A stretch of DNA of 64,000 bases. It comes from Chloroflexota bacterium (GTDB taxonomy: Bacteria > Chloroflexota > Dehalococcoidia > Lucifugimonadales > Lucifugimonadaceae). This document shows positions 1 to 64,000 of the stretch, piece by piece. The stretch covers positions 5,645 to 69,644 of the forward strand of contig JAJRZP010000139.1 in assembly GCA_024275195.1 (NCBI GenBank), written 5' to 3'. The notes beneath the pieces were generated by a model that saw nothing but the letters and a program-made list of their open reading frames with translations, ran no database searches and was not told where the DNA came from. The position numbers were made by a program, and so were the translations under genes. Positions within the stretch are counted from its first letter, which is position 1. The number at the start of each line of letters is the position of its first letter.

Positions 1-375
1 GTCTTGCTGATGCCAGTAGTCGCTGTTCTTGTGTGGGCGAACAGCTAGCTCTTTCGCCATCACCTGCGGGGTGGGTTTCCTGCATCGAGGTTGGTGTTGT
101 GCTGGGCACTCACAAGAACATCACTCATCACCTCAAACCTGTACCTGAACCCATTTCCAGTCAAAAACAAGCTCAGGTGTGAGAGCAGTTTAGATGGCCA
201 AGTACGCGCTTGACAGACTTTTAGGAATTGGCATAGCGTGCCCGAATCACCTATGGATGTGGTTTCTGCGAGAAGACCAACTAGAAGATTGCAGCGATAG
301 GAATGGTGAACTTTCTGATAAATCTTGGCCTGATGACGATACAGAAAGATTTGACGAGAGATGTCGTCAATCTTT

Positions 376-834
376 TTACTTTTCTGGAATCCGCGTTTTG
401 GAGAATCGAAACAGTGTTATCAGGAATCCTTGGACGATCGCCAATATGGCGAAAATCAGCGTAGTCGGAGAAAATGGAGATACCAGAACCGAATACACGA
501 CAATGAACACCGTGCAGAATCAGAGTTTCCATGACCTGGTTGGACGGCCGATGCTTCTGAGCCAGACGGATCGTGACATTGCCACTGTGAAAACAGACAG
601 CAGGATCATCCCCGAACTCATCAAGACGCCACCGATCGAGTAGTTGGCATCGTTCCGGACGTACTCTCTGGGAGCCAGAACATACACAGCGTAAAAAAAC
701 CACGAAACGTAGATGATGCTGAACAGACTGATTAGAGCCACAGTTGCTACTGCAATTCTCGAATAAAGAGGCAAGTGGTTAGCAAACATGCTCGAGTTGC
801 CTTGTATCGCACAACACTGAGTAGCTCCCGGCAC
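376..834 (-). CDS. hypothetical polytopic membrane protein interrupted by an in-frame TGA (520-522); candidate selenoprotein or TGG>TGA pseudogene
   Basis: The ORF-track frame 520..834 is TM-rich (IAVATVALISLFSIIYVSWFFYAVYVLA; IGGVLMSSGMILLSVFTVAM). It stays open past the TGA for 47 more codons (FCTVFIVVYSVLVSPFSPTTLIFAILAIVQGFLITLFRFSKTRIPEK) to TAA at 376-378. The charged loops fit the positive-inside rule. An internal ATG at 789 is a likelier start than GTG 834. No family recognised. Confidence 0.4.
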
Positions 835-907
835 ACTTAGTTGGGTAACGAGTCCAGAATGACAATTTAAATTACGGACTTCACAGTTCGGTCAATATCG
901 ACGCTAT

Positions 908-1378
908 TCACAGTTTCGCTATCTCATGCAGCAGTTCGTCTGTGGCCGGGATTGAATCGGTATAGACGTTCGACCAGCGGATAGTCCCGTCTGTATCGAT
1001 GATGAATATCGAGCGTTTTGGCATGCCTGTATCTTCATTGAACACGTCAAAAGCCTTCGCCACTTCGCCGTGCGGCCAAAAATCGCTGGCGACCGGGAAT
1101 GGTACACCCCCGACACCTTCGTGCTCCCCCATGCTGGTGACCCATGCTTTTTGAACGGCGAGCGAGTTGCAACTGATCTCGATAATCTCGGTGTTCAGAG
1201 CCTGAAACTTTTCGTAATTTGCGCGGAACCCGCGCACCTGGTTCAGTCAGCCACCAGTGAAGCTGGCTGGGTGGAATCCAACGACCACTACCTTGCCGCG
1301 CAGGTTCGAAAGCCTTATATCGCCTGAATGGGCGCTCAGTGAGATATCTGGTGCCGGTGTACCGGGCTGAAGTGCCAT
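908..1378 (-). CDS. peroxiredoxin (AhpC/TSA-BCP type) with in-frame UGA at the peroxidatic-Cys position; predicted selenoprotein
   Basis: The ORF track gives only the C-terminal 109 aa. The same frame extended upstream reads MALQPGTPAPDISLSAHSGDIRLSNLRGKVVVVGFHPASFTGG-TGA-LNQVRGFRANYEKF..., starting from ATG at 1378 with AAGGAG 12 nt upstream. The PxxxTxxC motif is intact except that TGA (1247-1249) stands in for Cys. Confidence 0.8.
1220..1236 (-). promoter_or_regulatory. SECIS-like hairpin downstream of the peroxiredoxin UGA
   Basis: The minus-strand RNA UGCGCGG-GUU-CCGCGCA forms a 7-bp GC-rich stem with a GU-containing apical loop. The stem begins about 11 nt after the UGA, and the loop lies 18-20 nt downstream of it. 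Confidence 0.5.
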
Positions 1379-1436
1379 ATGAACTTACTACTCCTTATTC
1401 TTATAGTTTTTCTGAACGATCTTGTCGCGAGGGATT

Positions 1437-2288
1437 TTACGCACGATCCCAATCCCATATTCGCAACGCATTGCCGCCAAGATACTTGTCTCGCTCTAAG
1501 GGTGTCAGCCAGTCGAAGCCTTCTCTAACCAACTTCAGTTCGTCTTCGAGCGACAACCAACCATGTTCCACTCGGTGATATCCGGGATACCCCGTACCCC
1601 ACATCACTCGGTCGATCCCGAAGGTATTTACCGCCATTTTGATCACATCGTGCATGTCGGTGAACGGAAACTCGCCTTCGGAACGATTGTGAATATCCGA
1701 AATCTTCATCAAAACGTTATCGTGGATCGCCAATGCCAGGACGGGTTTGTAGCTATTCCAATCAGGCGCCATATTCGGCTCCGGGTACATCATGTGGTCG
1801 ATCAACCATGTGATACCCGGATACTTCGATGCAACGTAGTCGAGTTGATGTGCATGCTCAGGTCGATTGTGGATCTGGACAATACCTCCGCGTTTCTCGA
1901 TCTGCCGAAACATCGCTTCGTTCTCTGAACGTTTCAGAATATCGACATCTGGGTAGTACTGCGGGTGGAACCGGAATCCCTGCATCTTCCGCTCGTCCAT
2001 CCAATGAACAGCAGTCTCAGCGTTGTTGTTGTCCATCGGATCGACCAATCCCATCGAGACGAATCGATCCGGGTACTTGATGGCCGAAGCCGCCACGTAC
2101 TCGTTATCCCACGTAGAGAAGGAAGTCTGAACCAGAACGGTCTTGTCGACGCCATTCTCGTCCATATCGGCCAGTAAGAGTTCAGCATTACCATGCGCCG
2201 CGGGTTTCGATGTGAAGTTTGGTGCGCTCGGACCAATCGGTGCAATCGGTGGCATCTCCCATATATGAACGTGGGTATCGACAATCAT
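1437..2288 (-). CDS. amidohydrolase_2-family metal-dependent hydrolase (TIM barrel)
   Basis: 283 aa with N-terminal MIVDTHVHIW metal-binding motif. Length and motifs are typical of the ACMSD/LigI/lactonase-type amidohydrolase_2 family. Confidence 0.85.
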   Translation of the reverse strand: MIVDTHVHIWEMPPIAPIGPSAPNFTSKPAAHGNAELLLADMDENGVDKTVLVQTSFSTWDNEYVAASAIKYPDRFVSMGLVDPMDNNNAETAVHWMDERKMQGFRFHPQYYPDVDILKRSENEAMFRQIEKRGGIVQIHNRPEHAHQLDYVASKYPGITWLIDHMMYPEPNMAPDWNSYKPVLALAIHDNVLMKISDIHNRSEGEFPFTDMHDVIKMAVNTFGIDRVMWGTGYPGYHRVEHGWLSLEDELKLVREGFDWLTPLERDKYLGGNALRIWDWDRA

Positions 2289-2424
2289 TCGGTATGGGAA
2301 CTCCCGGTGCTTCGGCGTTGTTCGTGGCTATGTTACGAAACCGGGGATAGCTTACCTGTGACTGATCAGGTTTGGAGTATTTAGGGAATCAGTCGATAGT
2401 AAGAATACGCTCTCAACCTCGCAG

Positions 2425-2468
2425 CCCACCACCGAACATCCCTGCTCAGGAGTCGGGCTTTCGAACGT
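2425..2468 (-). repeat. intergenic conserved element, copy D (minus-strand sense)
   Basis: The minus strand reads ACGTTCGAAAGCCCGACTCCTGAGCAGGGATGTTCGGTGGTGGG. It matches copies at 55071, 56460, 61748 and 40664, and lies 136 nt upstream of the amidohydrolase_2 start at 2288. Confidence 0.6.
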
Positions 2469-2521
2469 ACGGGCAAGACCGACCGAGGTGGTACTACGGT
2501 CGCAGATTGGCGATCGATTGA

Positions 2522-3988
2522 CTACTCGGCGGGCGCCCACCGCAGCACCGGCTTGCGCGCTGCCGTCGCTTCGTCGAGGCGGGTAACCGGTAGATCGTGC
2601 GGCGCCTCGAGGATCACTGCAGGGTTCGAGTCAATTTCGTCGTCGATCTGTCGCATTACGGCGATGAAGTGATCGAGAGTCTCTTTCGATTCCGATTCTG
2701 TAGGTTCGACCATCAAAGCTTCGTCAACAATCAGCGGAAAGTACATCGTTGGTGCGTGAATGCCGAAGTCGAGAAGGCGTTTGGCAATATCGATCCCCGC
2801 GACACCACGCTTTTTCTGTCGCGTCGCTGAGAGAACGGTTTCGTGCATGCAGTACCGGTCGGCAGCGAGATCGTACTTGTCTCGTAACTTCGCCTGAATG
2901 TAGTTGGCGCTGATGATCGCATTCTCGGACACCGATTGCAGCCCTTCGAGTCCCAGCGCCTTTATGTACGCATACGCTCGTGCAGCTATCGAGAACGATC
3001 CGTGAAAGCCATTGATCGTGCCGATCGACTGTTCTGGGCTTGCCAGCAGATAACCAGCGTCGGCCTTCTCAGCAACCGGCTTAGGCAGGTACTTCGCCAG
3101 TTCGTCGGTGACCATTACCGGACCCGATCCAGGGCCACCCCCGCCGTGCGGGGTTGAGAACGTTTTATGAAGATTCGAATGGCAGATATCGACGCCCAGA
3201 TCACCGAGCTTCACGAGTCCCAACAACGCATTGAGGTTTGCGCCATCGGCGTACACAAGACCGCCAGCATTGTGAATGATGGTGGTTATTTCGAGAATAT
3301 TCGGTTCGAACAATCCGAGCGTACTCGGAATCGTCAGCATGAACACTGCGGTGTTCGAACTGGCCAGCTCTTTCAGGTTCTCAACGTCCACGTTGCCCTG
3401 TGCGTCCGAGCGAACTGTGACTACGTCAAGGCCAGCCATCGAAGCCGAGGCAGGGTTGGTGCCGTGGGCAGAGTCAGGAACGATAGCGACGGTGCGTTTA
3501 TCGTCGTTGCGTGCATCGTGATAAGCCCGGGCGATGAGCAGACCTGCATACTCGCCCTGTGCGCCAGCGAGCGGCGCAAGAGAAACTCCCGGTAGTCCGG
3601 TTATCTCGCCAAGATCATCCTGTAGCGCCTTCAAGAGCCGGATTGCACCCTGAACCGTTTCTTCGGGCTGAAGTGGGTGAATTTCGGCAAGACCGGGAAG
3701 ATTCGCCAGCTCGTCATTGATCTTCGGGTTGTACTTCATCGTGCACGAACCCAGGGGATAGAAATTTGTGTCGATCGAAAAGTTGAGTTGACTCAACACC
3801 GAGAAATACCGAATCACATCGAGCTGTGAGACCTCTGGGAGTTCAACGTCGTCGCGAAGAAGAGAAGAATCAGGCAACTCCTGGGCGGGTACGTCGGACT
3901 CTGGAACCGTGAAGGCTTTTCGCCCTGTCACTGAGCGATCCATAAGCAGTCGGCGGTCCAGGTCACCTGCATTGGTGGTGATTGTCAT
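2522..3988 (-). CDS. gcvPB: glycine dehydrogenase (decarboxylating) subunit 2
   Basis: 488 aa with clear P-protein C-terminal-half similarity (PLGSCTMKYNP, NLHKTFSTPHGGGGPG). Its start overlaps the gcvPA stop (ATGA). Confidence 0.95.
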   Translation of the reverse strand: MTITTNAGDLDRRLLMDRSVTGRKAFTVPESDVPAQELPDSSLLRDDVELPEVSQLDVIRYFSVLSQLNFSIDTNFYPLGSCTMKYNPKINDELANLPGLAEIHPLQPEETVQGAIRLLKALQDDLGEITGLPGVSLAPLAGAQGEYAGLLIARAYHDARNDDKRTVAIVPDSAHGTNPASASMAGLDVVTVRSDAQGNVDVENLKELASSNTAVFMLTIPSTLGLFEPNILEITTIIHNAGGLVYADGANLNALLGLVKLGDLGVDICHSNLHKTFSTPHGGGGPGSGPVMVTDELAKYLPKPVAEKADAGYLLASPEQSIGTINGFHGSFSIAARAYAYIKALGLEGLQSVSENAIISANYIQAKLRDKYDLAADRYCMHETVLSATRQKKRGVAGIDIAKRLLDFGIHAPTMYFPLIVDEALMVEPTESESKETLDHFIAVMRQIDDEIDSNPAVILEAPHDLPVTRLDEATAARKPVLRWAPAE

Positions 3989-5328
3989 GATCTGTCACCG
4001 ATCTCGCCGAGGGCCGCGACCAACCTGTCGATATCAGCTTTCGAACTCGTCTCAGTAACGCAGATCAGCATGCTCTTCTCTGCGCGATCCGAAATGTCCA
4101 ACCCACCGATGATCTTTCTTTCGAGCAGTGCGGCGTTGACGCTCTGAGGAGAGGCAGGGCAGCGAACTACAAATTCGTGGAAGAACGTGCCGTTGGTCTC
4201 GACTGAAAAACCTTCGAGACGGTTGATCTCAGAGGCGGCGTAGTGTGCCTTCTGATAGCAGAGGCTCGCGAGATCCTTCATGCCCTGCTTGCCAAGTGTC
4301 GCGACGTATACCGCTACCATGAGGCCGATCAACTGCGTGCTGGTGCATATGTTCGAGGTGGCACGTTCACGCCTGATGTGCTGCTCACGTGTCTGGAGAG
4401 TAAGCGCATATCCGATGCGCCCCTGTGTATCGGTCGTACGGCCGATGATACGACCTGGCATCTGCCTGATATGCGACTTCTTGCATGCGAACAGTCCAAC
4501 GTAAGGACCGCCGAATGCCATGGGAACACCCAATGGCTGACCCTCGGCGGTCACGATGTCCACATCGAAGTCCCCTGGCGGCCTGAATAGTCCCAGCGCA
4601 GTCGGATTTACGTGAACGACCGACAACGCGCCGCTATCATGGGCAAGTTTCGTAAGGCGCTCCACGTCTTCGATTGCTCCGAAGAAGTTCGGGCTCTGTA
4701 TACCGATACAGGCAAGGTCGTCTGGAATTTCAGTGACATCCGGCGAAAGCTCGACAATCTCGATGCCCTGATGCTTCGAGTATGCATCCAGTGTTTCGGG
4801 CAATCTACGATCGGCACTCGCAAGTACACCGATTCTCGTTCGCTTGGTGACCCGGGCAGCCATGAGGCATGCCTCAGCAAACGCCGTTGGACCGTCGTAC
4901 ATTCCAGCATTTGCAACTTCCATGCCGGTCAACTGACAGATAATCGTCTGAAATTCGAACCCGACCTGAAGCGTTCCCTGCGCAGCTTCTGGCTGGTACG
5001 GCGTGTATGCAGTTACGAATTCGCCTCTCTGGAGAATCGAACGAACGGTCGAGGGAATGTAGTGGCTGTACGCACCGGCACCCAGAAACGATATGTACCC
5101 GGTTGCAGATGAGGCGTTTTCGGCAGCAAACGAGCTGAAAACGCTCGAAAGCTCCTGTTCGGAAAGACCCGCGGCAAGACTCAGTCTCGGATGACGGTAT
5201 TCAATTGGAATGTCGCCGAGTAAGTCGTCGAGCGAATTGACACCGATCACACCCAGCATCTCTCTGCGTTCAGAATCGGTTGAGGGGATATATGGGTGGT
5301 TTGGGGAAGTGTTTACAGATGAAGCCAT
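3985..5328 (-). CDS. gcvPA: glycine dehydrogenase (decarboxylating) subunit 1
   Basis: 447 aa matching the P-protein N-terminal half (FLGAGAYSHYIP, TPYQPE). It ends in TGA, which shows TGA is an ordinary stop codon in this genome. Confidence 0.95.
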   Translation of the reverse strand: MASSVNTSPNHPYIPSTDSERREMLGVIGVNSLDDLLGDIPIEYRHPRLSLAAGLSEQELSSVFSSFAAENASSATGYISFLGAGAYSHYIPSTVRSILQRGEFVTAYTPYQPEAAQGTLQVGFEFQTIICQLTGMEVANAGMYDGPTAFAEACLMAARVTKRTRIGVLASADRRLPETLDAYSKHQGIEIVELSPDVTEIPDDLACIGIQSPNFFGAIEDVERLTKLAHDSGALSVVHVNPTALGLFRPPGDFDVDIVTAEGQPLGVPMAFGGPYVGLFACKKSHIRQMPGRIIGRTTDTQGRIGYALTLQTREQHIRRERATSNICTSTQLIGLMVAVYVATLGKQGMKDLASLCYQKAHYAASEINRLEGFSVETNGTFFHEFVVRCPASPQSVNAALLERKIIGGLDISDRAEKSMLICVTETSSKADIDRLVAALGEIGDRS

Positions 5329-5339
5329 CGAAGTAATCG

Positions 5340-5714
5340 TTACTCCAACGTTGCTTCGTAGCTGCTGGCATTCATAAGTTCATCGAGTTGCGCAGTTCCC
5401 GAAAGCTCGACTTTTACCAGCCAGCCTGCTCCATAGGGCTCGGCATTGACGACCTCAGGTGTTTCTGTCGCGGCTGTGTTGACCGCAACGATTTTGCCAC
5501 CGACCGGTGAGAAGAGATCACTCACCGCTTTCACCGACTCGATCTCGCCAAACTTGGCGAACTGTTTGATCTCCGACCCAACGTCTGGGAGATCGACAAA
5601 CACAACATCGCCAAGCGATTCCTGCGCAAACACTGTCACGCCGACCTCGGCTACATTGCCGTCCATGCGCACCCATTCGTGTTCCTTTGAGTATTTGAGA
5701 TCGTCCGGGTACAT
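5340..5714 (-). CDS. gcvH: glycine cleavage system H protein
   Basis: 124 aa with lipoyl-lysine context GEIESVKAVSDLFSPV, inside the gcv operon. Confidence 0.95.
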   Translation of the reverse strand: MYPDDLKYSKEHEWVRMDGNVAEVGVTVFAQESLGDVVFVDLPDVGSEIKQFAKFGEIESVKAVSDLFSPVGGKIVAVNTAATETPEVVNAEPYGAGWLVKVELSGTAQLDELMNASSYEATLE

Positions 5715-5787
5715 CTAAGTTCACATTCCAATCAATGGCCCAGCGGATGGGCAGGTTCTATATCGACAAACCGATCAGGCGAGAAGC

Positions 5788-6933
5788 CTAACTGCGTTTG
5801 TAAAAGGGCATATCAACAACTTCTGCTTCAACCAGTCGCCCACGGACATCAATCACCAACGGAGTACCAATCGCAGAGTGGTTTTGCTCAACGTAGCCCA
5901 TGCCAATACCACCGTCAACAGTCGGTGAATGTGTACCCGATGTTACCGTTCCGATTACATTCGTGTCGTTTGCACTGGACGACCCGCCTGCGAGTATTTT
6001 GAGCCCCGCACGGGGAATGCCCCGGCCAACCATTTTGAGTCCGACAAGTGCGCGCGGCAGTTCTGATTCTGAGATACTCCTCAATGCTGTTCGTGCAACA
6101 TAGTTGGATGCACCGAAGTAGGCATACCGGCCCAATCCCGCCTCGAACGGGTTCGTTTCGGTCGATAGGTCGTTGCCGTGAAGCGGAAGGCCTGCTTCTA
6201 GCCGAAGGACGTCCCGCGCTCCAAGACCGCACTCTATCGCACCCGCAGTTCGAAGCGCTTTCCACAGCTTCACTCCCCGGTTGGCAGCGACGATAATCTC
6301 GAACCCATCTTCTCCCGTGTAGCCGGTGCGAGCGAGCGTTGCAGGTATTCCGTCGACAACGGCACTGCCGAGTCGAAAACGCCTGATCTTCGATGCTTCA
6401 CCGTTGGATAGCGAATCAACGATATTCACAGCGGTCGGCCCCTGGATTGCGATCATTGCTGTGTCGCCAGTGGTCACGGTCAGGGTGAAGTCCGATCGGC
6501 CAGCGATATGCGAATCAATCCATTCCATATCCACTTCGGTGTTGCCAGCATTGATTACCAGCAGGAATTTTTCTTCACCCGTGCGGTAGACCATCGCATC
6601 GTCGATAATTCCGCCTGCGGTGTTACAGATGAAGTTGTACTTGCCTCGTCCGATTTTCAGTGCAGGCAGATTCGCCGAGAGTATTGAGCTTAGGAAAGAC
6701 TCGGCCCCCACACCCTCGAATTCGAGCCGCCCCATGTGGGATACATCGAACATTCCAGCCGTGTTCCGTACAGCACTTACTTCGGCAATGATTCCGCTCG
6801 TGTACTGAACCGGCATGTCCCAGCCGCCGAACGGAACCATGCGGGCGTTCGATTCGAGATGAATTGAGTGCAGGACTGTTTCCTTGAACCGTTCATGTTG
6901 CACTGACTGAGTTTGCGAATCTGCGCTCAACAT
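5788..6933 (-). CDS. gcvT: aminomethyltransferase (glycine cleavage T protein)
   Basis: 381 aa with typical GcvT motifs (FGGWDMPVQY, MFDVSHMG, ARTGYTGEDGFEI). It is the first gene of the gcv operon. Confidence 0.95.
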   Translation of the reverse strand: MLSADSQTQSVQHERFKETVLHSIHLESNARMVPFGGWDMPVQYTSGIIAEVSAVRNTAGMFDVSHMGRLEFEGVGAESFLSSILSANLPALKIGRGKYNFICNTAGGIIDDAMVYRTGEEKFLLVINAGNTEVDMEWIDSHIAGRSDFTLTVTTGDTAMIAIQGPTAVNIVDSLSNGEASKIRRFRLGSAVVDGIPATLARTGYTGEDGFEIIVAANRGVKLWKALRTAGAIECGLGARDVLRLEAGLPLHGNDLSTETNPFEAGLGRYAYFGASNYVARTALRSISESELPRALVGLKMVGRGIPRAGLKILAGGSSSANDTNVIGTVTSGTHSPTVDGGIGMGYVEQNHSAIGTPLVIDVRGRLVEAEVVDMPFYKRS

Positions 6934-7085
6934 CTACTCCGGTCACACGAGTTCATCACGGTGGCTGATCAGGACGTTGATAGCGTGCGATATCCTACTG
7001 ATTCGAGATCAAGTTCGCACGTACCGTTCAACGCCTAGAAATTTTAACCTGAATCTACCGGAATTGCTCCGGTTTCTCGAAGATC

Positions 7086-8222
7086 ATGCCAGATTTATCC
7101 AGTCGCAAAATAGTTTCGAATGCCACACCACTACCTGCCGAAGCGCCAGCCGCCGTTCAGGCAGGTGGCAGGTTCTTTACATCAGGGATTATCTCCGACC
7201 GTGCAGGCGGGCTTGAATCCGAATCTCATCGAGTGTTTCAGCTCATTGCAGAACTTCTCAGGAGCAGCGGTGTGGCGCGAGGGGATGTGGTTCGTACGCG
7301 CATATGGCACACATCGAAGAACGGAATCGAAGCTGAGAAGGCTCTCCGAATTGTTCATGGTGTGATATTTGATCACCCCGGCCCTACCCTGACCATCGTG
7401 CAGGTCGAACGCCTACCCGGTGGGGTCGAAGTTTCGGTCGAGTTGGAAGGAATCGTAGGCAGTGCTGAGAATGCGGTTCGGTTCGAATCGGACTTTGATT
7501 CGTCGAGTTCACTTGCCGTACGTGTCGGCGACGAGTTTTGGACCTCCGGGCTGAAAGGTGACCCAAACGCAGATCGCGACACGCAGGTGGCCCAGGCCGT
7601 AGGAGATGCCCGAGGACTCATGGAGCGTGCAGGTGTCGGTGAGGGTGATGTCGTTTCGACACGTCATTTCATGCGTCAGGATGTCCAGTTCAAGTCGGAT
7701 CCTACCGAGTGGCTGGCGTTCAAAGCTCTTTCTATACCAACTTCCGCCGGTATTGCGGTCGCAGGAGTTGGCGATCCGAAGCACGCCTTCATGCTCGAAC
7801 TGGAAGGGGTGATCGGGGCATCAAGTGATAGAACGAATCTCCGTTCAGGTCGCACGTCGGAAGTCGACCACAACTACTGTCGAGCTGTACGGGTTGGCGG
7901 TGGCGATCTGGTCTACGTGGCGGGAACCACGGCCATAGTCCCCGCCGATATGGTCCAGCACCCCTTCGAGGTTGGCCCACAGGTCAAAGACACGTTGGAG
8001 ATAATTCGATGGGCGCTCAGTAAGATTGGTCTTCGATGGGATGATCTTATCCACACGCGTACATACGTAGTGGGCGGTGACGAGAAAGTTGCCGAAGCAA
8101 TTACGGCACTGGAAGACGTGCTTCCCGTGAATCAGGTTGCCAGCACTATTATCGGAGTTCCGGTGCTCGGTCGCCCTGAAGTCGTCGTCGAGATCGAAGC
8201 AAGGGCGATAAAAATCAGTTAA
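7086..8222 (+). CDS. protein with three tandem RidA/YjgF/UK114-like domains
   Basis: 378 aa, equal to 3 x ~125 aa. Each third shows the RidA-like pattern: xxVxxGxxxxTSG/VAG near the start, a (V/I)xTRxx strand, and a (V/L)E(L/I)E(G/A) C-terminal strand (VSVELEGI, FMLELEGV, VVVEIEARAI). Confidence 0.8.
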   Translation: MPDLSSRKIVSNATPLPAEAPAAVQAGGRFFTSGIISDRAGGLESESHRVFQLIAELLRSSGVARGDVVRTRIWHTSKNGIEAEKALRIVHGVIFDHPGPTLTIVQVERLPGGVEVSVELEGIVGSAENAVRFESDFDSSSSLAVRVGDEFWTSGLKGDPNADRDTQVAQAVGDARGLMERAGVGEGDVVSTRHFMRQDVQFKSDPTEWLAFKALSIPTSAGIAVAGVGDPKHAFMLELEGVIGASSDRTNLRSGRTSEVDHNYCRAVRVGGGDLVYVAGTTAIVPADMVQHPFEVGPQVKDTLEIIRWALSKIGLRWDDLIHTRTYVVGGDEKVAEAITALEDVLPVNQVASTIIGVPVLGRPEVVVEIEARAIKIS

Positions 8223-8495
8223 TTCTCGTTTCGCTGGTCGCTCGCACGTACGAAACTAACTTCCCGATATAAGCAAAGCGAAATAGAGCGATCTCGATTG
8301 AGTTACGTGGTTACGCAGCTTTCGACGTCTTGTGAATGCCGCTACGCGGCCACCAAAGCGTGATGAACGTGCCGGGTAGCAGGCTATTCGTAGGCGGCGA
8401 GATCCTTCCAGTCCGCTACGCTACGGTCAGGAAATCGGATGGGGGGAGTGCCGGTTTTGATGTGGGTTGTGACCTATTGCGAACATAGGCGCGCG

Positions 8496-9785
8496 CTACG
8501 GGTCGTCGCTGAAAAGTTCCTCCCAAGTTGGTAGATCGTTCGACTGCGGTCGATTCTGTAGAAATGGCATGCTGGAGCGAAGTAGTCGAGCATGCACGGC
8601 AGACGAACTGTTCAACGTTGGCACAGAGTGACCCTGCGTGAGTGGCTGACCGCCAACGACACCTGTTAGCGTCGGTGAAGCCTCTCTGCCGTCTTCTGCA
8701 CCTCTCGCATGCACTGCCACCGTGAAGCGACCAAGCCCGTCGGGAGCAATTAGCGACCCGATGCCTACCAGATCTTCTCGGGACTCACTTCCCGGCCCTC
8801 GCACGCCGGAAGTTTGCCGACTGATGTCGTTCAAAAAGTTATCGATTCCAAGATTCACCAAAAAATTAAGTTGGGGAAGCTTTCCGATTCGTCTGAAACC
8901 ATTGACCAGCAACGTGTGATCGACGGCAGTGAAATCGACATGCGCGGTGATGTCTTGTCTGCCCATCCGTATGAGAGGGTTCTGACCAAGCGTGTGCTGG
9001 TAGTAACAGCGGAGCGAACCATGCATGCGTTCCGGCTTGTACAGCTCCGGTCGGTCGTATCCGTAGTCGATAGTGACTACATATCCGTGTTTAAGAGTCG
9101 CTGATACAGAGTCAGACCAGTAGCCCAAGCGGAGATTCACTTCGCCTCGATACGATTCGGGTAGAGAGCCAAGAAATGGCTTAACCCGAGCGGCAATTTC
9201 GGGCTCGCTGACTTCGCCGATCACCTCCTCGAACTGCCCATCTCGATAGCCGACAAATATCTCTCGGACTTCGCCACTCTGGACAATGAATCGGTTTACC
9301 GGATGGGCGTCGAGTAACTCATTCGAGATAACACATCCTGTCACGCCAACAGGCAGTGCAGAGACTTGAGCGACATCGTTCGTGCCTGTCGGCGGGAAGA
9401 GATCGGTAGATACATACGATATCGATTGTGCGAACTCAGGCAGTTCTCGTTCTACATATTCCGAAATGTCCGACCCCAACACACCATCTCCTGCCCCCAT
9501 CTCAACAACGGTAAACTCACCGGGTGACCCCATGGTTCGCCACATTTCGTCGAGTTGTAGTGCCAGAAGTGCTCCGAATGCCGGGTGGCTGGACGGGCTT
9601 GTGAAGTAGTCGCCATCAGTACCGACGGGCGAGGATCCTCGCTGACGGCGGCGATTCGGGTAGTAGCCGTAGTTCTTGTCGTAAAGCACCGTATCCATGA
9701 ACGATTCGAACGTAATGGGGCCATGTAGACCAATGTGATCTATCAAGCGTTGCTCTAGCTGGCTCGTGTTGTCTGAAACGGTCAT
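8496..9785 (-). CDS. SAM-dependent methyltransferase, MidA/NDUFAF7 (DUF185) family
   Basis: 429 aa. The N-terminus GPITFESFMDTVLYDKNYGYY, FTSPSSHPAFG and VVEMGAGDG are characteristic of the family. Confidence 0.8.
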   Translation of the reverse strand: MTVSDNTSQLEQRLIDHIGLHGPITFESFMDTVLYDKNYGYYPNRRRQRGSSPVGTDGDYFTSPSSHPAFGALLALQLDEMWRTMGSPGEFTVVEMGAGDGVLGSDISEYVERELPEFAQSISYVSTDLFPPTGTNDVAQVSALPVGVTGCVISNELLDAHPVNRFIVQSGEVREIFVGYRDGQFEEVIGEVSEPEIAARVKPFLGSLPESYRGEVNLRLGYWSDSVSATLKHGYVVTIDYGYDRPELYKPERMHGSLRCYYQHTLGQNPLIRMGRQDITAHVDFTAVDHTLLVNGFRRIGKLPQLNFLVNLGIDNFLNDISRQTSGVRGPGSESREDLVGIGSLIAPDGLGRFTVAVHARGAEDGREASPTLTGVVGGQPLTQGHSVPTLNSSSAVHARLLRSSMPFLQNRPQSNDLPTWEELFSDDP

Positions 9786-10150
9786 TCTGTGAACGATACG
9801 TTAATATGTTGCGGAGAGAGGGTTGGCGTAATGAGGCTCGCCCGTACTGTCAGGTTGGACTACATCCCGAGCATTGTCGAACGAGTTTTTCAACATTGCG
9901 TTCAATCGTGGATATCCTGATCGTTGGACTCTTTAGATCAGTTCTCAATACTGGCGCAGCGTACCAAAGATACTGAATCCCGCACGACATCGCTCAGGGC
10001 GAGCAAGTTCAGTACGACAATTGCTCGCTGACAACGAAGCTGGGTCCCACGCCTTTTCCAGAGGATTTGAGAAGGGGGGCTGCATTACGGTCGATCCCGC
10101 CCCTTCCAACGGTGCAAAAAGAGCACCATCTGACCGAACCGTAAAAACCT

Positions 10151-11308
10151 TTATTCGCGGTCAGCTATCGGAACGTACGTTCGCTCACGCTCGCCTGTGT
10201 ACTGCAGCAGCGGTCGGATCAATATGTTGTGCTTGAACTGCTCAACAACCTGAATAGTCCAACCGGGGATGCGACCAACGGCAAAGATCGGTACGAACAG
10301 GTCCTGAGGGACGCCGTTGAGGTAGTAGATAACGCCGGCGAAGAAGTCGACATTCACATGAATACCACGCCGTGCGTACGGCTTCATTGCGTCGACGACT
10401 GCTTCGAGAATCAGGTACCACTCGGGCTGCCCCATCTCTTCGCTCAGTTTCTTCACGCCTTCACGAAGGTGTCCTGCCCGTGGATCTTCAGCTTTATAGA
10501 CGCGGTGCCCAAATCCCATGACGCGCTCTCGGTTTGAGAGGAGGTTTTTCACATAGTCGGCGGCATTCTCGGGTTTACCGATCTCTTTTGCCATCTGCAT
10601 CACATTCTCGGCCGCTCCGCCATGCGAGGGACCTGAGAGTGCTGCGATACCCGCGGTTACCGCGCCATGAATATCGGCTGCCGTACCGGCAACCACACGA
10701 GCGGTAAACGCCGATGCATTTGAACCGTGATCGGCATGCAGGACAAAATCTTTGTCCATTAACAACATCGCCTGTTCGCTCGGCTGCTTGCCATCGAGCA
10801 TGTAGAGGAAGTTACCGGCGTGGTTCAATGTCGAACTCGGCTTGACCGGGTCTTTACCCTGCCGGATGTTGTGATGGGCCATCACGATCGAAGGAACCTG
10901 CGATGTAAGTCGGTTCCCTTTTCGGATTGTTGCCTCTGCCGAGTTATCGTTTCGGTCTTCATCGAACGATGCAAGTGCCGATACCGCAGTCCGCAGGGCA
11001 TCCATCGGATGGGAATCTTTGACCAGTTCGATTACGTCGAAAATCTGTTCGGGAAGTTCGCGTGCTGCTTTTAGTTCGGCTTCAAATTCGTCGAGTTCGG
11101 CCTGCGTTGGAAGCGAGCCGTGGATAAGCAGGTATCCGGTCTCTTCGAACGTTGAGTTCTCGGCAAGATCATTGATGTTGTAGCCCCTGTATTCAAGGAC
11201 ACCATTCTTGCCATCGATAAAGGTCGTTTCACTCCTGTCGAAGTAAACGCCCGTTAGCCCTCGATGAATTGTGATGTCGTCGGTTGTCATTTGGGGTTGT
11301 CGATCCAT
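10151..11308 (-). CDS. gltA: citrate synthase (short type; 2-methylcitrate synthase not excluded)
   Basis: 385 aa with the GFGHRVYKAEDPRA signature and the HADHGSNASAF catalytic His region. Confidence 0.93.
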   Translation of the reverse strand: MDRQPQMTTDDITIHRGLTGVYFDRSETTFIDGKNGVLEYRGYNINDLAENSTFEETGYLLIHGSLPTQAELDEFEAELKAARELPEQIFDVIELVKDSHPMDALRTAVSALASFDEDRNDNSAEATIRKGNRLTSQVPSIVMAHHNIRQGKDPVKPSSTLNHAGNFLYMLDGKQPSEQAMLLMDKDFVLHADHGSNASAFTARVVAGTAADIHGAVTAGIAALSGPSHGGAAENVMQMAKEIGKPENAADYVKNLLSNRERVMGFGHRVYKAEDPRAGHLREGVKKLSEEMGQPEWYLILEAVVDAMKPYARRGIHVNVDFFAGVIYYLNGVPQDLFVPIFAVGRIPGWTIQVVEQFKHNILIRPLLQYTGERERTYVPIADRE

Positions 11309-11515
11309 CGTGACAGCCGCGAGGAAGCCACGCTATGAAATTTTTACTCGATAATTTACGCCGGGTGCGCTACTGCTACCACGCCATTTTATATGGCATG
11401 TGAAACTCGTAACAAGCGATTCGAGGCTACACCGTGTGCAATAGGCCGTCAAATTGACAGGCTATTGGAATTTGTGAGGTTTTCATGGGGTGAATTCTTG
11501 ATCCAAATCTTTCGC

Positions 11516-13270
11516 CTACGACCTGTCAGCGATCTCTGTCAGGAGCTTCTCGACTACTTCATTGACCGACATGGGATCGAGATTTTCACCGGTACGAGTA
11601 CGAACTGCCAGCGCACCAGCTTCAACTTCTCGATCACCCGCTACCAACATGTACGGTACCTTCTGTAGCTGCGCATGTCTGATTTTTGCGTTCATTCGAT
11701 CGTTCGAATCGTCTACCTGAACTCTGATTCCAGCCTCTTTCAGCTTCACTCCAACTTCGTTGCAAAAGTCGTTGTGTCGATCGGCGATCGGCACAACAAC
11801 AGCCTGTACCGGTGCCATCCAGAGCGGGAACGCACCTGCCAGATGTTCGATCAGCACACCCAGAAAACGTTCAAGCGAGCCATACATTGCACGATGAATT
11901 ACGACCGGCCGCTGACGAGTTCCATCTTCCGCGGCATATTCAAGATCAAAGCGCTCGGGAAGCGAGAAATCCAGCTGAACTGTGCCCAGTTGCCAGTCTC
12001 GGCCGATCGCGTCAGGAACAAATATGTCGATCTTTGGGCCGTAGAACGCCCCTTCACCAGCTTCCACTGAGTACGTCTGACCCGAGCTATCGAGTATCTC
12101 AGTCAGTGCAGCTTCAGCTTTGTCCCACATATCATCTGATCCGACCCGTTTTTCGGGACGCAGCGACAATTCGAAACGATAACTGTCGAAACCGAGTGTA
12201 GTGAAAGACTCTTCGACCATATCCAGGAACGAGAGAACCTCGGTGCCAATCTGATCCATCGTGCAGAAGATATGCGCATCGTCTTGAACAAATGACCGGA
12301 CACGCATCAGGCCGTGGGTCACACCTGAACGTTCGTTTCGATGCAGGCGCCCGAAGTCGGCCATGCGCATCGGCAGTTCGCGGTAGCTGTGTGAATCGGC
12401 GAGATAGAGCATTGCCGCCGCCGGGCAGTTCATCGGCTTTACGCCAAATTCTCGCTCATCTACGTCGACGAAGTACATGTTGTCTGCGTACGCCTCAAGA
12501 TGCCCCGATCGTTTCCACAGATCGGTATTGAAGATCTGCGGGGTCATAACTTCCTGATAGCCGTACTTCACGTAAAGCTCTTTCACATAGTCGATCAGGT
12601 TGTTCATGACCTGCGCACCCTTCGGAAGGAAGAACGGGCTTGCCGGTGCGATCGGATCGAAAAAGAACAGGCCAAGCGAACGCCCCAGCTTACGATGATC
12701 GCGTTTTTCGGCTTCTTCGATTCGCTTCAGGTATCCCTTCTGGGCGTCACGAGATTCCCAGGCCGTGCCGTAAATACGTTGCAGCATCGTGTTGTTTTCG
12801 TTGCCGCGCCAGTATGCACCGGCAGCCGAAAGCAACTTGCATGCCTTGATGTCGCCGGTGCGTTCCATGTGCCCACCACGACAGAGGTCTTCAAATGCGC
12901 CGTCGGCGTGGCTACAGAAAGTCACTCTTTCGTCTGCAGGGATTCCCTGCAATATTTCGACCTTGTACGGGTTGTCTTTGACCAACTCAAGGGCTTCATC
13001 GCGGCTCGTCTCCCGTTCGATGAACTCGGTATTGGCTTTGATCGAGTTTCGCATCTCAAGCTCTATCTTCTTGAGGTCGTCGGGAGTGAACGGCTCTGAA
13101 ACCGCGAAATCGTAGTAGAAGCCGTCCTCAATCGACGGTCCGATCGTCAATTGGGCATCCGGAAAAAGTTTGGTAACAGCTTCGGCGAGAACGTGTGCTG
13201 CCGAGTGACGCATACGGTCGCGGTGATCTTGCTGCTCTGCGGGTGAAAGGTCTTTGAACTTAACTGCCAT
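11516..13270 (-). CDS. thrS: threonine--tRNA ligase (no N-terminal TGS domain)
   Basis: Editing-domain HSAAH motif near the N-terminus, with class II catalytic and anticodon-binding regions. ATG at 13270 has GGAG 10 nt upstream and is preferred over the TTG at 13288 in the ORF track. Confidence 0.93.
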   Translation of the reverse strand: MAVKFKDLSPAEQQDHRDRMRHSAAHVLAEAVTKLFPDAQLTIGPSIEDGFYYDFAVSEPFTPDDLKKIELEMRNSIKANTEFIERETSRDEALELVKDNPYKVEILQGIPADERVTFCSHADGAFEDLCRGGHMERTGDIKACKLLSAAGAYWRGNENNTMLQRIYGTAWESRDAQKGYLKRIEEAEKRDHRKLGRSLGLFFFDPIAPASPFFLPKGAQVMNNLIDYVKELYVKYGYQEVMTPQIFNTDLWKRSGHLEAYADNMYFVDVDEREFGVKPMNCPAAAMLYLADSHSYRELPMRMADFGRLHRNERSGVTHGLMRVRSFVQDDAHIFCTMDQIGTEVLSFLDMVEESFTTLGFDSYRFELSLRPEKRVGSDDMWDKAEAALTEILDSSGQTYSVEAGEGAFYGPKIDIFVPDAIGRDWQLGTVQLDFSLPERFDLEYAAEDGTRQRPVVIHRAMYGSLERFLGVLIEHLAGAFPLWMAPVQAVVVPIADRHNDFCNEVGVKLKEAGIRVQVDDSNDRMNAKIRHAQLQKVPYMLVAGDREVEAGALAVRTRTGENLDPMSVNEVVEKLLTEIADRS

Positions 13271-13557
13271 ATCGAGTGGCTCCAGCAATAAGAAACGTGG
13301 TCATAATCACAAACGTTTCGCTTGGCAAGTTCTGACACGCGTTATTCGGTCGTGCCAGAACGAGGTGGAAGATTTACGTTTGAGGGGCACGTCGCCGAGT
13401 TGGCGGGCGGCGTGCCTACGTAGTCAACGTACTGCGCCCGTCCGACGGGCTGCACTCCAGTGTGTCGAGACGACCCGGCATAGCCGGTTCAAGCTCATCA
13501 GTGACTTGTATCTGCGACATATTGCACATTAGACCAGTTAATCCGCCAGTACGGATG

Positions 13558-13634
13558 TGGTGGGCGGTACAGGACTTGAACCTGTGACCTCGTCGATGTC
13601 AACGACGCGCTCTAGCCAACTGAGCTAACCGCCC
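13558..13634 (-). tRNA. tRNA-Val (anticodon GAC), CCA encoded
   Basis: The reverse complement is GGGCGGTTAGCTCAGTTGGCTAGAGCGCGTCGTTGACATCGACGAGGTCACAGGTTCAAGTCCTGTACCGCCCACCA. It folds into a perfect cloverleaf with anticodon loop TTGACAT. Confidence 0.93.
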
Positions 13635-13776
13635 GTAATCGGAGACCTAATTTTATATGAAAAGTACGGGTGTGCCGCTATAGCCGGTATCACGCATTTT
13701 CTGATCGTTCCTGCAATTCTCCACAGGAGTCAACCAACTTGCATGACGTCTAAATATTCGCCTTGATCCGTTAAAC

Positions 13777-13810
13777 ACGTAGCCCCCGGCAAGAAGACCG
13801 GGGGCTACGT
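13777..13810 (-). terminator. stem-loop terminator candidate downstream of rpoC
   Basis: ACGTAGCCCCCGG / CCGGGGGCTACGT form a perfect 13-bp stem with an 8-nt loop, 28 nt after the rpoC stop. The following U-tract is only weak (GUUUAA). Confidence 0.65.
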
Positions 13811-13837
13811 AATCGTCCTTTTCAACCACGTCGAGAA

Positions 13838-16800
13838 CTACTCGGCGGAGTTTTCGCCATCGCTATTGTCGCCCTCGTCCACAAACTGTGGCGCGGGCTC
13901 AACATTTTCTTCTGCCGTCGAAGTAGAAGCACGGAGTGCCTCGGCTGCCCTCGCTGCATCATCATCACCTGTTTCGGACGATTCGTCAGTCACCGTAGCT
14001 GCATCTGTCAGTGCGGTCACAGCTGCAAGAAGTCCACCGTCATCACTGGGCGATTCGGCCGATGTAACTGCGGCTGCGGCCGCGGCGGCAGCATCTCCAC
14101 CAACAGGAACACTCCGATCGGCACCAACACCAACCAGATCGCCACCACCGATAGCAGCCAGCGCCTCTTCGAACGTCGCCGGGGCCTGCGTGAAGCCGGT
14201 AAGTCGACCTTCTTCGCGCTCGCCCTCTTTGACACCGAGTCGCTCGCGACCCTCAGCCGTCTGATCCAGTCGGGCTGGAATCAGTCGACCAATGATCACG
14301 TTTTCCTTCAAACCGTTCAGCCGGTCAACAGATCCGTTCACAGCGGCCTCTGTAAGTACACGAGCGGTTTCCTGGAACGACGCTGCCGCCAGGAAGCTCT
14401 GGGTGTTGAGGGATGCCCTCGTCACACCGAGAAGTACCGGGCTTGCCGTTGCGGGCTCGCCACCTTCGGCAAGCATGTTGTTGTTTGTGAACTCGTAATC
14501 ATGCCTGTCGACCAGTTCACCCGGCAGCAGATCTGTGTCGCCGGGGTTGTCGACTCGAACCTTGCGCATCATCTGTCGAACAATCACTTCGATGTGCTTA
14601 TCGTGCAACTGCACACCCTGTGATCGGTAAACTGCCTGAACTTCGTCGACGAGGTAGCGCTGTACGGCAGCCTGACCTTCGATTCGAAGAATATCTTGCG
14701 GGTTTTTCGGACCATCCGTCAGAGCGACGCCCGGTTCGATCTTCTCACCATCTGCGACCATAATTTCCGAGGCTGCCGGTACAACGTATTCACGTTCGTC
14801 AGTCTCGTTCCAGGTGATTCGCACCGCGGTCTTTGTGACCTGAACGGTTCCGGCAACCGAAGCAAAAATCTCTTCGGCCAGATCTTCGTTCGTACCAGCC
14901 TTCACCGCGGCCGCCATGGCCGTCTTCTTCACGGAGAGTACTGCTTCGCCCGCGTCAACCCAGTCACCTGTCTTTATAGTCTGGCGGTGAGTGTCAGGTA
15001 TATCCATTTCCTCCGAGAACTCCTCAGAAGAAATAACCCGAACTACGCGGCCTTCTGGCATCTGGGCAAGTTCAACCTTGCCACCAATTTCCGAAAGTAT
15101 CGCCATACCTTTCGGCTGGCGCGCCTCGAACAATTCGACCACACGCGGCAGACCAGAAGTGATGTCCTTTCCCGCGACACCACCGGTGTGGAAAGTTCTC
15201 ATCGTCAACTGCGTACCCGGTTCACCAATCGATTGGGCGGCAATAATTCCTACCGCCTCACCCATGAGCGCCGGCGTACCCGTCGCCAGCGAAGCTCCAT
15301 AGCATTTTTGCGAGATACCCCGTTGGGTTGTACTTGAAAGCGGGGAGAATACCCATGCTTCCTTCACATTCGCCGCTACGATCTCATCGGCAATTTCGCG
15401 TGTGACCAGTTGGTCGCGATCTGCGATTATCTCTCCAGTTTCAGGGTGAACAACTGGCTCAGACAGATACCGGGTCACGATACGTTCGATAAGAGGAGCC
15501 TGCATGCCACCGGTTGAATCTTCAGAGATCAAGATCCCCTGTGCGCCCGGATCGTTCTCTGTCGTGATTATCACGTCCTGTGCCACGTCAGCCAGACGTC
15601 GGGTCAGGTAGCCCGAGTCGGCGGTCCGAAGCGCTGTGTCGGCGAGACCTTTTCGGGCTCCGTGAGTCGAAATGAAGTATTCAAGTACCGAAAGGCCCTC
15701 AGCAAAGCTGGAGCGGATCGGCATCTCGATAATCCTGCCCTTGGGGTCAGACATCAAACCACGCATACCAGCCATCTGCTTGATCTGGGCGATGTTACCT
15801 TTTGCTCCAGAATCGGCCATCGCGAAGATACCGCCATAGTTCGGCAGCGTATCTTCAACGGCCTTGGTCATTTTGTCCGAAACATCGGTCCATATTTCCA
15901 CAGCAGCTTTGTATCGCTCCGGCTCGGTAATCAAACCTTCGAGGTACTGCTCGTCGAGCCGGGAGATTTTCGTGTCGGCGGCGGACAGCAGCGACTGCTT
16001 CTGCGGCGGCACAACGATATCCTTCATCGCGATAGTGGTACCCGACTGGGTTGCGTACCTGAATCCGAGTGTCTTCAACTGGTCAAGCATCTTCGCAGTT
16101 TCTTTGTTGCCGTACTCGTTTACAACTTCTCCAACCAGAGCTTCGATCTCACCTCGGTCGAACAGATTATTGCGAAAGCCCATGTCGTCGGGAAGCGCCC
16201 TGTTGAAGATGATCCGGCCAACCGTCGTTTCTATCCACTCGCCATCTTCATCTCTTACGCGGATGATCTCGCGAAGCTTCACACGTTCGATGTCGTGTGT
16301 GAAACGTGCGTCCTCAAAACTTGCGAACATCTTCCGCTTCGCATTGCCTTCTTCGTCGCGCTCGACAGGTGTGAGTTCTTCGTTGTCGATACCGGTCAGG
16401 TAGTACATCCCAAGAACCATGTCGAGTGTCGGTGAAACGATCGGGAAGCCCGAACTCGGTGCAAGCATGTTGTTCGTTGAAAGCATCAGTCGCTGTGCTT
16501 CGAGAACCGCTTCTCTTGACAGCGGAACGTGAACGGCCATCTGATCACCGTCGAAGTCAGCGTTGAAAGCTGTGCAGACGAGCGGGTGTATTTGAATTGC
16601 CGATCCATCCACAAGTATCGGCTGGAACGCCTGGATACCAAGTCGGTGAAGCGTAGGTGCGCGGTTGAGCATTACCGGATGATTCTGGATCACTTCTTCG
16701 AGAAGATCCCAGATTTCCGGGCGTGCTCGCTCGGTCATTCGTTTCGCGCTCTTGATGTTGTGGGCGTATCCCTTAACGACAAGTGCGTTCATCACGAATG

Positions 16801-18283
16801 GCTTAAACAGCTCGAGGGCCATCTTCTTCGGCAGGCCACACTCGTGCATCTTGAGTTGTGGGCCAGAAATAATGACTGATCGTCCACTGTAGTCCACACG
16901 TTTACCGAGCAGGTTCTGGCGGAATCGTCCTTGCTTACCGCGCAACAGGTCGGTCAACGACTTGAGCTTGTGATTGTGGCTGCCCTGAATTGCGCGACCA
17001 CGTCGACCGTTGTCGATAAGTGCGTCAACGGCCTCCTGAAGCATTCGCTTCTCGTTGCGAATGATGATGTCTGGGGCCTGGAGATCGATAAGGTGTTTCA
17101 ACCGGTTGTTACGGTTGATAACCCTTCGATAGAGGTCGTTCAGGTCGCTCGTGGCAAATCGCCCGCCATCGAGTTGAACCATCGGGTGAAGCTCTGGTGG
17201 GAGAACCGGCAGAACGGTGAGAATCATCCATTCGGCCTTGTTGCCGCTCTTGCGGAAGGCTTCAACGACACGCAATCGCTTGATTGCCTTCTTGCGACGC
17301 TGGCCAGAAGTGTTACGAACCTGATCCTGAAGATCGACTCTAATCTCGTCCAGATTCGTGTTCTGAAGGATCTCCAGAACAGACTCCGCTCCCATTGATG
17401 CCTTGAATACCTGCCCAAACTTGTCCCTGAGTTCACGGAAGCGAGCCTCGGTGAGGAGATCCATCACTCGAATCGCTTCTAAATCGTCGATCTTGTCCTG
17501 AACATCAGCCTCAACTGCCGCTTTCTGTTCTTCCGTCAACTCGGTGAGCTTAGTCACGGCGTCTTCGCCCTTGAAGCTTGCGATCTCGGCTTTGTGAGCC
17601 TCTACCAACTCCGCTGCTTCTTTTTCAGCCTTCGCGAGTTGGGCTTTTGTCGGCTTCTTCTTCGGCTTGTCGATCTCGGCAAATTCCTTTGCGATACGAT
17701 CGGCCTCGACGCGGGCCTCGAAGAGCGACTGCATCGTGGTTCCGAGAGTCTCTTCGACGCTCCCACCAGCAAGGGATTCTTTTAGGTCTTCGCCGAGTCG
17801 GTTTACCTCGGCATCGCGATAAGCCTCAAGCTGCTCAATCGCGCTCTGGCGTGCCATGTCGTCGACCGATGTGACAACATACTGTGCGAAGTAGAGAACC
17901 CGTTCGAGATTACGTGGCGAGAGATCGAGAAGCAGGCCGAGGCGTGACGGTGTGCCTTTCGAGAACCAGATGTGTGCGACTGGTGCTGCCAGCTTGACGT
18001 GGCCCATCCGCTCGCGGCGAACCTTTGATCGAGCTACTTCTACGCCACATCGGTCGCAGATAACACCCTTGTAGCGGATCTTCTTGTATTTACCGCAGTA
18101 GCACTCCCAGTCCTTAGTCGGGCCGAAAATTCGCTCACAAAACAGCCCGTCTTTCTCCGGCCGCAGTGTGCGGTAATTAATTGTCTCCGGTTTGGTCACT
18201 TCTCCGTATGACCAGGCTCGAATCTGCTCTGGCGATGCCAGTGAGATTCTGATTGCGTTGAAATCGGCGCCAGACTGTGTCAT
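13838..18283 (-). CDS. rpoC: DNA-directed RNA polymerase subunit beta-prime
   Basis: 1481 aa with the Zn-finger [23 protein letters not shown], the [12 protein letters not shown] catalytic loop and conserved trigger-loop regions. It also has a 144-aa Ala/Asp/Glu-rich C-terminal tail. Confidence 0.98.
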
Positions 18284-18412
18284 ATATGGCCGTTTCCTTC
18301 GCCTTCCGGGGATAAAACCCCTGTGGGCGGCTAAGCCCGAATAGTGAAACTGGCAGAGCCAGCGAATTGAGATGCCCCGGGTAGAAATCAGCCCGGGACG
18401 TTATTTGTTTAG

Positions 18413-21400
18413 TTAGTTCTCTTCGTCTTCGACACCAACGAGTTCATCGGAACTGACCGATGATTCTTCGGATGCGAGGGACTGAAGTGAATCCTCGGTA
18501 GGCTCTTTTGGCTGTTCCGAGCCGATGGCGTCCAGATCATCATCATCCGACTCATTGTCAGCATCGTCCGAATCGACAGCCAGTCCGCCACCGGGTAGCT
18601 CTTCAATGTCGAGAACATCGAGAGGTTCATCACTGAGATCATTCCAATCGAGCGGTGCCCCGAGGGTTGCCGCCATCTCCTGAGCTTGAGTCTGCATCTG
18701 GGTGAATCGCTCGATATCTTCATTGAGAAGTTCTACCGACAGCCCGAGGCCTTGAAGCTCTTTCAGCAGAACGTGGAACGATTCAGGAACACCCGGCTGA
18801 ATGACCTCTTCACCCTTCACAATCGCCTCATAAGTCTTCACGCGGCCGATCACGTCGTCTGACTTGATCGTCAACATTTCCTGCAGCGTGTACGCCGCCG
18901 AATATGCCTCAAGTGCCCAAACTTCCATCTCGCCAAATCGCTGCCCGCCGAACTGTGCTTTACCACCAAGCGGCTGCTGGGTGATCAGCGAGTAAGGCCC
19001 GGTCGAACGTGCATGAATCTTGTCTTGGACAAGGTGTATGAGCTTGAGCATGTATACGTTGCCCACTGTGATCGGGGCGTCAAACTGCAAACCCGTCCGT
19101 CCATCGTGGATCATCTGTTTGCCAAAGATCGGTGCCGATAGATTTCGCTCCCGCGAAACCTTCAACGACTCCTGCATCAGTTCAGAAGGCTTCATGCCTT
19201 CCGTCTCAACTCCGGCATTGTCCTTCAGCCAGATTCGCAGGCAGGCTTCACGAGCCACACCTCTGTTCGATGGGGCATCGCTCCACAGTCGATCACGGTC
19301 GAAGCCGCGTTCTTCGAGGAACGCGTCTACCTTCGCCCAATCGATCTCCTTGGAATCGAGATCCCGGAAATCCTTGGCGCTCGCCTCGCTGACGAACCAT
19401 GCACGTGCCAGATGGTCTTCAATAACGCTGTCCTGTGCACCATCGAAGACGGGTGTTCGCGCATGGAAGCCTAAAGTGTTCGCTGCCCAACCTAGATGGG
19501 TTTCGAGTAGCTGACCGAGGTTCATGCGGGACGGCACACCGATCGGGTTCAACATAATGTCGAGGGGTGTACCGTCCGGAAGGAACGGCATATCTTCTCT
19601 GGGCAAAATTTTTGCCACAACACCCTTGTTGCCGTGCCGACCAGCCATCTTGTCGCCCTGATTGATCTTCCGTGTGTGGGCAACCCAAACACGAACGGTC
19701 TTGGTAACACCGGGCTGCATATCGTCGCCATTTTCCTTGGTCAGGATGCGCACGTCGATAATCTTGCCGTGCTGGCCGTGCGGAACTCTCAGGCTCGTGT
19801 CTTTTACGTCACGCGCCTTCTCGCCGAATATGGCGCGCAGAAGCTTCTCTTCAGCGGTCAGTTCCGTCTCGCCTTTCGGGGTGATCTTGCCAACCAGAAT
19901 ATCGCCGGGAGTTACCCACGCACCAATTCGAACGATTCCTTCTTCATCAAGGTCTCGCAAACTTTCTTCACCGACATTCGGAATGTCACGGGTAATCTCT
20001 TCGGGGCCAAGCTTGGTCTCTCTCGCCTCAACTTCGTGTTTGTCGATATGTATCGACGTATATCGATCGTCCTTCACGAGGTCTTCATTGAGGATGATCG
20101 CGTCTTCATAGTTGTAGCCATCAAAGGTCATGAAGCCGACGAGCAGGTTTTGCCCAAGTGCCAACTCGCCATTCTCAGTTGAAGAGCTATCGGCGAGAGG
20201 CGAGCCAGCAATTACCTTGTCGCCCTTGTGGACGATAGGGTGTTGGTTAATCGAAGTCCCCTGATTGGAGCGAACAAACTTTGTTAGCGGGTACTCGGTG
20301 GTCTCGCCATCTTCGCCAAGAACCTTCACGTAGTCGCTGGTCGATTCCGAAACTATGCCATCGACCTCAGACATGAGTACCTGTCCCGAGTCGGTGGCGA
20401 CGCGCCATTCCATACCGGTTCCCACCAGAGGAGCCTGCGGCTGAATGAGCGGCACCGCCTGTCGTTGCATGTTCGAACCCATCAGCGCACGGTTTGCGTC
20501 ATCGTGTTCGAGAAACGGAATCAACGCTGTCGATATGCTAACGATCTGCATCGGTGATACGTCGAGATACTGAACTTCATCAGGGTGAACGTAGGTGTAG
20601 GACTCGCTTCCCCCCTGCCGTACTTCAACAAGCTCGGTCGTGATCTGCCCCTTGGCGTCCATCGGTGTCGTCGCCTGACCAATCGTGTTCTGCTCTTCAT
20701 CATCGGCAGACAGATAGTCTCGATCGCCCTCAGCGGTGGTTACATAGGCCTGTACTTTTACATCGCGCGTCGGCAGTGCGTTGACAATTTCCGCCATTGG
20801 AATCGTGATCGGCTTCCCCGCTTCCACGACCACCTTGCCGTTCGCATCGGTAATGTCTTCCATGGGTGTTCGACCCTGAATATCAGGATTGTCGCTCGAC
20901 ATTGACCGAAGAATTCGGCGGTAGGGTGTCTCGATGAATCCGTAGCTATTCAACCGCGCATATGTTGAAAGGGAACCAAGAAGGCCGATGTTTGGCCCCT
21001 CAGGGGTTTCGATCGGGCAGATGCGACCGTAGTGAGATGCGTGTACGTCACGTACGTCGAATCCGGCTCGTTCCCTTGAAAGTCCGCCAGGTCCGAGCGC
21101 TGAAAGACGTCGTTTGTGTGTCAGCTCTGCCAGCGGGTTGGTCTGATCCATGAACTGCGATAACTGCGAGCCACCGAAAAACTCTCGGACGGCTGCGACA
21201 ACCGGCCTGATGTTGATCAGTGCCGCAGGGGTCGTGCTGGTCGGATCCATCTGTGTGGTCATCCGTTCTTTTACAACGCGCTCCATGCGTAGAAGACCGA
21301 CACGCAACTGGTTTTGGATCAGTTCGCCCACCGCGCGGACACGACGGTTGCCCAAGTGATCGATGTCATCGTTCGGAGCGCGCCCATTGTTGATCGTGAT

Positions 21401-22333
21401 CATGCGTCGAATCAGCGCAACAATGTCGTTCTTCGTCAGAGTCCGAGTCTTCTCATCAAGGCTGAGCCTGCGGTTCAATTTATAACGGCCAACCCTGCCG
21501 AGATCATATTTGCGATCGTTGAAGAACAGGTTCTCGATAAGTTCACGAGCATTGTCAACGCTCGGTGGCTCACCGGGGCGTAGCCGTCGGTAGAACTCGA
21601 TCAATGCCTCTTCTTCGGTGGTCGACGCGGTGTCCTTCGCCAGTGTGGCTGCCATGTAGCGATGAACCGGGTCGTCGTCGACATCGTCGACAAGACCAAG
21701 TATCTCTTCGTCGGTAGTCCATCCAAGTGCACGAAGAAGTGTCGAAATAGGCGCCTTACGCTTACGATCAACTTTCACAGAAAGAAGATCTTTGTTGCTC
21801 GTCTCTAACTCTACCCACGCACCGCGATAGGGAATCAGTTTTGCACTACAGAGTTGGCGACCCGTCGCCGGGTCGCTCTTAGTTGTGAAATACGCTCCTG
21901 GAGATCGCACAAGCTGCGATACAACGACACGTTCGGCGCCGTTGATAACGAAGGTGCCGTTGCGAGTCATCATCGGCACATCGCCGAAGAACAGAGTCTG
22001 CTCTTTTACCTCACCGGTCTCTTTGATCACAAGCTGAACTGTGATGTAGAGGGGCGCCGAATATGTAATCTCGCGCTTTCTGCAATCGCGTTCGGTGTGT
22101 TTAGGTTCCCGAACCTCGTGACTGAGGAACCGGAGGTCAAATCGTCCACCTGAGAAGTCTTCAATAGGTGAAATCTCATCGAGGAGATCTTTGAGCCCGT
22201 CGGTCTTCAGCCATTCGAATGAATTGACCTGAACCTGAACCAGGTTTGGCACGTCAATGTTGTTGGCAATGCTATTGAAGCCTTTGAAATTGGACTGCTC
22301 TGATGGGGCTAACCGACGATCAGCGATGACCAT
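18413..22333 (-). CDS. rpoB: DNA-directed RNA polymerase subunit beta
   Basis: About 1306 aa with conserved beta motifs throughout ([32 protein letters not shown]). ATG at 22333 has AGGAG 9 nt upstream and is preferred over GTG 22339. The protein ends in an acidic tail. Confidence 0.98.
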
Positions 22334-22683
22334 GCACACACACTCCTAGAGTGCTGAAGGATGGATGGATTACACGCGTGTGAGAAAACATCTCAAACGC
22401 GCAGGAACCGAAGTACGCGCCAAGCTAAAGCACGTGCTTCGGTGTTGTTGGGAATTAAAAGATATGAACCAGGGCGAGACGAAAAGAGATGGACATTTCT
22501 CTGACAGCCTAGAAGTCTAGCCTTACTCCATCCCAACTGTCAATGCAAGTCACAAGTTAAATTGCATGATTGAAACATCTGACTCCGGCCATTCCGGCGA
22601 ATTACCCGAAAACGCGGTTCGATCCTCTATATGGTTTCATCTGAATAATTGGTGCGGTGCAATCAAGGATCAGGCTTTAAAGC

Positions 22684-23721
22684 TTGACTAATACCCGTAA
22701 AACTAAAAAAATACAGGCACTGGCCGGGCGGAAATCTCACTCTGGAAGAGATGCTGCATTTGGTGTTCACGGATCTATTGTGCTTAAAACAGCCACCAAA
22801 GAGATTGCAATAATTGGGGTCTTCTACCTCGCATTTGCGCTTGCTAAAAACCTGACCGACCCCTCGCCGGTTCTCAAAGCAGTTACAAATGGATGGGGCG
22901 TAATCAGACTCGAATCGGTGCTTGCACTTAATTTCGAGTCGTTCATTCAGCAACTGGTCGGACGGTTATCGTTCGGCGCAGTCATCGTAACGACCTATTT
23001 CTACGTGGCAGGTATGTGGACTGGTCTGGTTGCGACAGCGGCTATTGCATTTATAAAGAACCGATCCGTTTACATTGATCTCAGACGGACATTTATATTC
23101 ACGATGCTTCTCGCAGCGATCGTGTTCGCCTTGTACCCACTCGCCCCGCCAAGATTCATGCCAGGGCTTGGTATGACCGATACGGTATCGATGCTCGGCC
23201 TCGATCCGGCTCCAAGCTCCGATTCAGCCATCAGTTACAACCGGTTCGCTGCAATGCCAAGCCTCCACTATGTCTGGGCTCTGCTGATTATGATCGCAGC
23301 TTTCAGGCTTGGTGGTTTCTGGGTAAAGGTGGCTGGATTTGTATATCAGGCACTGATGTTTGTGGCGATCATTGCAACCGGAAACCACTACGTCCTCGAC
23401 GCATTTGCGGGCGCAATTCTGTTGCTGATGGCGCTCTACATGAATCACTGGTGGAGCAGGTACGATACTCAACTGAATACTTGGGTGACCGTGCAAACTG
23501 TCAGGCTTACAGAACTCGATCAGAGATGGCGGAGTCGACTTGGAAGCATGCCGGTTCCAGATATGAGACAGCAGTTGCTATCCGGGTTCATTCTCAGGGG
23601 CGGACACGCGATTCAGCCGATGAACTCGCGAATAATCACTTCGAATCCATGCATGCCAGTAGCCGACGTTCAGCGATCATTCCGTCCCGAACTCAATAAT
23701 CTGAGCCTCGTACTGAACTGA
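22684..23721 (+). CDS. PAP2-superfamily integral membrane protein (PAP2_3-like)
   Basis: Multi-TM protein with AMPSLH and NHYVLD motifs (H-x3-D type). The start is uncertain (TTG 22684 or GTG 22780). The 3' end overlaps the convergent cytochrome c gene by 45 nt. Confidence 0.7.
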   Translation: MTNTRKTKKIQALAGRKSHSGRDAAFGVHGSIVLKTATKEIAIIGVFYLAFALAKNLTDPSPVLKAVTNGWGVIRLESVLALNFESFIQQLVGRLSFGAVIVTTYFYVAGMWTGLVATAAIAFIKNRSVYIDLRRTFIFTMLLAAIVFALYPLAPPRFMPGLGMTDTVSMLGLDPAPSSDSAISYNRFAAMPSLHYVWALLIMIAAFRLGGFWVKVAGFVYQALMFVAIIATGNHYVLDAFAGAILLLMALYMNHWWSRYDTQLNTWVTVQTVRLTELDQRWRSRLGSMPVPDMRQQLLSGFILRGGHAIQPMNSRIITSNPCMPVADVQRSFRPELNNLSLVLN

Positions 23722-24123
23722 CCCTTCTCGCTGCTGCTGCTGTTTGTCAGAATCCCAGTTGCTTTTAATGTACGCCAGCACGTCCAGAACTTCCTCTTCC
23801 GTCAACTGACCACGGAACGCTGGCATAAACGTTGCCAGCGGAGGGCGATCAAGTGTCCAATCGAACAACAAACGGTCCGGGTGGTGCCACGTGTGCCCGG
23901 CGGATCCATGCACCGGCGCAATTCCGATTGCCGGAGGACCGTTCACTGGTCCATGGCATGACGCACAGTTGACAGCGTAGATAGCCGCGCCTGATTCGAC
24001 TCTCTCACTCGTGATCTCTATTGGAAATCTCGCGTCACCCTCGGAGTCGCCGCCGTTACTGCCGCAAGCCCCGACTACAACTGCGATAACCAGTAGCGAA
24101 ATTCCGATAATAATTTTTCTCAA
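23677..24123 (-). CDS. class I c-type cytochrome, predicted lipoprotein
   Basis: 148 aa with a signal peptide and lipobox (VVGAC), haem motif CASCH and a distal Met region (FMPAF). Confidence 0.8.
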   Translation of the reverse strand: MRKIIIGISLLVIAVVVGACGSNGGDSEGDARFPIEITSERVESGAAIYAVNCASCHGPVNGPPAIGIAPVHGSAGHTWHHPDRLLFDWTLDRPPLATFMPAFRGQLTEEEVLDVLAYIKSNWDSDKQQQQREGSVQYEAQIIEFGTE

Positions 24124-24187
24124 TATATTTTCCGTTGAACTTTTTGAGATACGAGTGTAGTTACGAGTATTCGTTTCGGCAAACCCA

Positions 24188-24210
24188 CACCCCCCCGGAG
24201 GGGGTATATA
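24188..24210 (+). promoter_or_regulatory. candidate CsoR operator overlapping a TATA-like -10 element
   Basis: ACCCCCCCGGAGGGGGTATATA has C5/G5 arms around a short spacer and lies about 50 nt upstream of the csoR ATG. It resembles described CsoR boxes, which are G/C-tract pseudo-palindromes flanked by TA-rich sequence. Confidence 0.45.
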
Positions 24211-24257
24211 CTACATGGATCGACGCCCAATTTGCACCGGAAATTGCGTGGGAAATC

Positions 24258-24563
24258 ATGATTCACCAACACTCTCATCACGAACATCATCAAGCCGCGA
24301 AGGCTGAAACAAAGGACGATGCGATCAAGCGTCTGAGTTACATCGAAGGACACCTTGCCGGTGTGAAAAAGATGATCGATGAAGATCGTTACTGTGTCGA
24401 CGTTCTTCGGCAGACCTTCGCGGTACGACGTGCACTCCAAAAATTGGAATCTCAGCTAATCGACGGTCATCTACGGACTTGTGTTGTCGATGGCGTCAAG
24501 GAAGGCCGTGAAGAACAGGTCTTAAGCGAACTAGTGGAGCTATACGAAATTGCAGACCGCTAA
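24258..24563 (+). CDS. csoR: CsoR/RcnR-family metal-sensing transcriptional repressor
   Basis: 101 aa from ATG 24258, with a His-rich N-terminus, RLSYIEGHLAGVKKMIDEDRYCVDVLRQ and a conserved C-H-C ligand pattern. The ORF-track start at 24135 is probably too far upstream. Confidence 0.85.
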   Translation: MIHQHSHHEHHQAAKAETKDDAIKRLSYIEGHLAGVKKMIDEDRYCVDVLRQTFAVRRALQKLESQLIDGHLRTCVVDGVKEGREEQVLSELVELYEIADR

Positions 24564-26976
24564 TACCACCCAGATCTCGACTGAACAAGAGGTTGCGGAA
24601 AATCTATCTACGCTGACGTTCAGTATCGGCGGGATGACATGCGCTGCCTGTGTGCACCATGTCGGGAACGCACTTCGAGATGTCCCCGGCATCGTCGATG
24701 CACAGGTGAGCCTCGGTACGGAATCAGCAATCGTCGAATTCGACTCGAATACCGTAACTAAACCGGTGCTACGCGCTGCGCTTTCTGGCGCGGGATACTC
24801 GGTCAGGCGATTCGAGGATGAAGATACTTCGATTTTTGCCGACGGCGACAAGGCGCTTCGTGAAGCAGAACTGCGATCCACCCGGGGGAAGATGATCTTC
24901 AGTCTTTTTGTAGCCGCGGCGGTGATGCTCGGAATGAACTACACGTCGGTCGACTCTCTGGCAGATATTTCACCGACCACGGTCAACATAATTTTTCTGA
25001 TCCTCGCAACCCCAGTGCAGTTCTGGGCGGGTGGCCGGTTCTACAAATCTGCGTGGGCTGCGGCACGCCTGCGCACATCGAACATGAACACTCTGGTTGC
25101 GATCGGGACATCGGCTGCATATTTCTACAGCCTTTCGGTAGTAATCCTCCGGCCGTTGTTTGAGGATTCTCTCGTCTTTTCAGGTGCTGACGTCGGAGGG
25201 CCGCACGCGACCGGAACCTACTTCGATGTCTCGGCGGCAATTATCGGGTTAATTTTGATGGGTCGGTGGCTCGAAGCTAGGGCACGTGGACGAACGTCCG
25301 ATGCAATCAAGAAGTTAATGGGGCTGCAACCTTCCACGGCGGTAATCATCAGGGACGGCTCACCTGTCGAAGTTGATATCGCCGATGTGAACTCGGGCGA
25401 CACCATCGTACTTCGTCCGGGTGAACGCGTGCCCGTGGACGGCGAGATCACCGAGGGCTCGACTACTGTCGATGAATCCATGCTGACCGGTGAGCCGCTT
25501 CCTGCCACAAAGGAGCCCGGCGATGGGCTCTTTACCGGGACGGTAAACGGTACCGGCGCTGTGCGATTCATTGCTTCCGCGGTTGGGCGTGAAACCATTC
25601 TCGCCGGAATCGTAAGAATGGTCCAGCAGGCACAATCATCACGTGCGCCAATCGAACGCCTGGTCGACAAAGTCACTTCCCGATTCGTCCCGGTTGTCAT
25701 AGGTATCTCCATCCTTACGTTTTTGACCTGGTCGTTTCTGGCACCCGAACCCGCCTGGGTCAACGCACTGCTGCTGACTGTCGCGGTACTTGTAATCGCA
25801 TGCCCTTGCGCTCTCGGGCTCGCTACACCAACCGCAATAATGGTTGGCATGGGGCGCGGTGCAACTAACGGCATTCTTATCCGCAACGCCGACGCGCTTG
25901 AGCGGGCCCACCGGATCACGACAGTCGTGTTCGATAAGACGGGGACACTCACCGAAGGAAAGCCAGCGATCGCGAGCATCGACGCATTCGACGTCACTGA
26001 GACGGAATTGATCCGACTCGCTGCTGCTGCCGAGGCGAGCTCTGAGCACCCGCTGGCTACCGCGGTTCTCGCCGAGGCCAAGGCACGCAACATCGAAGTT
26101 CCAGATGCGACGAATATCGATGCAGTTCCGGGCCGCGGCATAAAGGCGACGGTCGATGGATCAGCGATAGCGGTTGGCAGTGCGGCATATATCGCTGAAA
26201 TAGCATCGAGCACGTACGATTTCTCTGAACAGGGGTTCGCTATTGCCGGGCGCGGTGAAACAGTTCTGGCGGTTTCCAAAGATGGCAGGCCGATCGGGCT
26301 AATCGGCGTCTCCGACACTATAAAACCACAGGCTGCAAAAGCAATTCAGGGTCTGCGGGAACGCGGCATCCACACCGTAATGCTCACCGGCGACAACCGT
26401 CGAACCGCAGAGAAAGTCGGTGAAGCCATCGGGATCGACCGAATCATCGCCGACGTTCTGCCAGAAGGAAAAACAGCGGCGATCACCGATCTTCAGAAAA
26501 ATGGCAATACCGTTGCGATGGTCGGAGATGGAATTAACGACGCCCCGGCACTCGCAACGGCCGATGTCGGAATAGCCATCGGAACCGGCACAGATATCGC
26601 CATCGAAGCAGCAGACGTTACGATTACATCTGGCGATCCGACAATCGTCGCCGAGCTCATAATCCTCAGTCGTAGCACGATGCGCACGATCAAGCAGAAC
26701 CTGTTCTGGGCTTTCTTCTACAACGTTCTGCTCATACCGGTCGCTGCCGGTGCCCTGTATCCAGTGTTCGGCGATGGATCTGCTCCGGGATTCTTGCAAC
26801 CAATCGTTGGCCAGTACGGGTTCTTGAACCCAATCGCTGCCGCCGGCGCAATGGCGTTCAGTTCAGTAACAGTGGTTACAAATTCGTTGCGTCTCGGGCG
26901 TATCATCAAGAGTCGAAATCTGGCATCGCCTTCGAAGGTGTCTCAGATCGGGGCACAAATCGAGGCGACAAACTAG
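24550..26976 (+). CDS. copA: copper-translocating P1B-type ATPase
   Basis: 808 aa with an N-terminal HMA domain (GMTCAAC), the CPC motif (CPCALGLATP), DKTGTLT phosphorylation site and GDGINDAP. The TTG start overlaps the csoR 3' end. Confidence 0.95.
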   Translation: MQTANTTQISTEQEVAENLSTLTFSIGGMTCAACVHHVGNALRDVPGIVDAQVSLGTESAIVEFDSNTVTKPVLRAALSGAGYSVRRFEDEDTSIFADGDKALREAELRSTRGKMIFSLFVAAAVMLGMNYTSVDSLADISPTTVNIIFLILATPVQFWAGGRFYKSAWAAARLRTSNMNTLVAIGTSAAYFYSLSVVILRPLFEDSLVFSGADVGGPHATGTYFDVSAAIIGLILMGRWLEARARGRTSDAIKKLMGLQPSTAVIIRDGSPVEVDIADVNSGDTIVLRPGERVPVDGEITEGSTTVDESMLTGEPLPATKEPGDGLFTGTVNGTGAVRFIASAVGRETILAGIVRMVQQAQSSRAPIERLVDKVTSRFVPVVIGISILTFLTWSFLAPEPAWVNALLLTVAVLVIACPCALGLATPTAIMVGMGRGATNGILIRNADALERAHRITTVVFDKTGTLTEGKPAIASIDAFDVTETELIRLAAAAEASSEHPLATAVLAEAKARNIEVPDATNIDAVPGRGIKATVDGSAIAVGSAAYIAEIASSTYDFSEQGFAIAGRGETVLAVSKDGRPIGLIGVSDTIKPQAAKAIQGLRERGIHTVMLTGDNRRTAEKVGEAIGIDRIIADVLPEGKTAAITDLQKNGNTVAMVGDGINDAPALATADVGIAIGTGTDIAIEAADVTITSGDPTIVAELIILSRSTMRTIKQNLFWAFFYNVLLIPVAAGALYPVFGDGSAPGFLQPIVGQYGFLNPIAAAGAMAFSSVTVVTNSLRLGRIIKSRNLASPSKVSQIGAQIEATN

Positions 26977-27019
26977 CTAACGTTTCAACGCAATCTGAAT
27001 CGTTGTTGGGAGAGTCGAA

Positions 27020-27220
27020 ATGAAAATTCCGTTTTTGAGCAGCAAATCCGAAACTGCAACCGACCCCGTGTGCAACATGAGTGTCGACACAGGCAATCCA
27101 AGCGGCGGAGTCGCAACACATGAGGGAGAGGTCTACTACTTCTGTGGTCCTGGTTGCAGAGTTGCGTTCGAAAAGGACCCGGTCGCCTATATCTCTGGTG
27201 AAAAATCAGTCGAGATGTAG
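27020..27220 (+). CDS. YHS/TRASH-domain small metal-binding protein
   Basis: 66 aa with DPVCNMSVD...YYFCGPGC, preceded by GGGAGAG. It follows copA directly. Confidence 0.75.
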   Translation: MKIPFLSSKSETATDPVCNMSVDTGNPSGGVATHEGEVYYFCGPGCRVAFEKDPVAYISGEKSVEM

Positions 27221-27349
27221 TTCGCGTTATACGATTTGTACCACTTCACACATGCGCTACAGTGCGGTCAGAATCACATCGTCAGGTAGCATCTTGGCTA
27301 TCTGGCGAAATAGTGGCACGAAACTCCAGGTAAAAACTCAGGAACACGA

Positions 27350-27607
27350 ATGGCAAAGCACGAACAGCCACCGGCAGATGGTGTTGCGATAGTTTTCACT
27401 CACCCAACCTGCGGATACTGCGATCTGCTCAAGGAAGATCTCGCCAAAGATGAAATTCCTTTTCGTGAGATCGACGTATCCAAACGGCCCGAGATGTGGG
27501 GCGAGGTTGAGCGACTCTCAGGCGGCGACAAGATCACTCCGGTGATGGTCACCGCAACTGGTGAGGTTGAAATCGGATACAAAGGCATCGGTTGCAACTA
27601 CGGATAG
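27350..27607 (+). CDS. glutaredoxin/NrdH-like thioredoxin-fold protein
   Basis: 85 aa with a CGYC active site after the first beta-strand (IVFTHPTCGYC). Confidence 0.8.
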   Translation: MAKHEQPPADGVAIVFTHPTCGYCDLLKEDLAKDEIPFREIDVSKRPEMWGEVERLSGGDKITPVMVTATGEVEIGYKGIGCNYG

Positions 27608-27732
27608 CCCTGAAATCCAAAATCCCGCGCTCGTAATTGGATGGTATTAAATCGGCAGGTATCTCGTACCAAGTGTTGACTGGCATCAGGTCGCAGCCGT
27701 ACTCTCAATAGACGCGGTTCATTCCGCGGCGC

Positions 27733-27809
27733 GGTCCCGTGGTGTAGCGGCCTAACACGCCTCCCTGTCAAGGAGGAGATCGGCAGTTCGAATCTGCTCG
27801 GGATCGCCA
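27733..27809 (+). tRNA. tRNA-Asp (anticodon GUC), CCA encoded
   Basis: GGTCCCGTGGTGTAGCGGCCTAACACGCCTCCCTGTCAAGGAGGAGATCGGCAGTTCGAATCTGCTCGGGATCGCCA folds as a cloverleaf with anticodon loop CTGTCAA. Confidence 0.9.
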
Positions 27810-27822
27810 TACGACAACTCCG

Positions 27823-27848
27823 AACGCTCAGGTAAGCGCCTGAGCGTT
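27823..27848 (+). terminator. stem-loop terminator candidate after tRNA-Asp
   Basis: AACGCTCAGG-TAAGCG-CCTGAGCGTT forms a perfect 10-bp stem followed by TGCATTT. Confidence 0.6.
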
Positions 27849-28019
27849 TGCATTTAAGAATCGATTGACTGGCGGGTCACCTCTGACTGCCAGACTCTAT
27901 CTGCCGTACCAGATCCAGTCGTGCAATGGGGGTCAATCTGGCGTTAGGATGTGTCATGAGGGGCTCCGTTTACTGGTGGGGTGAATCTTTTCCACACAGC
28001 AATACCGGAGAACTCTCAC

Positions 28020-28463
28020 ATGTCAACAACCTACGTGGGAGCTACAACTAGACGTGACGTGAGGAACGTAACGAACATGGCCGATCTGGACAACAATGCT
28101 GGCGATAACATCTACAACGCTATCGACACCACGGCAATCGAGTGGGAACTTAGCCACAACCCGAAGCTTGGGGTGGACCTCGGCCGGTTGATGCTTCGCA
28201 AAGACCCGGATAGCGGTGCAGAGATACGAATGATCCGATATCCAAAAGGTGTGCTGAACCCTGAACACACACACCCGTGTGGACACGGCATCTTCGTTTT
28301 GGAAGGTAAACTCCAGACTCACCAGGGCGTTTACGGTCCCGGTACGTGGGTATGGTTTCCACAGGGTGAGACCATGGAGCATGGTGCGACTGATGAAGGA
28401 GACATGGTCGGCATCTTCATCACCGATGGAGCATTTGAAATCCATTACAACGACGAAAAGTAA
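28020..28463 (+). CDS. cupin-domain protein
   Basis: Cupin motifs HTHPCGHGIFVLEG and WVWFPQGETMEHG. ATG 28020 has GGAG 9 nt upstream and is preferred over the track start at 27981. Confidence 0.8.
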   Translation: MSTTYVGATTRRDVRNVTNMADLDNNAGDNIYNAIDTTAIEWELSHNPKLGVDLGRLMLRKDPDSGAEIRMIRYPKGVLNPEHTHPCGHGIFVLEGKLQTHQGVYGPGTWVWFPQGETMEHGATDEGDMVGIFITDGAFEIHYNDEK

Positions 28464-28560
28464 TATCAGTTGACAGGAGAACGCATGCAAGTGAATTTGC
28501 TGCTGACAACCGCCGGGAATGCACGACAACTGAGGTTAATTCGCTTCGAGCACAACATTC

Positions 28561-29820
28561 ATGACTAAAAAGAGCATTTTCAAAGCAGAACGAATCGCCA
28601 ACCCCGACGTTTCCGGCTGGCTCACCGATCACGCAGTAATCGTGGAGGATGGCGTGATCACCGCCGTAGAACCTTCTGCGAACCTAACTTCAGCGAATGA
28701 TTCGTACGAAGTGTTCGATCTCGGCAATGTCTCGCTGCTGCCCGGCCTTATCGATGCCCACTCACATATGCACTGCAGTGCCACGCACGATGCTCAATCT
28801 CTGGCGATGCGAGAAAACAATCAGCAACTGACGATTCGGGCAACGAACAACATGCGGAAGGCCGTCCTCGCCGGAACGACGACGGTTCGCGACCTCGGAT
28901 CACGCAATGAAGTTGCTTTCGCAGTACACCAGATGATCGAGGATCGGCACGTCCCCGGTCCGCGGTTGCTGCTGGCAGGCACGCCCATCACAATCACGGC
29001 CGGTCACTGCTGGTTCTTCGGAACCGAGGCCGATACGGAAGATCAGGTTCGAACCGCGATCAGAACTCAGGTGAAACTGGGAGCAAACGTAATAAAGATG
29101 ATGGCGACCGGCGGGATGTTCACTCCAACGGCGAACCCCAGAACTCCGCAGTACTCGGTCGACGTTCTGAAGGCGGCGGTTGAAGAGGCGCACCGAATGA
29201 ACGTACCGATCGTTACTCACACGCTTTCTGCCCAGGGAGTTCGCAACGTCGTGGATGCCGGGGTCGATCATCTCATCCATGCCCGCTGGTATCACGCCGA
29301 CCCATCAAAGGGGCTCGACTATACACCGGACACTGTGAAGAAAATGGTCGATCAGGGGCAATGGGTCGATCCAACGATCGGACATCACCTACTGGGTACC
29401 GAGGCAAAGCAACGCGGGGAAATCGGCCCTCTGGAACCTCACTGGGCGGTTTCGTACAAGGTGGTTCCGGAAGAAGAACATCTCGAAACACTCACGAATA
29501 TGCACGACTCTGGCGTCAGGTTCACAACCGGGCTCGACATGGGTATGGCGTACGGAACTCATGATCGTTCGGCTGCAAATGCCTGGGCACTTGTCGAATA
29601 CCTGAGCTGGCCAACTTGGAAGGCCATCAACGCGGCGACGATCGGAACCGCCGAAGCGCTGGGGCTGGCAAAACAGGTAGGCAGTCTTCAGACCGGAATG
29701 GCTGCCGATCTGGCTGCTTTCGCTGGCGACCCAGCAGAAAATATTCGAGACATGGATCAGGCTTCGACGGTTGTTCAGTCGGGTCGGTTGTTGAAGTTGA
29801 ACAACAACGTACTGGTCTAG
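28561..29820 (+). CDS. amidohydrolase-family metallo-hydrolase
   Basis: 419 aa with LPGLIDAHSHM metal-binding HxH and typical C-terminal aspartate region. Confidence 0.88.
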   Translation: MTKKSIFKAERIANPDVSGWLTDHAVIVEDGVITAVEPSANLTSANDSYEVFDLGNVSLLPGLIDAHSHMHCSATHDAQSLAMRENNQQLTIRATNNMRKAVLAGTTTVRDLGSRNEVAFAVHQMIEDRHVPGPRLLLAGTPITITAGHCWFFGTEADTEDQVRTAIRTQVKLGANVIKMMATGGMFTPTANPRTPQYSVDVLKAAVEEAHRMNVPIVTHTLSAQGVRNVVDAGVDHLIHARWYHADPSKGLDYTPDTVKKMVDQGQWVDPTIGHHLLGTEAKQRGEIGPLEPHWAVSYKVVPEEEHLETLTNMHDSGVRFTTGLDMGMAYGTHDRSAANAWALVEYLSWPTWKAINAATIGTAEALGLAKQVGSLQTGMAADLAAFAGDPAENIRDMDQASTVVQSGRLLKLNNNVLV

Positions 29821-29856
29821 CCAGAGCCGGTCAACGAAATCGCGTGCCGTCAGGGG

Positions 29857-30048
29857 CTAACCGATCAAACCGGGGATACCACTCTGCGCCGCAGAAGCGT
29901 CGCCTGTGGTGGCAACTTGAACTATCGTAAGCGTAACGACCGCAACGGCGGCGAGCACTACCGCAATCGTCACACTCGATACTCCAGCCTGTCCGCGTCT
30001 GGTGTTCAAAACCGACGTAATTGCTTTGCGAGATGTGTGTACTGACAT
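29857..30048 (-). CDS. hypothetical small single-pass membrane protein
   Basis: 63 aa with a basic N-terminus followed by one TM segment (VSSVTIAVVLAAVAVVTLTIV). AGAGG lies about 5 nt upstream of the ATG. No family recognised. Confidence 0.35.
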   Translation of the reverse strand: MSVHTSRKAITSVLNTRRGQAGVSSVTIAVVLAAVAVVTLTIVQVATTGDASAAQSGIPGLIG

Positions 30049-30457
30049 TTTGACCTCTGTTGCTGGTTCGATTGATCGCTCATGGGAGAAGCCATCAACG
30101 GAGCACTGGTTACTTGTTCACAGTCGGAGTAGCGGTTGCCACTACCTCAGAATGGCAGTAAACACTGGTCGTCCAGTAGGTTGAATCGCCTAAAGCTATT
30201 GCGGAAATACGCAACTCAAGCTCTTTAGCGAATCTCTTTCTCCTCACAGCGCTCAGTTCAGCACCCTGTGGGTAATATCACTGATGTCAGTTCATTTGGA
30301 TGAGTACGGGATGCACACAGTGTCTACACAGTTGTCGCCTAGAGTTTTCACTGCACCGACATCATCATCGGTCGCATCGAACTAACTCAAGAGCGGTCTG
30401 ATTGAAACAACCTCAATCGACAGATTGCAGATGGACAAGTAGGGGGTAGATAAGCAA

Positions 30458-30667
30458 ATGTTGTACTTCAGGTCATGCCCAAAATGTACAACTGGTACGG
30501 TCGAAAACAACTTCGACGCCCATGGCAACTTCCTGCAATGCCTCAACTGTGGTTTCATGCGGGATGTACCAACCGACGTACAAGCAGACGCCATTAAAAC
30601 GATGCTGGCCGTCTGGCACAAAGAACTTCACTCCCCGGAGATGGAACCTGCAGACGCTGTTGCGTGA
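30458..30667 (+). CDS. small zinc-ribbon protein (CPKC...CLNC)
   Basis: 69 aa with four Cys in two CxxC knuckles and a G-rich SD upstream. It lies immediately 5' of the histidine kinase gene. Confidence 0.5.
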   Translation: MLYFRSCPKCTTGTVENNFDAHGNFLQCLNCGFMRDVPTDVQADAIKTMLAVWHKELHSPEMEPADAVA

Positions 30668-30818
30668 TACCTAAACAGGCTTCCTCACGAGATCATCACG
30701 CATTAGCGTGATGTTATGAGCGTGGCTCGTTCGTATCTTCACACTCCATTCGCGCCATTTCTGGAACAAGTGCAATAACATTCTTGGAACTCGCACTTGC
30801 CAATTTGGAACCCATCCC

Positions 30819-32570
30819 TTGCCAGAACGCCCGATCTCGTTACGCCGTGCAGCCGAAATAATCGGTGTGCACCACTCGACTCTCGCCCGCGCGGTAAACC
30901 GCGGCGATGTTAAGCCTGTAACCACTACACCAGGGGGCTGGAATCGATTCTCAAGACGGGATATAGAACGATACGCACGGGCTCTTGAAGCATCCGAGGC
31001 GGCGCGTAGTCAGATCAACGCTCCAACGGTGGATCGTGCCCTGATGGACATTCCAAAACTCGCCCGTGAACTTACAGGTGCCGACTACGCCGCCGTTACC
31101 GTCCAACAATCGAATGGTCGCCCTCTCCGCATATATCACGACGGGCTCGAGAGCGACATCGACTGGAAATCGCATGAGTTGCCGCGTGGGCGTGGCGTGC
31201 TAGGGAAGCTCGGTCATGCCGACTCTCCACTTAGGCTCGATGATCTCTCGTCTCACCCCGATTCATACGGGTTTCCTGACTGGCATCCGCCAATGCAGGC
31301 TCTGCTCGGTGTACAGGTCACCAATAGCGCAGGACTGAAGGCCAACCTCTATCTTGCAAATTCGCCCGGTAATCGAAAGTTCACCGTTGAAGACGAATAC
31401 CTCTTGACTCAACTGACCCATTTCGCTCAACTGGCTCTCGATTCGGCGAACCTTTACGAGCGCGAGCGTGAGAATCGTGTACTGGCTGAATCGGCTGAGC
31501 GTCGGCTTCAGGCAGTTATCGAGGAATCTACTGTTGGCGTGCTGATCGTCGAGGCTGAAACCAGGTTGCTGGTTGGGTCGAGTCAGGAGGCGCGACGCCT
31601 GTTTGGGCACTCTCTCGATCTTGGAATGACGCTCGACGACGTATATCAACTTGCTACTTTGTACGATGGCGATGGCAAGCTGGTGACAAACAACGAGTCA
31701 CCACTGGAGTTGGCACTGGTCAGTAAGAAACTGACGCGTCCGCAAGAGATGCTGTTTGAACGTGCTAACGGTTCACGTGTTCCGGTAGTTGTAACGGCAG
31801 CACCCATCGGATCTGAAAATGGCGGGCTCGACTCGGCTGTACTGATTTTTCAGGACGTCACACAAATTCACGAGGTTGACGACGCCAAGAAAGAGTTCTT
31901 ATCGATGATCACCCACGATCTACGATCACCTCTGGCAACCATCAAAGGCATGGCAGGCTCGCTCAACGCAATTTCCGAACCCGATAGCGAGATCAAGCTC
32001 GGACTGGACGCAATCGACGAGGAAGTCGACCACATGACCGAGCTTGTATCCAATATTCTTGACATGTCGCGAATCGAATCTGGAACCCGGGGAGTTGAAC
32101 GGGAAATATGTCACATGGCAGACATCGTCCAGGATGCCATCCGACGAACACTAGGATCAAGGCATGGACAGGGCAGGTCAATAAAAGCAACAATCCCTTC
32201 AGGATTCCCCGAAATGTATGCAGACCCCGGTCAGTTGGGCAGAGTTTTAGATAACCTACTGAGTAATGCAATGAAGTACGCCCCCGGAAATGTCGAGATC
32301 GTAAACTCATACGACGTTAAAACCGACACAATTCATACCGAAGTGATCGATCAAGGTGAAGGCATACCAGCTTCACAGCACAAAGAAATATTCGATAAGT
32401 TCTACCGACTCCGTGAGGGACGGGCACGGGGGCGAGAGGGTTCAGGATTAGGACTCGCAATCTGTAAATCTGTGATCGGAGCGCATGGTGGAAAGATCGG
32501 CGTAAACAACAATCCTCAGGGCGGCGCCACGTTCTGGTTTGAATTCCCAAGAGACCCTGATCAGGCATGA
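30819..32570 (+). CDS. cytoplasmic sensor histidine kinase with N-terminal HTH, GAF and PAS domains
   Basis: The N-terminus LRRAAEIIGVHHSTLARAVNRGDVKPV is an excisionase/MerR-like HTH. A GAF-like region and a PAS-like region follow, then HisKA (FLSMITHDLRSPL) and an HATPase_c with N/G1/G2 boxes. No TM segments. Confidence 0.9.
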   Translation: MPERPISLRRAAEIIGVHHSTLARAVNRGDVKPVTTTPGGWNRFSRRDIERYARALEASEAARSQINAPTVDRALMDIPKLARELTGADYAAVTVQQSNGRPLRIYHDGLESDIDWKSHELPRGRGVLGKLGHADSPLRLDDLSSHPDSYGFPDWHPPMQALLGVQVTNSAGLKANLYLANSPGNRKFTVEDEYLLTQLTHFAQLALDSANLYERERENRVLAESAERRLQAVIEESTVGVLIVEAETRLLVGSSQEARRLFGHSLDLGMTLDDVYQLATLYDGDGKLVTNNESPLELALVSKKLTRPQEMLFERANGSRVPVVVTAAPIGSENGGLDSAVLIFQDVTQIHEVDDAKKEFLSMITHDLRSPLATIKGMAGSLNAISEPDSEIKLGLDAIDEEVDHMTELVSNILDMSRIESGTRGVEREICHMADIVQDAIRRTLGSRHGQGRSIKATIPSGFPEMYADPGQLGRVLDNLLSNAMKYAPGNVEIVNSYDVKTDTIHTEVIDQGEGIPASQHKEIFDKFYRLREGRARGREGSGLGLAICKSVIGAHGGKIGVNNNPQGGATFWFEFPRDPDQA

Positions 32571-32602
32571 TGAACAAGTTCGAAAAGCGAGAGGGCTGAA
32601 AA

Positions 32603-33322
32603 ATGACATCGATGAATCACAGGCTGGAAAAATCTGGCGTGCTAGTGGTCGATGACGACCCCAAGATCAGACGGCTTGTCGCCACCCATCTGGGGCAGTC
32701 TGGATTCGAAGTATTCCTGGCGGCAAACGGTGAGGAAGCGATCTATCAGGCGTCACTCCACCAGCCTGACGTCGTGGTTCTCGATCTTGCAATGCCCGGC
32801 ATAGACGGCTTCGAGACGTTGTCTCGACTTCGCGAGTGGTACACCGATCCGGTAATCATTCTCTCGGCAACCGATCAGGAACAAGAGAAAGTCCGCGCAC
32901 TTGACATAGGTGCTGACGACTACATAACCAAACCGTTTGGCACAGAAGAACTCGCCGCCCGAATTCGTGCAGCAATCAGGCGAGCAGAGCGTCTGGCAGG
33001 CACAACCGACACAGCCGATCCGATCGTTCAAGCCGGATCGTTCGAAATCGATCTCTCTGCTCGACTTGTATACCGCGACGGTGACGAAGTTCGTCTGACT
33101 CGCACCGAGTACGACCTGCTACGTGCGCTCGCAGTCAACGCCGGTAAAGTGATGACGCACCGGCAACTTCTACAGTCTGTATGGGGTCCTGAGTACGGAG
33201 AAGAGACCGAATATCTCCGCACATTCGTCAAGCAACTCCGCAGGAAGCTCGAAAAAGACCCTTCACGTCCGAAGCAGATCCTCACCGAACCCGGCGTCGG
33301 CTACCGGTTGTTTATCAGCTAG
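32603..33322 (+). CDS. OmpR/PhoB-family response regulator
   Basis: 239 aa with a receiver domain (VVDDDP...VVVLDLAMPG) and a winged-helix output domain (LTRTEYDLLRAL...GVGYRL). Confidence 0.95.
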   Translation: MTSMNHRLEKSGVLVVDDDPKIRRLVATHLGQSGFEVFLAANGEEAIYQASLHQPDVVVLDLAMPGIDGFETLSRLREWYTDPVIILSATDQEQEKVRALDIGADDYITKPFGTEELAARIRAAIRRAERLAGTTDTADPIVQAGSFEIDLSARLVYRDGDEVRLTRTEYDLLRALAVNAGKVMTHRQLLQSVWGPEYGEETEYLRTFVKQLRRKLEKDPSRPKQILTEPGVGYRLFIS

Positions 33323-33456
33323 GGCGACCATAGACGGGCTTGAACTGCCGCTACTCACTCCGTTCCGGGCTACAGGGACGAGGCAGTACACCACCGTCCA
33401 TACTGCTTCGAAACAACACACTCTCGTCCCGACATGGGCGAATCAGCACATTCTCA

Positions 33457-33954
33457 TCACACCGTAGCGATTGCCGCTTGATTGCGACGGACAACATCCG
33501 CCTCGAACGCGAGCAGTTCACGCTTGGTTTCGATGCCTCCGGCGAATCCAACGAGATCGCCATTGGCGCCTACAACTCGATGGCAGGGCAGGATTATCGA
33601 AATTGGGTTACGACCGTTTGCTGCACCGACCGCCCGAACCGCGCGAGGCCGGCCAATTCGCGCTGCCTGATCCCCATAGCTAGCGACTTCACCGTAAGGA
33701 ATCAATGCAAGTGCAAGCCACGCCAAACGCTGAAACTCAGTTCCACGCAGATCCAACGGAACGTCAAAGCTGGTGCGCTTACCGGCAAAATACTCTTCAA
33801 GCTGAAAACAGGCGGTTCGGAGTACAGGATGGTTGGCAACTGTTGCGATCTCAGTCGGCAATGAAAGACGGCCTATTCGCTCGTTCGGCCACTTAATCGC
33901 CCGTAGGCCTTGATCAGTAGCGACAAGGGTCAATTCACCGACCCGACTGTCCAT
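33457..33954 (-). CDS. ogt: methylated-DNA--protein-cysteine methyltransferase
   Basis: 165 aa from ATG 33954, with PCHRV active site and IPYGEVASYG. The longer track ORF (to 34176) would overlap the upstream dehydratase gene. Confidence 0.9.
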   Translation of the reverse strand: MDSRVGELTLVATDQGLRAIKWPNERIGRLSLPTEIATVANHPVLRTACFQLEEYFAGKRTSFDVPLDLRGTEFQRLAWLALALIPYGEVASYGDQAARIGRPRAVRAVGAANGRNPISIILPCHRVVGANGDLVGFAGGIETKRELLAFEADVVRRNQAAIATV

Positions 33955-34012
33955 CGTTGTTGTGTAGTGCCGGTCTGTGGTCACAGTAGAGTTATTATCA
34001 CTGGAGGCCAGC

Positions 34013-36034
34013 CTATCTGCCAAGTGCCTTATTGCCAGCTTCGATTGTTTCGATGATCGAGTCAACATCGTATACGCAACCGCCCCACGTCCCTCCGCTC
34101 GCCGACTGTAGAGCGGCCCACAGACGAGAATCGTCCGGCAACTGCGGGTGGGGTGCAAGATCGTCGGGTTCTGCACGATTTTCTAACTCGGAGGTACCCC
34201 AATCAGCACCCTTCACTTCGCCACCAATACCAACGAGATTCAAGGAACCTGAGAGATTCTTACGATCGACGATAATCTCGATCACATCGCCATCTTCGAC
34301 CCGCCCTATCGGGCCTCCCGCCAGCGCTTCCGGGCCTACATGCCCAATACATGCTCCCGTCGAAACTCCCGAGAAGCGAGCGTCGGTAATCAGGGCAACC
34401 TGCTTGCCGTAGGAAAGGTGTTTGAGAGCCGCTGTAAGCTGGTACACCTCTTCCATGCCGGTCCCAAGCGGCCCACCACAGGTCACGACCATGATGTCGC
34501 CAGCCTTGATCTTATGATCTTCGTCTCGCGATTTGATAGCGCCCATCGCCGCCCGTTCTGACCGGAACACACGCGCCGACCCGATCTTTCGGTAAACGTT
34601 GTCATCATCAACTACCGAGGGGTCGATCGCCGTACTCTTGATCACCGATCCTTCTGGAGCGATGTTGCCCATTGGGAACGTGACCGTACTCGTGAGATTC
34701 TTCTTGCTGGCGCGCTCCGGCGACATGATCACGTTGTCGGGATCAACACCATCCACGTCCCGCAGGTACTTTCGCACTTCATGGCGACGCTCTGAGTCCA
34801 CCCACCAGTTGAGATTCTCGTCGAGAGTCTGCCCGGTAGAGGTCATCACGCTCGTGTCGATCAACCCGAGCTTGCGCAAATGCAGCATCACCTCCGGAAC
34901 ACCTCCGGCTGCATAGAGTTGGGTGGTTGGATGACCGACTGGACCGTTTGGCAAAACATCGACCAATCTGGGTACGTTCAGGTTAATCCGGTTCCAATCG
35001 TCAACCGTCATACGCCGCCGACCTGCGGCATGGGCAACCGCCGGCATGTGCAGCAGCAGATTGGTCGATCCACCACACGCAGCATGAACCGCCATAGCAT
35101 TCTCGAACGCGGCGTCTGTAAGAACGTCCCTCGCAACGACGCCACGACGTTCCATCATCACCAAAGCCCGTGCGGACCGACGCGCAATGTCGTGCCATGC
35201 AGGTGTGCCACTGGGTGATAGTGCAGAGTGGGTGATCGCCATTCCCAACGCCTCGGACACGACCTGGGAGGTTCCTGCTGTGCCGAGGAACTGGCAACCG
35301 CCACCGGGAGACGCACACGAGCGACAGCCGACATCCTGTGCATACTCAAGCGTCACCTCTCCCTGAGCAAATCTTGCGCCGATCGATTGAATCTGGCCTG
35401 TGTCTTCACCGATGTGCGGCTTGAGAGTGGTTCCGCCCGGCACGATTACTCCCGGCTGACTATGCAGCCCTGCCAGAGCCATCATCATTGCTGGCAGGCC
35501 TTTGTCGCACGAAGCAACCCCGAGCACGCCACGGGCAGTTGGCAATGAACGGGCGATGCGCCGAAATACCTGTGCGGCGTCGTTTCGATACGGCAGTGAA
35601 TCGAGCATTCCTGTCGTGCCCTGAGTTCGACCGTCACACGGATCCGAACAGAACGCGGCAAACGGCACCGACTTCAGTTCCTTGAACTCGTGTGCAGCGG
35701 TCTTGACCATGTCGACTAGCTCAAAATGGCCTGTATGTAGTCCCAGTGCGACCGGCGATCCATCTTCCTCTTTCACCCCACCAACTGTGGAGAGAATGAT
35801 GAACTGCTTGCGCATCAGCTCGATTGGGTTCCACCCCATGCCCGCATTCTGCGTCATGCCAAAATGATTCCCGCTCGGCTCTTCGATCAGGAACTCGGCC
35901 GTGAACGGAACGACACCTTTCGGGCCGTCAGCGTGAGTTTGAATCTCGCGTGTCGTTGGATCAGCACCTGTTCCAAGCACATCGTCAATCGAAACTTCGG
36001 TTGTGTCGTTGGCAGGAGTGACACGTGAGGTCAT
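34013..36034 (-). CDS. IlvD/Edd-family dehydratase, YjhG/YagF (xylonate dehydratase) type
   Basis: 673 aa, collinear with the long-form pentonate dehydratases ([75 protein letters not shown]). Confidence 0.9.
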
Positions 36035-36138
36035 TGAATGTTCCAGTCAAGATTTCGAGAGTGATTGAGAGCGGTCATCGAGATCAGATGAACGCCTCGC
36101 CGACCGCGACGGCGCAGCAATGATACCCAGAAGCCATA

Positions 36139-36257
36139 GATTTCCCGAGCGTAGTCGAGGGGCCTCTCAGGGGTTAACTCTCGACACTCGCCAACGACGA
36201 TTCTCAGGCAATTGAACGTCGTATCCACCGAGATCCCTCGACTACGCTCGGGAAATC
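36139..36257. repeat. perfect 23-bp inverted repeat with a 73-nt spacer
   Basis: The left arm GATTTCCCGAGCGTAGTCGAGGG (36139-36161) is exactly complementary to the right arm CCCTCGACTACGCTCGGGAAATC (36235-36257). It lies in the intergenic region between the GH15 gene and the dehydratase gene. Confidence 0.8.
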
Positions 36258-36299
36258 GGTTGCTGGCGGTCTATAAATTTCATCAACTTCAGCGAAATT

Positions 36300-38168
36300 C
36301 TAGCCGCGGCCGTTGTTGGCAGTGCCATGATCAAGAGCGCGATCAAGAATGAAAGCAGAATTTATCAGCGCGAGATGCGTGAACGCCTGCGGGAAGTTCC
36401 CGAGCATGTCGCCCGTAGGGCCGGTCTCCTCGGCAAAAAGCCCGAGAGGGCTCGCGTAGCCAAGCATCCGCTCGAACAGAAATCGTGCCGCTTCGAGCCG
36501 TCCCGAACGCGTCAATGCCTCAGCAAGCCAGAACGTACACATCGTGAATGTGCCTTCCCTGCCTGCAAGCCCGTCTGGCGACTCCTCTGGATCGTAGCGA
36601 TAAACCAGCGAATCTCGCGTCAGTGTGTCTTCAATTCGCTTCAAAGTCGACATCATTCGTGGATCACGAGGCGAGAGCGCACCAATGTTCAACAACTGAA
36701 GCAGCGCGGCATCAACTACAGGTGAACCGTACGACTGCGTAAAGCTCTGTAACTCCTCGTTCCAGCCCCTGTCCATAATCTCGTGGAATATCTGGTCACG
36801 AGCCGATATCCAGAGTTCTCGGTTCGCCGGAAACGATCGTTCATCCGCCAGTTTCAGCCCTTTGGCGAGTGCGTTCCACGCCATTAGCTTCGAATGAACA
36901 AACTGCTTTCGTCCGCCGCGTGTCTCCCAGATTCCTTCATCGGGCCTATGCCAGTTGTTCGAAACCCAATCGAGAATTCCCGAAAGCGAAACCCACATGT
37001 CATATGAAATTGGCCAGCCATGTCGGTTGTAGATATAAACCGATTCCATCAGTTCGCCATATATATCGAGCTGGAACTGGTCGTACGCCCCGTTTCCGAT
37101 TCGGACCGGCCCTGAATCCCTGTAGCCGCTCAGGTGATCGAGGGTCTTCTCTTCCAGATGATGTTCGCCACGTATTCCGTACATTATCTGTAAAGGTGAC
37201 TCTGAGTTGCCGCGGGATTCACTTATGCGCCTTCCCAGCCACCGCATGAAGCCACGTGCTTCATCGATGTAGCCCATCCGCATGAAGGCATCGATCGTGA
37301 GCGTGGCGTCACGAATCCAGCAGTAGCGGTAGTCCCAGTTGCGTTCACCACCAATCTCTTCAGGGAGTGAAGCTGTCGGAGCCGCGATAATCGCTCCGGT
37401 AGGTGAGAACGTGAGCAGCTTCAACGCCAGCAGTGAACGAATCACCTCCTCTCGCCATCGTCCCTCATACGTGCACTTGGAAACCCAGCCCCGCCAGAAA
37501 TCGACAGTTTCACGAAATTGAGCATCGGCGGCATGTGCGGTAAGTGACGTTGGCTCACTCTCAATTTCATCGAGGCGTTCTAGTACAAAAGCCATTGACT
37601 CGCCATGATCGAGAGTGAACTCGGCGAGGGCAGCACCGTTGTCTATCGTGAATTCGCACGGAGCCGTGAGTGATAGTCGTTCGCCATTGTCCGACGTGAA
37701 AACCACGCCTCCATCGGTTTTTCCAACCTGATGCGCCGTAGTCGCAAACTCAAATGCCGGCCGACATTCCATCCGCATGTTCGTCTCACCAAGCACACCC
37801 TGAACCAGACGGACGATCCTCGACTCATCCCCGCACAAACAATCTGAATCATCCGACCATGGTTCGCCACCAAACTCATGCTCTTCATGAACTGGCATGA
37901 AATCAGTCACCTGGGCGGCTGAACGATCGCTTCCGAACCGTGTGATGAGAACGTTGGTGTCAGGAAAATAAATCTGTCGGTGATCGACTGAATCGACAGC
38001 TGAGATCGAAAATCGCCCACCCTTCTCTTCATCAAGAAGGCTGTTAAATACTGCTGGCGAATCGAAGAACGGCAAGCATAACCAATCGATCGAGCCATCG
38101 CTCCCGACCAGTGCTGCCGTGTGCATATTTCCGATCAGACCGTAGTCTTCAATTCGCTTGTATGGCAT
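36300..38168 (-). CDS. glycoside hydrolase family 15 (glucoamylase/trehalase-like)
   Basis: The N-terminus MPYKRIEDYGLIGNMHTAALVGSDGSIDWLCLPFFDSPAVF and the (alpha/alpha)6-barrel region are typical of GH15. The ATG at 38168 is preferred over GTG 38252. Confidence 0.88.
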   Translation of the reverse strand: MPYKRIEDYGLIGNMHTAALVGSDGSIDWLCLPFFDSPAVFNSLLDEEKGGRFSISAVDSVDHRQIYFPDTNVLITRFGSDRSAAQVTDFMPVHEEHEFGGEPWSDDSDCLCGDESRIVRLVQGVLGETNMRMECRPAFEFATTAHQVGKTDGGVVFTSDNGERLSLTAPCEFTIDNGAALAEFTLDHGESMAFVLERLDEIESEPTSLTAHAADAQFRETVDFWRGWVSKCTYEGRWREEVIRSLLALKLLTFSPTGAIIAAPTASLPEEIGGERNWDYRYCWIRDATLTIDAFMRMGYIDEARGFMRWLGRRISESRGNSESPLQIMYGIRGEHHLEEKTLDHLSGYRDSGPVRIGNGAYDQFQLDIYGELMESVYIYNRHGWPISYDMWVSLSGILDWVSNNWHRPDEGIWETRGGRKQFVHSKLMAWNALAKGLKLADERSFPANRELWISARDQIFHEIMDRGWNEELQSFTQSYGSPVVDAALLQLLNIGALSPRDPRMMSTLKRIEDTLTRDSLVYRYDPEESPDGLAGREGTFTMCTFWLAEALTRSGRLEAARFLFERMLGYASPLGLFAEETGPTGDMLGNFPQAFTHLALINSAFILDRALDHGTANNGRG

Positions 38169-38474
38169 GAACCTTCGCAGACACTGGGTTTTGCTCGAAT
38201 CTGGTGCGGACGTAAAGTTGCTACCTCTTCGTCGTAACGAGTGTGATGTCACACATGGCGGTTGGCAACACCAAACTATCGAGATTTTCTGGGTGCCAGA
38301 ATCGTGGTGTCGGGAATCTTGTCACGCCTTCTGCGACCATAAACTAGAACTGGAGGGCTGGGCCTCCGATAACTCGAACCGGGTTTTCTCGACCGGTGAG
38401 GACGCAACCGAAAATTATCCTGTCTGTGTTACGCTCCAAGCTATTCTCGATAGCAGAGCTGAGCGGAGCATCTT

Positions 38475-40652
38475 ATGGGTCGATTGATCCTGGTTTCGAA
38501 CCGGTTGCCGGTCACAATTCAAGATGATCCCTCTGGTCAAACAGTCAGCCGCAGTTCCGGTGGCCTCGTCGCCGGGCTTGATCCACTCCACCAGAGCGGC
38601 GAAAGTATCTGGATTGGCTACCCCGGAACCAACCCCGACCAGAACGTTCGTAAATTGCTCACTGAAATGCGATTGGAACCGGTCGAGATTCCGTCTTCGC
38701 AATACTCTGGCTACTACGAAGGATTCTCGAACAGTGCCATCTGGCCGCTGTTTCACTACCTCCTTGAGCACTGCAATTTTGACCCCTCCGAATTCGACGA
38801 CTATCGGCGTGTAAACGAGCGATTCGCAAAAAAAATCCTCGAACACGCGCAGGACGACGACACGATCTGGATCCACGATTATCAGTTGATGCTTGTTCCG
38901 AGCATGGTGCGCGAAAAGCTGCCCGGTGCGCGAATTGGGTTCTTCCTTCACATCCCTTTTCCATCAGTCGAAGTTTTCCGGGTCATGCCCCAGCGCGAAG
39001 AACTGCTGAGAGGGCTTCTCGGAGCCGATCTAATTGGCGTCCATACTTTCGAGTACACCGATCATCTCTCTCGTTCGTTCAGGCGCGTTCTTGGACTGGA
39101 ATCACGACACGGTATCGTGAATCTATCGGGGCGCGGCGTTCGAATCGAATCGCACCCACTCGGGATCGATACCGCCAGCCAGCGCGCCGCTGCCTACTCT
39201 GACGAAGCGGAACAGATTCTCACTCGATACAAGCGCAGTTTCGGCGATGCTCAGGTAATTCTCGGTGTTGATCGACTCGACTACACAAAAGGTCTCACGA
39301 ATAAACTCGAAGCATTCAAGTTACTGCTTGATCGCGAGCCCAGATGGAGAGACGGGGCTGTATTAATACAGGTCGCCGTACCCTCTCGTGAGGCGATCGG
39401 AAGTTATAGCGATCAAAAATCAGAGCTGGAACGTCTCGTCGGCGAGATAAACGGCCTCTACGGTCGTGCAGGAAAAACACCAGTCCAGTACATATATGGC
39501 TCGGTATCACCCGCAGAACTCGGAGCGTTGTATCGTTTGGCCGATGTTGCCCTTGTGACACCTATTCGGGACGGTTTGAACCTCGTCGCGAAAGAGTATG
39601 TGGCGGTTCGGGACGACGGTGCCGGTGTGCTCGTTCTCAGTGAGTTTGCAGGCGCAGCGACAGAGCTCGGCGAGGCGTTGCGAATCAATCCCTGGGACAT
39701 CGATGGGACTGCTTCACAGATCGAAAGAGCGCTTGATATGGGGTTCGGTGAACGTAATGAACGGATGTCTCCAATGCACCGTCGCGTTGTCGAAAACGAT
39801 GTTCACCGCTGGGTCGATCGATTCATCCGCTCACTCGGTTCGCCCGAAAGTGAAATATCCGCGACACCGCCGATGCTGAGTTCGAGCACACTGGCCGAGA
39901 CTCTCGCCGGGCCGTTCGCTGCCTCAGAGAAACCATTGATAATGCTCGACTACGACGGCACGCTCCGTGAATTCACACCACGCTACGAAGACGCGGTGCC
40001 AACCGACGAAATACTTGGACTTCTGCAAGATCTGGGCGGTTTACATGGCGTGGAGGTCTACATCAACAGCGGGCGCGACCGTCACACGTTAGGCGAGTGG
40101 TTCGATGGCTTGAATGTCTCTCTTATCGCCGAGCATGGCTCGTGGGGCAAATTCAGAGACCAATCAGATTGGACACGCCTCGGACCTCCTCCCGATCTCA
40201 CGTGGAAAGCCGAGGCGCTCTCGATTCTAGAAGACTATGTGTCTCGAACTCCCGGTGCGCGTATCGAAGAGAAGTCCTCTGCGCTGGTATGGCACTTTCG
40301 AGAAGCGGAGGGTGATGTCGGCGAATGGCAATCGCTCGAACTCACATCGCATCTCGAAAACACTCTCGCAAGCGCGCCCGTCGAAATCATTACAGGCTCG
40401 AAAATCGTCGAGATCCGCCAGTACGGGCTCGACAAGGGTCGAGCGTATGGCATTGTCGAGGTGGAACGAGGCCCATTCGACTTCATTCTCGCAACCGGGG
40501 ATGATCGCACTGACGAAGACCTCTTCGCACAACTGCCGCCCGAAGCATTTTCGGTACACATCGGTCAGGGCGGATCACTGGCGACCTCATCGCTCAGTTC
40601 GCCAGCATCTGTCCGCCGCCTGCTCGCCCACCTCGTCTCAGTCAGATCCTAG
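38475..40652 (+). CDS. otsA: fused trehalose-6-phosphate synthase / trehalose-6-phosphate phosphatase
   Basis: 725 aa. The N-terminal GT20 domain begins MGRLILVSNRLPV. The C-terminal HAD phosphatase part carries LDYDGTL and GDDRTDEDLF. Confidence 0.93.
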   Translation: MGRLILVSNRLPVTIQDDPSGQTVSRSSGGLVAGLDPLHQSGESIWIGYPGTNPDQNVRKLLTEMRLEPVEIPSSQYSGYYEGFSNSAIWPLFHYLLEHCNFDPSEFDDYRRVNERFAKKILEHAQDDDTIWIHDYQLMLVPSMVREKLPGARIGFFLHIPFPSVEVFRVMPQREELLRGLLGADLIGVHTFEYTDHLSRSFRRVLGLESRHGIVNLSGRGVRIESHPLGIDTASQRAAAYSDEAEQILTRYKRSFGDAQVILGVDRLDYTKGLTNKLEAFKLLLDREPRWRDGAVLIQVAVPSREAIGSYSDQKSELERLVGEINGLYGRAGKTPVQYIYGSVSPAELGALYRLADVALVTPIRDGLNLVAKEYVAVRDDGAGVLVLSEFAGAATELGEALRINPWDIDGTASQIERALDMGFGERNERMSPMHRRVVENDVHRWVDRFIRSLGSPESEISATPPMLSSSTLAETLAGPFAASEKPLIMLDYDGTLREFTPRYEDAVPTDEILGLLQDLGGLHGVEVYINSGRDRHTLGEWFDGLNVSLIAEHGSWGKFRDQSDWTRLGPPPDLTWKAEALSILEDYVSRTPGARIEEKSSALVWHFREAEGDVGEWQSLELTSHLENTLASAPVEIITGSKIVEIRQYGLDKGRAYGIVEVERGPFDFILATGDDRTDEDLFAQLPPEAFSVHIGQGGSLATSSLSSPASVRRLLAHLVSVRS

Positions 40653-40663
40653 CCTGTACACCT

Positions 40664-40713
40664 ACGTCTCGACCGCAGCGAAAGCGAAGTCGATAGACCT
40701 TCGGTGGGGGCGG
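40664..40713 (+). repeat. intergenic conserved element, copy F (divergent centre)
   Basis: ACGTCTCGACCGCAGCGAAAGCGAAGTCGATAGACCTTCGGTGGGGGCGG shares the 5' ACGTC[CT]CGAC and 3' CTTCGGTGGGG flanks with the other copies. Its centre is a different hairpin. Confidence 0.5.
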
Positions 40714-40817
40714 TGAACGATTACTCCCTTCTCGAAACTCATAGCAAGACACCCGTCATCGCCGCGCCTACAATCCACCACACCAAACTCCGCCTCATCG
40801 AACAGGATCCACCCAGA

Positions 40818-42035
40818 TTGAAAATCACCGACATCAAAACCCACGTCGTTATGCCGATTCCGGGACTGGCATGGCTGTTCGTTGAAGTCGAGACCGACGA
40901 GGGCGTAACAGGGCTCGGTGAATGCACCGACTACGCCGTGAATAGCCATCTTGTCCGCGGCCTCGACGCGATCAAGCCACTTGTCGTTGGATCAGATCCC
41001 AAGAACATCGAAGAAATATGGCAACGAATATTTCATGTGAACTCGGACCTCAACGGCCGTGGCTACATTTCTCACCTCATTAGCGCTATCGATATCGCTC
41101 TTTGGGACATCAAAGGAAAGGTGCTCGGAGCACCTATTTACGATTTGCTGGGCGGACCGGTACGCGAAAGCGTCCCGCTCTACACCCACGTTCGAGACAT
41201 CAGCGCGGGTCAGGGTATCGACACGCTTATCGAGGAAGCAAAACTCACGGTCGCTGCTGGATACAAAGCGATCAAGACCGACCCCTTCCCTAGCCGACGC
41301 ACCATGGGCGAAACCTTTTACGGAGCCAACATGGTCGAGCAGATGGAGCCCAGGGCAATAGCCGAGGCGGTCGAGTGGATGGAGGCGCTACGCGAGACCG
41401 TCGGGCCCGATTACGAAATACTCGTCGATGCCCACGCCCGAATGGATGTCGCCTCAGCCATCAAAGCTGCAAATGCAATCGAACACATTGATCTCGTCTG
41501 GTTCGAAGAACCTACGCACGTCGAGAATCACAACTCGCTACGCCAGATACGCGAAAACACAAACGTGCCGCTCTGTGTCGGTGAACGACATTTCACTCGC
41601 TGGGATTACGATGTGATTCTGAGTGACCGTTTGGTCGACTACATCATGCCCGACATTGCATGGTGCGGTGGAATCAGTGAAATCCGGCGAATCGCAGCGA
41701 TGGCTGAAACACAGTACATTCGAGTCAGTCCGCATGATGCACTGGGTCCTGTGGCGATAGCAGCATCGTTCCAGGCATCGATCGCCATACCAAACCTCTA
41801 CCGAGAAGAATGTCTGCATACCTGGTTCGATGCCTTCGAGAAGATCATCACACCAATGTTCGATGTTCGCGATGGCTCGATCTATCCGAACGGGCGCCCC
41901 GGACTCGGAATCGAGCTGATTCCAGAAGCGATCGAGGAGTTCAGGGTTGATGTTGATTCGCCCGAGGCACAACCCGGGTGGTGGAACAAAGCCAATATGG
42001 CGACCGGTGCGTGGGCGACCGAAGATAACGAGTAG
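40818..42035 (+). CDS. enolase-superfamily acid-sugar dehydratase (D-galactonate dehydratase-like)
   Basis: A TTG start gives MKITDIKTHVV..., the usual N-terminus of this family, with AGGA about 10 nt upstream. Motifs include FVEVETDEGVTGLGE and IDIALWDIKGKVLGAPIYDLLGG. The track start at 40704 lies inside repeat copy F. Confidence 0.88.
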   Translation: MKITDIKTHVVMPIPGLAWLFVEVETDEGVTGLGECTDYAVNSHLVRGLDAIKPLVVGSDPKNIEEIWQRIFHVNSDLNGRGYISHLISAIDIALWDIKGKVLGAPIYDLLGGPVRESVPLYTHVRDISAGQGIDTLIEEAKLTVAAGYKAIKTDPFPSRRTMGETFYGANMVEQMEPRAIAEAVEWMEALRETVGPDYEILVDAHARMDVASAIKAANAIEHIDLVWFEEPTHVENHNSLRQIRENTNVPLCVGERHFTRWDYDVILSDRLVDYIMPDIAWCGGISEIRRIAAMAETQYIRVSPHDALGPVAIAASFQASIAIPNLYREECLHTWFDAFEKIITPMFDVRDGSIYPNGRPGLGIELIPEAIEEFRVDVDSPEAQPGWWNKANMATGAWATEDNE

Positions 42036-42415
42036 GTGCCCGCGGCAAACTTCCTGTGAGTTCGGGCGATTTGTGGCTGAGTCGAGAAATCTAATCTGCT
42101 GAATAATTCGCACAGTAACCCTAAAATTGTCTTTGCAAGAGGGCGCGACGTGGCAATTGCTACAAAAGGGCTACAGGATGCGAACCAGTCGAACACGCTC
42201 GTAACCACTACGCGGGCCTTCAAGATTAAACGATCACAGCGTATGCCCACCGATTGTCACATCACTCCCCTCGCACTGACCACCGCCTCTGCAAATCGAA
42301 CACCCTCACGATCATTTCACAGCAGGTGTCGTGACGTTTAATGTAATATTCCGGGCAGTTTTATTTCGCGGTGAGAAACTCGTCTCGACGCGTGTATTAG
42401 CGATCGGAGAACGAA

Positions 42416-43777
42416 GTGGCTGACCAGAAAAAATTCCTTCTTTCGGAAAACGACATCCCGAAGCAGTGGTACAACATCACGGCCGACCTACCAACACCGC
42501 TGGACCCACCGCTGCACCCCGGCACACTACAGCCAGCCGGACCAGACGATCTTGCCCCACTGTTTCCAACCGAACTGATAATGCAGGAAGTCAGCCAGGA
42601 TCGCTGGATCGACATTCCCGACCCGGTTCGCGAAATGTATCGAATGTGGCGACCCACCCCGCTTATTCGAGCAACCGGACTCGAAAAAGCGCTCGGCACG
42701 CCTGCCAAGATTTTCTACAAGTACGAAGGCGTGAGCCCGGTCGGAAGCCACAAGCCGAACACCGCTGTTGCGCAGGCTTACTACAACAAGATCGAAGGTA
42801 CAAAGCGCATTGTCACCGAAACAGGCGCCGGTCAGTGGGGTAGCGCACTTGCATTTGCCTGTCAGCAGTTCGGGATCGAGGCGAAGGTCTACATGGTGAA
42901 GGCGAGCTTCGACCAGAAGCCGTATCGAAAATCGATGATGCAGACATGGGGTGGAACCGTCACCGCCAGTCCGAGCGAAGAGACCGAGGCCGGTCGCTCC
43001 ATTCTGGCTGAAGACCCGGACTCACCCGGTTCTCTCGGAATCGCAATCTCCGAGGCAGTGGAGGTCGCCGCACAGAACGACGATACCAAGTACTCACTGG
43101 GCTCCGTACTCAACCATGTGCTGATGCATCAGACGGTCATCGGCCAGGAAGCTATTCTTCAGATGGAGATGGCAGATGCTTACCCTGATATCGTAATCGG
43201 TTGCGCTGGCGGTGGATCAAATCTCGCAGGAATCTCTTTCCCCTTCATAGCCGACAAGCTGGCAGGCAAGACAAATACTCGGTTCATCGCAGTCGAGCCC
43301 GAGGCATCTCCTTCGTTGACGAAGGGTAAGTTCGCATACGACTTCGGAGATGCGATCGGAACTACCCCGCTATTCAAGATGCACACGCTGGGACACACAT
43401 TCGTCCCGAATCCGATTCATGCCGGAGGCCTCCGCTATCACGGCATGGCGCCTCTGGTGAGTGCGCTGTTCGATGCCGGTGTCTATGAAGCTCGCGCCTA
43501 TCACCAGAACACCTGTTTCGAGGCCGCAATTCTATTTGCGAGTACCGAGGGAATTATCCCGGCGCCAGAGCCTACTCACGCCCTCAAGGCTGCTATCGAT
43601 GAAGCGCTTGTCGCCAAAGAGACTGGGGAAGAGAAGAACATCCTGTTCCACCTGTGTGGTCACGGGCACCTTGATCTCTCGGCCTACGATAGTTACCTCT
43701 CGGGCAACATGATTGACTACTCTCTGCCGTCGGAAGAAATCGCGGAAGCGATGAAGTCCGTCCCGCAGCTGGGCTAA
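42416..43777 (+). CDS. trpB: TrpB2-type tryptophan synthase beta-like PLP enzyme
   Basis: 453 aa with the long TrpB2 N-terminus ([13 protein letters not shown]) and the PLP-lysine context GSHKPNTA. No trpA is adjacent. Confidence 0.9.
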
Positions 43778-43808
43778 TAGTTCGAACACTGGTCGTTACA
43801 GTTGAATA

Positions 43809-43844
43809 CCAAGAAAGGGTCGACCATTGTCGACCCTTTCTTGG
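43809..43844. terminator. bidirectional stem-loop terminator between convergent genes
   Basis: CCAAGAAAGGGTCGAC-CATT-GTCGACCCTTTCTTGG forms a perfect 16-bp stem followed by TTG. It lies between the trpB2 stop (43777) and the DUF1761 stop (43894). Confidence 0.7.
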
Positions 43845-43893
43845 TTGTCGTCGAATTCTTATGAGCGCGGGGGTACCGTACCAATGGCAGCGA

Positions 43894-44250
43894 TCAGGCG
43901 TTAAACGCACCAATAATTGCTCCGCTCAGAGTAATCGCAAGCCCGGTATTGATCGCATTCATAATCGCCAAACGCCATGGCTGTTTAGCAAACGAATAGT
44001 GCGGAATCTTGTTTGTTGCAGCAATCCCGAATCCGATCACAGCCCCAACCGCGAGGCCTTCTTCAAGTTCACCGCCGATGTTGTTGACAACAAGGGCGAT
44101 AAATATTGTCGTGGTTACCAGCAACACGAGCATGGAAGCCCAGGCAAGCGGCATATTGCCTTCGCGAATTTTCTGCTCGTCCAGTCCCACGTCTTCCATC
44201 CACATGGAACCGATTACCCGCTTGTTGTACCAGACCATTCCTAAAACCAT
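43894..44250 (-). CDS. DUF1761-family membrane protein (N-terminus problematic, see findings)
   Basis: 118 aa as called. The family-typical N-terminal EIDWKAVVVATAAD lies in frame upstream of the called ATG but follows an in-frame TAG. Confidence 0.65.
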   Translation of the reverse strand: MVLGMVWYNKRVIGSMWMEDVGLDEQKIREGNMPLAWASMLVLLVTTTIFIALVVNNIGGELEEGLAVGAVIGFGIAATNKIPHYSFAKQPWRLAIMNAINTGLAITLSGAIIGAFNA

Positions 44251-44507
44251 ATCCGCGGCGGTAGCAACTACAACCGCTTTCCAATCGATCTCAGACCAGC
44301 CCTACTCAAATCCCATGATGTCCCTCTCTGAACTACAACACGTACATTGATGCACATGCCTGAACTTGAAGGTCGATCATCGCTCATAGAGCAATACTAT
44401 TCATCCACGATTCGTAACGTAGTTGCCGAATTTCGTCACAAATGAAGGCCACGTACTCTGTGTAACGATCAGGTTCGAGTGCTCGGTTACGATTAGTTCG
44501 AGTAAGC

Positions 44508-47500
44508 CTAACCCTGGTTGCCTGACCCAGAGACCGTAAGTGCGTAGCTGCCTATGCCCGGGTTTCCACTGTACGACAGCGAATGAACCTGAACGTAATA
44601 CGTACCGTTCGTTGTCGCCTTCCATTTGAATCGAGGCTCTCGACCCTCGCCCGAAGAAATATCCCGGACAAGAACTGTGGTTCCATCAACCCCGATCAGG
44701 GTCAATGCCGGATCGCTGAGCGTGCCAAGAGCTGAAGAGCGGACCTCAAACCAGTATGTCCATCCCTCAACTGCCTCAAACGAAAACCAGTCTTGATCAC
44801 CCCGGTACTCCAGAGACCCCCCGATCGTCTTATACCCGGATACGGAGGTTCCCAGCATGGCGGGTTCAGCCATTCCAGCGTTGTTTCCGTACGGGTCAGC
44901 ACTTGAAGCAGCTGTTAGCCGATATGTACCAACTCGTGGATTGCCGCTGTATGGCCGTGAAGACACCTTGAGCAGATACGTACCCGTTCCATTTGCTGTC
45001 CACTCCAAGAATGCAGATTTTTCTGGGCCAGAGTCGATATCTGCTTTTATTTTGTTCGAGCCGCCGGGCTCATAGATACTCAAATCAGGATCGGATAGCG
45101 ACAGCGCATCAACACTAAACCTGTACGTCCATCCCTCGACCGCGTCGATCGAGAACCAATCGTCGTCGCCTTTGTATTCAAGATCACCTCCGATGACAAC
45201 GGTGCCAGTTGTACCAGGCGAGAGTCCGAGAGTCGTCGCTGTGACTGCATTGTCGCCATGATCGTCTGATTCCACAGAGAATCGAATGACAAACCCGCCA
45301 GTTCGAATATTCCCGCTGTATAAAAGCGTTCTCAGTTCAAGGAAATAAGTCCCGTCTGCTGGCGCAACCCACTCGAGCCGGGCGTCGAGGCCGTCTCCGT
45401 CGTTAGAATCGGTATCCAGAACCGTAGTGCCGTCCACATCGATTAGCCTGAGGTCAGGATCGATCAACGAAGTGCCAGACGCGTAGAACCGGTAAACCTG
45501 ACCTTTGGTTGCAGAGAACTTAAACCAATCCGAGTCACCGTTGGACTCAAGGTCACCAGATACCGTGACGAGATCTTCGCCAGAAACTCCCAGCGCAACA
45601 TACTCGGCATCTTCAGCTGAATTTGACTGGCTATCTGTTCCAGTCGTTATGGAAATCCAGTACCTACCAGTTCGATTGTTCCCACTGTAGGCCCGTGTGT
45701 ACATCTCAAAGAAATAGGTGCCACTTTCCGGCGCTATCCACTCAATGCGAGGTGATTTGGCGAAACCTGAATCCAGATTCGTTGCGAGGATCGAAGTGCC
45801 GTCGATATCGATTAGTCTGAGATCAGGGTCGGCAAGCGAGATGCTGGTTGCTTCCAATCGGTATAGATTCCCTTTTTCAGCAACAAACGAGAACCAGTCT
45901 GAATCTCCTGATGCTAGCTCCCCGTAAACCGTCGAGCCGACCGCGACCGCGGTACTGGACTCAGCATCGCCACCGTGTTCATCCGCAGCGAATATTCCGA
46001 TCTGTCCGCCTAGCTTTTGATCCTCTTCAGAAAGTTTCTGGAAATCCTTGTATATCTCTGTCTCGAATACTCCGGTCAGAGGGCTTGAGCTTCCACCTGT
46101 TTGTACCGAAAGTCCGTAGCCACCAATTCCAGCAATCAGATACGATTGAACGCTAATGTAGAACCGGCCTGAGCTTGCAGCGGAAAAACCGTCAAACACC
46201 ACACTCCGCCGTGCATCAGGAACGCCAGTATCGCTATATAAAGTCGTTCCGCTGGCAAAGCCAGAACCATGCTGAATAACCCCGTCGATAATCATCGAAC
46301 TGAACAAATCCATTCGGGCAGTTTTCAGCGACTCCGAAGCGAGGGTAATCGTATATTTGGTTTCTGACTGAACGTTGAACCAGAACCAATCGACGTCTCC
46401 CTGAGTCTCGATCGTTCCAGTTTTTGATACGCCAAGAGCTGATATTTCTGTTGCGCCAACCGATGAATCCGCATAGTCATCCATGGTGGTGGTTATAAGC
46501 ACAGAGTACGCACCTGTAGCCCGTCCGCTGGCCGATCGAATTTTAATGAAATAAGTCTCGCTATCAGGCGCCATCCAATCGACGAAATCGTTCAGCCCAC
46601 GATCGTCGATCATGATGCGAGTCACGCCATTCGTCGATATAAGGGTCAATCCCGAATCTGACAACGTAGAGCCCGGTGAGATAGTTGTGGCGATTTTGTA
46701 GAGCACGCCCTCAGTGGTATTGAACGAGAACCAGTCCTCGTCCCCAACAGTTTCCAGATTGCCAGATATCAGCACTCCAGTAGAAATCGAGGTAGCTTCA
46801 CTCGATGAGTCGCCATAGTCATCAGTAAGGGCTGACGCGGTCAATGTGTAGGTGCCAAGACCACCACTAGCACGCGCAGCTACCGACACGAAATAGGTAC
46901 CATTCACAGGTGCTGTCCAAACGATATTCGGCAAACCGCCAGAACTGTCGGCACCACTAACCAACCTCGTCAAACCATTCTGATCAAACAGACGGAAACG
47001 TGTTCCTACAGGCGCATTGGATAGGTGAAATCGATACTCCGTTCCCTGGCCGGCCTGAAAGCTAAACCAATCTTGATCGCCAGTTGATTCAAGTTCACCC
47101 GAGTTACTTGACGGCACACTGATAGCGACAGCGCTGTCTGAATTATTTCCATAATCGTCGCTGCGGGCGGTCAATTCGATGCCGTAAGCCCCGGTGGCAT
47201 TGTCGTCAGAAGCTGAGACTGAAAGATAGTACGTTCCAGATTCAATTGCAGACCAGTTGAGCCCGGTGGAATCCCCAGCAACAGAACTGTCGTCGGCTGC
47301 AAGACGACGGAGCCCGTTGGTACTGAGTAGCTGAAGTGACGGGTTAACCAGGCTGATTGAGTTCACTTCTACTCGATACGAGGTACCTGCAGTCGCTTCG
47401 AAAGCGAACCAATCGCGGTCACCTCGCGTGCCGATCTGCCCCTGTTTAGTCTCTTCCGAGACTATCGTGGCCGCGTCGGTGATTCTGCTGCTGTAATCAT

Positions 47501-48284
47501 CTATAGTACCAACGACCGAAACCCGGTATCTCCCAGGAACTCCCGATGCCCCGACGCCGACGTTCAGATAGTAGGTTTCTGTCGCCGGTGCTACCCACTC
47601 GATCGAAGCACCATTACCACCGCTCCCATTGTCATCAACAACAAGAACATTTCTCCCATCATGGTTTACCAGTTTCAGCAACGGGTCCGAGGTAGTCGCA
47701 AGGACATAAGACGCGGCCGTTATCCGATAGACGGTCCCTTCTGTCGCTGAGAATGAGAACCAGTCCACATCGCTTGCAGGCTCGATCCAGCCAGAAGCAG
47801 ATCCGTTCGACTGAATTGCGGTGGCGGCTCGATCATCATCCCCGTGATCGTCGACAACTGGAGGTGTGGATACCACAACTGGTATCGATGTTGGGACGGG
47901 AGCCTCTGTGGGGATCGGTGTCGGGATCCGAACTTGTGTTGGGACCGGAGTTGGCACAGGAACCAAAGTCGATGTTGGAGCAGGATCCGGTGTGGGCACT
48001 GTTGCTACATTCGTTGACTGAGGCGCGATGGTTTCCGTAGGCACGGGGTCAACAGCAGTCATCGGGGTTGTAGCGGGAGTAAGATCAGCCACCGCAGTTG
48101 GTGGCTTCGATGGTGAAGTTGGCTCTGTCGCAGTCTGTGCACTTGCTGTCGCAGGGGGCGAAGTTTCCGGGGGAATCGCCGTTGTGGCAAGCTCTTCAAG
48201 TGCTGTACATGAAATGGCAGCGAAAAGTGCCACTCCAATAATTAAGAGTAGGAGCGATTTCCTGACCACGGTAACCTCGATCAC
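44508..48284 (-). CDS. large surface lipoprotein with nine PPC-type (pre-peptidase C-terminal-like) repeats
   Basis: 1258 aa. It has a signal peptide with lipobox (AAISC) and a Pro/Thr-rich linker of about 110 aa. Nine repeats of about 105-125 aa follow, each containing Dx DWF x F ... G..Y(R/K). Confidence 0.85.
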   Translation of the reverse strand: MIEVTVVRKSLLLLIIGVALFAAISCTALEELATTAIPPETSPPATASAQTATEPTSPSKPPTAVADLTPATTPMTAVDPVPTETIAPQSTNVATVPTPDPAPTSTLVPVPTPVPTQVRIPTPIPTEAPVPTSIPVVVSTPPVVDDHGDDDRAATAIQSNGSASGWIEPASDVDWFSFSATEGTVYRITAASYVLATTSDPLLKLVNHDGRNVLVVDDNGSGGNGASIEWVAPATETYYLNVGVGASGVPGRYRVSVVGTIDDYSSRITDAATIVSEETKQGQIGTRGDRDWFAFEATAGTSYRVEVNSISLVNPSLQLLSTNGLRRLAADDSSVAGDSTGLNWSAIESGTYYLSVSASDDNATGAYGIELTARSDDYGNNSDSAVAISVPSSNSGELESTGDQDWFSFQAGQGTEYRFHLSNAPVGTRFRLFDQNGLTRLVSGADSSGGLPNIVWTAPVNGTYFVSVAARASGGLGTYTLTASALTDDYGDSSSEATSISTGVLISGNLETVGDEDWFSFNTTEGVLYKIATTISPGSTLSDSGLTLISTNGVTRIMIDDRGLNDFVDWMAPDSETYFIKIRSASGRATGAYSVLITTTMDDYADSSVGATEISALGVSKTGTIETQGDVDWFWFNVQSETKYTITLASESLKTARMDLFSSMIIDGVIQHGSGFASGTTLYSDTGVPDARRSVVFDGFSAASSGRFYISVQSYLIAGIGGYGLSVQTGGSSSPLTGVFETEIYKDFQKLSEEDQKLGGQIGIFAADEHGGDAESSTAVAVGSTVYGELASGDSDWFSFVAEKGNLYRLEATSISLADPDLRLIDIDGTSILATNLDSGFAKSPRIEWIAPESGTYFFEMYTRAYSGNNRTGRYWISITTGTDSQSNSAEDAEYVALGVSGEDLVTVSGDLESNGDSDWFKFSATKGQVYRFYASGTSLIDPDLRLIDVDGTTVLDTDSNDGDGLDARLEWVAPADGTYFLELRTLLYSGNIRTGGFVIRFSVESDDHGDNAVTATTLGLSPGTTGTVVIGGDLEYKGDDDWFSIDAVEGWTYRFSVDALSLSDPDLSIYEPGGSNKIKADIDSGPEKSAFLEWTANGTGTYLLKVSSRPYSGNPRVGTYRLTAASSADPYGNNAGMAEPAMLGTSVSGYKTIGGSLEYRGDQDWFSFEAVEGWTYWFEVRSSALGTLSDPALTLIGVDGTTVLVRDISSGEGREPRFKWKATTNGTYYVQVHSLSYSGNPGIGSYALTVSGSGNQG

Positions 48285-48638
48285 GCGCTAACGGACTATT
48301 GTTGAATTACTTAACAGCACCCAGCCCGGGAACGGAGTTGCTGGGTCGCCTGATGCTCACTCACTCTGTCGAGGACTCTCGTAACTCAGTAATCAGCCTT
48401 CTATCGAACCGATAAAAACGGTAACACCTTCGAAACCCAGCGTATGTTCCGCAGAGTGATGGGGGGTCATAAGAACGTATGATAACGGTCAATATTTGAT
48501 GCTTATTTGCCAACCTGCCTGCCTCAAGCCAACACCTATCTCACCTCTCGACATTGCTATGGCAACGAGCCAGTCACGAGGTGAATTCTTTACAGGCACC
48601 TAATTTCCGATAGCCCCGAACTCCCGGAACGCGATACA

Positions 48639-49613
48639 GTGCGTTCCTATCTTCAACAGCCGGACACTTGGAGAACAATTAACTTGTCGTACACCCACAT
48701 CTTCGCTGGAAACCCCTTCGACCGGGGAGATCATGCCCGACGCGACGAAGATTTGCTCAAGAAGATGGTTCGACAAGAAAACACGAAACTGCTGCCATTT
48801 CACAAGTTGAACCCGCTGATCCGCCGCAGGACGCATGCTGAACTGGCCTGGATCGGATATGAATTTCTCGACTCGCTCCCCGAAGAGGCGGGTGGACCTA
48901 AATTTCTCGGATTCGACTCTGATCAAAATCCGCACTTTGCGGTCGACATTTCCGCAGTAGAAGACCCTTCGTACATAGCAGCACTGGCAGCCGGAGCCGA
49001 ATTCGAGGACGGCCGATCTGCTGCTACCGACATCCCGGGGGAGCAATCGGGAATACTTGCTCAGGCACGATCGAATCTGAACTGGCACGCTCAGCACCGT
49101 TTCTGCTCCGCGTGTGGTGCGGAATCGCAGAGCCAGCGTGGCGGACTAATGCGTGAATGCCCGAGATGTAAATCTCAACATTTTCCTCGGACCGACCCGG
49201 TTGTAATCATGCTCGTCTACAAGGGCGACAGATGCGTGATGGGCAAGACGATGGCACGCCAGAACTCGACATTTTACTCATGCCTCGCCGGGTTCATGGA
49301 TCAGGGAGAGTCGATCGAAGAAGGAGTGCGACGAGAGGTGATGGAGGAGTCTGGAATCGCGGTCGGTAGAGTCGCATACCACTCATCGCAACCATGGCCG
49401 TTTCCTTCTTCGCTTATGATTGGATGTCATGCAGAGGCGATTTCAGATGTGATCACTACCGACCCGGGCGAGATGGCCGACGTTCGATGGTTCACCAGAG
49501 ACGAAGTGAAACTCGCACTCGAAAACAAACTGGAAGGCGTAAGCGTTCCCGGCCCCATCGCTATCGCTCATCATCTGATAAAAACCTGGGCGTACAACAC
49601 GGCAGATATGTAG
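48639..49613 (+). CDS. nudC: NADH pyrophosphatase (NudC-type Nudix hydrolase with zinc ribbon)
   Basis: Zinc ribbon CSACG...CPRC followed by the Nudix box GFMDQGESIEEGVRREVMEESGI and SQPWPFPSSLM. Confidence 0.88.
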   Translation: MRSYLQQPDTWRTINLSYTHIFAGNPFDRGDHARRDEDLLKKMVRQENTKLLPFHKLNPLIRRRTHAELAWIGYEFLDSLPEEAGGPKFLGFDSDQNPHFAVDISAVEDPSYIAALAAGAEFEDGRSAATDIPGEQSGILAQARSNLNWHAQHRFCSACGAESQSQRGGLMRECPRCKSQHFPRTDPVVIMLVYKGDRCVMGKTMARQNSTFYSCLAGFMDQGESIEEGVRREVMEESGIAVGRVAYHSSQPWPFPSSLMIGCHAEAISDVITTDPGEMADVRWFTRDEVKLALENKLEGVSVPGPIAIAHHLIKTWAYNTADM

Positions 49614-49758
49614 ATGGAAACTTTTTCGTATCGGGCCCGTTACAATTTCGAGTAATCCAACGAAATCGCCCGCTCGACAGCTTCATCAACCCATTGCCAC
49701 GGCTGCAGATGCAGAGTCACCGCGGCCAGCACTACCCCTCAGAACACCCCGATGGTGT

Positions 49759-50199
49759 CTACTCAATGAACTCGAGCCAGTTCCCCTCGGGGTCGCGGGC
49801 ATAGACGATTCCGTTACGTTTGCCATCTTCACTCTGTCGAATGATGGGTGCTGTTACAAAGACGATGCCCTTCGCCGATAAATCAGCGTGCGTACGCTCG
49901 ATGTCATCAACATTGAAGCAGATGTGATTCGTCCCAACGCGGGTCATGTCGTCATCACGTCCGGCTGAACGAGGATTGTGATACTTCACGAGTTCGATTC
50001 TATGACCACTCTCGAAACCTACGAAAACCAGTGTTCGTCGAGAGCCATCAAGCCCCGTGTGATTGCCTTCAGGAGGTGCATCAGACTGAATACGTCTCAA
50101 CTCGATGAGGCCGAGATAATTGCAATAAAAGCTGACCATCTTTTCGAGATCATCTACGACGATTCCAGTGTGATTAAATCCGGATACCAACTGATACAC
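49759..50199 (-). CDS. VOC-family (glyoxalase/bleomycin-resistance/dioxygenase) protein
   Basis: 146 aa with FNHTGIVVDDLEKMVSFY and HICFNVDD metal-ligand contexts and a C-terminal ARDPEGNWLEF. Confidence 0.88.
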   Translation of the reverse strand: MYQLVSGFNHTGIVVDDLEKMVSFYCNYLGLIELRRIQSDAPPEGNHTGLDGSRRTLVFVGFESGHRIELVKYHNPRSAGRDDDMTRVGTNHICFNVDDIERTHADLSAKGIVFVTAPIIRQSEDGKRNGIVYARDPEGNWLEFIE

Positions 50200-50350
50200 C
50201 TACCACTTTCCTTATAAAAACTTCATCGACTCCCAACTAAAAGCCCTCAGTATGGGTTGGGATTCCTGCCCGACATCCGCCGGATTTCACACTCTCGTCA
50301 CGGTTCTGTCGACTTGACAATCTCACTATATTCGCTGGAGACCTCTGCTT

Positions 50351-51376
50351 ATGCGCAAGAAGCCTATGATGGCGTTGTTGATCGTCTTTCTGATTGCAAG
50401 TGCTGCCTGCGTCGGCGTTGATGAGACAAACGCAACTGCGACAGCCGAAGCTGGAGGAACCGACAGGCAGTTTCTGGCCGACAACGCAACTGCAACAGCC
50501 GAGGCCGATGGGTTCGACGATAGAATACTGGTCTTTGACGCTACTGCCACGGCTGAAGCGGGCGGGTCGGACGACAGGTTACGTAACGCTTACGCGACAG
50601 CTACCGCCGAGGCAATCATCGATGAGGCGACATCCGTCGCTTACGACTTGGTTTACGACGCTACATCCACTGCGATAGCGATCGAGGATGAGGAGGAGGC
50701 CGCAAAAGCAGCACCCGAATCGGGCGAGCGACAAGCATTGACCCGGGCGTCAAAAATTGAAATCAGCACCCCTACGCCGGTTCCTGCTACTGCAACACCT
50801 GTACCGGTCGTGGTTCCAACAGCCACACAGGTACCAGTTCCTACTGCAACTGAAATACCTCTCACGATTGGCCTCTGGCTAACCGCACTTCAGGCGATTG
50901 AAATCGCATCTCAAGCCCAGCCTGGAATCGTGAAATATATCAGCGGTCACGTTTCACCACGCGCAGGGCGGGGCGACTACGGTGATGTCACATCCAACAC
51001 ACCAAGTCCGGGCGCTGGCTATTCATCATCATGGGAAGTGATGTTTGTAGATGGTGGTAAAGACTATTTGTGCGTGGTGCAAGCCGCCACTGCTGACTGT
51101 GGTCCAGGTTTTGGCTTCATTGACCCCGGCGACATTACCGGAGCAGATATCGATAGTTTGGCCGTGTTCGAAACATGGCGAGACAACGCCGAATGGAACG
51201 AACTTCTTGCAAATGACGACATAAGTACTCTGATGATACTTGAACCGGACGCAGGGGAAGGGACACCGTTGGTCTGGCGAGTCTATATCACCGTTCGCGG
51301 AGAATCGAACGGTTTGTCTGGCGGAAGTTTCTTCTGGACCCCGGCTACCAACTTTACTAAGTCCATCCCCTACTGA
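50351..51376 (+). CDS. hypothetical lipoprotein, paralogue 1 (ATATAEA repeats plus a conserved C-terminal domain)
   Basis: Signal peptide with lipobox (IASAAC) and four ATATAEA-type repeats. The C-terminal ~190 aa are clearly similar to the next gene. Confidence 0.7.
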   Translation: MRKKPMMALLIVFLIASAACVGVDETNATATAEAGGTDRQFLADNATATAEADGFDDRILVFDATATAEAGGSDDRLRNAYATATAEAIIDEATSVAYDLVYDATSTAIAIEDEEEAAKAAPESGERQALTRASKIEISTPTPVPATATPVPVVVPTATQVPVPTATEIPLTIGLWLTALQAIEIASQAQPGIVKYISGHVSPRAGRGDYGDVTSNTPSPGAGYSSSWEVMFVDGGKDYLCVVQAATADCGPGFGFIDPGDITGADIDSLAVFETWRDNAEWNELLANDDISTLMILEPDAGEGTPLVWRVYITVRGESNGLSGGSFFWTPATNFTKSIPY

Positions 51377-51493
51377 CCGTCCGGATTACGTACCCGTTTC
51401 AAATCGAACAGGGAGCAGATATTGTTTCCGTGTAAACAATGCATCTGAGCGTAGATGCGTCGTTTACAGTTCGAGCGCGGGGAGTTCAGGTAC

Positions 51494-52423
51494 ATGAACG
51501 ACAAAGTTCTGGGGGCAATGCTCGTTGTGTTGCTGCTCGCAATTGTCGGCTGCGAGAGCATCAACGAGATCGACACCGGCGGCGTCGAAGTCAACGGTTT
51601 ATCAGCCGGTGCGACCGCGACTATTCAGATAGTTCCGACAGCAAGGCCAACCGTTACAGCTACAGCGATTCCTATCGAACCCACAGCCAAGGCCGAGCCA
51701 CAGGATTCGCAACAAGGCGACGCGCCGGAATTCGCCAATCCAGAGGCAACCGTGTCCGCAGTCGACACACCGACCGTTGCCTTAGCCACAGTGGACACAA
51801 ATCCGACAACCACAGCTTCATCGCCGACTGCCACACCACATGCTGTGCCTACCACACCACCGCCAACCGCCACTCCCGTACCAACTCCAACAACCGAACC
51901 TGTGGAAAACATTGTTTGGATCACAGCACTAAAAGCGGTTGAGATCGCGTCCATTGCCAGACCCGGCACAGTTATAAATGTCAGCGGTCAGACCACGTCC
52001 CGGGTCGGGCAACGTAACATCGGAGACACTCTGAATGCCTTTGGAAGTCCCGGAGCCGGTTATTCGCTATCGTGGGAAGTAACGATCAACGATGGCGACC
52101 AGAAGTATCTGTGTGTGGTTCTCGGTGACATCGCAACGTGCAATACATCCCCCGGTACTTCCACCGGGGATATCTCTGGTGCGAACGTAGATAGCACGGC
52201 AGTATTCGAAATTTGGGAAGGCAACCCGGACTGGAATGAACTGCTGAACAACAATGACGCAAGCATCATGCTCAATCTATACGGCACGGACGAAGAGCCT
52301 TCAGCGCTCATCTGGCAAGCGTCGATAACTGTCGATGGAAACCCAATAGACCTGCGCGGCGGGAGCTTCAAGTGGACTCTCGAATCTGGCGAAACGAGTT
52401 TCACCACATACAAGCCGGGTTGA
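51494..52423 (+). CDS. hypothetical lipoprotein, paralogue 2
   Basis: ATG 51494 (GGGGAG upstream) gives MNDKVLGAMLVVLLLAIVGC with a lipobox. A Thr/Pro-rich linker follows. The C-terminal domain shares WxTALxAxEIAS...SPGAGYSxSWEV...YLCVV...C with 50351..51376. Confidence 0.7.
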   Translation: MNDKVLGAMLVVLLLAIVGCESINEIDTGGVEVNGLSAGATATIQIVPTARPTVTATAIPIEPTAKAEPQDSQQGDAPEFANPEATVSAVDTPTVALATVDTNPTTTASSPTATPHAVPTTPPPTATPVPTPTTEPVENIVWITALKAVEIASIARPGTVINVSGQTTSRVGQRNIGDTLNAFGSPGAGYSLSWEVTINDGDQKYLCVVLGDIATCNTSPGTSTGDISGANVDSTAVFEIWEGNPDWNELLNNNDASIMLNLYGTDEEPSALIWQASITVDGNPIDLRGGSFKWTLESGETSFTTYKPG

Positions 52424-52596
52424 TGCTCACCCGGTACAGATATCAGCCGCCTGGAGCGAAAATCGACAGTTAGCGGTTGCACTCGTTTCACTTTCCAGCT
52501 TCATTGCTAAACTTGCGCCATCCCAAGGATAGATCGTTCGCTGTTGTTCTGGCAGACCTGATGCAGGATCTCGAATCGATAACACGAGGTGGTCAA

Positions 52597-53766
52597 TTGA
52601 AGATCAAGTCCGTGAAAGCTGTGATCGTAAAGCTGCCAGAAGCAGCGAGTAAAACCAGACCAACCAGGCTGTCTTGGAATAAGTCGGCAAAACGGGCGAT
52701 GCCAGTAAACATCTACCCGGAATACTCCAACTTGCCCGGTGAAATGCCGGGTGGCGGACTCAAGACTGTGTGGGTGCAGGTCACCGCTGAGGATGGAACC
52801 TGGGGGCTTGGGAAGTGCGCATTCGGCGATCCTACGGCGGCGTTCGTGAACACTGTTATCGCCCCGATAATCGAAGGTCAGAATTGCCTTGCCATCGAAT
52901 ACCTGAACGACTTGACCCTTCGTGTTTCGCACCGATTCGGATCCTCTGGCACCGCATCGACGGCTATGGCTGGAGTCGATCTTGCCCTGTGGGACCTCAA
53001 AGGCAAGATCCTCAATCAACCCGTGTACTCACTGCTTGGTGGGCCGGTTCGTGACTCGATAACCTGCTACGCCACCTCTGATGATCTTGACTGGTCGCAG
53101 GAACTCGGATTCACGAAGTTCAAGATCACTAATCCGTCGCACTATTCAGATGGTGACACCGGGATCAGGACAGTTGTGGAACACGTCGCCAAGGCGCGTT
53201 CTCTGGTGGGTGATGGGCGCGATCTGATGATTAATCCGGTGATGTCGTTCAATGTCGAATTTGCTTTGCGCCTTCTTGAACAGCTCAGGCCATACAACCT
53301 GCGATGGTTCGAGGAACCCCTCGTACCAACCAATACCGAGGGACTCGCCCATCTCCGCAGGGCCGCCCCGTGGGTAGCAATCGCGACAGGAGAAGACCAT
53401 CACGGTCGCCACGCCTTTCTCGATCTCGTGGAAAAACGAGCGGTCGACATCATCCAACCTGATCTCAGTTGGGGCGGCGGCCTAACTGAAGCAATGAAGG
53501 CGCACGCTATCGCCGAGATGTGCGGCATAGCGACGATTCCACATGGCGGAGCAAACGATCCGTTCGGGCAGCACTTCGCAATGGCAGCTACCGAATCACC
53601 GATGGCCGAATACTGGCTCGGGACCGATCCGGGTGTGCCACTCGAAGAGACTGTACGAATTCCCGGCACGGCCGTTCCCGTAGAGGGCCAGGTGAAGCCA
53701 TCGCCCGAGCCCGGGTTCGGCATGCAATTCGAATCAGGTGATATCGCCGACTGGGGGTCGAACTAG
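52597..53766 (+). CDS. enolase-superfamily dehydratase, L-rhamnonate dehydratase-like (paralogue 1)
   Basis: A TTG start with GAGGTGG upstream gives MKIKSVKAV. The protein is collinear with the RhmD pattern (VDLALWDLKGKILNQPVYSLLGG, YATSDDL, NLRWFEEPL, TGEDHHG, IQPDLSWGGG, PGFG). Confidence 0.88.
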   Translation: MKIKSVKAVIVKLPEAASKTRPTRLSWNKSAKRAMPVNIYPEYSNLPGEMPGGGLKTVWVQVTAEDGTWGLGKCAFGDPTAAFVNTVIAPIIEGQNCLAIEYLNDLTLRVSHRFGSSGTASTAMAGVDLALWDLKGKILNQPVYSLLGGPVRDSITCYATSDDLDWSQELGFTKFKITNPSHYSDGDTGIRTVVEHVAKARSLVGDGRDLMINPVMSFNVEFALRLLEQLRPYNLRWFEEPLVPTNTEGLAHLRRAAPWVAIATGEDHHGRHAFLDLVEKRAVDIIQPDLSWGGGLTEAMKAHAIAEMCGIATIPHGGANDPFGQHFAMAATESPMAEYWLGTDPGVPLEETVRIPGTAVPVEGQVKPSPEPGFGMQFESGDIADWGSN

Positions 53767-53767
53767 C

Positions 53768-54952
53768 ATGAAGATAAAACACGTTCGCTGTATTCAGCTA
53801 AACACTCCGGTCGTCAAACCCGGGCCCAACACGCGCCCCGGCTGGAACTCCTACGCCATTCGTTCAAGGCCCATAGCGAGATTCTCGAACTACACGCGTG
53901 TCGATGGGAACCAACCCGGCACTATTGGAAAAGTCTGGGTTCAAATCACTGCTGACGACGGGACCTATGGGCTTGGCTCGTGCGCTCTCGGCCCAATGGC
54001 GGCACCGCTGATCGACTACTTTATTGCGCCGATGATAGAAGGACGCGATCCCTTCGCAATCGAACTCTTGAACGACCTCATATGGCGTTCACACGAGACT
54101 TTTCAGGGAGGCATCGCTACCGCGGCACAGAGCGGAGTTGATCTGGCACTCTGGGATCTGAAGGGTAAGCTGCTGGAACGACCCGTCTACGAGTTGATCG
54201 GTGGGCCGAGCCACAAGTCGGTCGACCTCTACGCGACGGGTGACGATCTCGAGTGGATGCGTGAGCTTGGGTTCAAACGGTTCAAAATCAGCAACCCGTT
54301 CTTCTATGAGCAGGGATCTGAAGGCCTGGCTCAGCTTGAAGAACATGTCGCACATGCCCGTGATGTCGTAGGGAACGATGCAGAGCTGATGATCAACCCG
54401 GTGATGTCGTTCAACGCCGATATGGCGCTCCGAGTCGCAGAACGGCTCAGACCGTACAAGTTGCGGTGGCTCGAAGAGCCACTTCCTCCGTGGGATCTGG
54501 AAGGGCACAAAGAACTGAAACGATCCATGACCTGGACCGCCCTCGCAACTGGCGAACACCACTATGGCCGTAAGTCGTTCCAGCAGTTAATCGCCGCCCG
54601 CGCCGTCGATATCGTCCAGCCCGATATCGAGTGGACTGGAGGATTCTCAGAGACGCTTAAGATTTACACCTACGCCGAAGCGGCAGGAATTGAAACGATC
54701 ACTCACATGGGCGGCAATACCGCCTGGGGACAACATTTCGCGTATGCAATGCCCGAATCATCGCAGGCGGAGTGGTTCATGGACACCGATGTTGGCCAGC
54801 CCGTTGCCGACAAGCTGATGCCGGGAGTGCCTGCGATGAAAGACGGCAGGGTAACTCCTTCCGACGCACCGGGGTTCGGTCTGGAAATTCCCGAAGACTG
54901 GATCGTACCGTGGGACTACGCAGGTCAGAAACGTGCGGTTTACACCACCTAG
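53768..54952 (+). CDS. enolase-superfamily dehydratase, L-rhamnonate dehydratase-like (paralogue 2)
   Basis: The ATG lies 1 nt after the upstream stop and gives MKIKHVRCIQL. The motif set matches 52597..53766 (KLRWLEEPL, TGEHHYG, VQPDIEWTGG). Confidence 0.88.
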   Translation: MKIKHVRCIQLNTPVVKPGPNTRPGWNSYAIRSRPIARFSNYTRVDGNQPGTIGKVWVQITADDGTYGLGSCALGPMAAPLIDYFIAPMIEGRDPFAIELLNDLIWRSHETFQGGIATAAQSGVDLALWDLKGKLLERPVYELIGGPSHKSVDLYATGDDLEWMRELGFKRFKISNPFFYEQGSEGLAQLEEHVAHARDVVGNDAELMINPVMSFNADMALRVAERLRPYKLRWLEEPLPPWDLEGHKELKRSMTWTALATGEHHYGRKSFQQLIAARAVDIVQPDIEWTGGFSETLKIYTYAEAAGIETITHMGGNTAWGQHFAYAMPESSQAEWFMDTDVGQPVADKLMPGVPAMKDGRVTPSDAPGFGLEIPEDWIVPWDYAGQKRAVYTT

Positions 54953-55070
54953 ATTGGGTGTGATGACCGACCAGCCGTCAAAATTCAGTATCTATACCCG
55001 TCGAACGGATTGATTCAGTCACCTTTCGCCCCTTCTGCAACTCAGAATCTCCGAACCATCCAACCCCATC

Positions 55071-55109
55071 ACGTCCCGTCTCCTGTGCGGAGAGCTTCTG
55101 TGGCTGTGG
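55071..55109 (+). repeat. intergenic conserved element, copy A
   Basis: ACGTCCCGTCTCCTGTGCGGAGAGCTTCTGTGGCTGTGG lies 137 nt upstream of the ATG at 55247. Confidence 0.55.
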
Positions 55110-55246
55110 CACTCAGGCCAAGGGTGAACAACGCCCAATCCAGCCAACGTCAGCCGACCGGTCAACCCGAGCAACACTTGCAACGCGCCATATCTGATCT
55201 AAACTCCCGGTTGCCGAATCATTCACAAACAAACCCGAGAGACAAC

Positions 55247-56431
55247 ATGAAAATCACAGCTGTAGATACATTCGTCGTCGATGCCGGATGGAGGCCCTGG
55301 CAATACGTTGCAGTCCGAACAGATGAGGGACTGACCGGATACGGCGAAATGTCAGATGGACGAAATCCATATGGCATCGTTGGGGCAGTTACCGATTTTC
55401 TGCCAGTACTCGAAGGGCGGGATCCGCTCGCTGTCGAGATGCGCTACTGGGACATGTATCGAATGGCGAGGCAATCACCTGGTGGAATCGCGGCAAAAGC
55501 GATTGCTGGGATTGAACTCGCACTTTGGGACATCAAGGGCAAGTCGCTTGGTGTGCCTGTCTACTCGCTGTTCGGCGGCCCAACTCGACAGAGTCAGCAA
55601 GTCTACTGGTCACACTGTGGAAGCTCTCGTGTTGCTCAGTCAGAACTGATCGGAGTCCCACCACTCGATTCGTTCGAGGCAGTGACCGAGCTTGGTGCGG
55701 AAGTGCGTGAAAAGGGATTCAAGGCCCTCAAAACAAACATCAACTACCCCGGACCAAACGCTCATGCCTATGTCGGTGGGTTTGGAACTGGCTCGACCGA
55801 CCAGAATGTGACCAAGGAAACCCTCGATCACGTTGAAAAGTACATCGGGGCGTTCGAAGACGGCACGAAGGGAGAAGTACAGATAGCACTCGACCTCAAC
55901 TTCCACTTCAAGCCACTGGCAGCACGGCTGATCTGCAACGTGATGGAGCAGTTCAACACCATGTGGGTCGAGATTGACATGTACGAGCCGGCGGGACTCG
56001 CCGAAGTCAAGGCTGGGACTATGGTTCCGATCACCTCGGGCGAAAACCTGTTCGGCATCCGAAACTACAGGCCGTACTTCGAGAATCGTTCGATGGACAC
56101 CGTGATGATCGATGTACCGTGGAACGGGTTCTCACGTTCCAGAGACATCGCAATGCTTGCTGAAAGCTACGAACTCAACATCGCACCACACAACTACTAC
56201 TCCCACCTGTCAACGATGCACTCGCTTCACCTCTGTGCGACCGTCCCGAACGTACGAATCATGGAAGCTGACATCGATGACGTCCCGTGGAAGGACGATC
56301 TAACTGGCGGCGCACTCGACTACACCGGAGGGGAACTACAGATACCAACCACCCCCGGCTGGGGAGTTGAACTAAACGAAGATGTAGCCCGGAAACACGT
56401 CTGGGAGCCAGGCCGAGGCCCGGGGTACTAG
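55247..56431 (+). CDS. enolase-superfamily acid-sugar dehydratase (galactonate-dehydratase-like)
   Basis: ATG 55247 gives MKITAVDTFVV, the family-typical N-terminus. IELALWDIKGKSLGVPVYSLFGG is present. The 79 upstream codons of the track ORF look non-coding and contain repeat copy A. Confidence 0.88.
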   Translation: MKITAVDTFVVDAGWRPWQYVAVRTDEGLTGYGEMSDGRNPYGIVGAVTDFLPVLEGRDPLAVEMRYWDMYRMARQSPGGIAAKAIAGIELALWDIKGKSLGVPVYSLFGGPTRQSQQVYWSHCGSSRVAQSELIGVPPLDSFEAVTELGAEVREKGFKALKTNINYPGPNAHAYVGGFGTGSTDQNVTKETLDHVEKYIGAFEDGTKGEVQIALDLNFHFKPLAARLICNVMEQFNTMWVEIDMYEPAGLAEVKAGTMVPITSGENLFGIRNYRPYFENRSMDTVMIDVPWNGFSRSRDIAMLAESYELNIAPHNYYSHLSTMHSLHLCATVPNVRIMEADIDDVPWKDDLTGGALDYTGGELQIPTTPGWGVELNEDVARKHVWEPGRGPGY

Positions 56432-56459
56432 GACCAATGGCACAGCGCCAAAGCCTCTC

Positions 56460-56497
56460 ACGTCCCGACTCCTGCGGAGGGATCTTCGGTGGGGAGG
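56460..56497 (+). repeat. intergenic conserved element, copy B
   Basis: ACGTCCCGACTCCTGCGGAGGGATCTTCGGTGGGGAGG lies 43 nt upstream of the ATG at 56541. Its 28-nt core differs from copy C at one position. Confidence 0.7.
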
Positions 56498-56540
56498 AAG
56501 CGGGGTGTAGCGGCGAAACCGCAGCACACAAAACCAACCC

Positions 56541-57362
56541 ATGAACATCATCGACGCACACCCGCATATCTATTCCGATGATCGATTCAAATACCCGACC
56601 ATCGACGATCCATGGAACCCGGGTGAGCCTGCAACTGTCGAAGACCTGAAGACGAAGATGGACGAATCAGGTGTCGGGCGGGCGGTTTTCATCCAGACCA
56701 GCACGTTCTACGGTCACGACAATCGATACGTGATGGATTCGACTCACCAGCACTCGGAATGGGCTACCGGTGTCGTAACTCTCAGTCCCGACGATCCACA
56801 GCACCTCGAAATTCTCGAAGATGCCGTGACCGATTTCTCTGTGCGGGGATTACGTGGCACTACCGATCGAAACGGCAAGCTCGACTCACCGAACGTGAAA
56901 CGGCTCTGGTCGAAAGCCAGTGATCTCGGAATTGTGGTGAACTGCATGGTCATGGACAACCTCGACCGAGTTTCAGAAATAGAAATGCTGGCAGGCGAAC
57001 TGGATGACCTGCAAATCGTCATCGACCACTGCTTCATGCTCAACGCATTCCGCAACACAGAAGAAACGCTGCTCGCCCTTGAAAGATTGGCGAATCGGCC
57101 GAACATTCATGCCAAGCTCACCAGTGGAACCCATGGATCTGCACGGGTCTATCCGCACGAGGACATGCACACCCCGCTAAAGCGGGTGATCGAGGCGTTT
57201 ACTCCACAGCGATGCGTCTGGGGCTCGAACTTCCCGAACGCTCTCTGGTCGAAGGGCACGAGCTACGCCCAGAATCTCTCGCTGTTCACCGACGAACTGG
57301 GACTTTCGGAGTCAGACAAGGCCGCGATTCTGGGTGGAACAGCCGAACGGCTCTGGTTTTAG
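56541..57362 (+). CDS. amidohydrolase_2-family hydrolase (sugar-lactonase-like)
   Basis: 273 aa with N-terminal MNIIDAHPHIY. It belongs to the same family as 1437..2288 and sits inside an acid-sugar cluster. Confidence 0.85.
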   Translation: MNIIDAHPHIYSDDRFKYPTIDDPWNPGEPATVEDLKTKMDESGVGRAVFIQTSTFYGHDNRYVMDSTHQHSEWATGVVTLSPDDPQHLEILEDAVTDFSVRGLRGTTDRNGKLDSPNVKRLWSKASDLGIVVNCMVMDNLDRVSEIEMLAGELDDLQIVIDHCFMLNAFRNTEETLLALERLANRPNIHAKLTSGTHGSARVYPHEDMHTPLKRVIEAFTPQRCVWGSNFPNALWSKGTSYAQNLSLFTDELGLSESDKAAILGGTAERLWF

Positions 57363-57443
57363 GCCGATCAGCGTATAATCACCAGCTTTTCCAATTGCTG
57401 AAGGGTTAGGTGCTCCATCGATATCGAACTACTTCGATTTTCC

Positions 57444-57884
57444 TTGTCAACTGAATTGGAAATGCTCGCCAGAATGGCAATTGGCGCCATCGTAGGCGGA
57501 ATCATCGGGTTTGAAAGGCGGCGGGCGGGCCGACCTGCCGGTATACGCACGATGGCACTCGTCGCTATGGGTGCAGCAGCATTCACTGTCGTTTCTATCT
57601 TCGGATTCGAAGGCGAAGAAGGCCAACTGCGTGATCCTGCCCGAGTCGCCGCACAGGTTGCCACCGGTGTGGGCTTCATCGGTGCTGGGACTATGATCCG
57701 ATCAGGAAAAATGGTCCGTGGACTGACTACCGCAGCGAGTCTCTGGCTATCGGCAGCATTAGGGGTCGCGGCAGGGGCTGGTATGTACGTTTTCGCCATT
57801 GGAGGGGCTTTTATTGCCCTGGCAATACTTGCAGGACTCCCTCGCCGGGTGGAATCTGACGAACTCGATGAATTTTCAGAGTAG
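57444..57884 (+). CDS. mgtC: MgtC/SapB-family membrane protein
   Basis: AIGAIVGGIIGFERR, GIRTMALV and QVATGVGFIGAGTMIR are characteristic. The start is uncertain (TTG 57444 or ATG 57462). Confidence 0.88.
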   Translation: MSTELEMLARMAIGAIVGGIIGFERRRAGRPAGIRTMALVAMGAAAFTVVSIFGFEGEEGQLRDPARVAAQVATGVGFIGAGTMIRSGKMVRGLTTAASLWLSAALGVAAGAGMYVFAIGGAFIALAILAGLPRRVESDELDEFSE

Positions 57885-58001
57885 TAAAACCATCCACCAT
57901 TCGCGCCAAGTAGAATTTCATACCACCATCGCAATCTAATAGTTGCGAATCCCTGCTTCTGCCAGTCACACAGCTCATTCTGGTAAAAGCGGCCCTGCTA
58001 C

Positions 58002-59354
58002 ATGACCACCACCCAGCCTCAACAAAAACCAGCAATGAAGCGTCCACTTGCTATTCACGTAATGGCGAAACCCAGCGGCGCCATCTGCAACATCGATTGC
58101 ACCTACTGTTTCTATCTTGAGAAAGAGAAGCTGTATCCAGACAAAGCTCGTGGGTCGTGGAAAATGGGCGACGAAGAACTTGAGGCGTACGTAAAGCAAT
58201 ACATCGAAGCGAACGACATCCCGGTCGTCAACTTCGCCTGGCAGGGTGGCGAGCCAACGTTGCTGGGCCTCGACTTCTATCGGAAGGCGATCAAGCTTCA
58301 GAAGCAGTACGCAGGTCGAAAACAGATCACAAACGCCTTCCAGACCAACGCCATTCTGATCGACGACGAGTGGGGAGAGTTCCTGGCAGAAGAAAAATTT
58401 CTGGTCGGCGTTTCAATCGACGGGCCTGAGGATATTCACAACCGATACCGGGTCGGCCGCGGCGGTGAGCCGACCTGGGACAAGGTTATGGCAGGAATTG
58501 AAGTGCTGAAAAAGCACAAAGTCGAGTTCAACACCCTGACCGTGCTCCACAAACACAACACCGATCATCCAAAAGAACTCTACGAATTCCTGACGCGTGT
58601 GGTCGGTAGCCATTTCCTGCAGTTCATCCCGATCGTGGAGCGCGTCGCCGACAAGTTGCCCGCCCATTTCCTGCAGCTTGTTGGACCAGAGTTTCGTGAT
58701 GGCGCAACCGTTACCGAATGGTCTGTCGGATCTGAGCAATATGGCAACTTCCTGAATGGAATATTCGATCAGTGGGTTCGAAAAGACATCGGTCAGTACT
58801 TCATCCAGATATTCGATACGACGCTTGCCGGCTGGATGGGGCAGAATCCTGGTTTGTGTATATTCGCTGAGACCTGCGGCGACGCAATGATCATCGAGCA
58901 CAACGGCGATGTGTACTCGTGCGATCACTACGTATATCCCGAGTACAACCTCGGAAATGTCGCCGACACGACGATTCGCGAAATGGCCGAAAGTCCTGAG
59001 CAACGCAAGTTCGGAAAAGACAAGCGAGACACACTACCCGAGTACTGCCGTAGTTGTGAATTCCGGTTCGCATGCAACGGCGGCTGCCCAAAGCAGCGGT
59101 TCACAAAAACTCCAGATGGCGAAGACGGTCTCAACTACCTTTGCGCTGGTTACAAGAAATTCTTCAGCCACACCGAGCCTTACATGAAGGCGATGGTCAG
59201 CGAACTGAGAAGTGGGCAGCCAGCCGCAAACATCATGGCAAAGGCTGGCGCAATCCCAGCGATGTCACCAGACCCCTACGCCGGAGTAGGCCGCAACGAC
59301 ATGTGCCCCTGTGACAGCGGCAAGAAGTTCAAACGCTGCCACGGCGTGGCTTAG
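58002..59354 (+). CDS. anaerobic sulfatase-maturating enzyme (radical SAM, SPASM domain) with C-terminal SEC-C motif
   Basis: CNIDCTYC radical-SAM cluster, FAWQGGEPTL, auxiliary-cluster cysteines (CDHYVY, CRSCEFRFACNGGCPK) and a C-terminal CPCDSGKKFKRCHG. Confidence 0.9.
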   Translation: MTTTQPQQKPAMKRPLAIHVMAKPSGAICNIDCTYCFYLEKEKLYPDKARGSWKMGDEELEAYVKQYIEANDIPVVNFAWQGGEPTLLGLDFYRKAIKLQKQYAGRKQITNAFQTNAILIDDEWGEFLAEEKFLVGVSIDGPEDIHNRYRVGRGGEPTWDKVMAGIEVLKKHKVEFNTLTVLHKHNTDHPKELYEFLTRVVGSHFLQFIPIVERVADKLPAHFLQLVGPEFRDGATVTEWSVGSEQYGNFLNGIFDQWVRKDIGQYFIQIFDTTLAGWMGQNPGLCIFAETCGDAMIIEHNGDVYSCDHYVYPEYNLGNVADTTIREMAESPEQRKFGKDKRDTLPEYCRSCEFRFACNGGCPKQRFTKTPDGEDGLNYLCAGYKKFFSHTEPYMKAMVSELRSGQPAANIMAKAGAIPAMSPDPYAGVGRNDMCPCDSGKKFKRCHGVA

Positions 59355-59367
59355 CCACGTTTTCTTT
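59345..59367 (+). terminator. intrinsic terminator candidate overlapping the maturase stop codon
   Basis: CGTGGC-TTA-GCCACG followed by TTTTCTTT. The stop codon TAG lies in the loop and 3' arm. Confidence 0.55.
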
Positions 59368-59580
59368 GAGGACGGACTGGTTAGGTTAAGTGTGTATTGC
59401 CACACCTTACGCGACGTGTCACACCGTATAACCACTGCGTGGAGCCTGCCCGAAACGACGTGGCAATCAGCTTCTGAGAAACCCGTTCCAGTCGAATTCG
59501 TCAACCAATGAACTCACCCGTACCGATCCCTTCTCACCCCTAAGTTCGTCTGGCGAGTTAGAATTCCACGGGCTAATTCA

Positions 59581-60375
59581 TTGCGCCCGACCACCAATCA
59601 CAATTGGGGAGCAACTCCAGTGGAACTCAGAACCAACCGCGCCAGGCAGAAGCTTGCCAACGGCGAAATCGTAACCATCGTAAGTGGCGTAACCCACCCG
59701 GATGACATCGACGCAGTTGGACCGCTCGGGTTTGATGGCATATGGCTCGAAGGTGAACATGGCGCAACCGACGCTGCTGAACTTGGCAACCTGACACGGG
59801 CCTGCGACATCTGGGGCATGACTTCAGTTGTACGAATAAATCTGAATGAGCAGGGCCTTATCTATCGAACGCTCGATCGCGGCGCACAGGCAATCGTCGT
59901 TCCCCATGTCAATAACGCCGCCGAAGCGAGAAACGTTGTTGAGGGCGGTAAGTTCACTCCCAGAGGTAAGCGCGGCATGTTCACCAGCCGTCAGGGGTTC
60001 GGTGTTCCTGACTACTTCGACCGTGCAAACGATGAATCGATGCTCATCGTTCTTATCGAAGACATTATCGCGTGGGAGAATCTCGACGAGATTATCGCAG
60101 TCGACGACATCGACGTATTCTTCGTAGCGCCATCTGATTTTGCGTCGTCGATGGGGCATATGGGCGACCTGCAACACCCAGATGTAGTAGAAAAAATCAA
60201 TGATGCGCTTGCAAGGATCGTTGCATCCGGTCGTAACGCTGGTGCGCTTGCAACAAACGAAAACGTCGCCGCGTACGTAGACTTGGGTGTTAGATTCCTG
60301 ATGACAGGGGTCGGGCCGTGGATCGCCAGCGGTTTCAATCAGTTCGCGGCAAACGCAAATTCTGCGAAAAAATAG
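59581..60375 (+). CDS. HpcH/HpaI-family aldolase (2-keto-3-deoxy-acid-sugar aldolase, RhmA-like)
   Basis: 264 aa, collinear with HpcH/RhmA (LEGEHG, VVRIN, VVPHVNNAAEA, PRGKRG, VLIEDI, FVAPSDFASSMGH). Confidence 0.88.
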   Translation: MRPTTNHNWGATPVELRTNRARQKLANGEIVTIVSGVTHPDDIDAVGPLGFDGIWLEGEHGATDAAELGNLTRACDIWGMTSVVRINLNEQGLIYRTLDRGAQAIVVPHVNNAAEARNVVEGGKFTPRGKRGMFTSRQGFGVPDYFDRANDESMLIVLIEDIIAWENLDEIIAVDDIDVFFVAPSDFASSMGHMGDLQHPDVVEKINDALARIVASGRNAGALATNENVAAYVDLGVRFLMTGVGPWIASGFNQFAANANSAKK

Positions 60376-60435
60376 ACCATTTAGACGTTCACTAAATCTA
60401 CAAACAGATAGAGCACGGAAAAGGGATTCTTCGAA

Positions 60436-61464
60436 TTGAAAAGCGTGATGTCCAAGCGAATGTTGGTTCTGGCGGGAATACTCGCGCTGGTCGTTCTCAG
60501 CGCGTGTCAGGCGGCTGGAAAGAATCCCGACAATGTCGAAATACCCGTTATTCAGGCGACTGTGGATATCTCACTGTGCCAGAACAATACCTACCCTCAG
60601 GGCGCACCGATATTTGAAGACGTAGTGAGCGATCAGCTTACCGGCAACCCGGCGGGGGTCAGGATATTCGATCGCGTAGTTGGTGAAGGGACTTCGCCGA
60701 AGATCGAAGACATGGTGACGGTGAAGTACACTGGTTGGCTTGAAAACGGCTGTATTTTCGACTCTTCCCATGCGCGCGGCGAAGATGCGCAACTGCTCCT
60801 TGTCGCACTAATTCCCGGCTGGCGTGAGGCGATGCTAACGATGGCACCCGGAGGGATTCGTCGAGTCGAGATCCCGCCTGCCCTTGCATACAGGGAACTC
60901 GGTTCACCTCCTGTGATTCCGCCAAACGCAACTCTCACATTTGAAATTGAGCTCGTAGATGTTCTGACGCCCGCACAGGCGGTCGAAACCGCAACGGTCA
61001 TCGCAGCGAACGCGACGCCAACTCCCGTACCCACCGCAACGCCCGAAGGAGGGCCTTTCTTGGCAGATTGTGACAACCCTGGTTACCCGGATTCTGCTCC
61101 ACGATACGATGATGTAACTGATGATCAGTACGTAGAGCAACCAACCGGTATACGAATTTTCGATCTCAGAATCGGTGACGGATCAACTCCCACTCCGAAC
61201 AACACGGTCGAAGTGCAATACACGGGCTGGCTCGTCTCCACTGGCTGCGTGTTCGACGCTTCGTATATCGCAGGGCAGTCGATCTCTTTCCCGATTGAGG
61301 GTGTAATCGCTGGCTTCCGGGATGCCATTCTTGGAATGAATGTCGGCGGGCAGCGCCGGGTCTACATCCCCGCAGATCAGGGATATGGAGATCAGGGCGC
61401 AGGAGGGGTAGTTCCACCAAACTCCGATCTCGTATTCGACATTGTCCTTGAGGGTCTTCGCTAG
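60436..61464 (+). CDS. lipoprotein with two FKBP-type peptidyl-prolyl isomerase domains
   Basis: Signal peptide with lipobox (VLSAC) and two FKBP cores (VTVKYTGWLENGCIFDSS...; VEVQYTGWLVSTGCVFDAS...), each ending with LxFxIxL. Confidence 0.88.
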   Translation: MKSVMSKRMLVLAGILALVVLSACQAAGKNPDNVEIPVIQATVDISLCQNNTYPQGAPIFEDVVSDQLTGNPAGVRIFDRVVGEGTSPKIEDMVTVKYTGWLENGCIFDSSHARGEDAQLLLVALIPGWREAMLTMAPGGIRRVEIPPALAYRELGSPPVIPPNATLTFEIELVDVLTPAQAVETATVIAANATPTPVPTATPEGGPFLADCDNPGYPDSAPRYDDVTDDQYVEQPTGIRIFDLRIGDGSTPTPNNTVEVQYTGWLVSTGCVFDASYIAGQSISFPIEGVIAGFRDAILGMNVGGQRRVYIPADQGYGDQGAGGVVPPNSDLVFDIVLEGLR

Positions 61465-61747
61465 TACCGAAGGCACCCTTTCTCCGACATGTGGCGTTCG
61501 GCTGAATCGCTGAGTTCCAACCGGTGTTTTAGCCCCCTTCCTTCGGGAAAAGGTTCGGGATTGTGCCCCAAGCATGGGTGGTCAAGTGCGGATGCACGCC
61601 CGGCAAGTAGCGCCAGATTGCAACGCACTACCGAGTAACCCTAAGACGCCCAGAACCTATCGATCACCCGCGATCAAGTGCGAACGTACACTCAGCCTGA
61701 ACGCTCAACACCCAACTCACGACACCGCAAAACCCTTCAACCAAAAA

Positions 61748-61788
61748 ACGTCATCCCGACTCCTGTGGAGGGATCTTCGGTGGTGTGG
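61748..61788 (+). repeat. intergenic conserved element, copy C
   Basis: ACGTCATCCCGACTCCTGTGGAGGGATCTTCGGTGGTGTGG lies inside a 690-nt non-coding gap, 365 nt upstream of the FGGY kinase start. Confidence 0.7.
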
Positions 61789-62153
61789 TGTGGTGCGCCC
61801 CTGAGCCACCTGCCTCGCACTTCGCAACATGCCCCGAGCAGAACCGAAACCCACCACTCTGAGGTTCCCAAAGGACAGCGAGAAATCTCAACTGACGACG
61901 ACGCAAACACCTCCTCCAGATTCTGGCCGATGAATCAGGAATGAGAAAGTTGCGAACGATCATTGAGTGATAAAATCTGTTCTCCACTCCCAGATTTCTA
62001 ACCGCCTCATATCTCTGCGGCAGGGCAAGGTTGCCGGTAGTTTCGATTGGTCAGCAGAATCCATGATTCAAAAACTCACCACAATCGCCCTCGCCCTTGT
62101 CGGTTTCACTAAAACGGTCGCATGCACGTTCTCCCGCTCGATAAGGTAGACAC

Positions 62154-63614
62154 ATGCCCACTCACTACCTGTCCATCGACGTTGGATCGACATCCGTTAC
62201 GTCGGTAATCATCGATATCGAAGCTGGGTCGGTGGTCGGATCATCCAGTGCAGCCAACACTTCCGAGATCACGTCGCCACAGGATAAGAAAATCGGGCGG
62301 TCAGAGTGGAATCTCGAACTTATGACCGCACTTGCCGTCGAAAATGCAGCCGGTCTCATCGAGCGAATAAAAGTCCAACCTGCAGCAATCGGAATTACCG
62401 GACAGCAGCAGGGACTCCAGCTTCTGGACGATGATCTAAGCACGGTCGGATGTTTTATCTCCTGGCAGGACCAGAGATCGCAGGACCGAATAGACGGAGA
62501 GAGCCAGACATTCCTCGAGGCCATGGGTCGACTTGGAGGGGCGGTTGTAGAAGAAAACGGGCTTCCCGCATTCGAAAATACCGGTTGCCCGATAGTCACC
62601 GGATACACCGCTCCAAATCTCTTCTGGCTCAAAGTCAACAAAGAACTCCCAAAAAACGTTCACGGCACCACAGCCCCAGAATTTGTCGTCTCAAGATTGA
62701 CTGGTACACGACCGGTGACCGACCCAACTGACGCGGTGAGCTGGGGTGTCTACGATCTCAACCAGTTCGACTGGAACTACGATCTGATCGATTCTCTCGG
62801 CCTGAATCGATCTCTATTCTCAAATCTCGCCGCATCCTGCACACCCGCAGGAAGCCTCAACAAGGCAATGGCTGAGAAACTGGGCGCCAGTGCTGGCATT
62901 CCGGTATCGGTAGCGTCCGGCGATCATCAGTGCAGCTTCGTCGGCACTGTCGCTGACTACCAGAACACGGTTGCAGTAAATATCGGCACGGGTGGTCAGG
63001 CGTCGGCCTTTGTCAACCAGCCCATCCCGCGTGGCTGGCTCGAACTTCGCCCCTGTATCCAGAGTGGCTACCTGCTCGCAGGAGTTGGTGTGGTCGGTGG
63101 TCGTACTTTCCGCACATTACGAGATTTCTTCAACAATGCCAGCCGGTCAATAGCCGGGTATGAACTCGATCCAGATGCGCTCTACGACAGGCTTGTTGAG
63201 CTTGCCGCCGAAGTACCCGCCGGGGCCGAGGGCGTAACGTTTGAGCCACTTTTCACCGGCTCCCGCCGGAACCCACTGGCGAAAGCAGCGATACGAGAAC
63301 TCACTCCCGGCACTTTCACACCCGGGCACATGGCGCGTGCGCTCTTCGAGGCTATGGCGGCGCAGCTAGCCGATTCGTACCGTGAAGCGGTGAGGTTAGG
63401 CGCGGGTGAACGATCCACGCTGGTCGGATCAGGCAACGCACTCAAGCTGAACCCTGTGCTGCGAGAATCGTTGGAAACGGAGTTCAGCATGCCGATCCAT
63501 ATTGGGCAAAACGATGAAGAGGCAGCCATAGGCGCTGCGTTGTGCGCCGCGGTTGCCGATGGTTCGTTCGATTCGATCGCCGAGGCCAGTGCTTCGTTCA
63601 CATCTGGCAAATAA
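62154..63614 (+). CDS. FGGY-family carbohydrate kinase (sedoheptulokinase-like)
   Basis: 486 aa with the N-terminal LSIDVGSTSV ATPase motif, ISWQDQRS, and second-domain motifs GTGGQ and VGSGNA. Confidence 0.88.
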   Translation: MPTHYLSIDVGSTSVTSVIIDIEAGSVVGSSSAANTSEITSPQDKKIGRSEWNLELMTALAVENAAGLIERIKVQPAAIGITGQQQGLQLLDDDLSTVGCFISWQDQRSQDRIDGESQTFLEAMGRLGGAVVEENGLPAFENTGCPIVTGYTAPNLFWLKVNKELPKNVHGTTAPEFVVSRLTGTRPVTDPTDAVSWGVYDLNQFDWNYDLIDSLGLNRSLFSNLAASCTPAGSLNKAMAEKLGASAGIPVSVASGDHQCSFVGTVADYQNTVAVNIGTGGQASAFVNQPIPRGWLELRPCIQSGYLLAGVGVVGGRTFRTLRDFFNNASRSIAGYELDPDALYDRLVELAAEVPAGAEGVTFEPLFTGSRRNPLAKAAIRELTPGTFTPGHMARALFEAMAAQLADSYREAVRLGAGERSTLVGSGNALKLNPVLRESLETEFSMPIHIGQNDEEAAIGAALCAAVADGSFDSIAEASASFTSGK

Positions 63615-64000
63615 CCACTTCTGGGCGCGGCCAGTCGATTCAGGTTAGGTGACACTAACCCACGCCGACTACATTCAGATGCTGCGAGATAGCCAATAGA
63701 CGCCAACTTCTCCCGCCTCCGTTTGCAACACAACCCAACAATCATCATCCTGAGCCAGTCGAAGGGCGACATACCAGTCAACCATCCCTTCCTGCCGTCC
63801 CGTTATGGGAGCACCTCGACTCACTCGAAGGTCTCACCACTCCGCTCAGGTGCGGTAGGTGCGAAGCGCAGCCTGCACAGTCAATCAACCTGAAACACAG
63901 TGCAACCGACTCGGCTCGCTCCAAGCCTGTCTCAGAAAAAGTGACTCGTCACCCGTTCGGCTTGATGACCAGCTTCACGCCTTTGCCTTCGCCCGAATCT

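What the first reader, a model, noticed from the sequence alone, without database searches (positions are those of the whole stretch)
908..1378. Peroxiredoxin with an in-frame UGA at the peroxidatic cysteine position, followed by a SECIS-like hairpin (predicted selenoprotein)
The six-frame track shows only a 109-aa fragment starting at GTG 1237. Read by hand, the same frame continues upstream to ATG 1378, which has AAGGAG 12 nt upstream. It reads MALQPGTPAPDISLSAHSGDIRLSNLRGKVVVVGFHPASFTGG-TGA-LNQVRGFRANYEKF.... The single TGA (1247-1249) sits exactly where the PxxxTxxC peroxiredoxin motif has its catalytic Cys, giving P-A-S-F-T-G-G-U. About 11 nt downstream the mRNA can form UGCGCGG-GUU-CCGCGCA (1220-1236), a 7-bp GC stem with a GU-containing apical loop. 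That is the position and shape expected of a bacterial SECIS element. TGA is a normal stop elsewhere in the window, for example in gcvPA at 3985-3987 and the histidine kinase at 32568-32570, so this is local recoding and not an alternative genetic code. Sec-for-Cys replacement in thiol peroxidases is an established phenomenon. An ordinary annotation pipeline would truncate or split this gene.
Basis: partly seen in the sequence, partly recalled or inferred. Interest (0 to 1): 0.72.

Follow-up and report, generated by a model that had tools for sequence, protein, structure and literature searches.

The report
Selenocysteine peroxiredoxin gene of SAR202 bacteria
This is a real, intact gene for a small peroxide-destroying enzyme whose catalytic residue is almost certainly selenocysteine, encoded by a recoded UGA stop codon. 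It belongs to a selenoprotein family already well known from marine bacteria, but public annotations wrongly split it in two.

Summary
On the minus strand, ATG 1378 to stop 908-910 is one 156-codon AhpC/TSA peroxiredoxin reading frame. Its single in-frame TGA (1247-1249) sits exactly at the peroxidatic-Cys column. A 7-bp hairpin (1220-1236) follows 10 nt later.

Comparative evidence is strong. Counting the window, 88 sequences from marine Dehalococcoidia/SAR202 carry TGA at this codon, 13 distant relatives carry TGC/TGT, and no other codon occurs. One of the 88 is the orthologue in the complete genome of cultured Ca. Lucifugimonas marina. The 43 codons upstream of the TGA are under purifying selection (pN/pS 0.18). 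The true terminator drifts among TAG, TAA and TGA, but codon 44 never changes. Synonymous sites in the hairpin codons are frozen (p = 2e-4). Two 44-46%-identical TGA homologues have different hairpins at the same place. The hairpin fits the published bacterial SECIS model.

Not verified: selA, selB, selD and tRNA-Sec were not found in the DNA I could reach, and the parent genome could not be searched.

Sec-peroxiredoxins with the TxxU motif have been known since 2001 and are abundant in ocean metagenomes. This is therefore a new, AhpE-like member of a known kind. GenBank and JGI split or truncate it. Interest is modest.

The parts
908..1378 (-). Complete peroxiredoxin coding sequence: 156 codons plus the terminal TGA at 908-910, read through one internal UGA.
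   Evidence: Pfam AhpC-TSA 1.5e-32 spans residues 5-135, on both sides of the TGA. tblastn matches residues 1-156 in 17 genomes.
1247..1249 (-). In-frame UGA, codon 44: predicted selenocysteine at the peroxidatic position (P37-x3-T41-x2-U44).
   Evidence: It aligns to the Cp of AhpE. It is TGA in 88 of 88 Sec-clade sequences and TGC/TGT in 13 distant relatives. It is invariant, while the true terminator varies among TAG, TAA and TGA.
1220..1236 (-). SECIS-like hairpin UGCGCGG-GUU-CCGCGCA: 7-bp stem, GUU loop, 17 nt between the UGA and the loop.
   Evidence: -12.3 kcal/mol in a 36-nt context. It meets all four bSECIS model criteria (PMC13188914). Synonymous diversity is 0-0.12 against 0.53 elsewhere, p = 1.8e-4. 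99.6% of cells are paired, with one compensatory G-C to A-U change and seven G-C to G-U changes.
1391..1396 (-). Shine-Dalgarno-like AAGGAG, 12 nt upstream of ATG 1378.
   Evidence: GGAG is present at the same distance in all 17 orthologous loci.
1376..1378 (-). Start codon ATG.
   Evidence: ATG followed by conserved MALQPGT is present in all 17 full-length orthologues. An in-frame TAA lies at 1385-1387 upstream.
1013..1015 (-). Codon for Arg122, the conserved active-site arginine of peroxiredoxins.
   Evidence: It aligns to the Arg of the AhpE segment 'NRGTFVVD' and is invariant in the family alignment.
1437..2288 (-). Upstream neighbour, an Amidohydro_2 family gene. It is followed by a 58-nt gap and then the peroxiredoxin gene, and may be co-transcribed with it.
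   Evidence: Pfam 5.2e-29. L016 has a comparable arrangement: a 294-aa ORF directly upstream of the orthologue, not itself tested for homology. No convincing promoter or terminator lies between the two genes.

Best explanation
The region encodes one 156-residue, AhpE-like peroxiredoxin with a single redox-active residue, in which selenocysteine replaces the peroxidatic cysteine.

Proposed mechanism: during translation, the UGA at codon 44 is recoded by the bacterial Sec pathway. The hairpin that begins 10 nt downstream acts as the SECIS element. It recruits SelB carrying Sec-tRNA(Sec) to the ribosome, so Sec is inserted and translation continues to the real stop at 908-910.

In the enzyme, the selenolate of U44 attacks a hydroperoxide, positioned by P37, T41 and R122, and forms a selenenic acid. 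Because the family has no conserved second cysteine, an external thiol partner, not identified here, must reduce it back.

Shown: gene continuity, the position and conservation of the UGA, the Sec/Cys pairing with homologues, the presence of the hairpin and RNA-level selection on it, and normal use of TGA as a stop elsewhere.

Inferred: that the inserted residue is Sec, that SelB binds this hairpin, the peroxidase activity, and the reductant.
For: 1. Family and column. Pfam AhpC-TSA 1.5e-32. The best solved relative is M. tuberculosis AhpE at 2.4e-20, with the TGA aligned to its Cp and a shared SDFWPHG..VFNE motif. P37, T41 and R122 are invariant.

2. Sec/Cys signature. 88 sequences (42-46 distinct) have TGA at this codon, 13 distant relatives have TGC/TGT, and nothing else occurs.

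3. Both halves are translated. Codons 1-43 have pN/pS 0.18, against 0.23 for codons 55-81. ATG and GGAG are conserved.

4. The internal TGA does not behave as a generic stop. The terminal stop varies (TAG 29, TAA 13, TGA 8), while codon 44 is TGA in 50 of 50 distinct coding sequences.

5. Hairpin.
- It meets the bSECIS model of PMC13188914: 3-nt loop starting with GU, 7-bp stem, 17-nt spacing, -12.3 kcal/mol.
- 44 of 46 distinct Sec-type sequences comply, against 1 of 13 Cys-type relatives and 3.1% of background positions.
- Synonymous diversity at the hairpin codons is 0-0.12 against a mean of 0.53 at 59 other degenerate codons, Mann-Whitney p = 1.8e-4. This is the only such stretch in the gene.
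- One compensatory G-C to A-U change and seven G-C to G-U changes were seen.
- Two TGA-bearing homologues at 44-46% identity (L094, L095) have unrelated sequence but still form a hairpin at the same offset.

6. Not an alternative genetic code. 8 of 36 long ORFs in the window end in TGA.

7. Lineage context. Relatives are marine Dehalococcoidia/SAR202, including cultured Ca. Lucifugimonas marina. BSepDB lists two Dehalococcoidia MAGs with 46-49 selenoprotein genes among organisms that possess the Sec pathway (PMC13326102).

8. Precedent. Prx with the TxxU motif is an established selenoprotein family (PMC1088965, PMC5029168, PMC13188914).
Against: - No selA, selB, selD or tRNA-Sec was found in the 64-kb window or in about 0.75 Mb of related loci. 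Linkage is not expected, but the machinery remains unverified for this genome.
- No second selenoprotein gene was found in the sampled DNA.
- The folding energy of the hairpin alone is not significantly better than shuffles (z from -0.95 to -1.8).
- Covariation support is thin: four of seven pairs never vary, and the one compensatory change is in a single lineage.
- Rfam has no match.
- L090 and L095 miss my strict implementation of the bSECIS rules.
- No experimental data on selenium incorporation exist for this protein.
Confidence: 0.9

Rival explanations
1. The UGA is recoded through the hairpin and a SelB-like factor, but the inserted residue is not Sec. It could be Cys delivered by a UCA-anticodon tRNA, or the read-through could be near-cognate Trp or Cys, giving an ordinary thiol peroxiredoxin or an inactive protein.
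For: No Sec-synthesis genes could be found or searched for. Sequence analysis cannot tell which amino acid is inserted. Some ENA gene calls translate the codon as W (P0002), but that reflects a code-4-style call of a TGA codon (L090/L091).
Against: The exclusive TGA/Cys pairing at a catalytic redox site, together with a bSECIS-type hairpin, is the standard signature of true selenoproteins (PMC13188914). Trp at the peroxidatic position would abolish catalysis, yet the gene is under purifying selection. If Cys were the product, a TGC/TGT codon would be simpler, and none occurs in 88 sequences. Dehalococcoidia are reported to be rich in selenoproteins (PMC13326102).
Confidence: 0.05
2. The TGA is a true stop. 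The locus is a pseudogene, or a split gene producing a 43-aa peptide and a separate 109-aa C-terminal protein starting at GTG 1237, as public annotations have it.
For: Gene callers and GenBank/JGI annotate exactly these pieces.
Against: - The stop is conserved at one codon in 88 sequences spanning down to 61% identity, and in two more at 44-46%. There are never frameshifts, and never TAA or TAG at this position.
- Both halves are under equal purifying selection.
- The 109-aa piece would lack the whole PxxxTxxC active site.
- GTG 1237 lies next to the hairpin and has no upstream GGAG.
Confidence: 0.02
3. The organism uses a genetic code in which TGA is a sense codon (Trp or Gly, as in codes 4 and 25).
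For: Some ENA calls read the codon as W.
Against: TGA terminates 8 of 36 long ORFs in the window, including gcvPA and this gene itself. It also terminates the orthologue in 8 of 50 relatives. The TGA screen of the window turned up no other plausible TGA-interrupted gene.
Confidence: 0.01
4. The conserved hairpin is not a SECIS element. It is some other RNA-level signal, such as an mRNA stability element or a translational pause or attenuation site, that merely coincides with the TGA.
For: The hairpin's energy is unremarkable against shuffles, covariation is thin, and Rfam has no match.
Against: Its position, loop composition and spacing fit the bSECIS model (PMC13188914). Divergent TGA homologues keep a hairpin at the same offset with different sequence, whereas 12 of 13 Cys homologues lack one. 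This rival offers no explanation for a conserved in-frame UGA at the catalytic residue.
Confidence: 0.02

Closest known systems
Selenocysteine-containing peroxiredoxins with the TxxU motif, found in marine metagenomes and bacterial genomes (Sargasso Sea 43 genes, PMC1088965; about 7% of GOS selenoprotein genes, PMC9402790; 91 genes in 78 organisms, PMC5029168)
   Same: PF00578 domain; Sec in the peroxidatic position of PxxxTxxU; a bacterial SECIS hairpin immediately after the UGA; marine bacterial origin.
   Different: I could not determine whether those published sets already include this SAR202 subfamily. This one is AhpE-like, short (156 aa), and has no conserved second Cys.
PrxU of Eubacterium acidaminophilum, the experimentally shown Sec-peroxiredoxin (Sohling et al. 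2001, cited in PMC13188914; NCBIfam NF040737 peroxi_PrxU)
   Same: A thiol-peroxidase fold with Sec replacing the peroxidatic Cys.
   Different: The window protein scores 81 bits against a 270-bit cutoff for NF040737. It is therefore not a PrxU equivalog but a different Prx subfamily, from an aerobic marine Chloroflexota lineage and not from an anaerobic Firmicute.
AhpE (Rv2238c) of Mycobacterium tuberculosis, a 1-Cys, mycoredoxin-dependent peroxiredoxin (PDB 1xvw, 1xxu, 4x0x, 5c04)
   Same: Best solved-structure match (2.4e-20); same length class (153 against 156 aa); shared FHPxxFTGxC/U and SDFWPHG..VFNE motifs; conserved Arg; no resolving Cys. The nearest full-length Cys homologues in the large protein database are named mycoredoxin-dependent peroxiredoxin.
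   Different: Cys in AhpE against UGA here. The match to Prx1-type chains is only slightly weaker (1.5e-19). The reductant in SAR202 is unknown.
Bacterial SECIS consensus (the bSECISearch model as summarised in PMC13188914), with E. coli fdhF as the prototype
   Same: Stem-loop in the coding region just 3' of the UGA; loop of 3-9 nt with G then U in the first positions; 4-16 bp stem; 16-37 nt spacing; MFE at or below -7.5 kcal/mol. All criteria are met.
   Different: The loop (3 nt) and the spacing (17 nt) are near the lower limits of the model. No bulged U is evident. SelB binding is untested.

Membership tests
Peroxiredoxin (AhpC/TSA, PF00578) | Significant match to the family profile across the thioredoxin-fold domain | tested here: met
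   PF00578 1.5e-32, 112.6 bits against a cutoff of 26, residues 5-135. 125 PDB peroxiredoxin sequences matched.
Peroxiredoxin (AhpC/TSA, PF00578) | PxxxT/SxxC active-site motif plus the conserved distal Arg | tested here: met
   P37-A-S-F-T41-G-G-U44, with the UGA in the Cys column. R122 aligns to the AhpE Arg. All are invariant in the family.
Peroxiredoxin (AhpC/TSA, PF00578) | Peroxidase activity | not testable with these tools
   Requires an enzyme assay of the expressed selenoprotein.
AhpE subfamily (1-Cys type) | Closest similarity to AhpE, and absence of a conserved resolving Cys | tested here: met
   Top PDB hits are AhpE entries, though Prx1-type chains are close behind. The only other Cys (C70) is present in 24 of 50 family members. 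The nearest Cys homologues are named mycoredoxin-dependent peroxiredoxin.
PrxU (NCBIfam NF040737 equivalog) | Score above the curated cutoff | tested here: not met
   81 bits against a cutoff of 270.
Bacterial selenoprotein | In-frame UGA aligned with Cys in homologues, conserved among orthologues | tested here: met
   88 TGA, 13 TGC/TGT, no other codon.
Bacterial selenoprotein | SECIS stem-loop immediately 3' of the UGA that fits the bSECIS model | tested here: met
   against the criteria in PMC13188914. Selection on the RNA is shown. Rfam has no match.
Bacterial selenoprotein | Genome encodes selA, selB, selD and tRNA-Sec | not testable with these tools
   Absent from the window and from about 0.75 Mb of fetched loci. 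The whole parent genome and NZ_CP046146.1 could not be searched because the collection scans were exhausted. The only indirect support is BSepDB listing Dehalococcoidia MAGs with 46-49 selenoproteins.
Bacterial selenoprotein | Selenium demonstrably incorporated at the UGA position | not testable with these tools
   Needs 75Se labelling or mass spectrometry.

The most novel reading that the evidence does not exclude
This may be the first recognised natural selenocysteine form of the AhpE-type peroxiredoxin subfamily, one with a single redox-active residue and no resolving Cys. It is fixed across the SAR202 clade, including the cultured strain Ca. Lucifugimonas marina. If so, selenium supply could be a hidden determinant of peroxide tolerance in this abundant and hard-to-grow ocean lineage. 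The selenenic acid intermediate would also need an as yet unknown reductant.
Probability: 0.3. Interest if true: 0.45.

Novelty: new member of a known kind. Interest (0 to 1): 0.3.

Why it matters
It corrects a systematic annotation error. GenBank (for example the 43-aa WFG34222.1 of Ca. Lucifugimonas marina), JGI, ENA and Tara records all list this widespread SAR202 gene as fragments that lack the active site.

It adds an AhpE-like branch to the Sec-peroxiredoxins, and it places a testable selenoprotein in a strain that can now be grown in the laboratory.

Beyond that, it confirms what is already understood: marine bacteria commonly replace the peroxidatic Cys of thiol peroxidases with Sec.

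Tried and rejected
- Sec machinery, local search. ARAGORN found only tRNA-Val and tRNA-Asp in the window and no tRNA-Sec in 18 loci. tblastn with E. coli SelA, SelB and SelD against the window and all 103 fetched loci found nothing. This is uninformative, because these genes need not be linked to the peroxiredoxin gene.
- Parent contig. An exact look-up of the 109-aa product (P0001) found no record, so I could not extend beyond the window.
- Other selenoprotein genes as corroboration. Three screens found only this gene. The second screen was swamped by conserved off-frame translations.
- Rfam at gathering thresholds and at E-value up to 10: no SECIS family match.
- Covariation. Formal counting gave only one compensatory pair, so I rely on synonymous-site suppression and on the divergent homologues instead.
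- Literature. No paper links SAR202 or Lucifugimonas to selenocysteine. The supplementary files of the cultivation paper contain no sel genes or selenium terms. UBA1141 could not be tied to SAR202. No paper describes a natural Sec-AhpE.
- Searches not run. I ran no further search on SelA or SelD, because E. coli queries would return enterobacterial hits with no link to this genome. I did not run structure prediction, because it would only restate the Prx fold.
- A possible repeat at 56 kb and 61 kb turned out to be a 35-nt motif unrelated to the finding.

Full report
**Observation**

- AAGGAG lies at 1396-1391 and is followed by a 12-nt spacer. ATG is at 1378-1376.
- The open frame gives MALQPGTPAPDISLSAHSGDIRLSNLRGKVVVVGFHPASFTGG, then TGA at 1249-1247 (codon 44), then LNQVRGFRANYEKF...HEIAKL, and ends at a terminal TGA at 910-908.
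- An in-frame TAA at 1387-1385 prevents any longer N-terminus.
- The mechanical ORF list shows the two pieces separately, 43 aa and 109 aa.
- The sequence UGCGCGG-GUU-CCGCGCA occupies 1236-1220. It begins 10 nt after the UGA and is the predicted minimum-energy structure in every context folded.

**What the protein is**

With the TGA read as Cys, the protein matches Pfam AhpC-TSA (PF00578) at 1.5e-32 over residues 5-135, on both sides of the TGA.

The best solved relative is the 153-residue 1-Cys peroxiredoxin AhpE (Rv2238c) of M. tuberculosis, at 2.4e-20. In that alignment FHPASFTGG-[TGA] lies on FHPLAFTGI-C, the peroxidatic cysteine. The motif SDFWPHGEVAKAFDVFNE lies on SDFWPHGAVSQAYGVFNE, and R122 lies on the active-site arginine. 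Prx1-type chains score only slightly worse (1.5e-19), so the AhpE assignment rests on several further points:
- the protein's length;
- the lack of a conserved second cysteine (C70 is present in only 24 of 50 family members);
- the nearest full-length Cys-containing homologues in the 5.8-billion-protein collection, which are named mycoredoxin-dependent peroxiredoxin.

It is not an equivalog of the characterised selenoprotein PrxU: NF040737 gives 81 bits against a cutoff of 270.

**Comparative evidence that the UGA is decoded**

About 60 close homologues (63-77% identity) in the large protein collection are all called at 100-131 aa and cover only the C-terminal 70% of the query. This is what results when gene callers stop at a conserved in-frame TGA.

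I fetched the DNA for these relatives from two collections.
- One scan of species-representative genomes returned 17 full-length orthologues. All are from marine Dehalococcoidia/Chloroflexota (SAR202-type) MAGs, except one from the complete genome of cultured Ca. Lucifugimonas marina JH545.
- One metagenome scan returned 80 more loci.

In total, counting the window, 88 sequences (42-46 distinct) have TGA at this codon. Thirteen distant relatives have TGC (8) or TGT (5). No other codon, and no TAA or TAG, ever occurs there.

Further points across 50 distinct complete coding sequences (pairwise identity down to 61%):
- All orthologues begin with ATG and the conserved MALQPGT, preceded by GGAG at the same distance.
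- The 43 codons upstream of the TGA have pN/pS = 0.18, the same regime as codons 55-81 (0.23). Both halves are therefore maintained as protein.
- The genuine terminator of the gene drifts freely (TAG 29, TAA 13, TGA 8), while codon 44 is TGA in 50 of 50. A codon that only needed to stop translation would drift in the same way.
- TGA is otherwise a normal stop in this genome, ending 8 of 36 ORFs of at least 200 aa in the window. This excludes a TGA-sense genetic code.
- The single full-length database entry, P0002, reads W at this position. Its DNA (L090/L091) has TGA, so the W is an artefact of a code-4-style gene call.

**The hairpin**

Judged alone, it is unremarkable thermodynamically: z = -1.8, and 13 of 200 dinucleotide shuffles fold as well. 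Rfam has no match even at E-value up to 10. The case for function is comparative.

- *Fit to the published model.* The bacterial SECIS consensus (PMC13188914) requires an apical loop of 3-9 nt, an upper stem of 4-16 bp, a G in the first two loop positions (usually followed by G or U), 16-37 nt between the UGA and the loop, and MFE at or below -7.5 kcal/mol. The window has a GUU loop, a 7-bp stem, 17 nt of spacing and -11 to -12 kcal/mol.
- *Specificity.* Under a strict implementation of those rules, 44 of 46 distinct Sec-type sequences comply, against 1 of 13 Cys-type relatives and 3.1% of arbitrary window positions. Only 0.09% of arbitrary positions have a hairpin this strong and this close. 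Across about 0.75 Mb of fetched DNA, the combination 'TGA-bridged ORF not shadowed by another frame, plus a compliant hairpin' recovered this gene family in 48 loci and only 7 unconserved others.
- *RNA-level selection.* At the four- and six-fold degenerate codons that form the stem (V48, R49, G50, R52, A53), pairwise synonymous diversity is 0-0.12. The mean at 59 other conserved degenerate codons is 0.53 (Mann-Whitney p = 1.8e-4). Codons 44-56 are the only 7-codon windows in the gene with mean diversity below 0.2 (first seen).
- *Pairing.* 99.6% of cells are paired in 40 distinct sequences. One pair changes G-C to G-U in seven sequences. One pair changes G-C to A-U on both sides in the L090 lineage, through a synonymous GTG-to-GTA change and an Ala-to-Val GCA-to-GTA change. 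Four of seven pairs never vary, so formal covariation support is thin.
- *Structure kept without sequence.* Two TGA-bearing homologues at 44-46% identity keep FHPASFTGG-TGA but have entirely different downstream sequence, and each still forms a hairpin at the same offset. L094 has GGAUCCU-CGGU-AGGAUCC, which is model-compliant. L095 has a bulged stem and meets the loop rule only in a suboptimal fold.

**What could not be shown**

The Sec machinery is unverified. No tRNA-Sec and no SelA, SelB or SelD homologue is present in the window or in any fetched locus. These genes need not be linked to the peroxiredoxin gene, and the collection scans that could have reached the rest of the genomes were exhausted. 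No second selenoprotein gene turned up in the sampled DNA.

The only lineage-level support comes from the literature. BSepDB compiles selenoproteins from species that possess the Sec pathway, and it lists two Dehalococcoidia MAGs with 49 and 46 selenoprotein genes among the ten richest bacteria (PMC13326102). I could not establish that those MAGs are SAR202. The SAR202 cultivation paper and its supplements do not mention selenium.

**Mechanism**

The best-supported reading is SelB- and SECIS-dependent insertion of Sec at codon 44, giving a 156-residue AhpE-like peroxiredoxin with a single redox-active residue. Its selenolate reduces hydroperoxides, and the resulting selenenic acid is recycled by an external, unidentified thiol partner, because there is no conserved resolving Cys.

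The gene lies 58 nt downstream of an Amidohydro_2 gene, at the end of a gcvT-gcvH-gcvPA-gcvPB cluster on the same strand. L016 shows a comparable arrangement, with a 294-aa ORF directly upstream of the orthologue. No convincing promoter or terminator separates the two genes, so co-transcription is possible but untested.

Rivals:
- A conserved pseudogene or split gene.
- A TGA-sense genetic code.
- A hairpin with some function other than SECIS.
- Recoding to Cys or Trp instead of Sec.

The first three are each contradicted by several of the results above. Only the last cannot be excluded computationally.

**Comparison with what is known, and novelty**

Sec-containing peroxiredoxins with the TxxU motif are long established.
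- PrxU of Eubacterium acidaminophilum was described in 2001 (cited in PMC13188914).
- Prx makes up about 7% of GOS selenoprotein genes (PMC9402790).
- Peng et al. counted 91 genes in 78 organisms (PMC5029168).

The present gene is therefore a member of a known kind. Three things may be new:
- its AhpE-like subfamily placement (no paper found on a natural Sec-AhpE);
- its fixation across SAR202, including a cultured strain;
- the fact that current public records still split it. GenBank lists a 43-aa 'redoxin domain-containing protein' for Ca. Lucifugimonas marina (WFG34222.1, WFG38151.1, MDG0866728.1), and the 111-aa piece appears separately. JGI names the fragments AhpC or mycoredoxin-dependent peroxiredoxin.

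I could not check whether BSepDB already contains this family.

**Verdict**

Confidence is about 0.9 that this is a selenoprotein gene. The residual doubt is the unverified Sec machinery and the identity of the inserted residue. Novelty: a new member of a known kind. Interest is modest at 0.3. The gene is a clean and useful annotation fix, and it gives a handle on selenium biology in a cultivable SAR202 strain, but it would not surprise a specialist.

Noticed in passing
window 41088-41158, 52975-53045, 54137-54207, 55511-55581: Four paralogous genes share a ~71-nt segment (66-70% identical) encoding (I/V)D(I/L)ALWD(I/L)KGK...P(I/V)Y.L.GG. Three of them lie in a row at 53-55.6 kb. From memory, the motif resembles enolase-superfamily (mandelate racemase/muconate lactonizing) enzymes, whose paralog expansions are a known SAR202 trait. 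I did not test this against a family library.
   Followed up: no
window 56463-56497 and 61754-61788 (weaker copy at 55074-55108): A 35-nt direct repeat, TCCCGACTCCTG(C/T)GGAGGGATCTTCGGTGG, 91% identical between two apparently non-coding stretches about 5.3 kb apart. Its function is unknown.
   Followed up: partly
window 36132-36166 / 36230-36264: An inverted repeat with 35-nt arms, 86% complementary, 63 nt apart.
   Followed up: no
window, hairpin about 40-65 nt 3' of a TGA at 27877-27879 (minus strand), next to tRNA-Asp 27733-27809: A strong 9-bp hairpin, AACGCUCAGG-CGCUUA-CCUGAGCGUU (about -13 kcal/mol), was picked up as a false SECIS candidate. It could be a terminator or a tRNA-flanking structure, but I did not examine it.
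   Followed up: no
window 50351-51376 and 51455-52426 (+): Two tandem ORFs encoding similar proteins. Each has an N-terminal hydrophobic segment, an Ala/Thr/Glu- or Pro/Thr-rich low-complexity region, and a shared C-terminal domain (...PGAGYS(S/L)SWEV...YLCVV...). They are probably duplicated secreted or surface proteins.
   Followed up: no
database proteins P0002, P0091, P0063; clusters: Public gene calls for this family are inconsistent. Most are truncated to 109-115 aa. Some are 43-aa N-terminal stubs named 'redoxin domain-containing protein' (Ca. Lucifugimonas marina WFG34222.1 and others). A few ENA calls read the TGA as W, giving a full-length 157 aa. P0091 and P0063 join the peroxiredoxin sequence to unrelated sequence.
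   Followed up: yes
L094 (metagenome contig Ga0209544_1000175, 98.7 kb) and L095 (Ga0114947_10165183): Two divergent homologues (44-46% identity) from unidentified organisms keep FHPASFTGG-TGA but have different downstream hairpins. The Sec form of this subfamily therefore extends beyond the main clade of close SAR202 relatives. Their hosts were not identified.
   Followed up: partly

Follow-up and report, generated by a model that had tools for sequence, protein, structure and literature searches.

The closest described counterpart of the repeat studied here is the system of Ssn nucleases and their SRM repeats, which include the NTS of Neisseria meningitidis (Chenal et al., Nat Commun 2025, PMC11893778). 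In Neisseria the NTS reads CGTCATTCCCGCG..GCGGGAATCY and the locus is laid out as NTS-ssnA-NTS. NTS-like repeats are short hairpins in which a palindrome of the TTCCC..GGGAA type lies between oriented, non-palindromic flanks (CGTCAT at 5', TCY at 3'). Cognate cleavage has been proven biochemically in four species with this kind of architecture, SsnA is inactive on RNA, and Devosia is listed among the SRM-rich taxa (PMC11893778). The published search pattern for SRMs, HGTCWYN(0-2)YYVSBRHN(0-5)WNVSBRGN(0-2)RNCYNB, is a hand-made one (29 genomes; PMC11893778). Repeats of this kind had earlier been known as CGTC-tagged REPs; these include dRS3 and the rickettsial RPE-4/6 and have been found in five phyla, Chloroflexi not being among them (Di Nocera et al., BMC Genomics 2013, PMC3733652).

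The DNA analyzed here (the window) is a stretch of 64,000 nucleotides from a bacterium of the phylum Chloroflexota (SAR202). A sequence-only reading of the window had reported five copies (A, B, C, D and F) of a conserved intergenic element and had interpreted them as one family. All five sequences are indeed present where they had been placed (Table 1), but their membership is not equally firm. Because of their scores in nhmmer and in a covariance model made of 38 copies (CM R1), copies B, C and D are solid and copy F is marginal. The centre of F is similar to the 18-19 nt class of 24 other copies. Copy A has no CM R1 match at E <= 0.05, is without statistical support and can at best be called a decayed relic of the family. 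The family has about 14 copies in the source genome. The conserved flanks that had been singled out are, as short motifs, not above chance (TTCGGTGG occurs 6 times versus 2.9 expected, ACGTCYCG 10 times versus 7.9 expected); the significance lies in the full-length match.

Table 1. Copies of the repeat in the window with their make-up, gene context and scores.
Copy	Type	Position	Strand	Make-up	Gene context	Score or basis
B	main type	56457..56505	+	CACGTCCCGA-CTCCTGCG-GAGGGATCTTCGGTGG, then G-rich tail	5' end 25 nt past enolase stop codon; 3' end 35 nt short of amidohydrolase ATG	CM R1 58.4 bits, E 1.2e-12
C	main type	61748..61796	+	ACGTCATCCCGA-CTCCTGTG-GAGGGATCTTCGGTGG, then GGTGTGGTGTGG	690-nt gap from FKBP gene to FGGY kinase gene	CM R1 63 bits, E 7e-14
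D	main type, degenerate centre	2416..2464	-	centre CTCCTGAGCAGGGATGTTCGGTGG	begins 57 nt past gcvPB stop codon; amidohydrolase start codon ~130 nt further on	CM R1 47.5 bits, E 7.8e-10
F	long-centre variant	40661..40720	+	TCTCGA-CCGCAGCGAAAGCGAAGTC-GATAGACCTTCGGTGG	begins 8 nt past otsA/otsB-like stop codon	CM R1 18.1 bits, E 0.033; nhmmer E 0.52
A		55071..55109	+	TCCCGtCTCCTGTGcgGAGAG--CTTCtGTGG		nhmmer E 7.7
Left half of pair	variant type	36139..36175	+	GATTTCCCGA-GCGTAGTC-GAGGGGCCTC...		read directly from sequence
Right half of pair	variant type	36222..36257	-	GATTTCCCGA-GCGTAGTC-GAGGGATCTCGGTGG		read from sequence

The element begins with a 5' tag (CGTCA or CGAYW). A TCCC/GGGA stem comes next and continues through a tandem GA/GA to a C-G pair that closes on a variable centre. 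Its 3' part is an invariant tail, YCTTCGGYGG, which leads into a G-rich run. The consensus may be written YCGAYW-TCCC-GA-[centre]-GA-GGGA-YCTTCGG, and the window copies carry ACGTC(A)TCCCGA. Bounded by invariant TCCCGA and GAGGGA, the centre measures 8 nt (n = 116), 18-19 nt (n = 24) or 40-41 nt (n = 2), and longer hairpins with GAA or GNNA loops can replace it. The sequence-only reading was right that the centre varies while the hairpin is kept. At one stem position 119 copies have a C:G pair, 26 have T:A and 5 have something else, and the C:G and T:A forms share their centre types; at the closing position 136 copies have C-G and 8 have G-C. Double-change cells number 14 as compared to 2.3 in shuffles, and none of 500 shuffles reaches 14. 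The hairpin is under constraint, and two of its stem pairs covary. As for the CTCC/GGAG inner helix proposed before, a frequent T-to-C change turns it into a C.A mismatch and variants in the 5' half lack compensation; the register with a tandem GA/GA and one closing pair fits better. An outer CCGA/TCGG helix and a CATCC/GGATG helix, both seen by eye, were not adopted because the 5' flank varies without compensation. Single changes that bear on the folding strand through wobble asymmetry (4 sense-type versus 10 antisense-type) are too few to decide.

The repeat is confined to one marine SAR202 genus. About 370 covariance-model matches are spread over 21 of 29 congeners, with 0-35 copies per genome, and the other 8 have none. 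Outside the genus, 150 genomes of the order, representing 88 genera, were searched and yielded no family member. Of 185k species genomes, only those of 4 congeners contain the exact consensus, and no viral contig does. Copies are neither syntenic nor conserved at orthologous sites. Copy B lies in an enolase/amidohydrolase spacer whose counterpart in relatives is 7-18 nt long at four loci and 41 nt at a fifth; three further related loci have longer inserts, and the element is missing from this spacer at every related locus read. Neither a look-up of the exact protein nor a scan of metagenomes for the flank of copy B revealed an empty site at the strain level.

Gene contexts, which rest on crude ORF calls, were classified for 122 copies. 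About 25% have a co-oriented gene downstream, 52% are intergenic between convergent genes and 6.6% between divergent genes (promoter position); this pattern of orientation and context recurs in an independent metagenome set. These numbers bear on the structured cis-regulatory RNA that the sequence-only reading had favored, i.e. a leader or riboswitch-like element in the 5' UTR of catabolic genes. Inside the window the idea looks attractive, with all five listed copies facing the next gene from 35-365 nt upstream and with downstream families that were correctly named (MR_MLE enolase superfamily for A and F, Amidohydro_2 for B and D, FGGY for C), and the covariation of the hairpin would also suit it. 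Across the family it fails because only about a quarter of the copies have a co-oriented next gene, and the tie to catabolic paralogues is confined to this window. All relatives have the orthologous leader without the element, and 8 of the 29 congeners do without it altogether. Neither the RNA nor the DNA folds predicted for the repeat exceed those of shuffles in stability. An Rfam scan of the window returned two tRNAs only at gathering score, and over 54900-62300 nothing matched at either gathering score or E <= 5. The leader scenario, already largely refuted by orientation and synteny, with position and fold stability also standing against it, is in our view highly improbable.

The upstream gene, in turn, is co-oriented in 70% of the copies. 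With respect to such a gene the 5' end of the element lies within 30 nt past the stop codon in 40%, at a median of 57 nt as compared to 122 nt to the stop codon of an antisense gene (Mann-Whitney p = 1e-5). A main role at the RNA 3' end, as a terminator or mRNA-stabilizing hairpin of the upstream gene to which any link with a nuclease would be secondary, could account for this nearness and for the long hairpins into which tail-to-tail pairs between convergent genes fold. Classic REPs, which stabilize the upstream mRNA, provide a precedent. The same role would not account for the co-directional spacers, which hold 23 sense and 28 antisense copies and thus show no orientation bias, nor for the 8 of 29 congeners that lack the element. 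The solo core hairpin, at about -6 to -7 kcal/mol, is also weak; it lacks a U-tract and runs into a G-rich tail. The inactivity of SsnA on RNA is a further point against an RNA-level function, and we consider the 3'-end role unlikely. An intrinsic terminator in particular was rejected, given a hairpin not better than shuffles and a G-rich instead of a T-rich tail. Two other ideas were also dropped: a SECIS or readthrough signal, as TGA is depleted and not enriched upstream of the copies, and a bias in orientation with the replication strand, as plus and minus copies are interleaved along the contig of a single-contig genome (G010).

Systems of REPs or REPINs and their RAYTs, reportedly described by Nunvar in 2010 and by Bertels and Rainey in 2011, share with the SAR202 repeat a single-copy nuclease or transposase gene within inverted hairpin repeats and many intergenic solos and doublets without a gene. 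The sequence-only reading had offered a REP-like element as its other option, and in kind this was correct: the repeat is intergenic, dispersed and specific to one genus, it forms hairpins, and its insertions are polymorphic. Short palindromic intergenic repeats with inverted dimers, clusters, variable copy number and subfamilies would be expected of a classical REP or REPIN moved by a RAYT (an IS200/IS605-type Y1 transposase) as well as of a MITE moved by a DDE transposase. A Y1 transposase, however, is missing. Searches for PF01797 (Y1_Tnp) in 29 genomes of the genus, one of them a single contig, had no match while control genomes did, and the gene that the repeats flank encodes a nuclease of the GIY-YIG and not of the HUH/Y1 fold. 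The GTAG tetranucleotide tag is absent as well (the 5' flank profile is YCnAYW, with CGTC in the window copies), and target-site duplications do not exceed a shuffled-pair control. Mobilization by either kind of transposase could hardly be reconciled with these data.

The deciding observation is that GIY-YIG genes are flanked by two inverted copies of the repeat. In several congeners and metagenome contigs, PF01541 genes of about 95-120 aa sit between two such copies. The repeat-gene-inverted repeat layout is found in metagenome loci L224/L231, L225/L252 and L189 and likewise at G016:C9, G007:C148, G012:C1, G012:C20, G017:C69 and G000:C70; loci L290, L291, L294, L297, L308 and L309 are listed with a nuclease gene flanked on both sides, and several further loci have the repeat on one side. 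Of 18 genomes with 8 copies or more, 16 have a GIY-YIG gene; of 11 genomes with 4 copies or fewer, one does (Fisher p = 3.3e-5). No such gene was detected in the incomplete MAGs G014 and G021, which have 8-16 copies. PF01541 is the sole significant domain in the proteins of 93-121 aa, which are candidate members of the Ssn clade (cd10448); an NCBIfam search with them gave no match. Their nearest solved structures are UPF0213 proteins, and the named homologues closest to them, at about 50% identity, are GIY-YIG proteins with a single domain from Devosia, Pelagibacterium and others. The Devosia homologue gene has GTCATTCCCGCGAAAGCGGGAACCTC on both sides; the upstream copy fits the published SRM pattern and the downstream copy was read in the sequence. 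In the source genome the copy-flanked gene on contig C70 has a frameshift and a TGA, while an intact GIY-YIG gene on contig C45 is flanked by tail-variant copies. The source genome appears to have at least three GIY-YIG paralogues, with a separate hairpin family for each.

The flanked genes could also be selfish homing genes that inserted into pre-existing tail-to-tail pairs, with the repeats serving as homing or insertion target and having spread by other means. Tail-to-tail pairs that lack a gene and have spacers of 7-70 nt occur commonly and would provide such targets, and several of the GIY-YIG copies are pseudogenes, as expected of selfish genes. We nevertheless regard this scenario as quite improbable, since the same architecture comes with proven cognate cleavage in four species (PMC11893778) and since each GIY-YIG paralogue in the source genome has its own repeat family, which fits co-evolution of enzyme and site.

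We consider it probable (roughly 0.78) that the element is a dispersed DNA hairpin repeat of the SRM kind, which would be the cognate single-stranded DNA site of Ssn-family GIY-YIG nucleases. The likeness to Ssn/SRM comprises an oriented short hairpin whose 5' tag is of the CGTCA type and whose TCCC...GGGA palindrome has a conserved C on the 3' side. It extends to a single-domain GIY-YIG gene of ~95 aa with a repeat on both sides, to many intergenic copies in numbers that differ between related species, and to a separate repeat variant for each nuclease homologue. Among the window copies, C is most like the Neisseria NTS. TC on the 3' side of the stem is common to the NTS and the SAR202 repeat; in the latter one variable Y separates the palindrome from the C, which is nearly invariant (0.97) and could be the counterpart of the nucleotide on which SsnA binding depends most.

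There are also differences. Not one of 150 SAR202 copies matches the published SRM pattern (nor do A, B, C, D or F), and fitting it would take two substitutions in 8 copies, three in 32 and more than three in 110. Copies number 0-35 per genome in this chloroflexotan host, versus hundreds for Ssn/SRM. The SAR202 stem has a tandem GA/GA where the NTS has CG/CG, its centre varies in length, and its conserved tail is longer and followed by the G-rich run. Repeat tails face the gene in SAR202 (tails-inward), while the arrangement in Devosia is heads-inward. With the CGTC-tagged REPs the repeat shares a palindrome with a CGTC-like tag at one end, a short unpaired tail and a frequent occurrence as dimers, and these REPs have likewise been reported without a tyrosine transposase (PMC3733652). 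They differ in having 8-9 bp stems, 4-5 nt loops, a CCA tail and mostly head-to-head dimers (PMC3733652), as opposed to four Watson-Crick pairs plus GA/GA plus one pair, centres of 8-41 nt and mostly tail-to-tail dimers in SAR202. Because its motif fails the published pattern, the SAR202 repeat is best described as a putative diverged member of the known Ssn/SRM kind, including NTS/dRS3 and the CGTC-tagged REPs. The sequence-only reading had stated that a clear hit to a described RNA family or operator would refute it; a likely match to a described family is now at hand (Ssn/SRM, PMC11893778).

By analogy to the enzymes of Neisseria, Wolbachia and others (PMC11893778), the SAR202 GIY-YIG proteins are expected to cleave their repeats. 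Whenever the DNA becomes single-stranded, in replication, recombination or DNA uptake, one strand would form the TCCC-GA-[centre]-GA-GGGA hairpin. The nuclease would bind both this hairpin and the conserved C immediately 3' to it, and would cut a few nt 5' of the CGTCA/CGAYW tag. Solos and tail-to-tail pairs, among them B, C, D and the pair at 36139-36257, would then be non-autonomous derivatives, seeded or kept by nuclease activity in a way comparable to REPs/REPINs and RAYTs. They would persist at the least harmful sites, just past stop codons and between convergent genes, and any influence on the adjoining catabolic genes would be incidental.

A more far-reaching version, which we put forward as rather speculative, holds that the SRM-ssn-SRM unit of SAR202 is an active IS-like mobile element of single-stranded DNA. 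Its GIY-YIG enzyme would mobilize it by cutting outside the tails-inward repeats and would seed the REPIN-like tail-to-tail doublets and the solos, and copies 2-25 nt past stop codons with a bias to TAG would have been co-opted as gene-end signals. If true, Ssn systems outside Neisseria would for the first time have a natural function and a mobility mechanism, along with a new single-stranded DNA cleavage specificity.

Our results do away with a misleading idea: the repeat does not act as a riboswitch-like regulator of catabolic paralogues in SAR202 and is therefore unsuitable for regulon inference. They would also extend the Ssn/SRM (CGTC-REP) system to marine Chloroflexota, and since the published pattern misses all 150 SAR202 copies, surveys based on this pattern would undercount the system. 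The apparent set of at least three paralogues with their own hairpin families lends itself, as a small natural collection, to the study of enzyme-site co-evolution and is a possible source of new site-specific single-stranded DNA nuclease specificities. The repeats furthermore mark variable spacers in otherwise conserved operons, which helps in the comparison or binning of SAR202 MAGs.

Two more copies in the window had escaped the sequence-only reading. They form the left and right halves of a tail-to-tail inverted pair (Table 1). The left half is below CM R1 detection at E <= 0.05 and has a G-C closing pair, as in 'type 5' copies; the DNA fold at the right half comprises CCGA/TCGG and TCCC/GGGA helices.

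Our analysis identifies the element as REP-like, which was one of the two readings offered from sequence alone and is right in kind. It can be made precise: the element is probably a diverged SRM/CGTC-type hairpin repeat family that goes with Ssn-like GIY-YIG nucleases in the host genus of the marine Chloroflexota group SAR202 (Ssn, single-domain GIY-YIG ssDNA nucleases; SRM, Ssn-related hairpin repeat).

The positions of all five copies reported earlier were confirmed in the sequence, and the gene families named downstream of them were confirmed by Pfam. The covariance model R1, built from 38 copies (alignment A1), scored copies C, B and D at 63, 58 and 47.5 bits and copy F at 18.1 bits (E 0.033); copy A was undetected at E <= 0.05. 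Using nhmmer, F reached an E value of 0.52 and A of 7.7. By these scores the proposed five-copy family is solid for B, C and D and includes F as a marginal variant with a long centre. It is unsupported for A, which would at most be a decayed relic. The short flank motifs are unremarkable taken alone (TTCGGTGG, 6 occurrences against 2.9 expected; ACGTCYCG, 10 against 7.9), and it is the full-length element that is remarkable. The Rfam search suggested earlier gave two tRNAs as its sole hits in the window, and no match appeared around the copies even at a threshold of E <= 5. A further pair, missed in the earlier list, forms a perfect 23-bp inverted repeat of an element variant whose closing pair is G-C, not C-G.

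Coordinates of element copies, GIY-YIG genes and related features (G000, genome of the window; C, contigs; L, fetched loci)
Feature	Location	Strand	Remark
Copy A	window 55071..55109	+	
Copy B	window 56457..56505	+	
Copy C	window 61748..61796	+	
Copy D	window 2416..2464	-	
Copy F	window 40661..40720	+	
Variant-type tail-to-tail inverted pair	window 36139-36257		GATTTCCCGA-GCGTAGTC-GAGGGATCTCGGTGG and partner
CCTTCGACTGGCTCAGGATGACA copy	window 63743-63765	-	
G-rich 3' tail	window 61779-61796		GGTGGTGTGGTGTGG
Enolase/amidohydrolase junction	window 56432-56540		compared with L037, L038, L046
Tandem array	G000 C98:51150-51435	-	three 113-120 nt units, one element each
GIY-YIG gene	G000 C70:14888-15112	-	inverted variant-type copies on both flanks
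GIY-YIG gene	C45		tail-variant copies around gene
GIY-YIG gene and flanking repeats	G000 C117:2706-3242		flanked by third hairpin family, inverted, GCTGAACTTGATTCAGTATC
GIY-YIG gene and flanking repeats	G000 C56:5086-5563		flanked by second, unrelated inverted-repeat family, CCTTCGACTGGCTCAGGATGACA
GIY-YIG ORF	L224:2838-3185		reads through reverse complement of downstream element
GIY-YIG ORF	L252:423-788		reads through reverse complement of downstream element

Among 150 copies parsed from 100 fetched loci, the element measures ~52 nt and comprises, from 5' to 3', a tag, TCCC, GA, a centre closed by C...G, GA, GGGA, a nearly invariant YCTTCGGYGG tail and a G-rich stretch of ~15 nt, with no information in the flanks beyond it. 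The 5' tag is weak (YCnAYW; CGTC or CGTCA in the window copies). The centre had been described as variable yet always a hairpin, and this holds for centres of 8 nt (n=116), 18-19 nt (n=24; e.g. CCGCAGCGAAGCGGAGTG, with GAA or GNNA loops) and 40-41 nt (n=2). The CTCC/GGAG helix drawn originally fits less well, because a frequent T-to-C change would break it; a register of TCCC/GGGA plus tandem GA/GA and one closing pair fits better. One stem pair covaries (C:G in 119 copies, T:A in 26, others in 5), both main forms being found with the same centre types, and so does the closing pair (C-G, 136; G-C, 8). In alignment A2, where 97.8% of cells are paired, 14 double-change cells were counted against 2.3 in shuffles, a number reached by none of 500 shuffles, and slid controls collapsed. 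Whether folded as RNA or as DNA, the element is predicted to be no more stable than shuffles, so it is covariation rather than stability that supports a hairpin. Most copies have a G-rich 3' tail with spaced GG runs, from which a two-tetrad G-quadruplex might form on the hairpin-carrying strand.

The source genome of the window, a 2.70-Mb MAG of 171 contigs in which the window spans C120:5645-69644, holds 12-14 good copies, every one intergenic. Three copies on one contig lie inside a tandem repeat, which begins ~30 nt past a gene's stop codon and looks VNTR-like. Within the genus, 21 of 29 genomes carry copies (0 to 35 per genome, ~370 in total); beyond it, 150 genomes representing 88 further genera of the order gave no match. 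Across 185k species genomes the exact consensus was confined to four congeners, and it occurred in none of the viral contigs searched; a marine metagenome scan added 112 further stretches.

The reading as a leader RNA is rejected. With the element taken as plus and genes taken from crude longest-ORF calls, 63 of 122 classified copies lie between convergent genes, 28 are antisense and 23 sense to two co-directional genes, and 8 lie between divergent genes, so only about a quarter have a co-oriented downstream gene. Against the background of this genome's spacers of >= 60 nt (59% co-directional, 24% divergent, 17% convergent), copies are thus about three times over-represented in convergent spacers and about four times under-represented in promoter regions. 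The same pattern of position and orientation was obtained from an independent metagenome set. In co-directional spacers the orientation is unbiased. Placement shows some polarity relative to the upstream gene: where that gene is co-oriented, its stop codon lies <=30 nt from the element's 5' end in 40% of cases, and the median distance to the stop codon is 57 nt, versus 122 nt for antisense genes (p = 1e-5). A second, weaker inverted copy often lies 7-70 nt away, mostly tail-to-tail. Stop codons of co-oriented genes just upstream, by crude gene calls, are TAG in 55 and TGA in 9 of 87 cases, compared with ~45% and ~26% in this genome's long ORFs; the TAG excess is unexplained.

Copy B lies between the end of an enolase gene and the start of an amidohydrolase gene, flanks that are present in nearly all congeners. 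In eight relatives whose spacer was read, it measures 7-18 nt in four loci and 41 nt in a fifth, and three have longer inserts, some with coding-looking sequence; the element is absent from all of them. Copy B thus occupies a lineage-specific stretch within an operon. The junction is an interspecies hotspot of change, ranging from 7 nt to >1.3 kb. No target-site duplications were detected around copies, and no Y1/RAYT transposase was found in any of the 29 genus genomes, while control genomes did match. The lack of RAYT agrees with the CGTC-tagged REPs, the earlier catalogue name of SRM-type repeats, which were noted without any transposase (PMC3733652).

Metagenome loci recurrently show two inverted copies ~400 nt apart that enclose an ORF of 95-120 aa whose sole Pfam domain is GIY-YIG (PF01541). 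Four such genes are present in the window's genome. The one on C70 carries a frameshift close to the GIY motif as well as an in-frame TGA, and in-frame stop codons also occur in many congener copies. Since the C117 and C56 genes are flanked by distinct families, every nuclease paralogue appears to be paired with a repeat of its own. Both families are dispersed in this genome (GCTGAACTTGATTCAGTATC, 8 copies at <=3 mismatches; CCTTCGACTGGCTCAGGATGACA, 27 at <=4; both counts without a chance control). The genus genes most similar to the query show a repeat-gene-inverted repeat arrangement at six loci (L290, L291, L294, L297, L308, L309), and several further loci have the repeat on one side. Of 18 genomes with >=8 copies, 16 have a GIY-YIG gene, versus 1 of 11 with <=4 (Fisher p = 3.3e-5).

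Ssn proteins (CDD family cd10448) are site-specific nucleases that leave dsDNA and RNA uncut and cleave ssDNA a few nucleotides to the 5' side of their motif; their genes are usually bordered by a hairpin repeat of their own, called NTS in Neisseria and SRM generally, and binding depends critically on the C directly 3' of the palindrome (Chenal et al. 2025, PMC11893778). The Neisseria NTS (CGTCATTCCCGCGMAVGCGGGAATCYRG) and SAR202 copy C (ACGTCATCCCGACTCCTGTGGAGGGATCTTCGG) share the tag, the TCCC/GGGA palindrome and a subsequent TC. A C two nucleotides past the palindrome is nearly invariant in SAR202 copies (0.97) and probably corresponds to the critical C of NTS. None of the 150 SAR202 copies fits the degenerate SRM pattern as published, because of GA/GA and a different inner stem. 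Among named homologues, the SAR202 protein most closely resembles the GIY-YIG proteins of Devosia, Pelagibacterium and relatives (~50% identity); among solved structures, UPF0213 proteins come nearest. The Devosia gene has GTCATTCCCGCGAAAGCGGGAACCTC on both flanks; the upstream copy fits the SRM pattern, and the downstream copy was read directly in the sequence. Repeats face the gene with their tails in SAR202 but with their heads in Devosia, the dominant dimers are tail-to-tail in contrast to the mainly head-to-head CGTC REPs (PMC3733652), and copy numbers are in the tens rather than hundreds. The SAR202 family is probably a newly added member of an already known kind of repeat/nuclease system, for which we infer nuclease activity, the folding strand and any mobility.

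In the two ORFs that read through an element (L224, L252), the result is a conserved C-terminal tail, ...EPL(V/I)TTEGPSAGVGT; other homologues end at ~95-98 aa.
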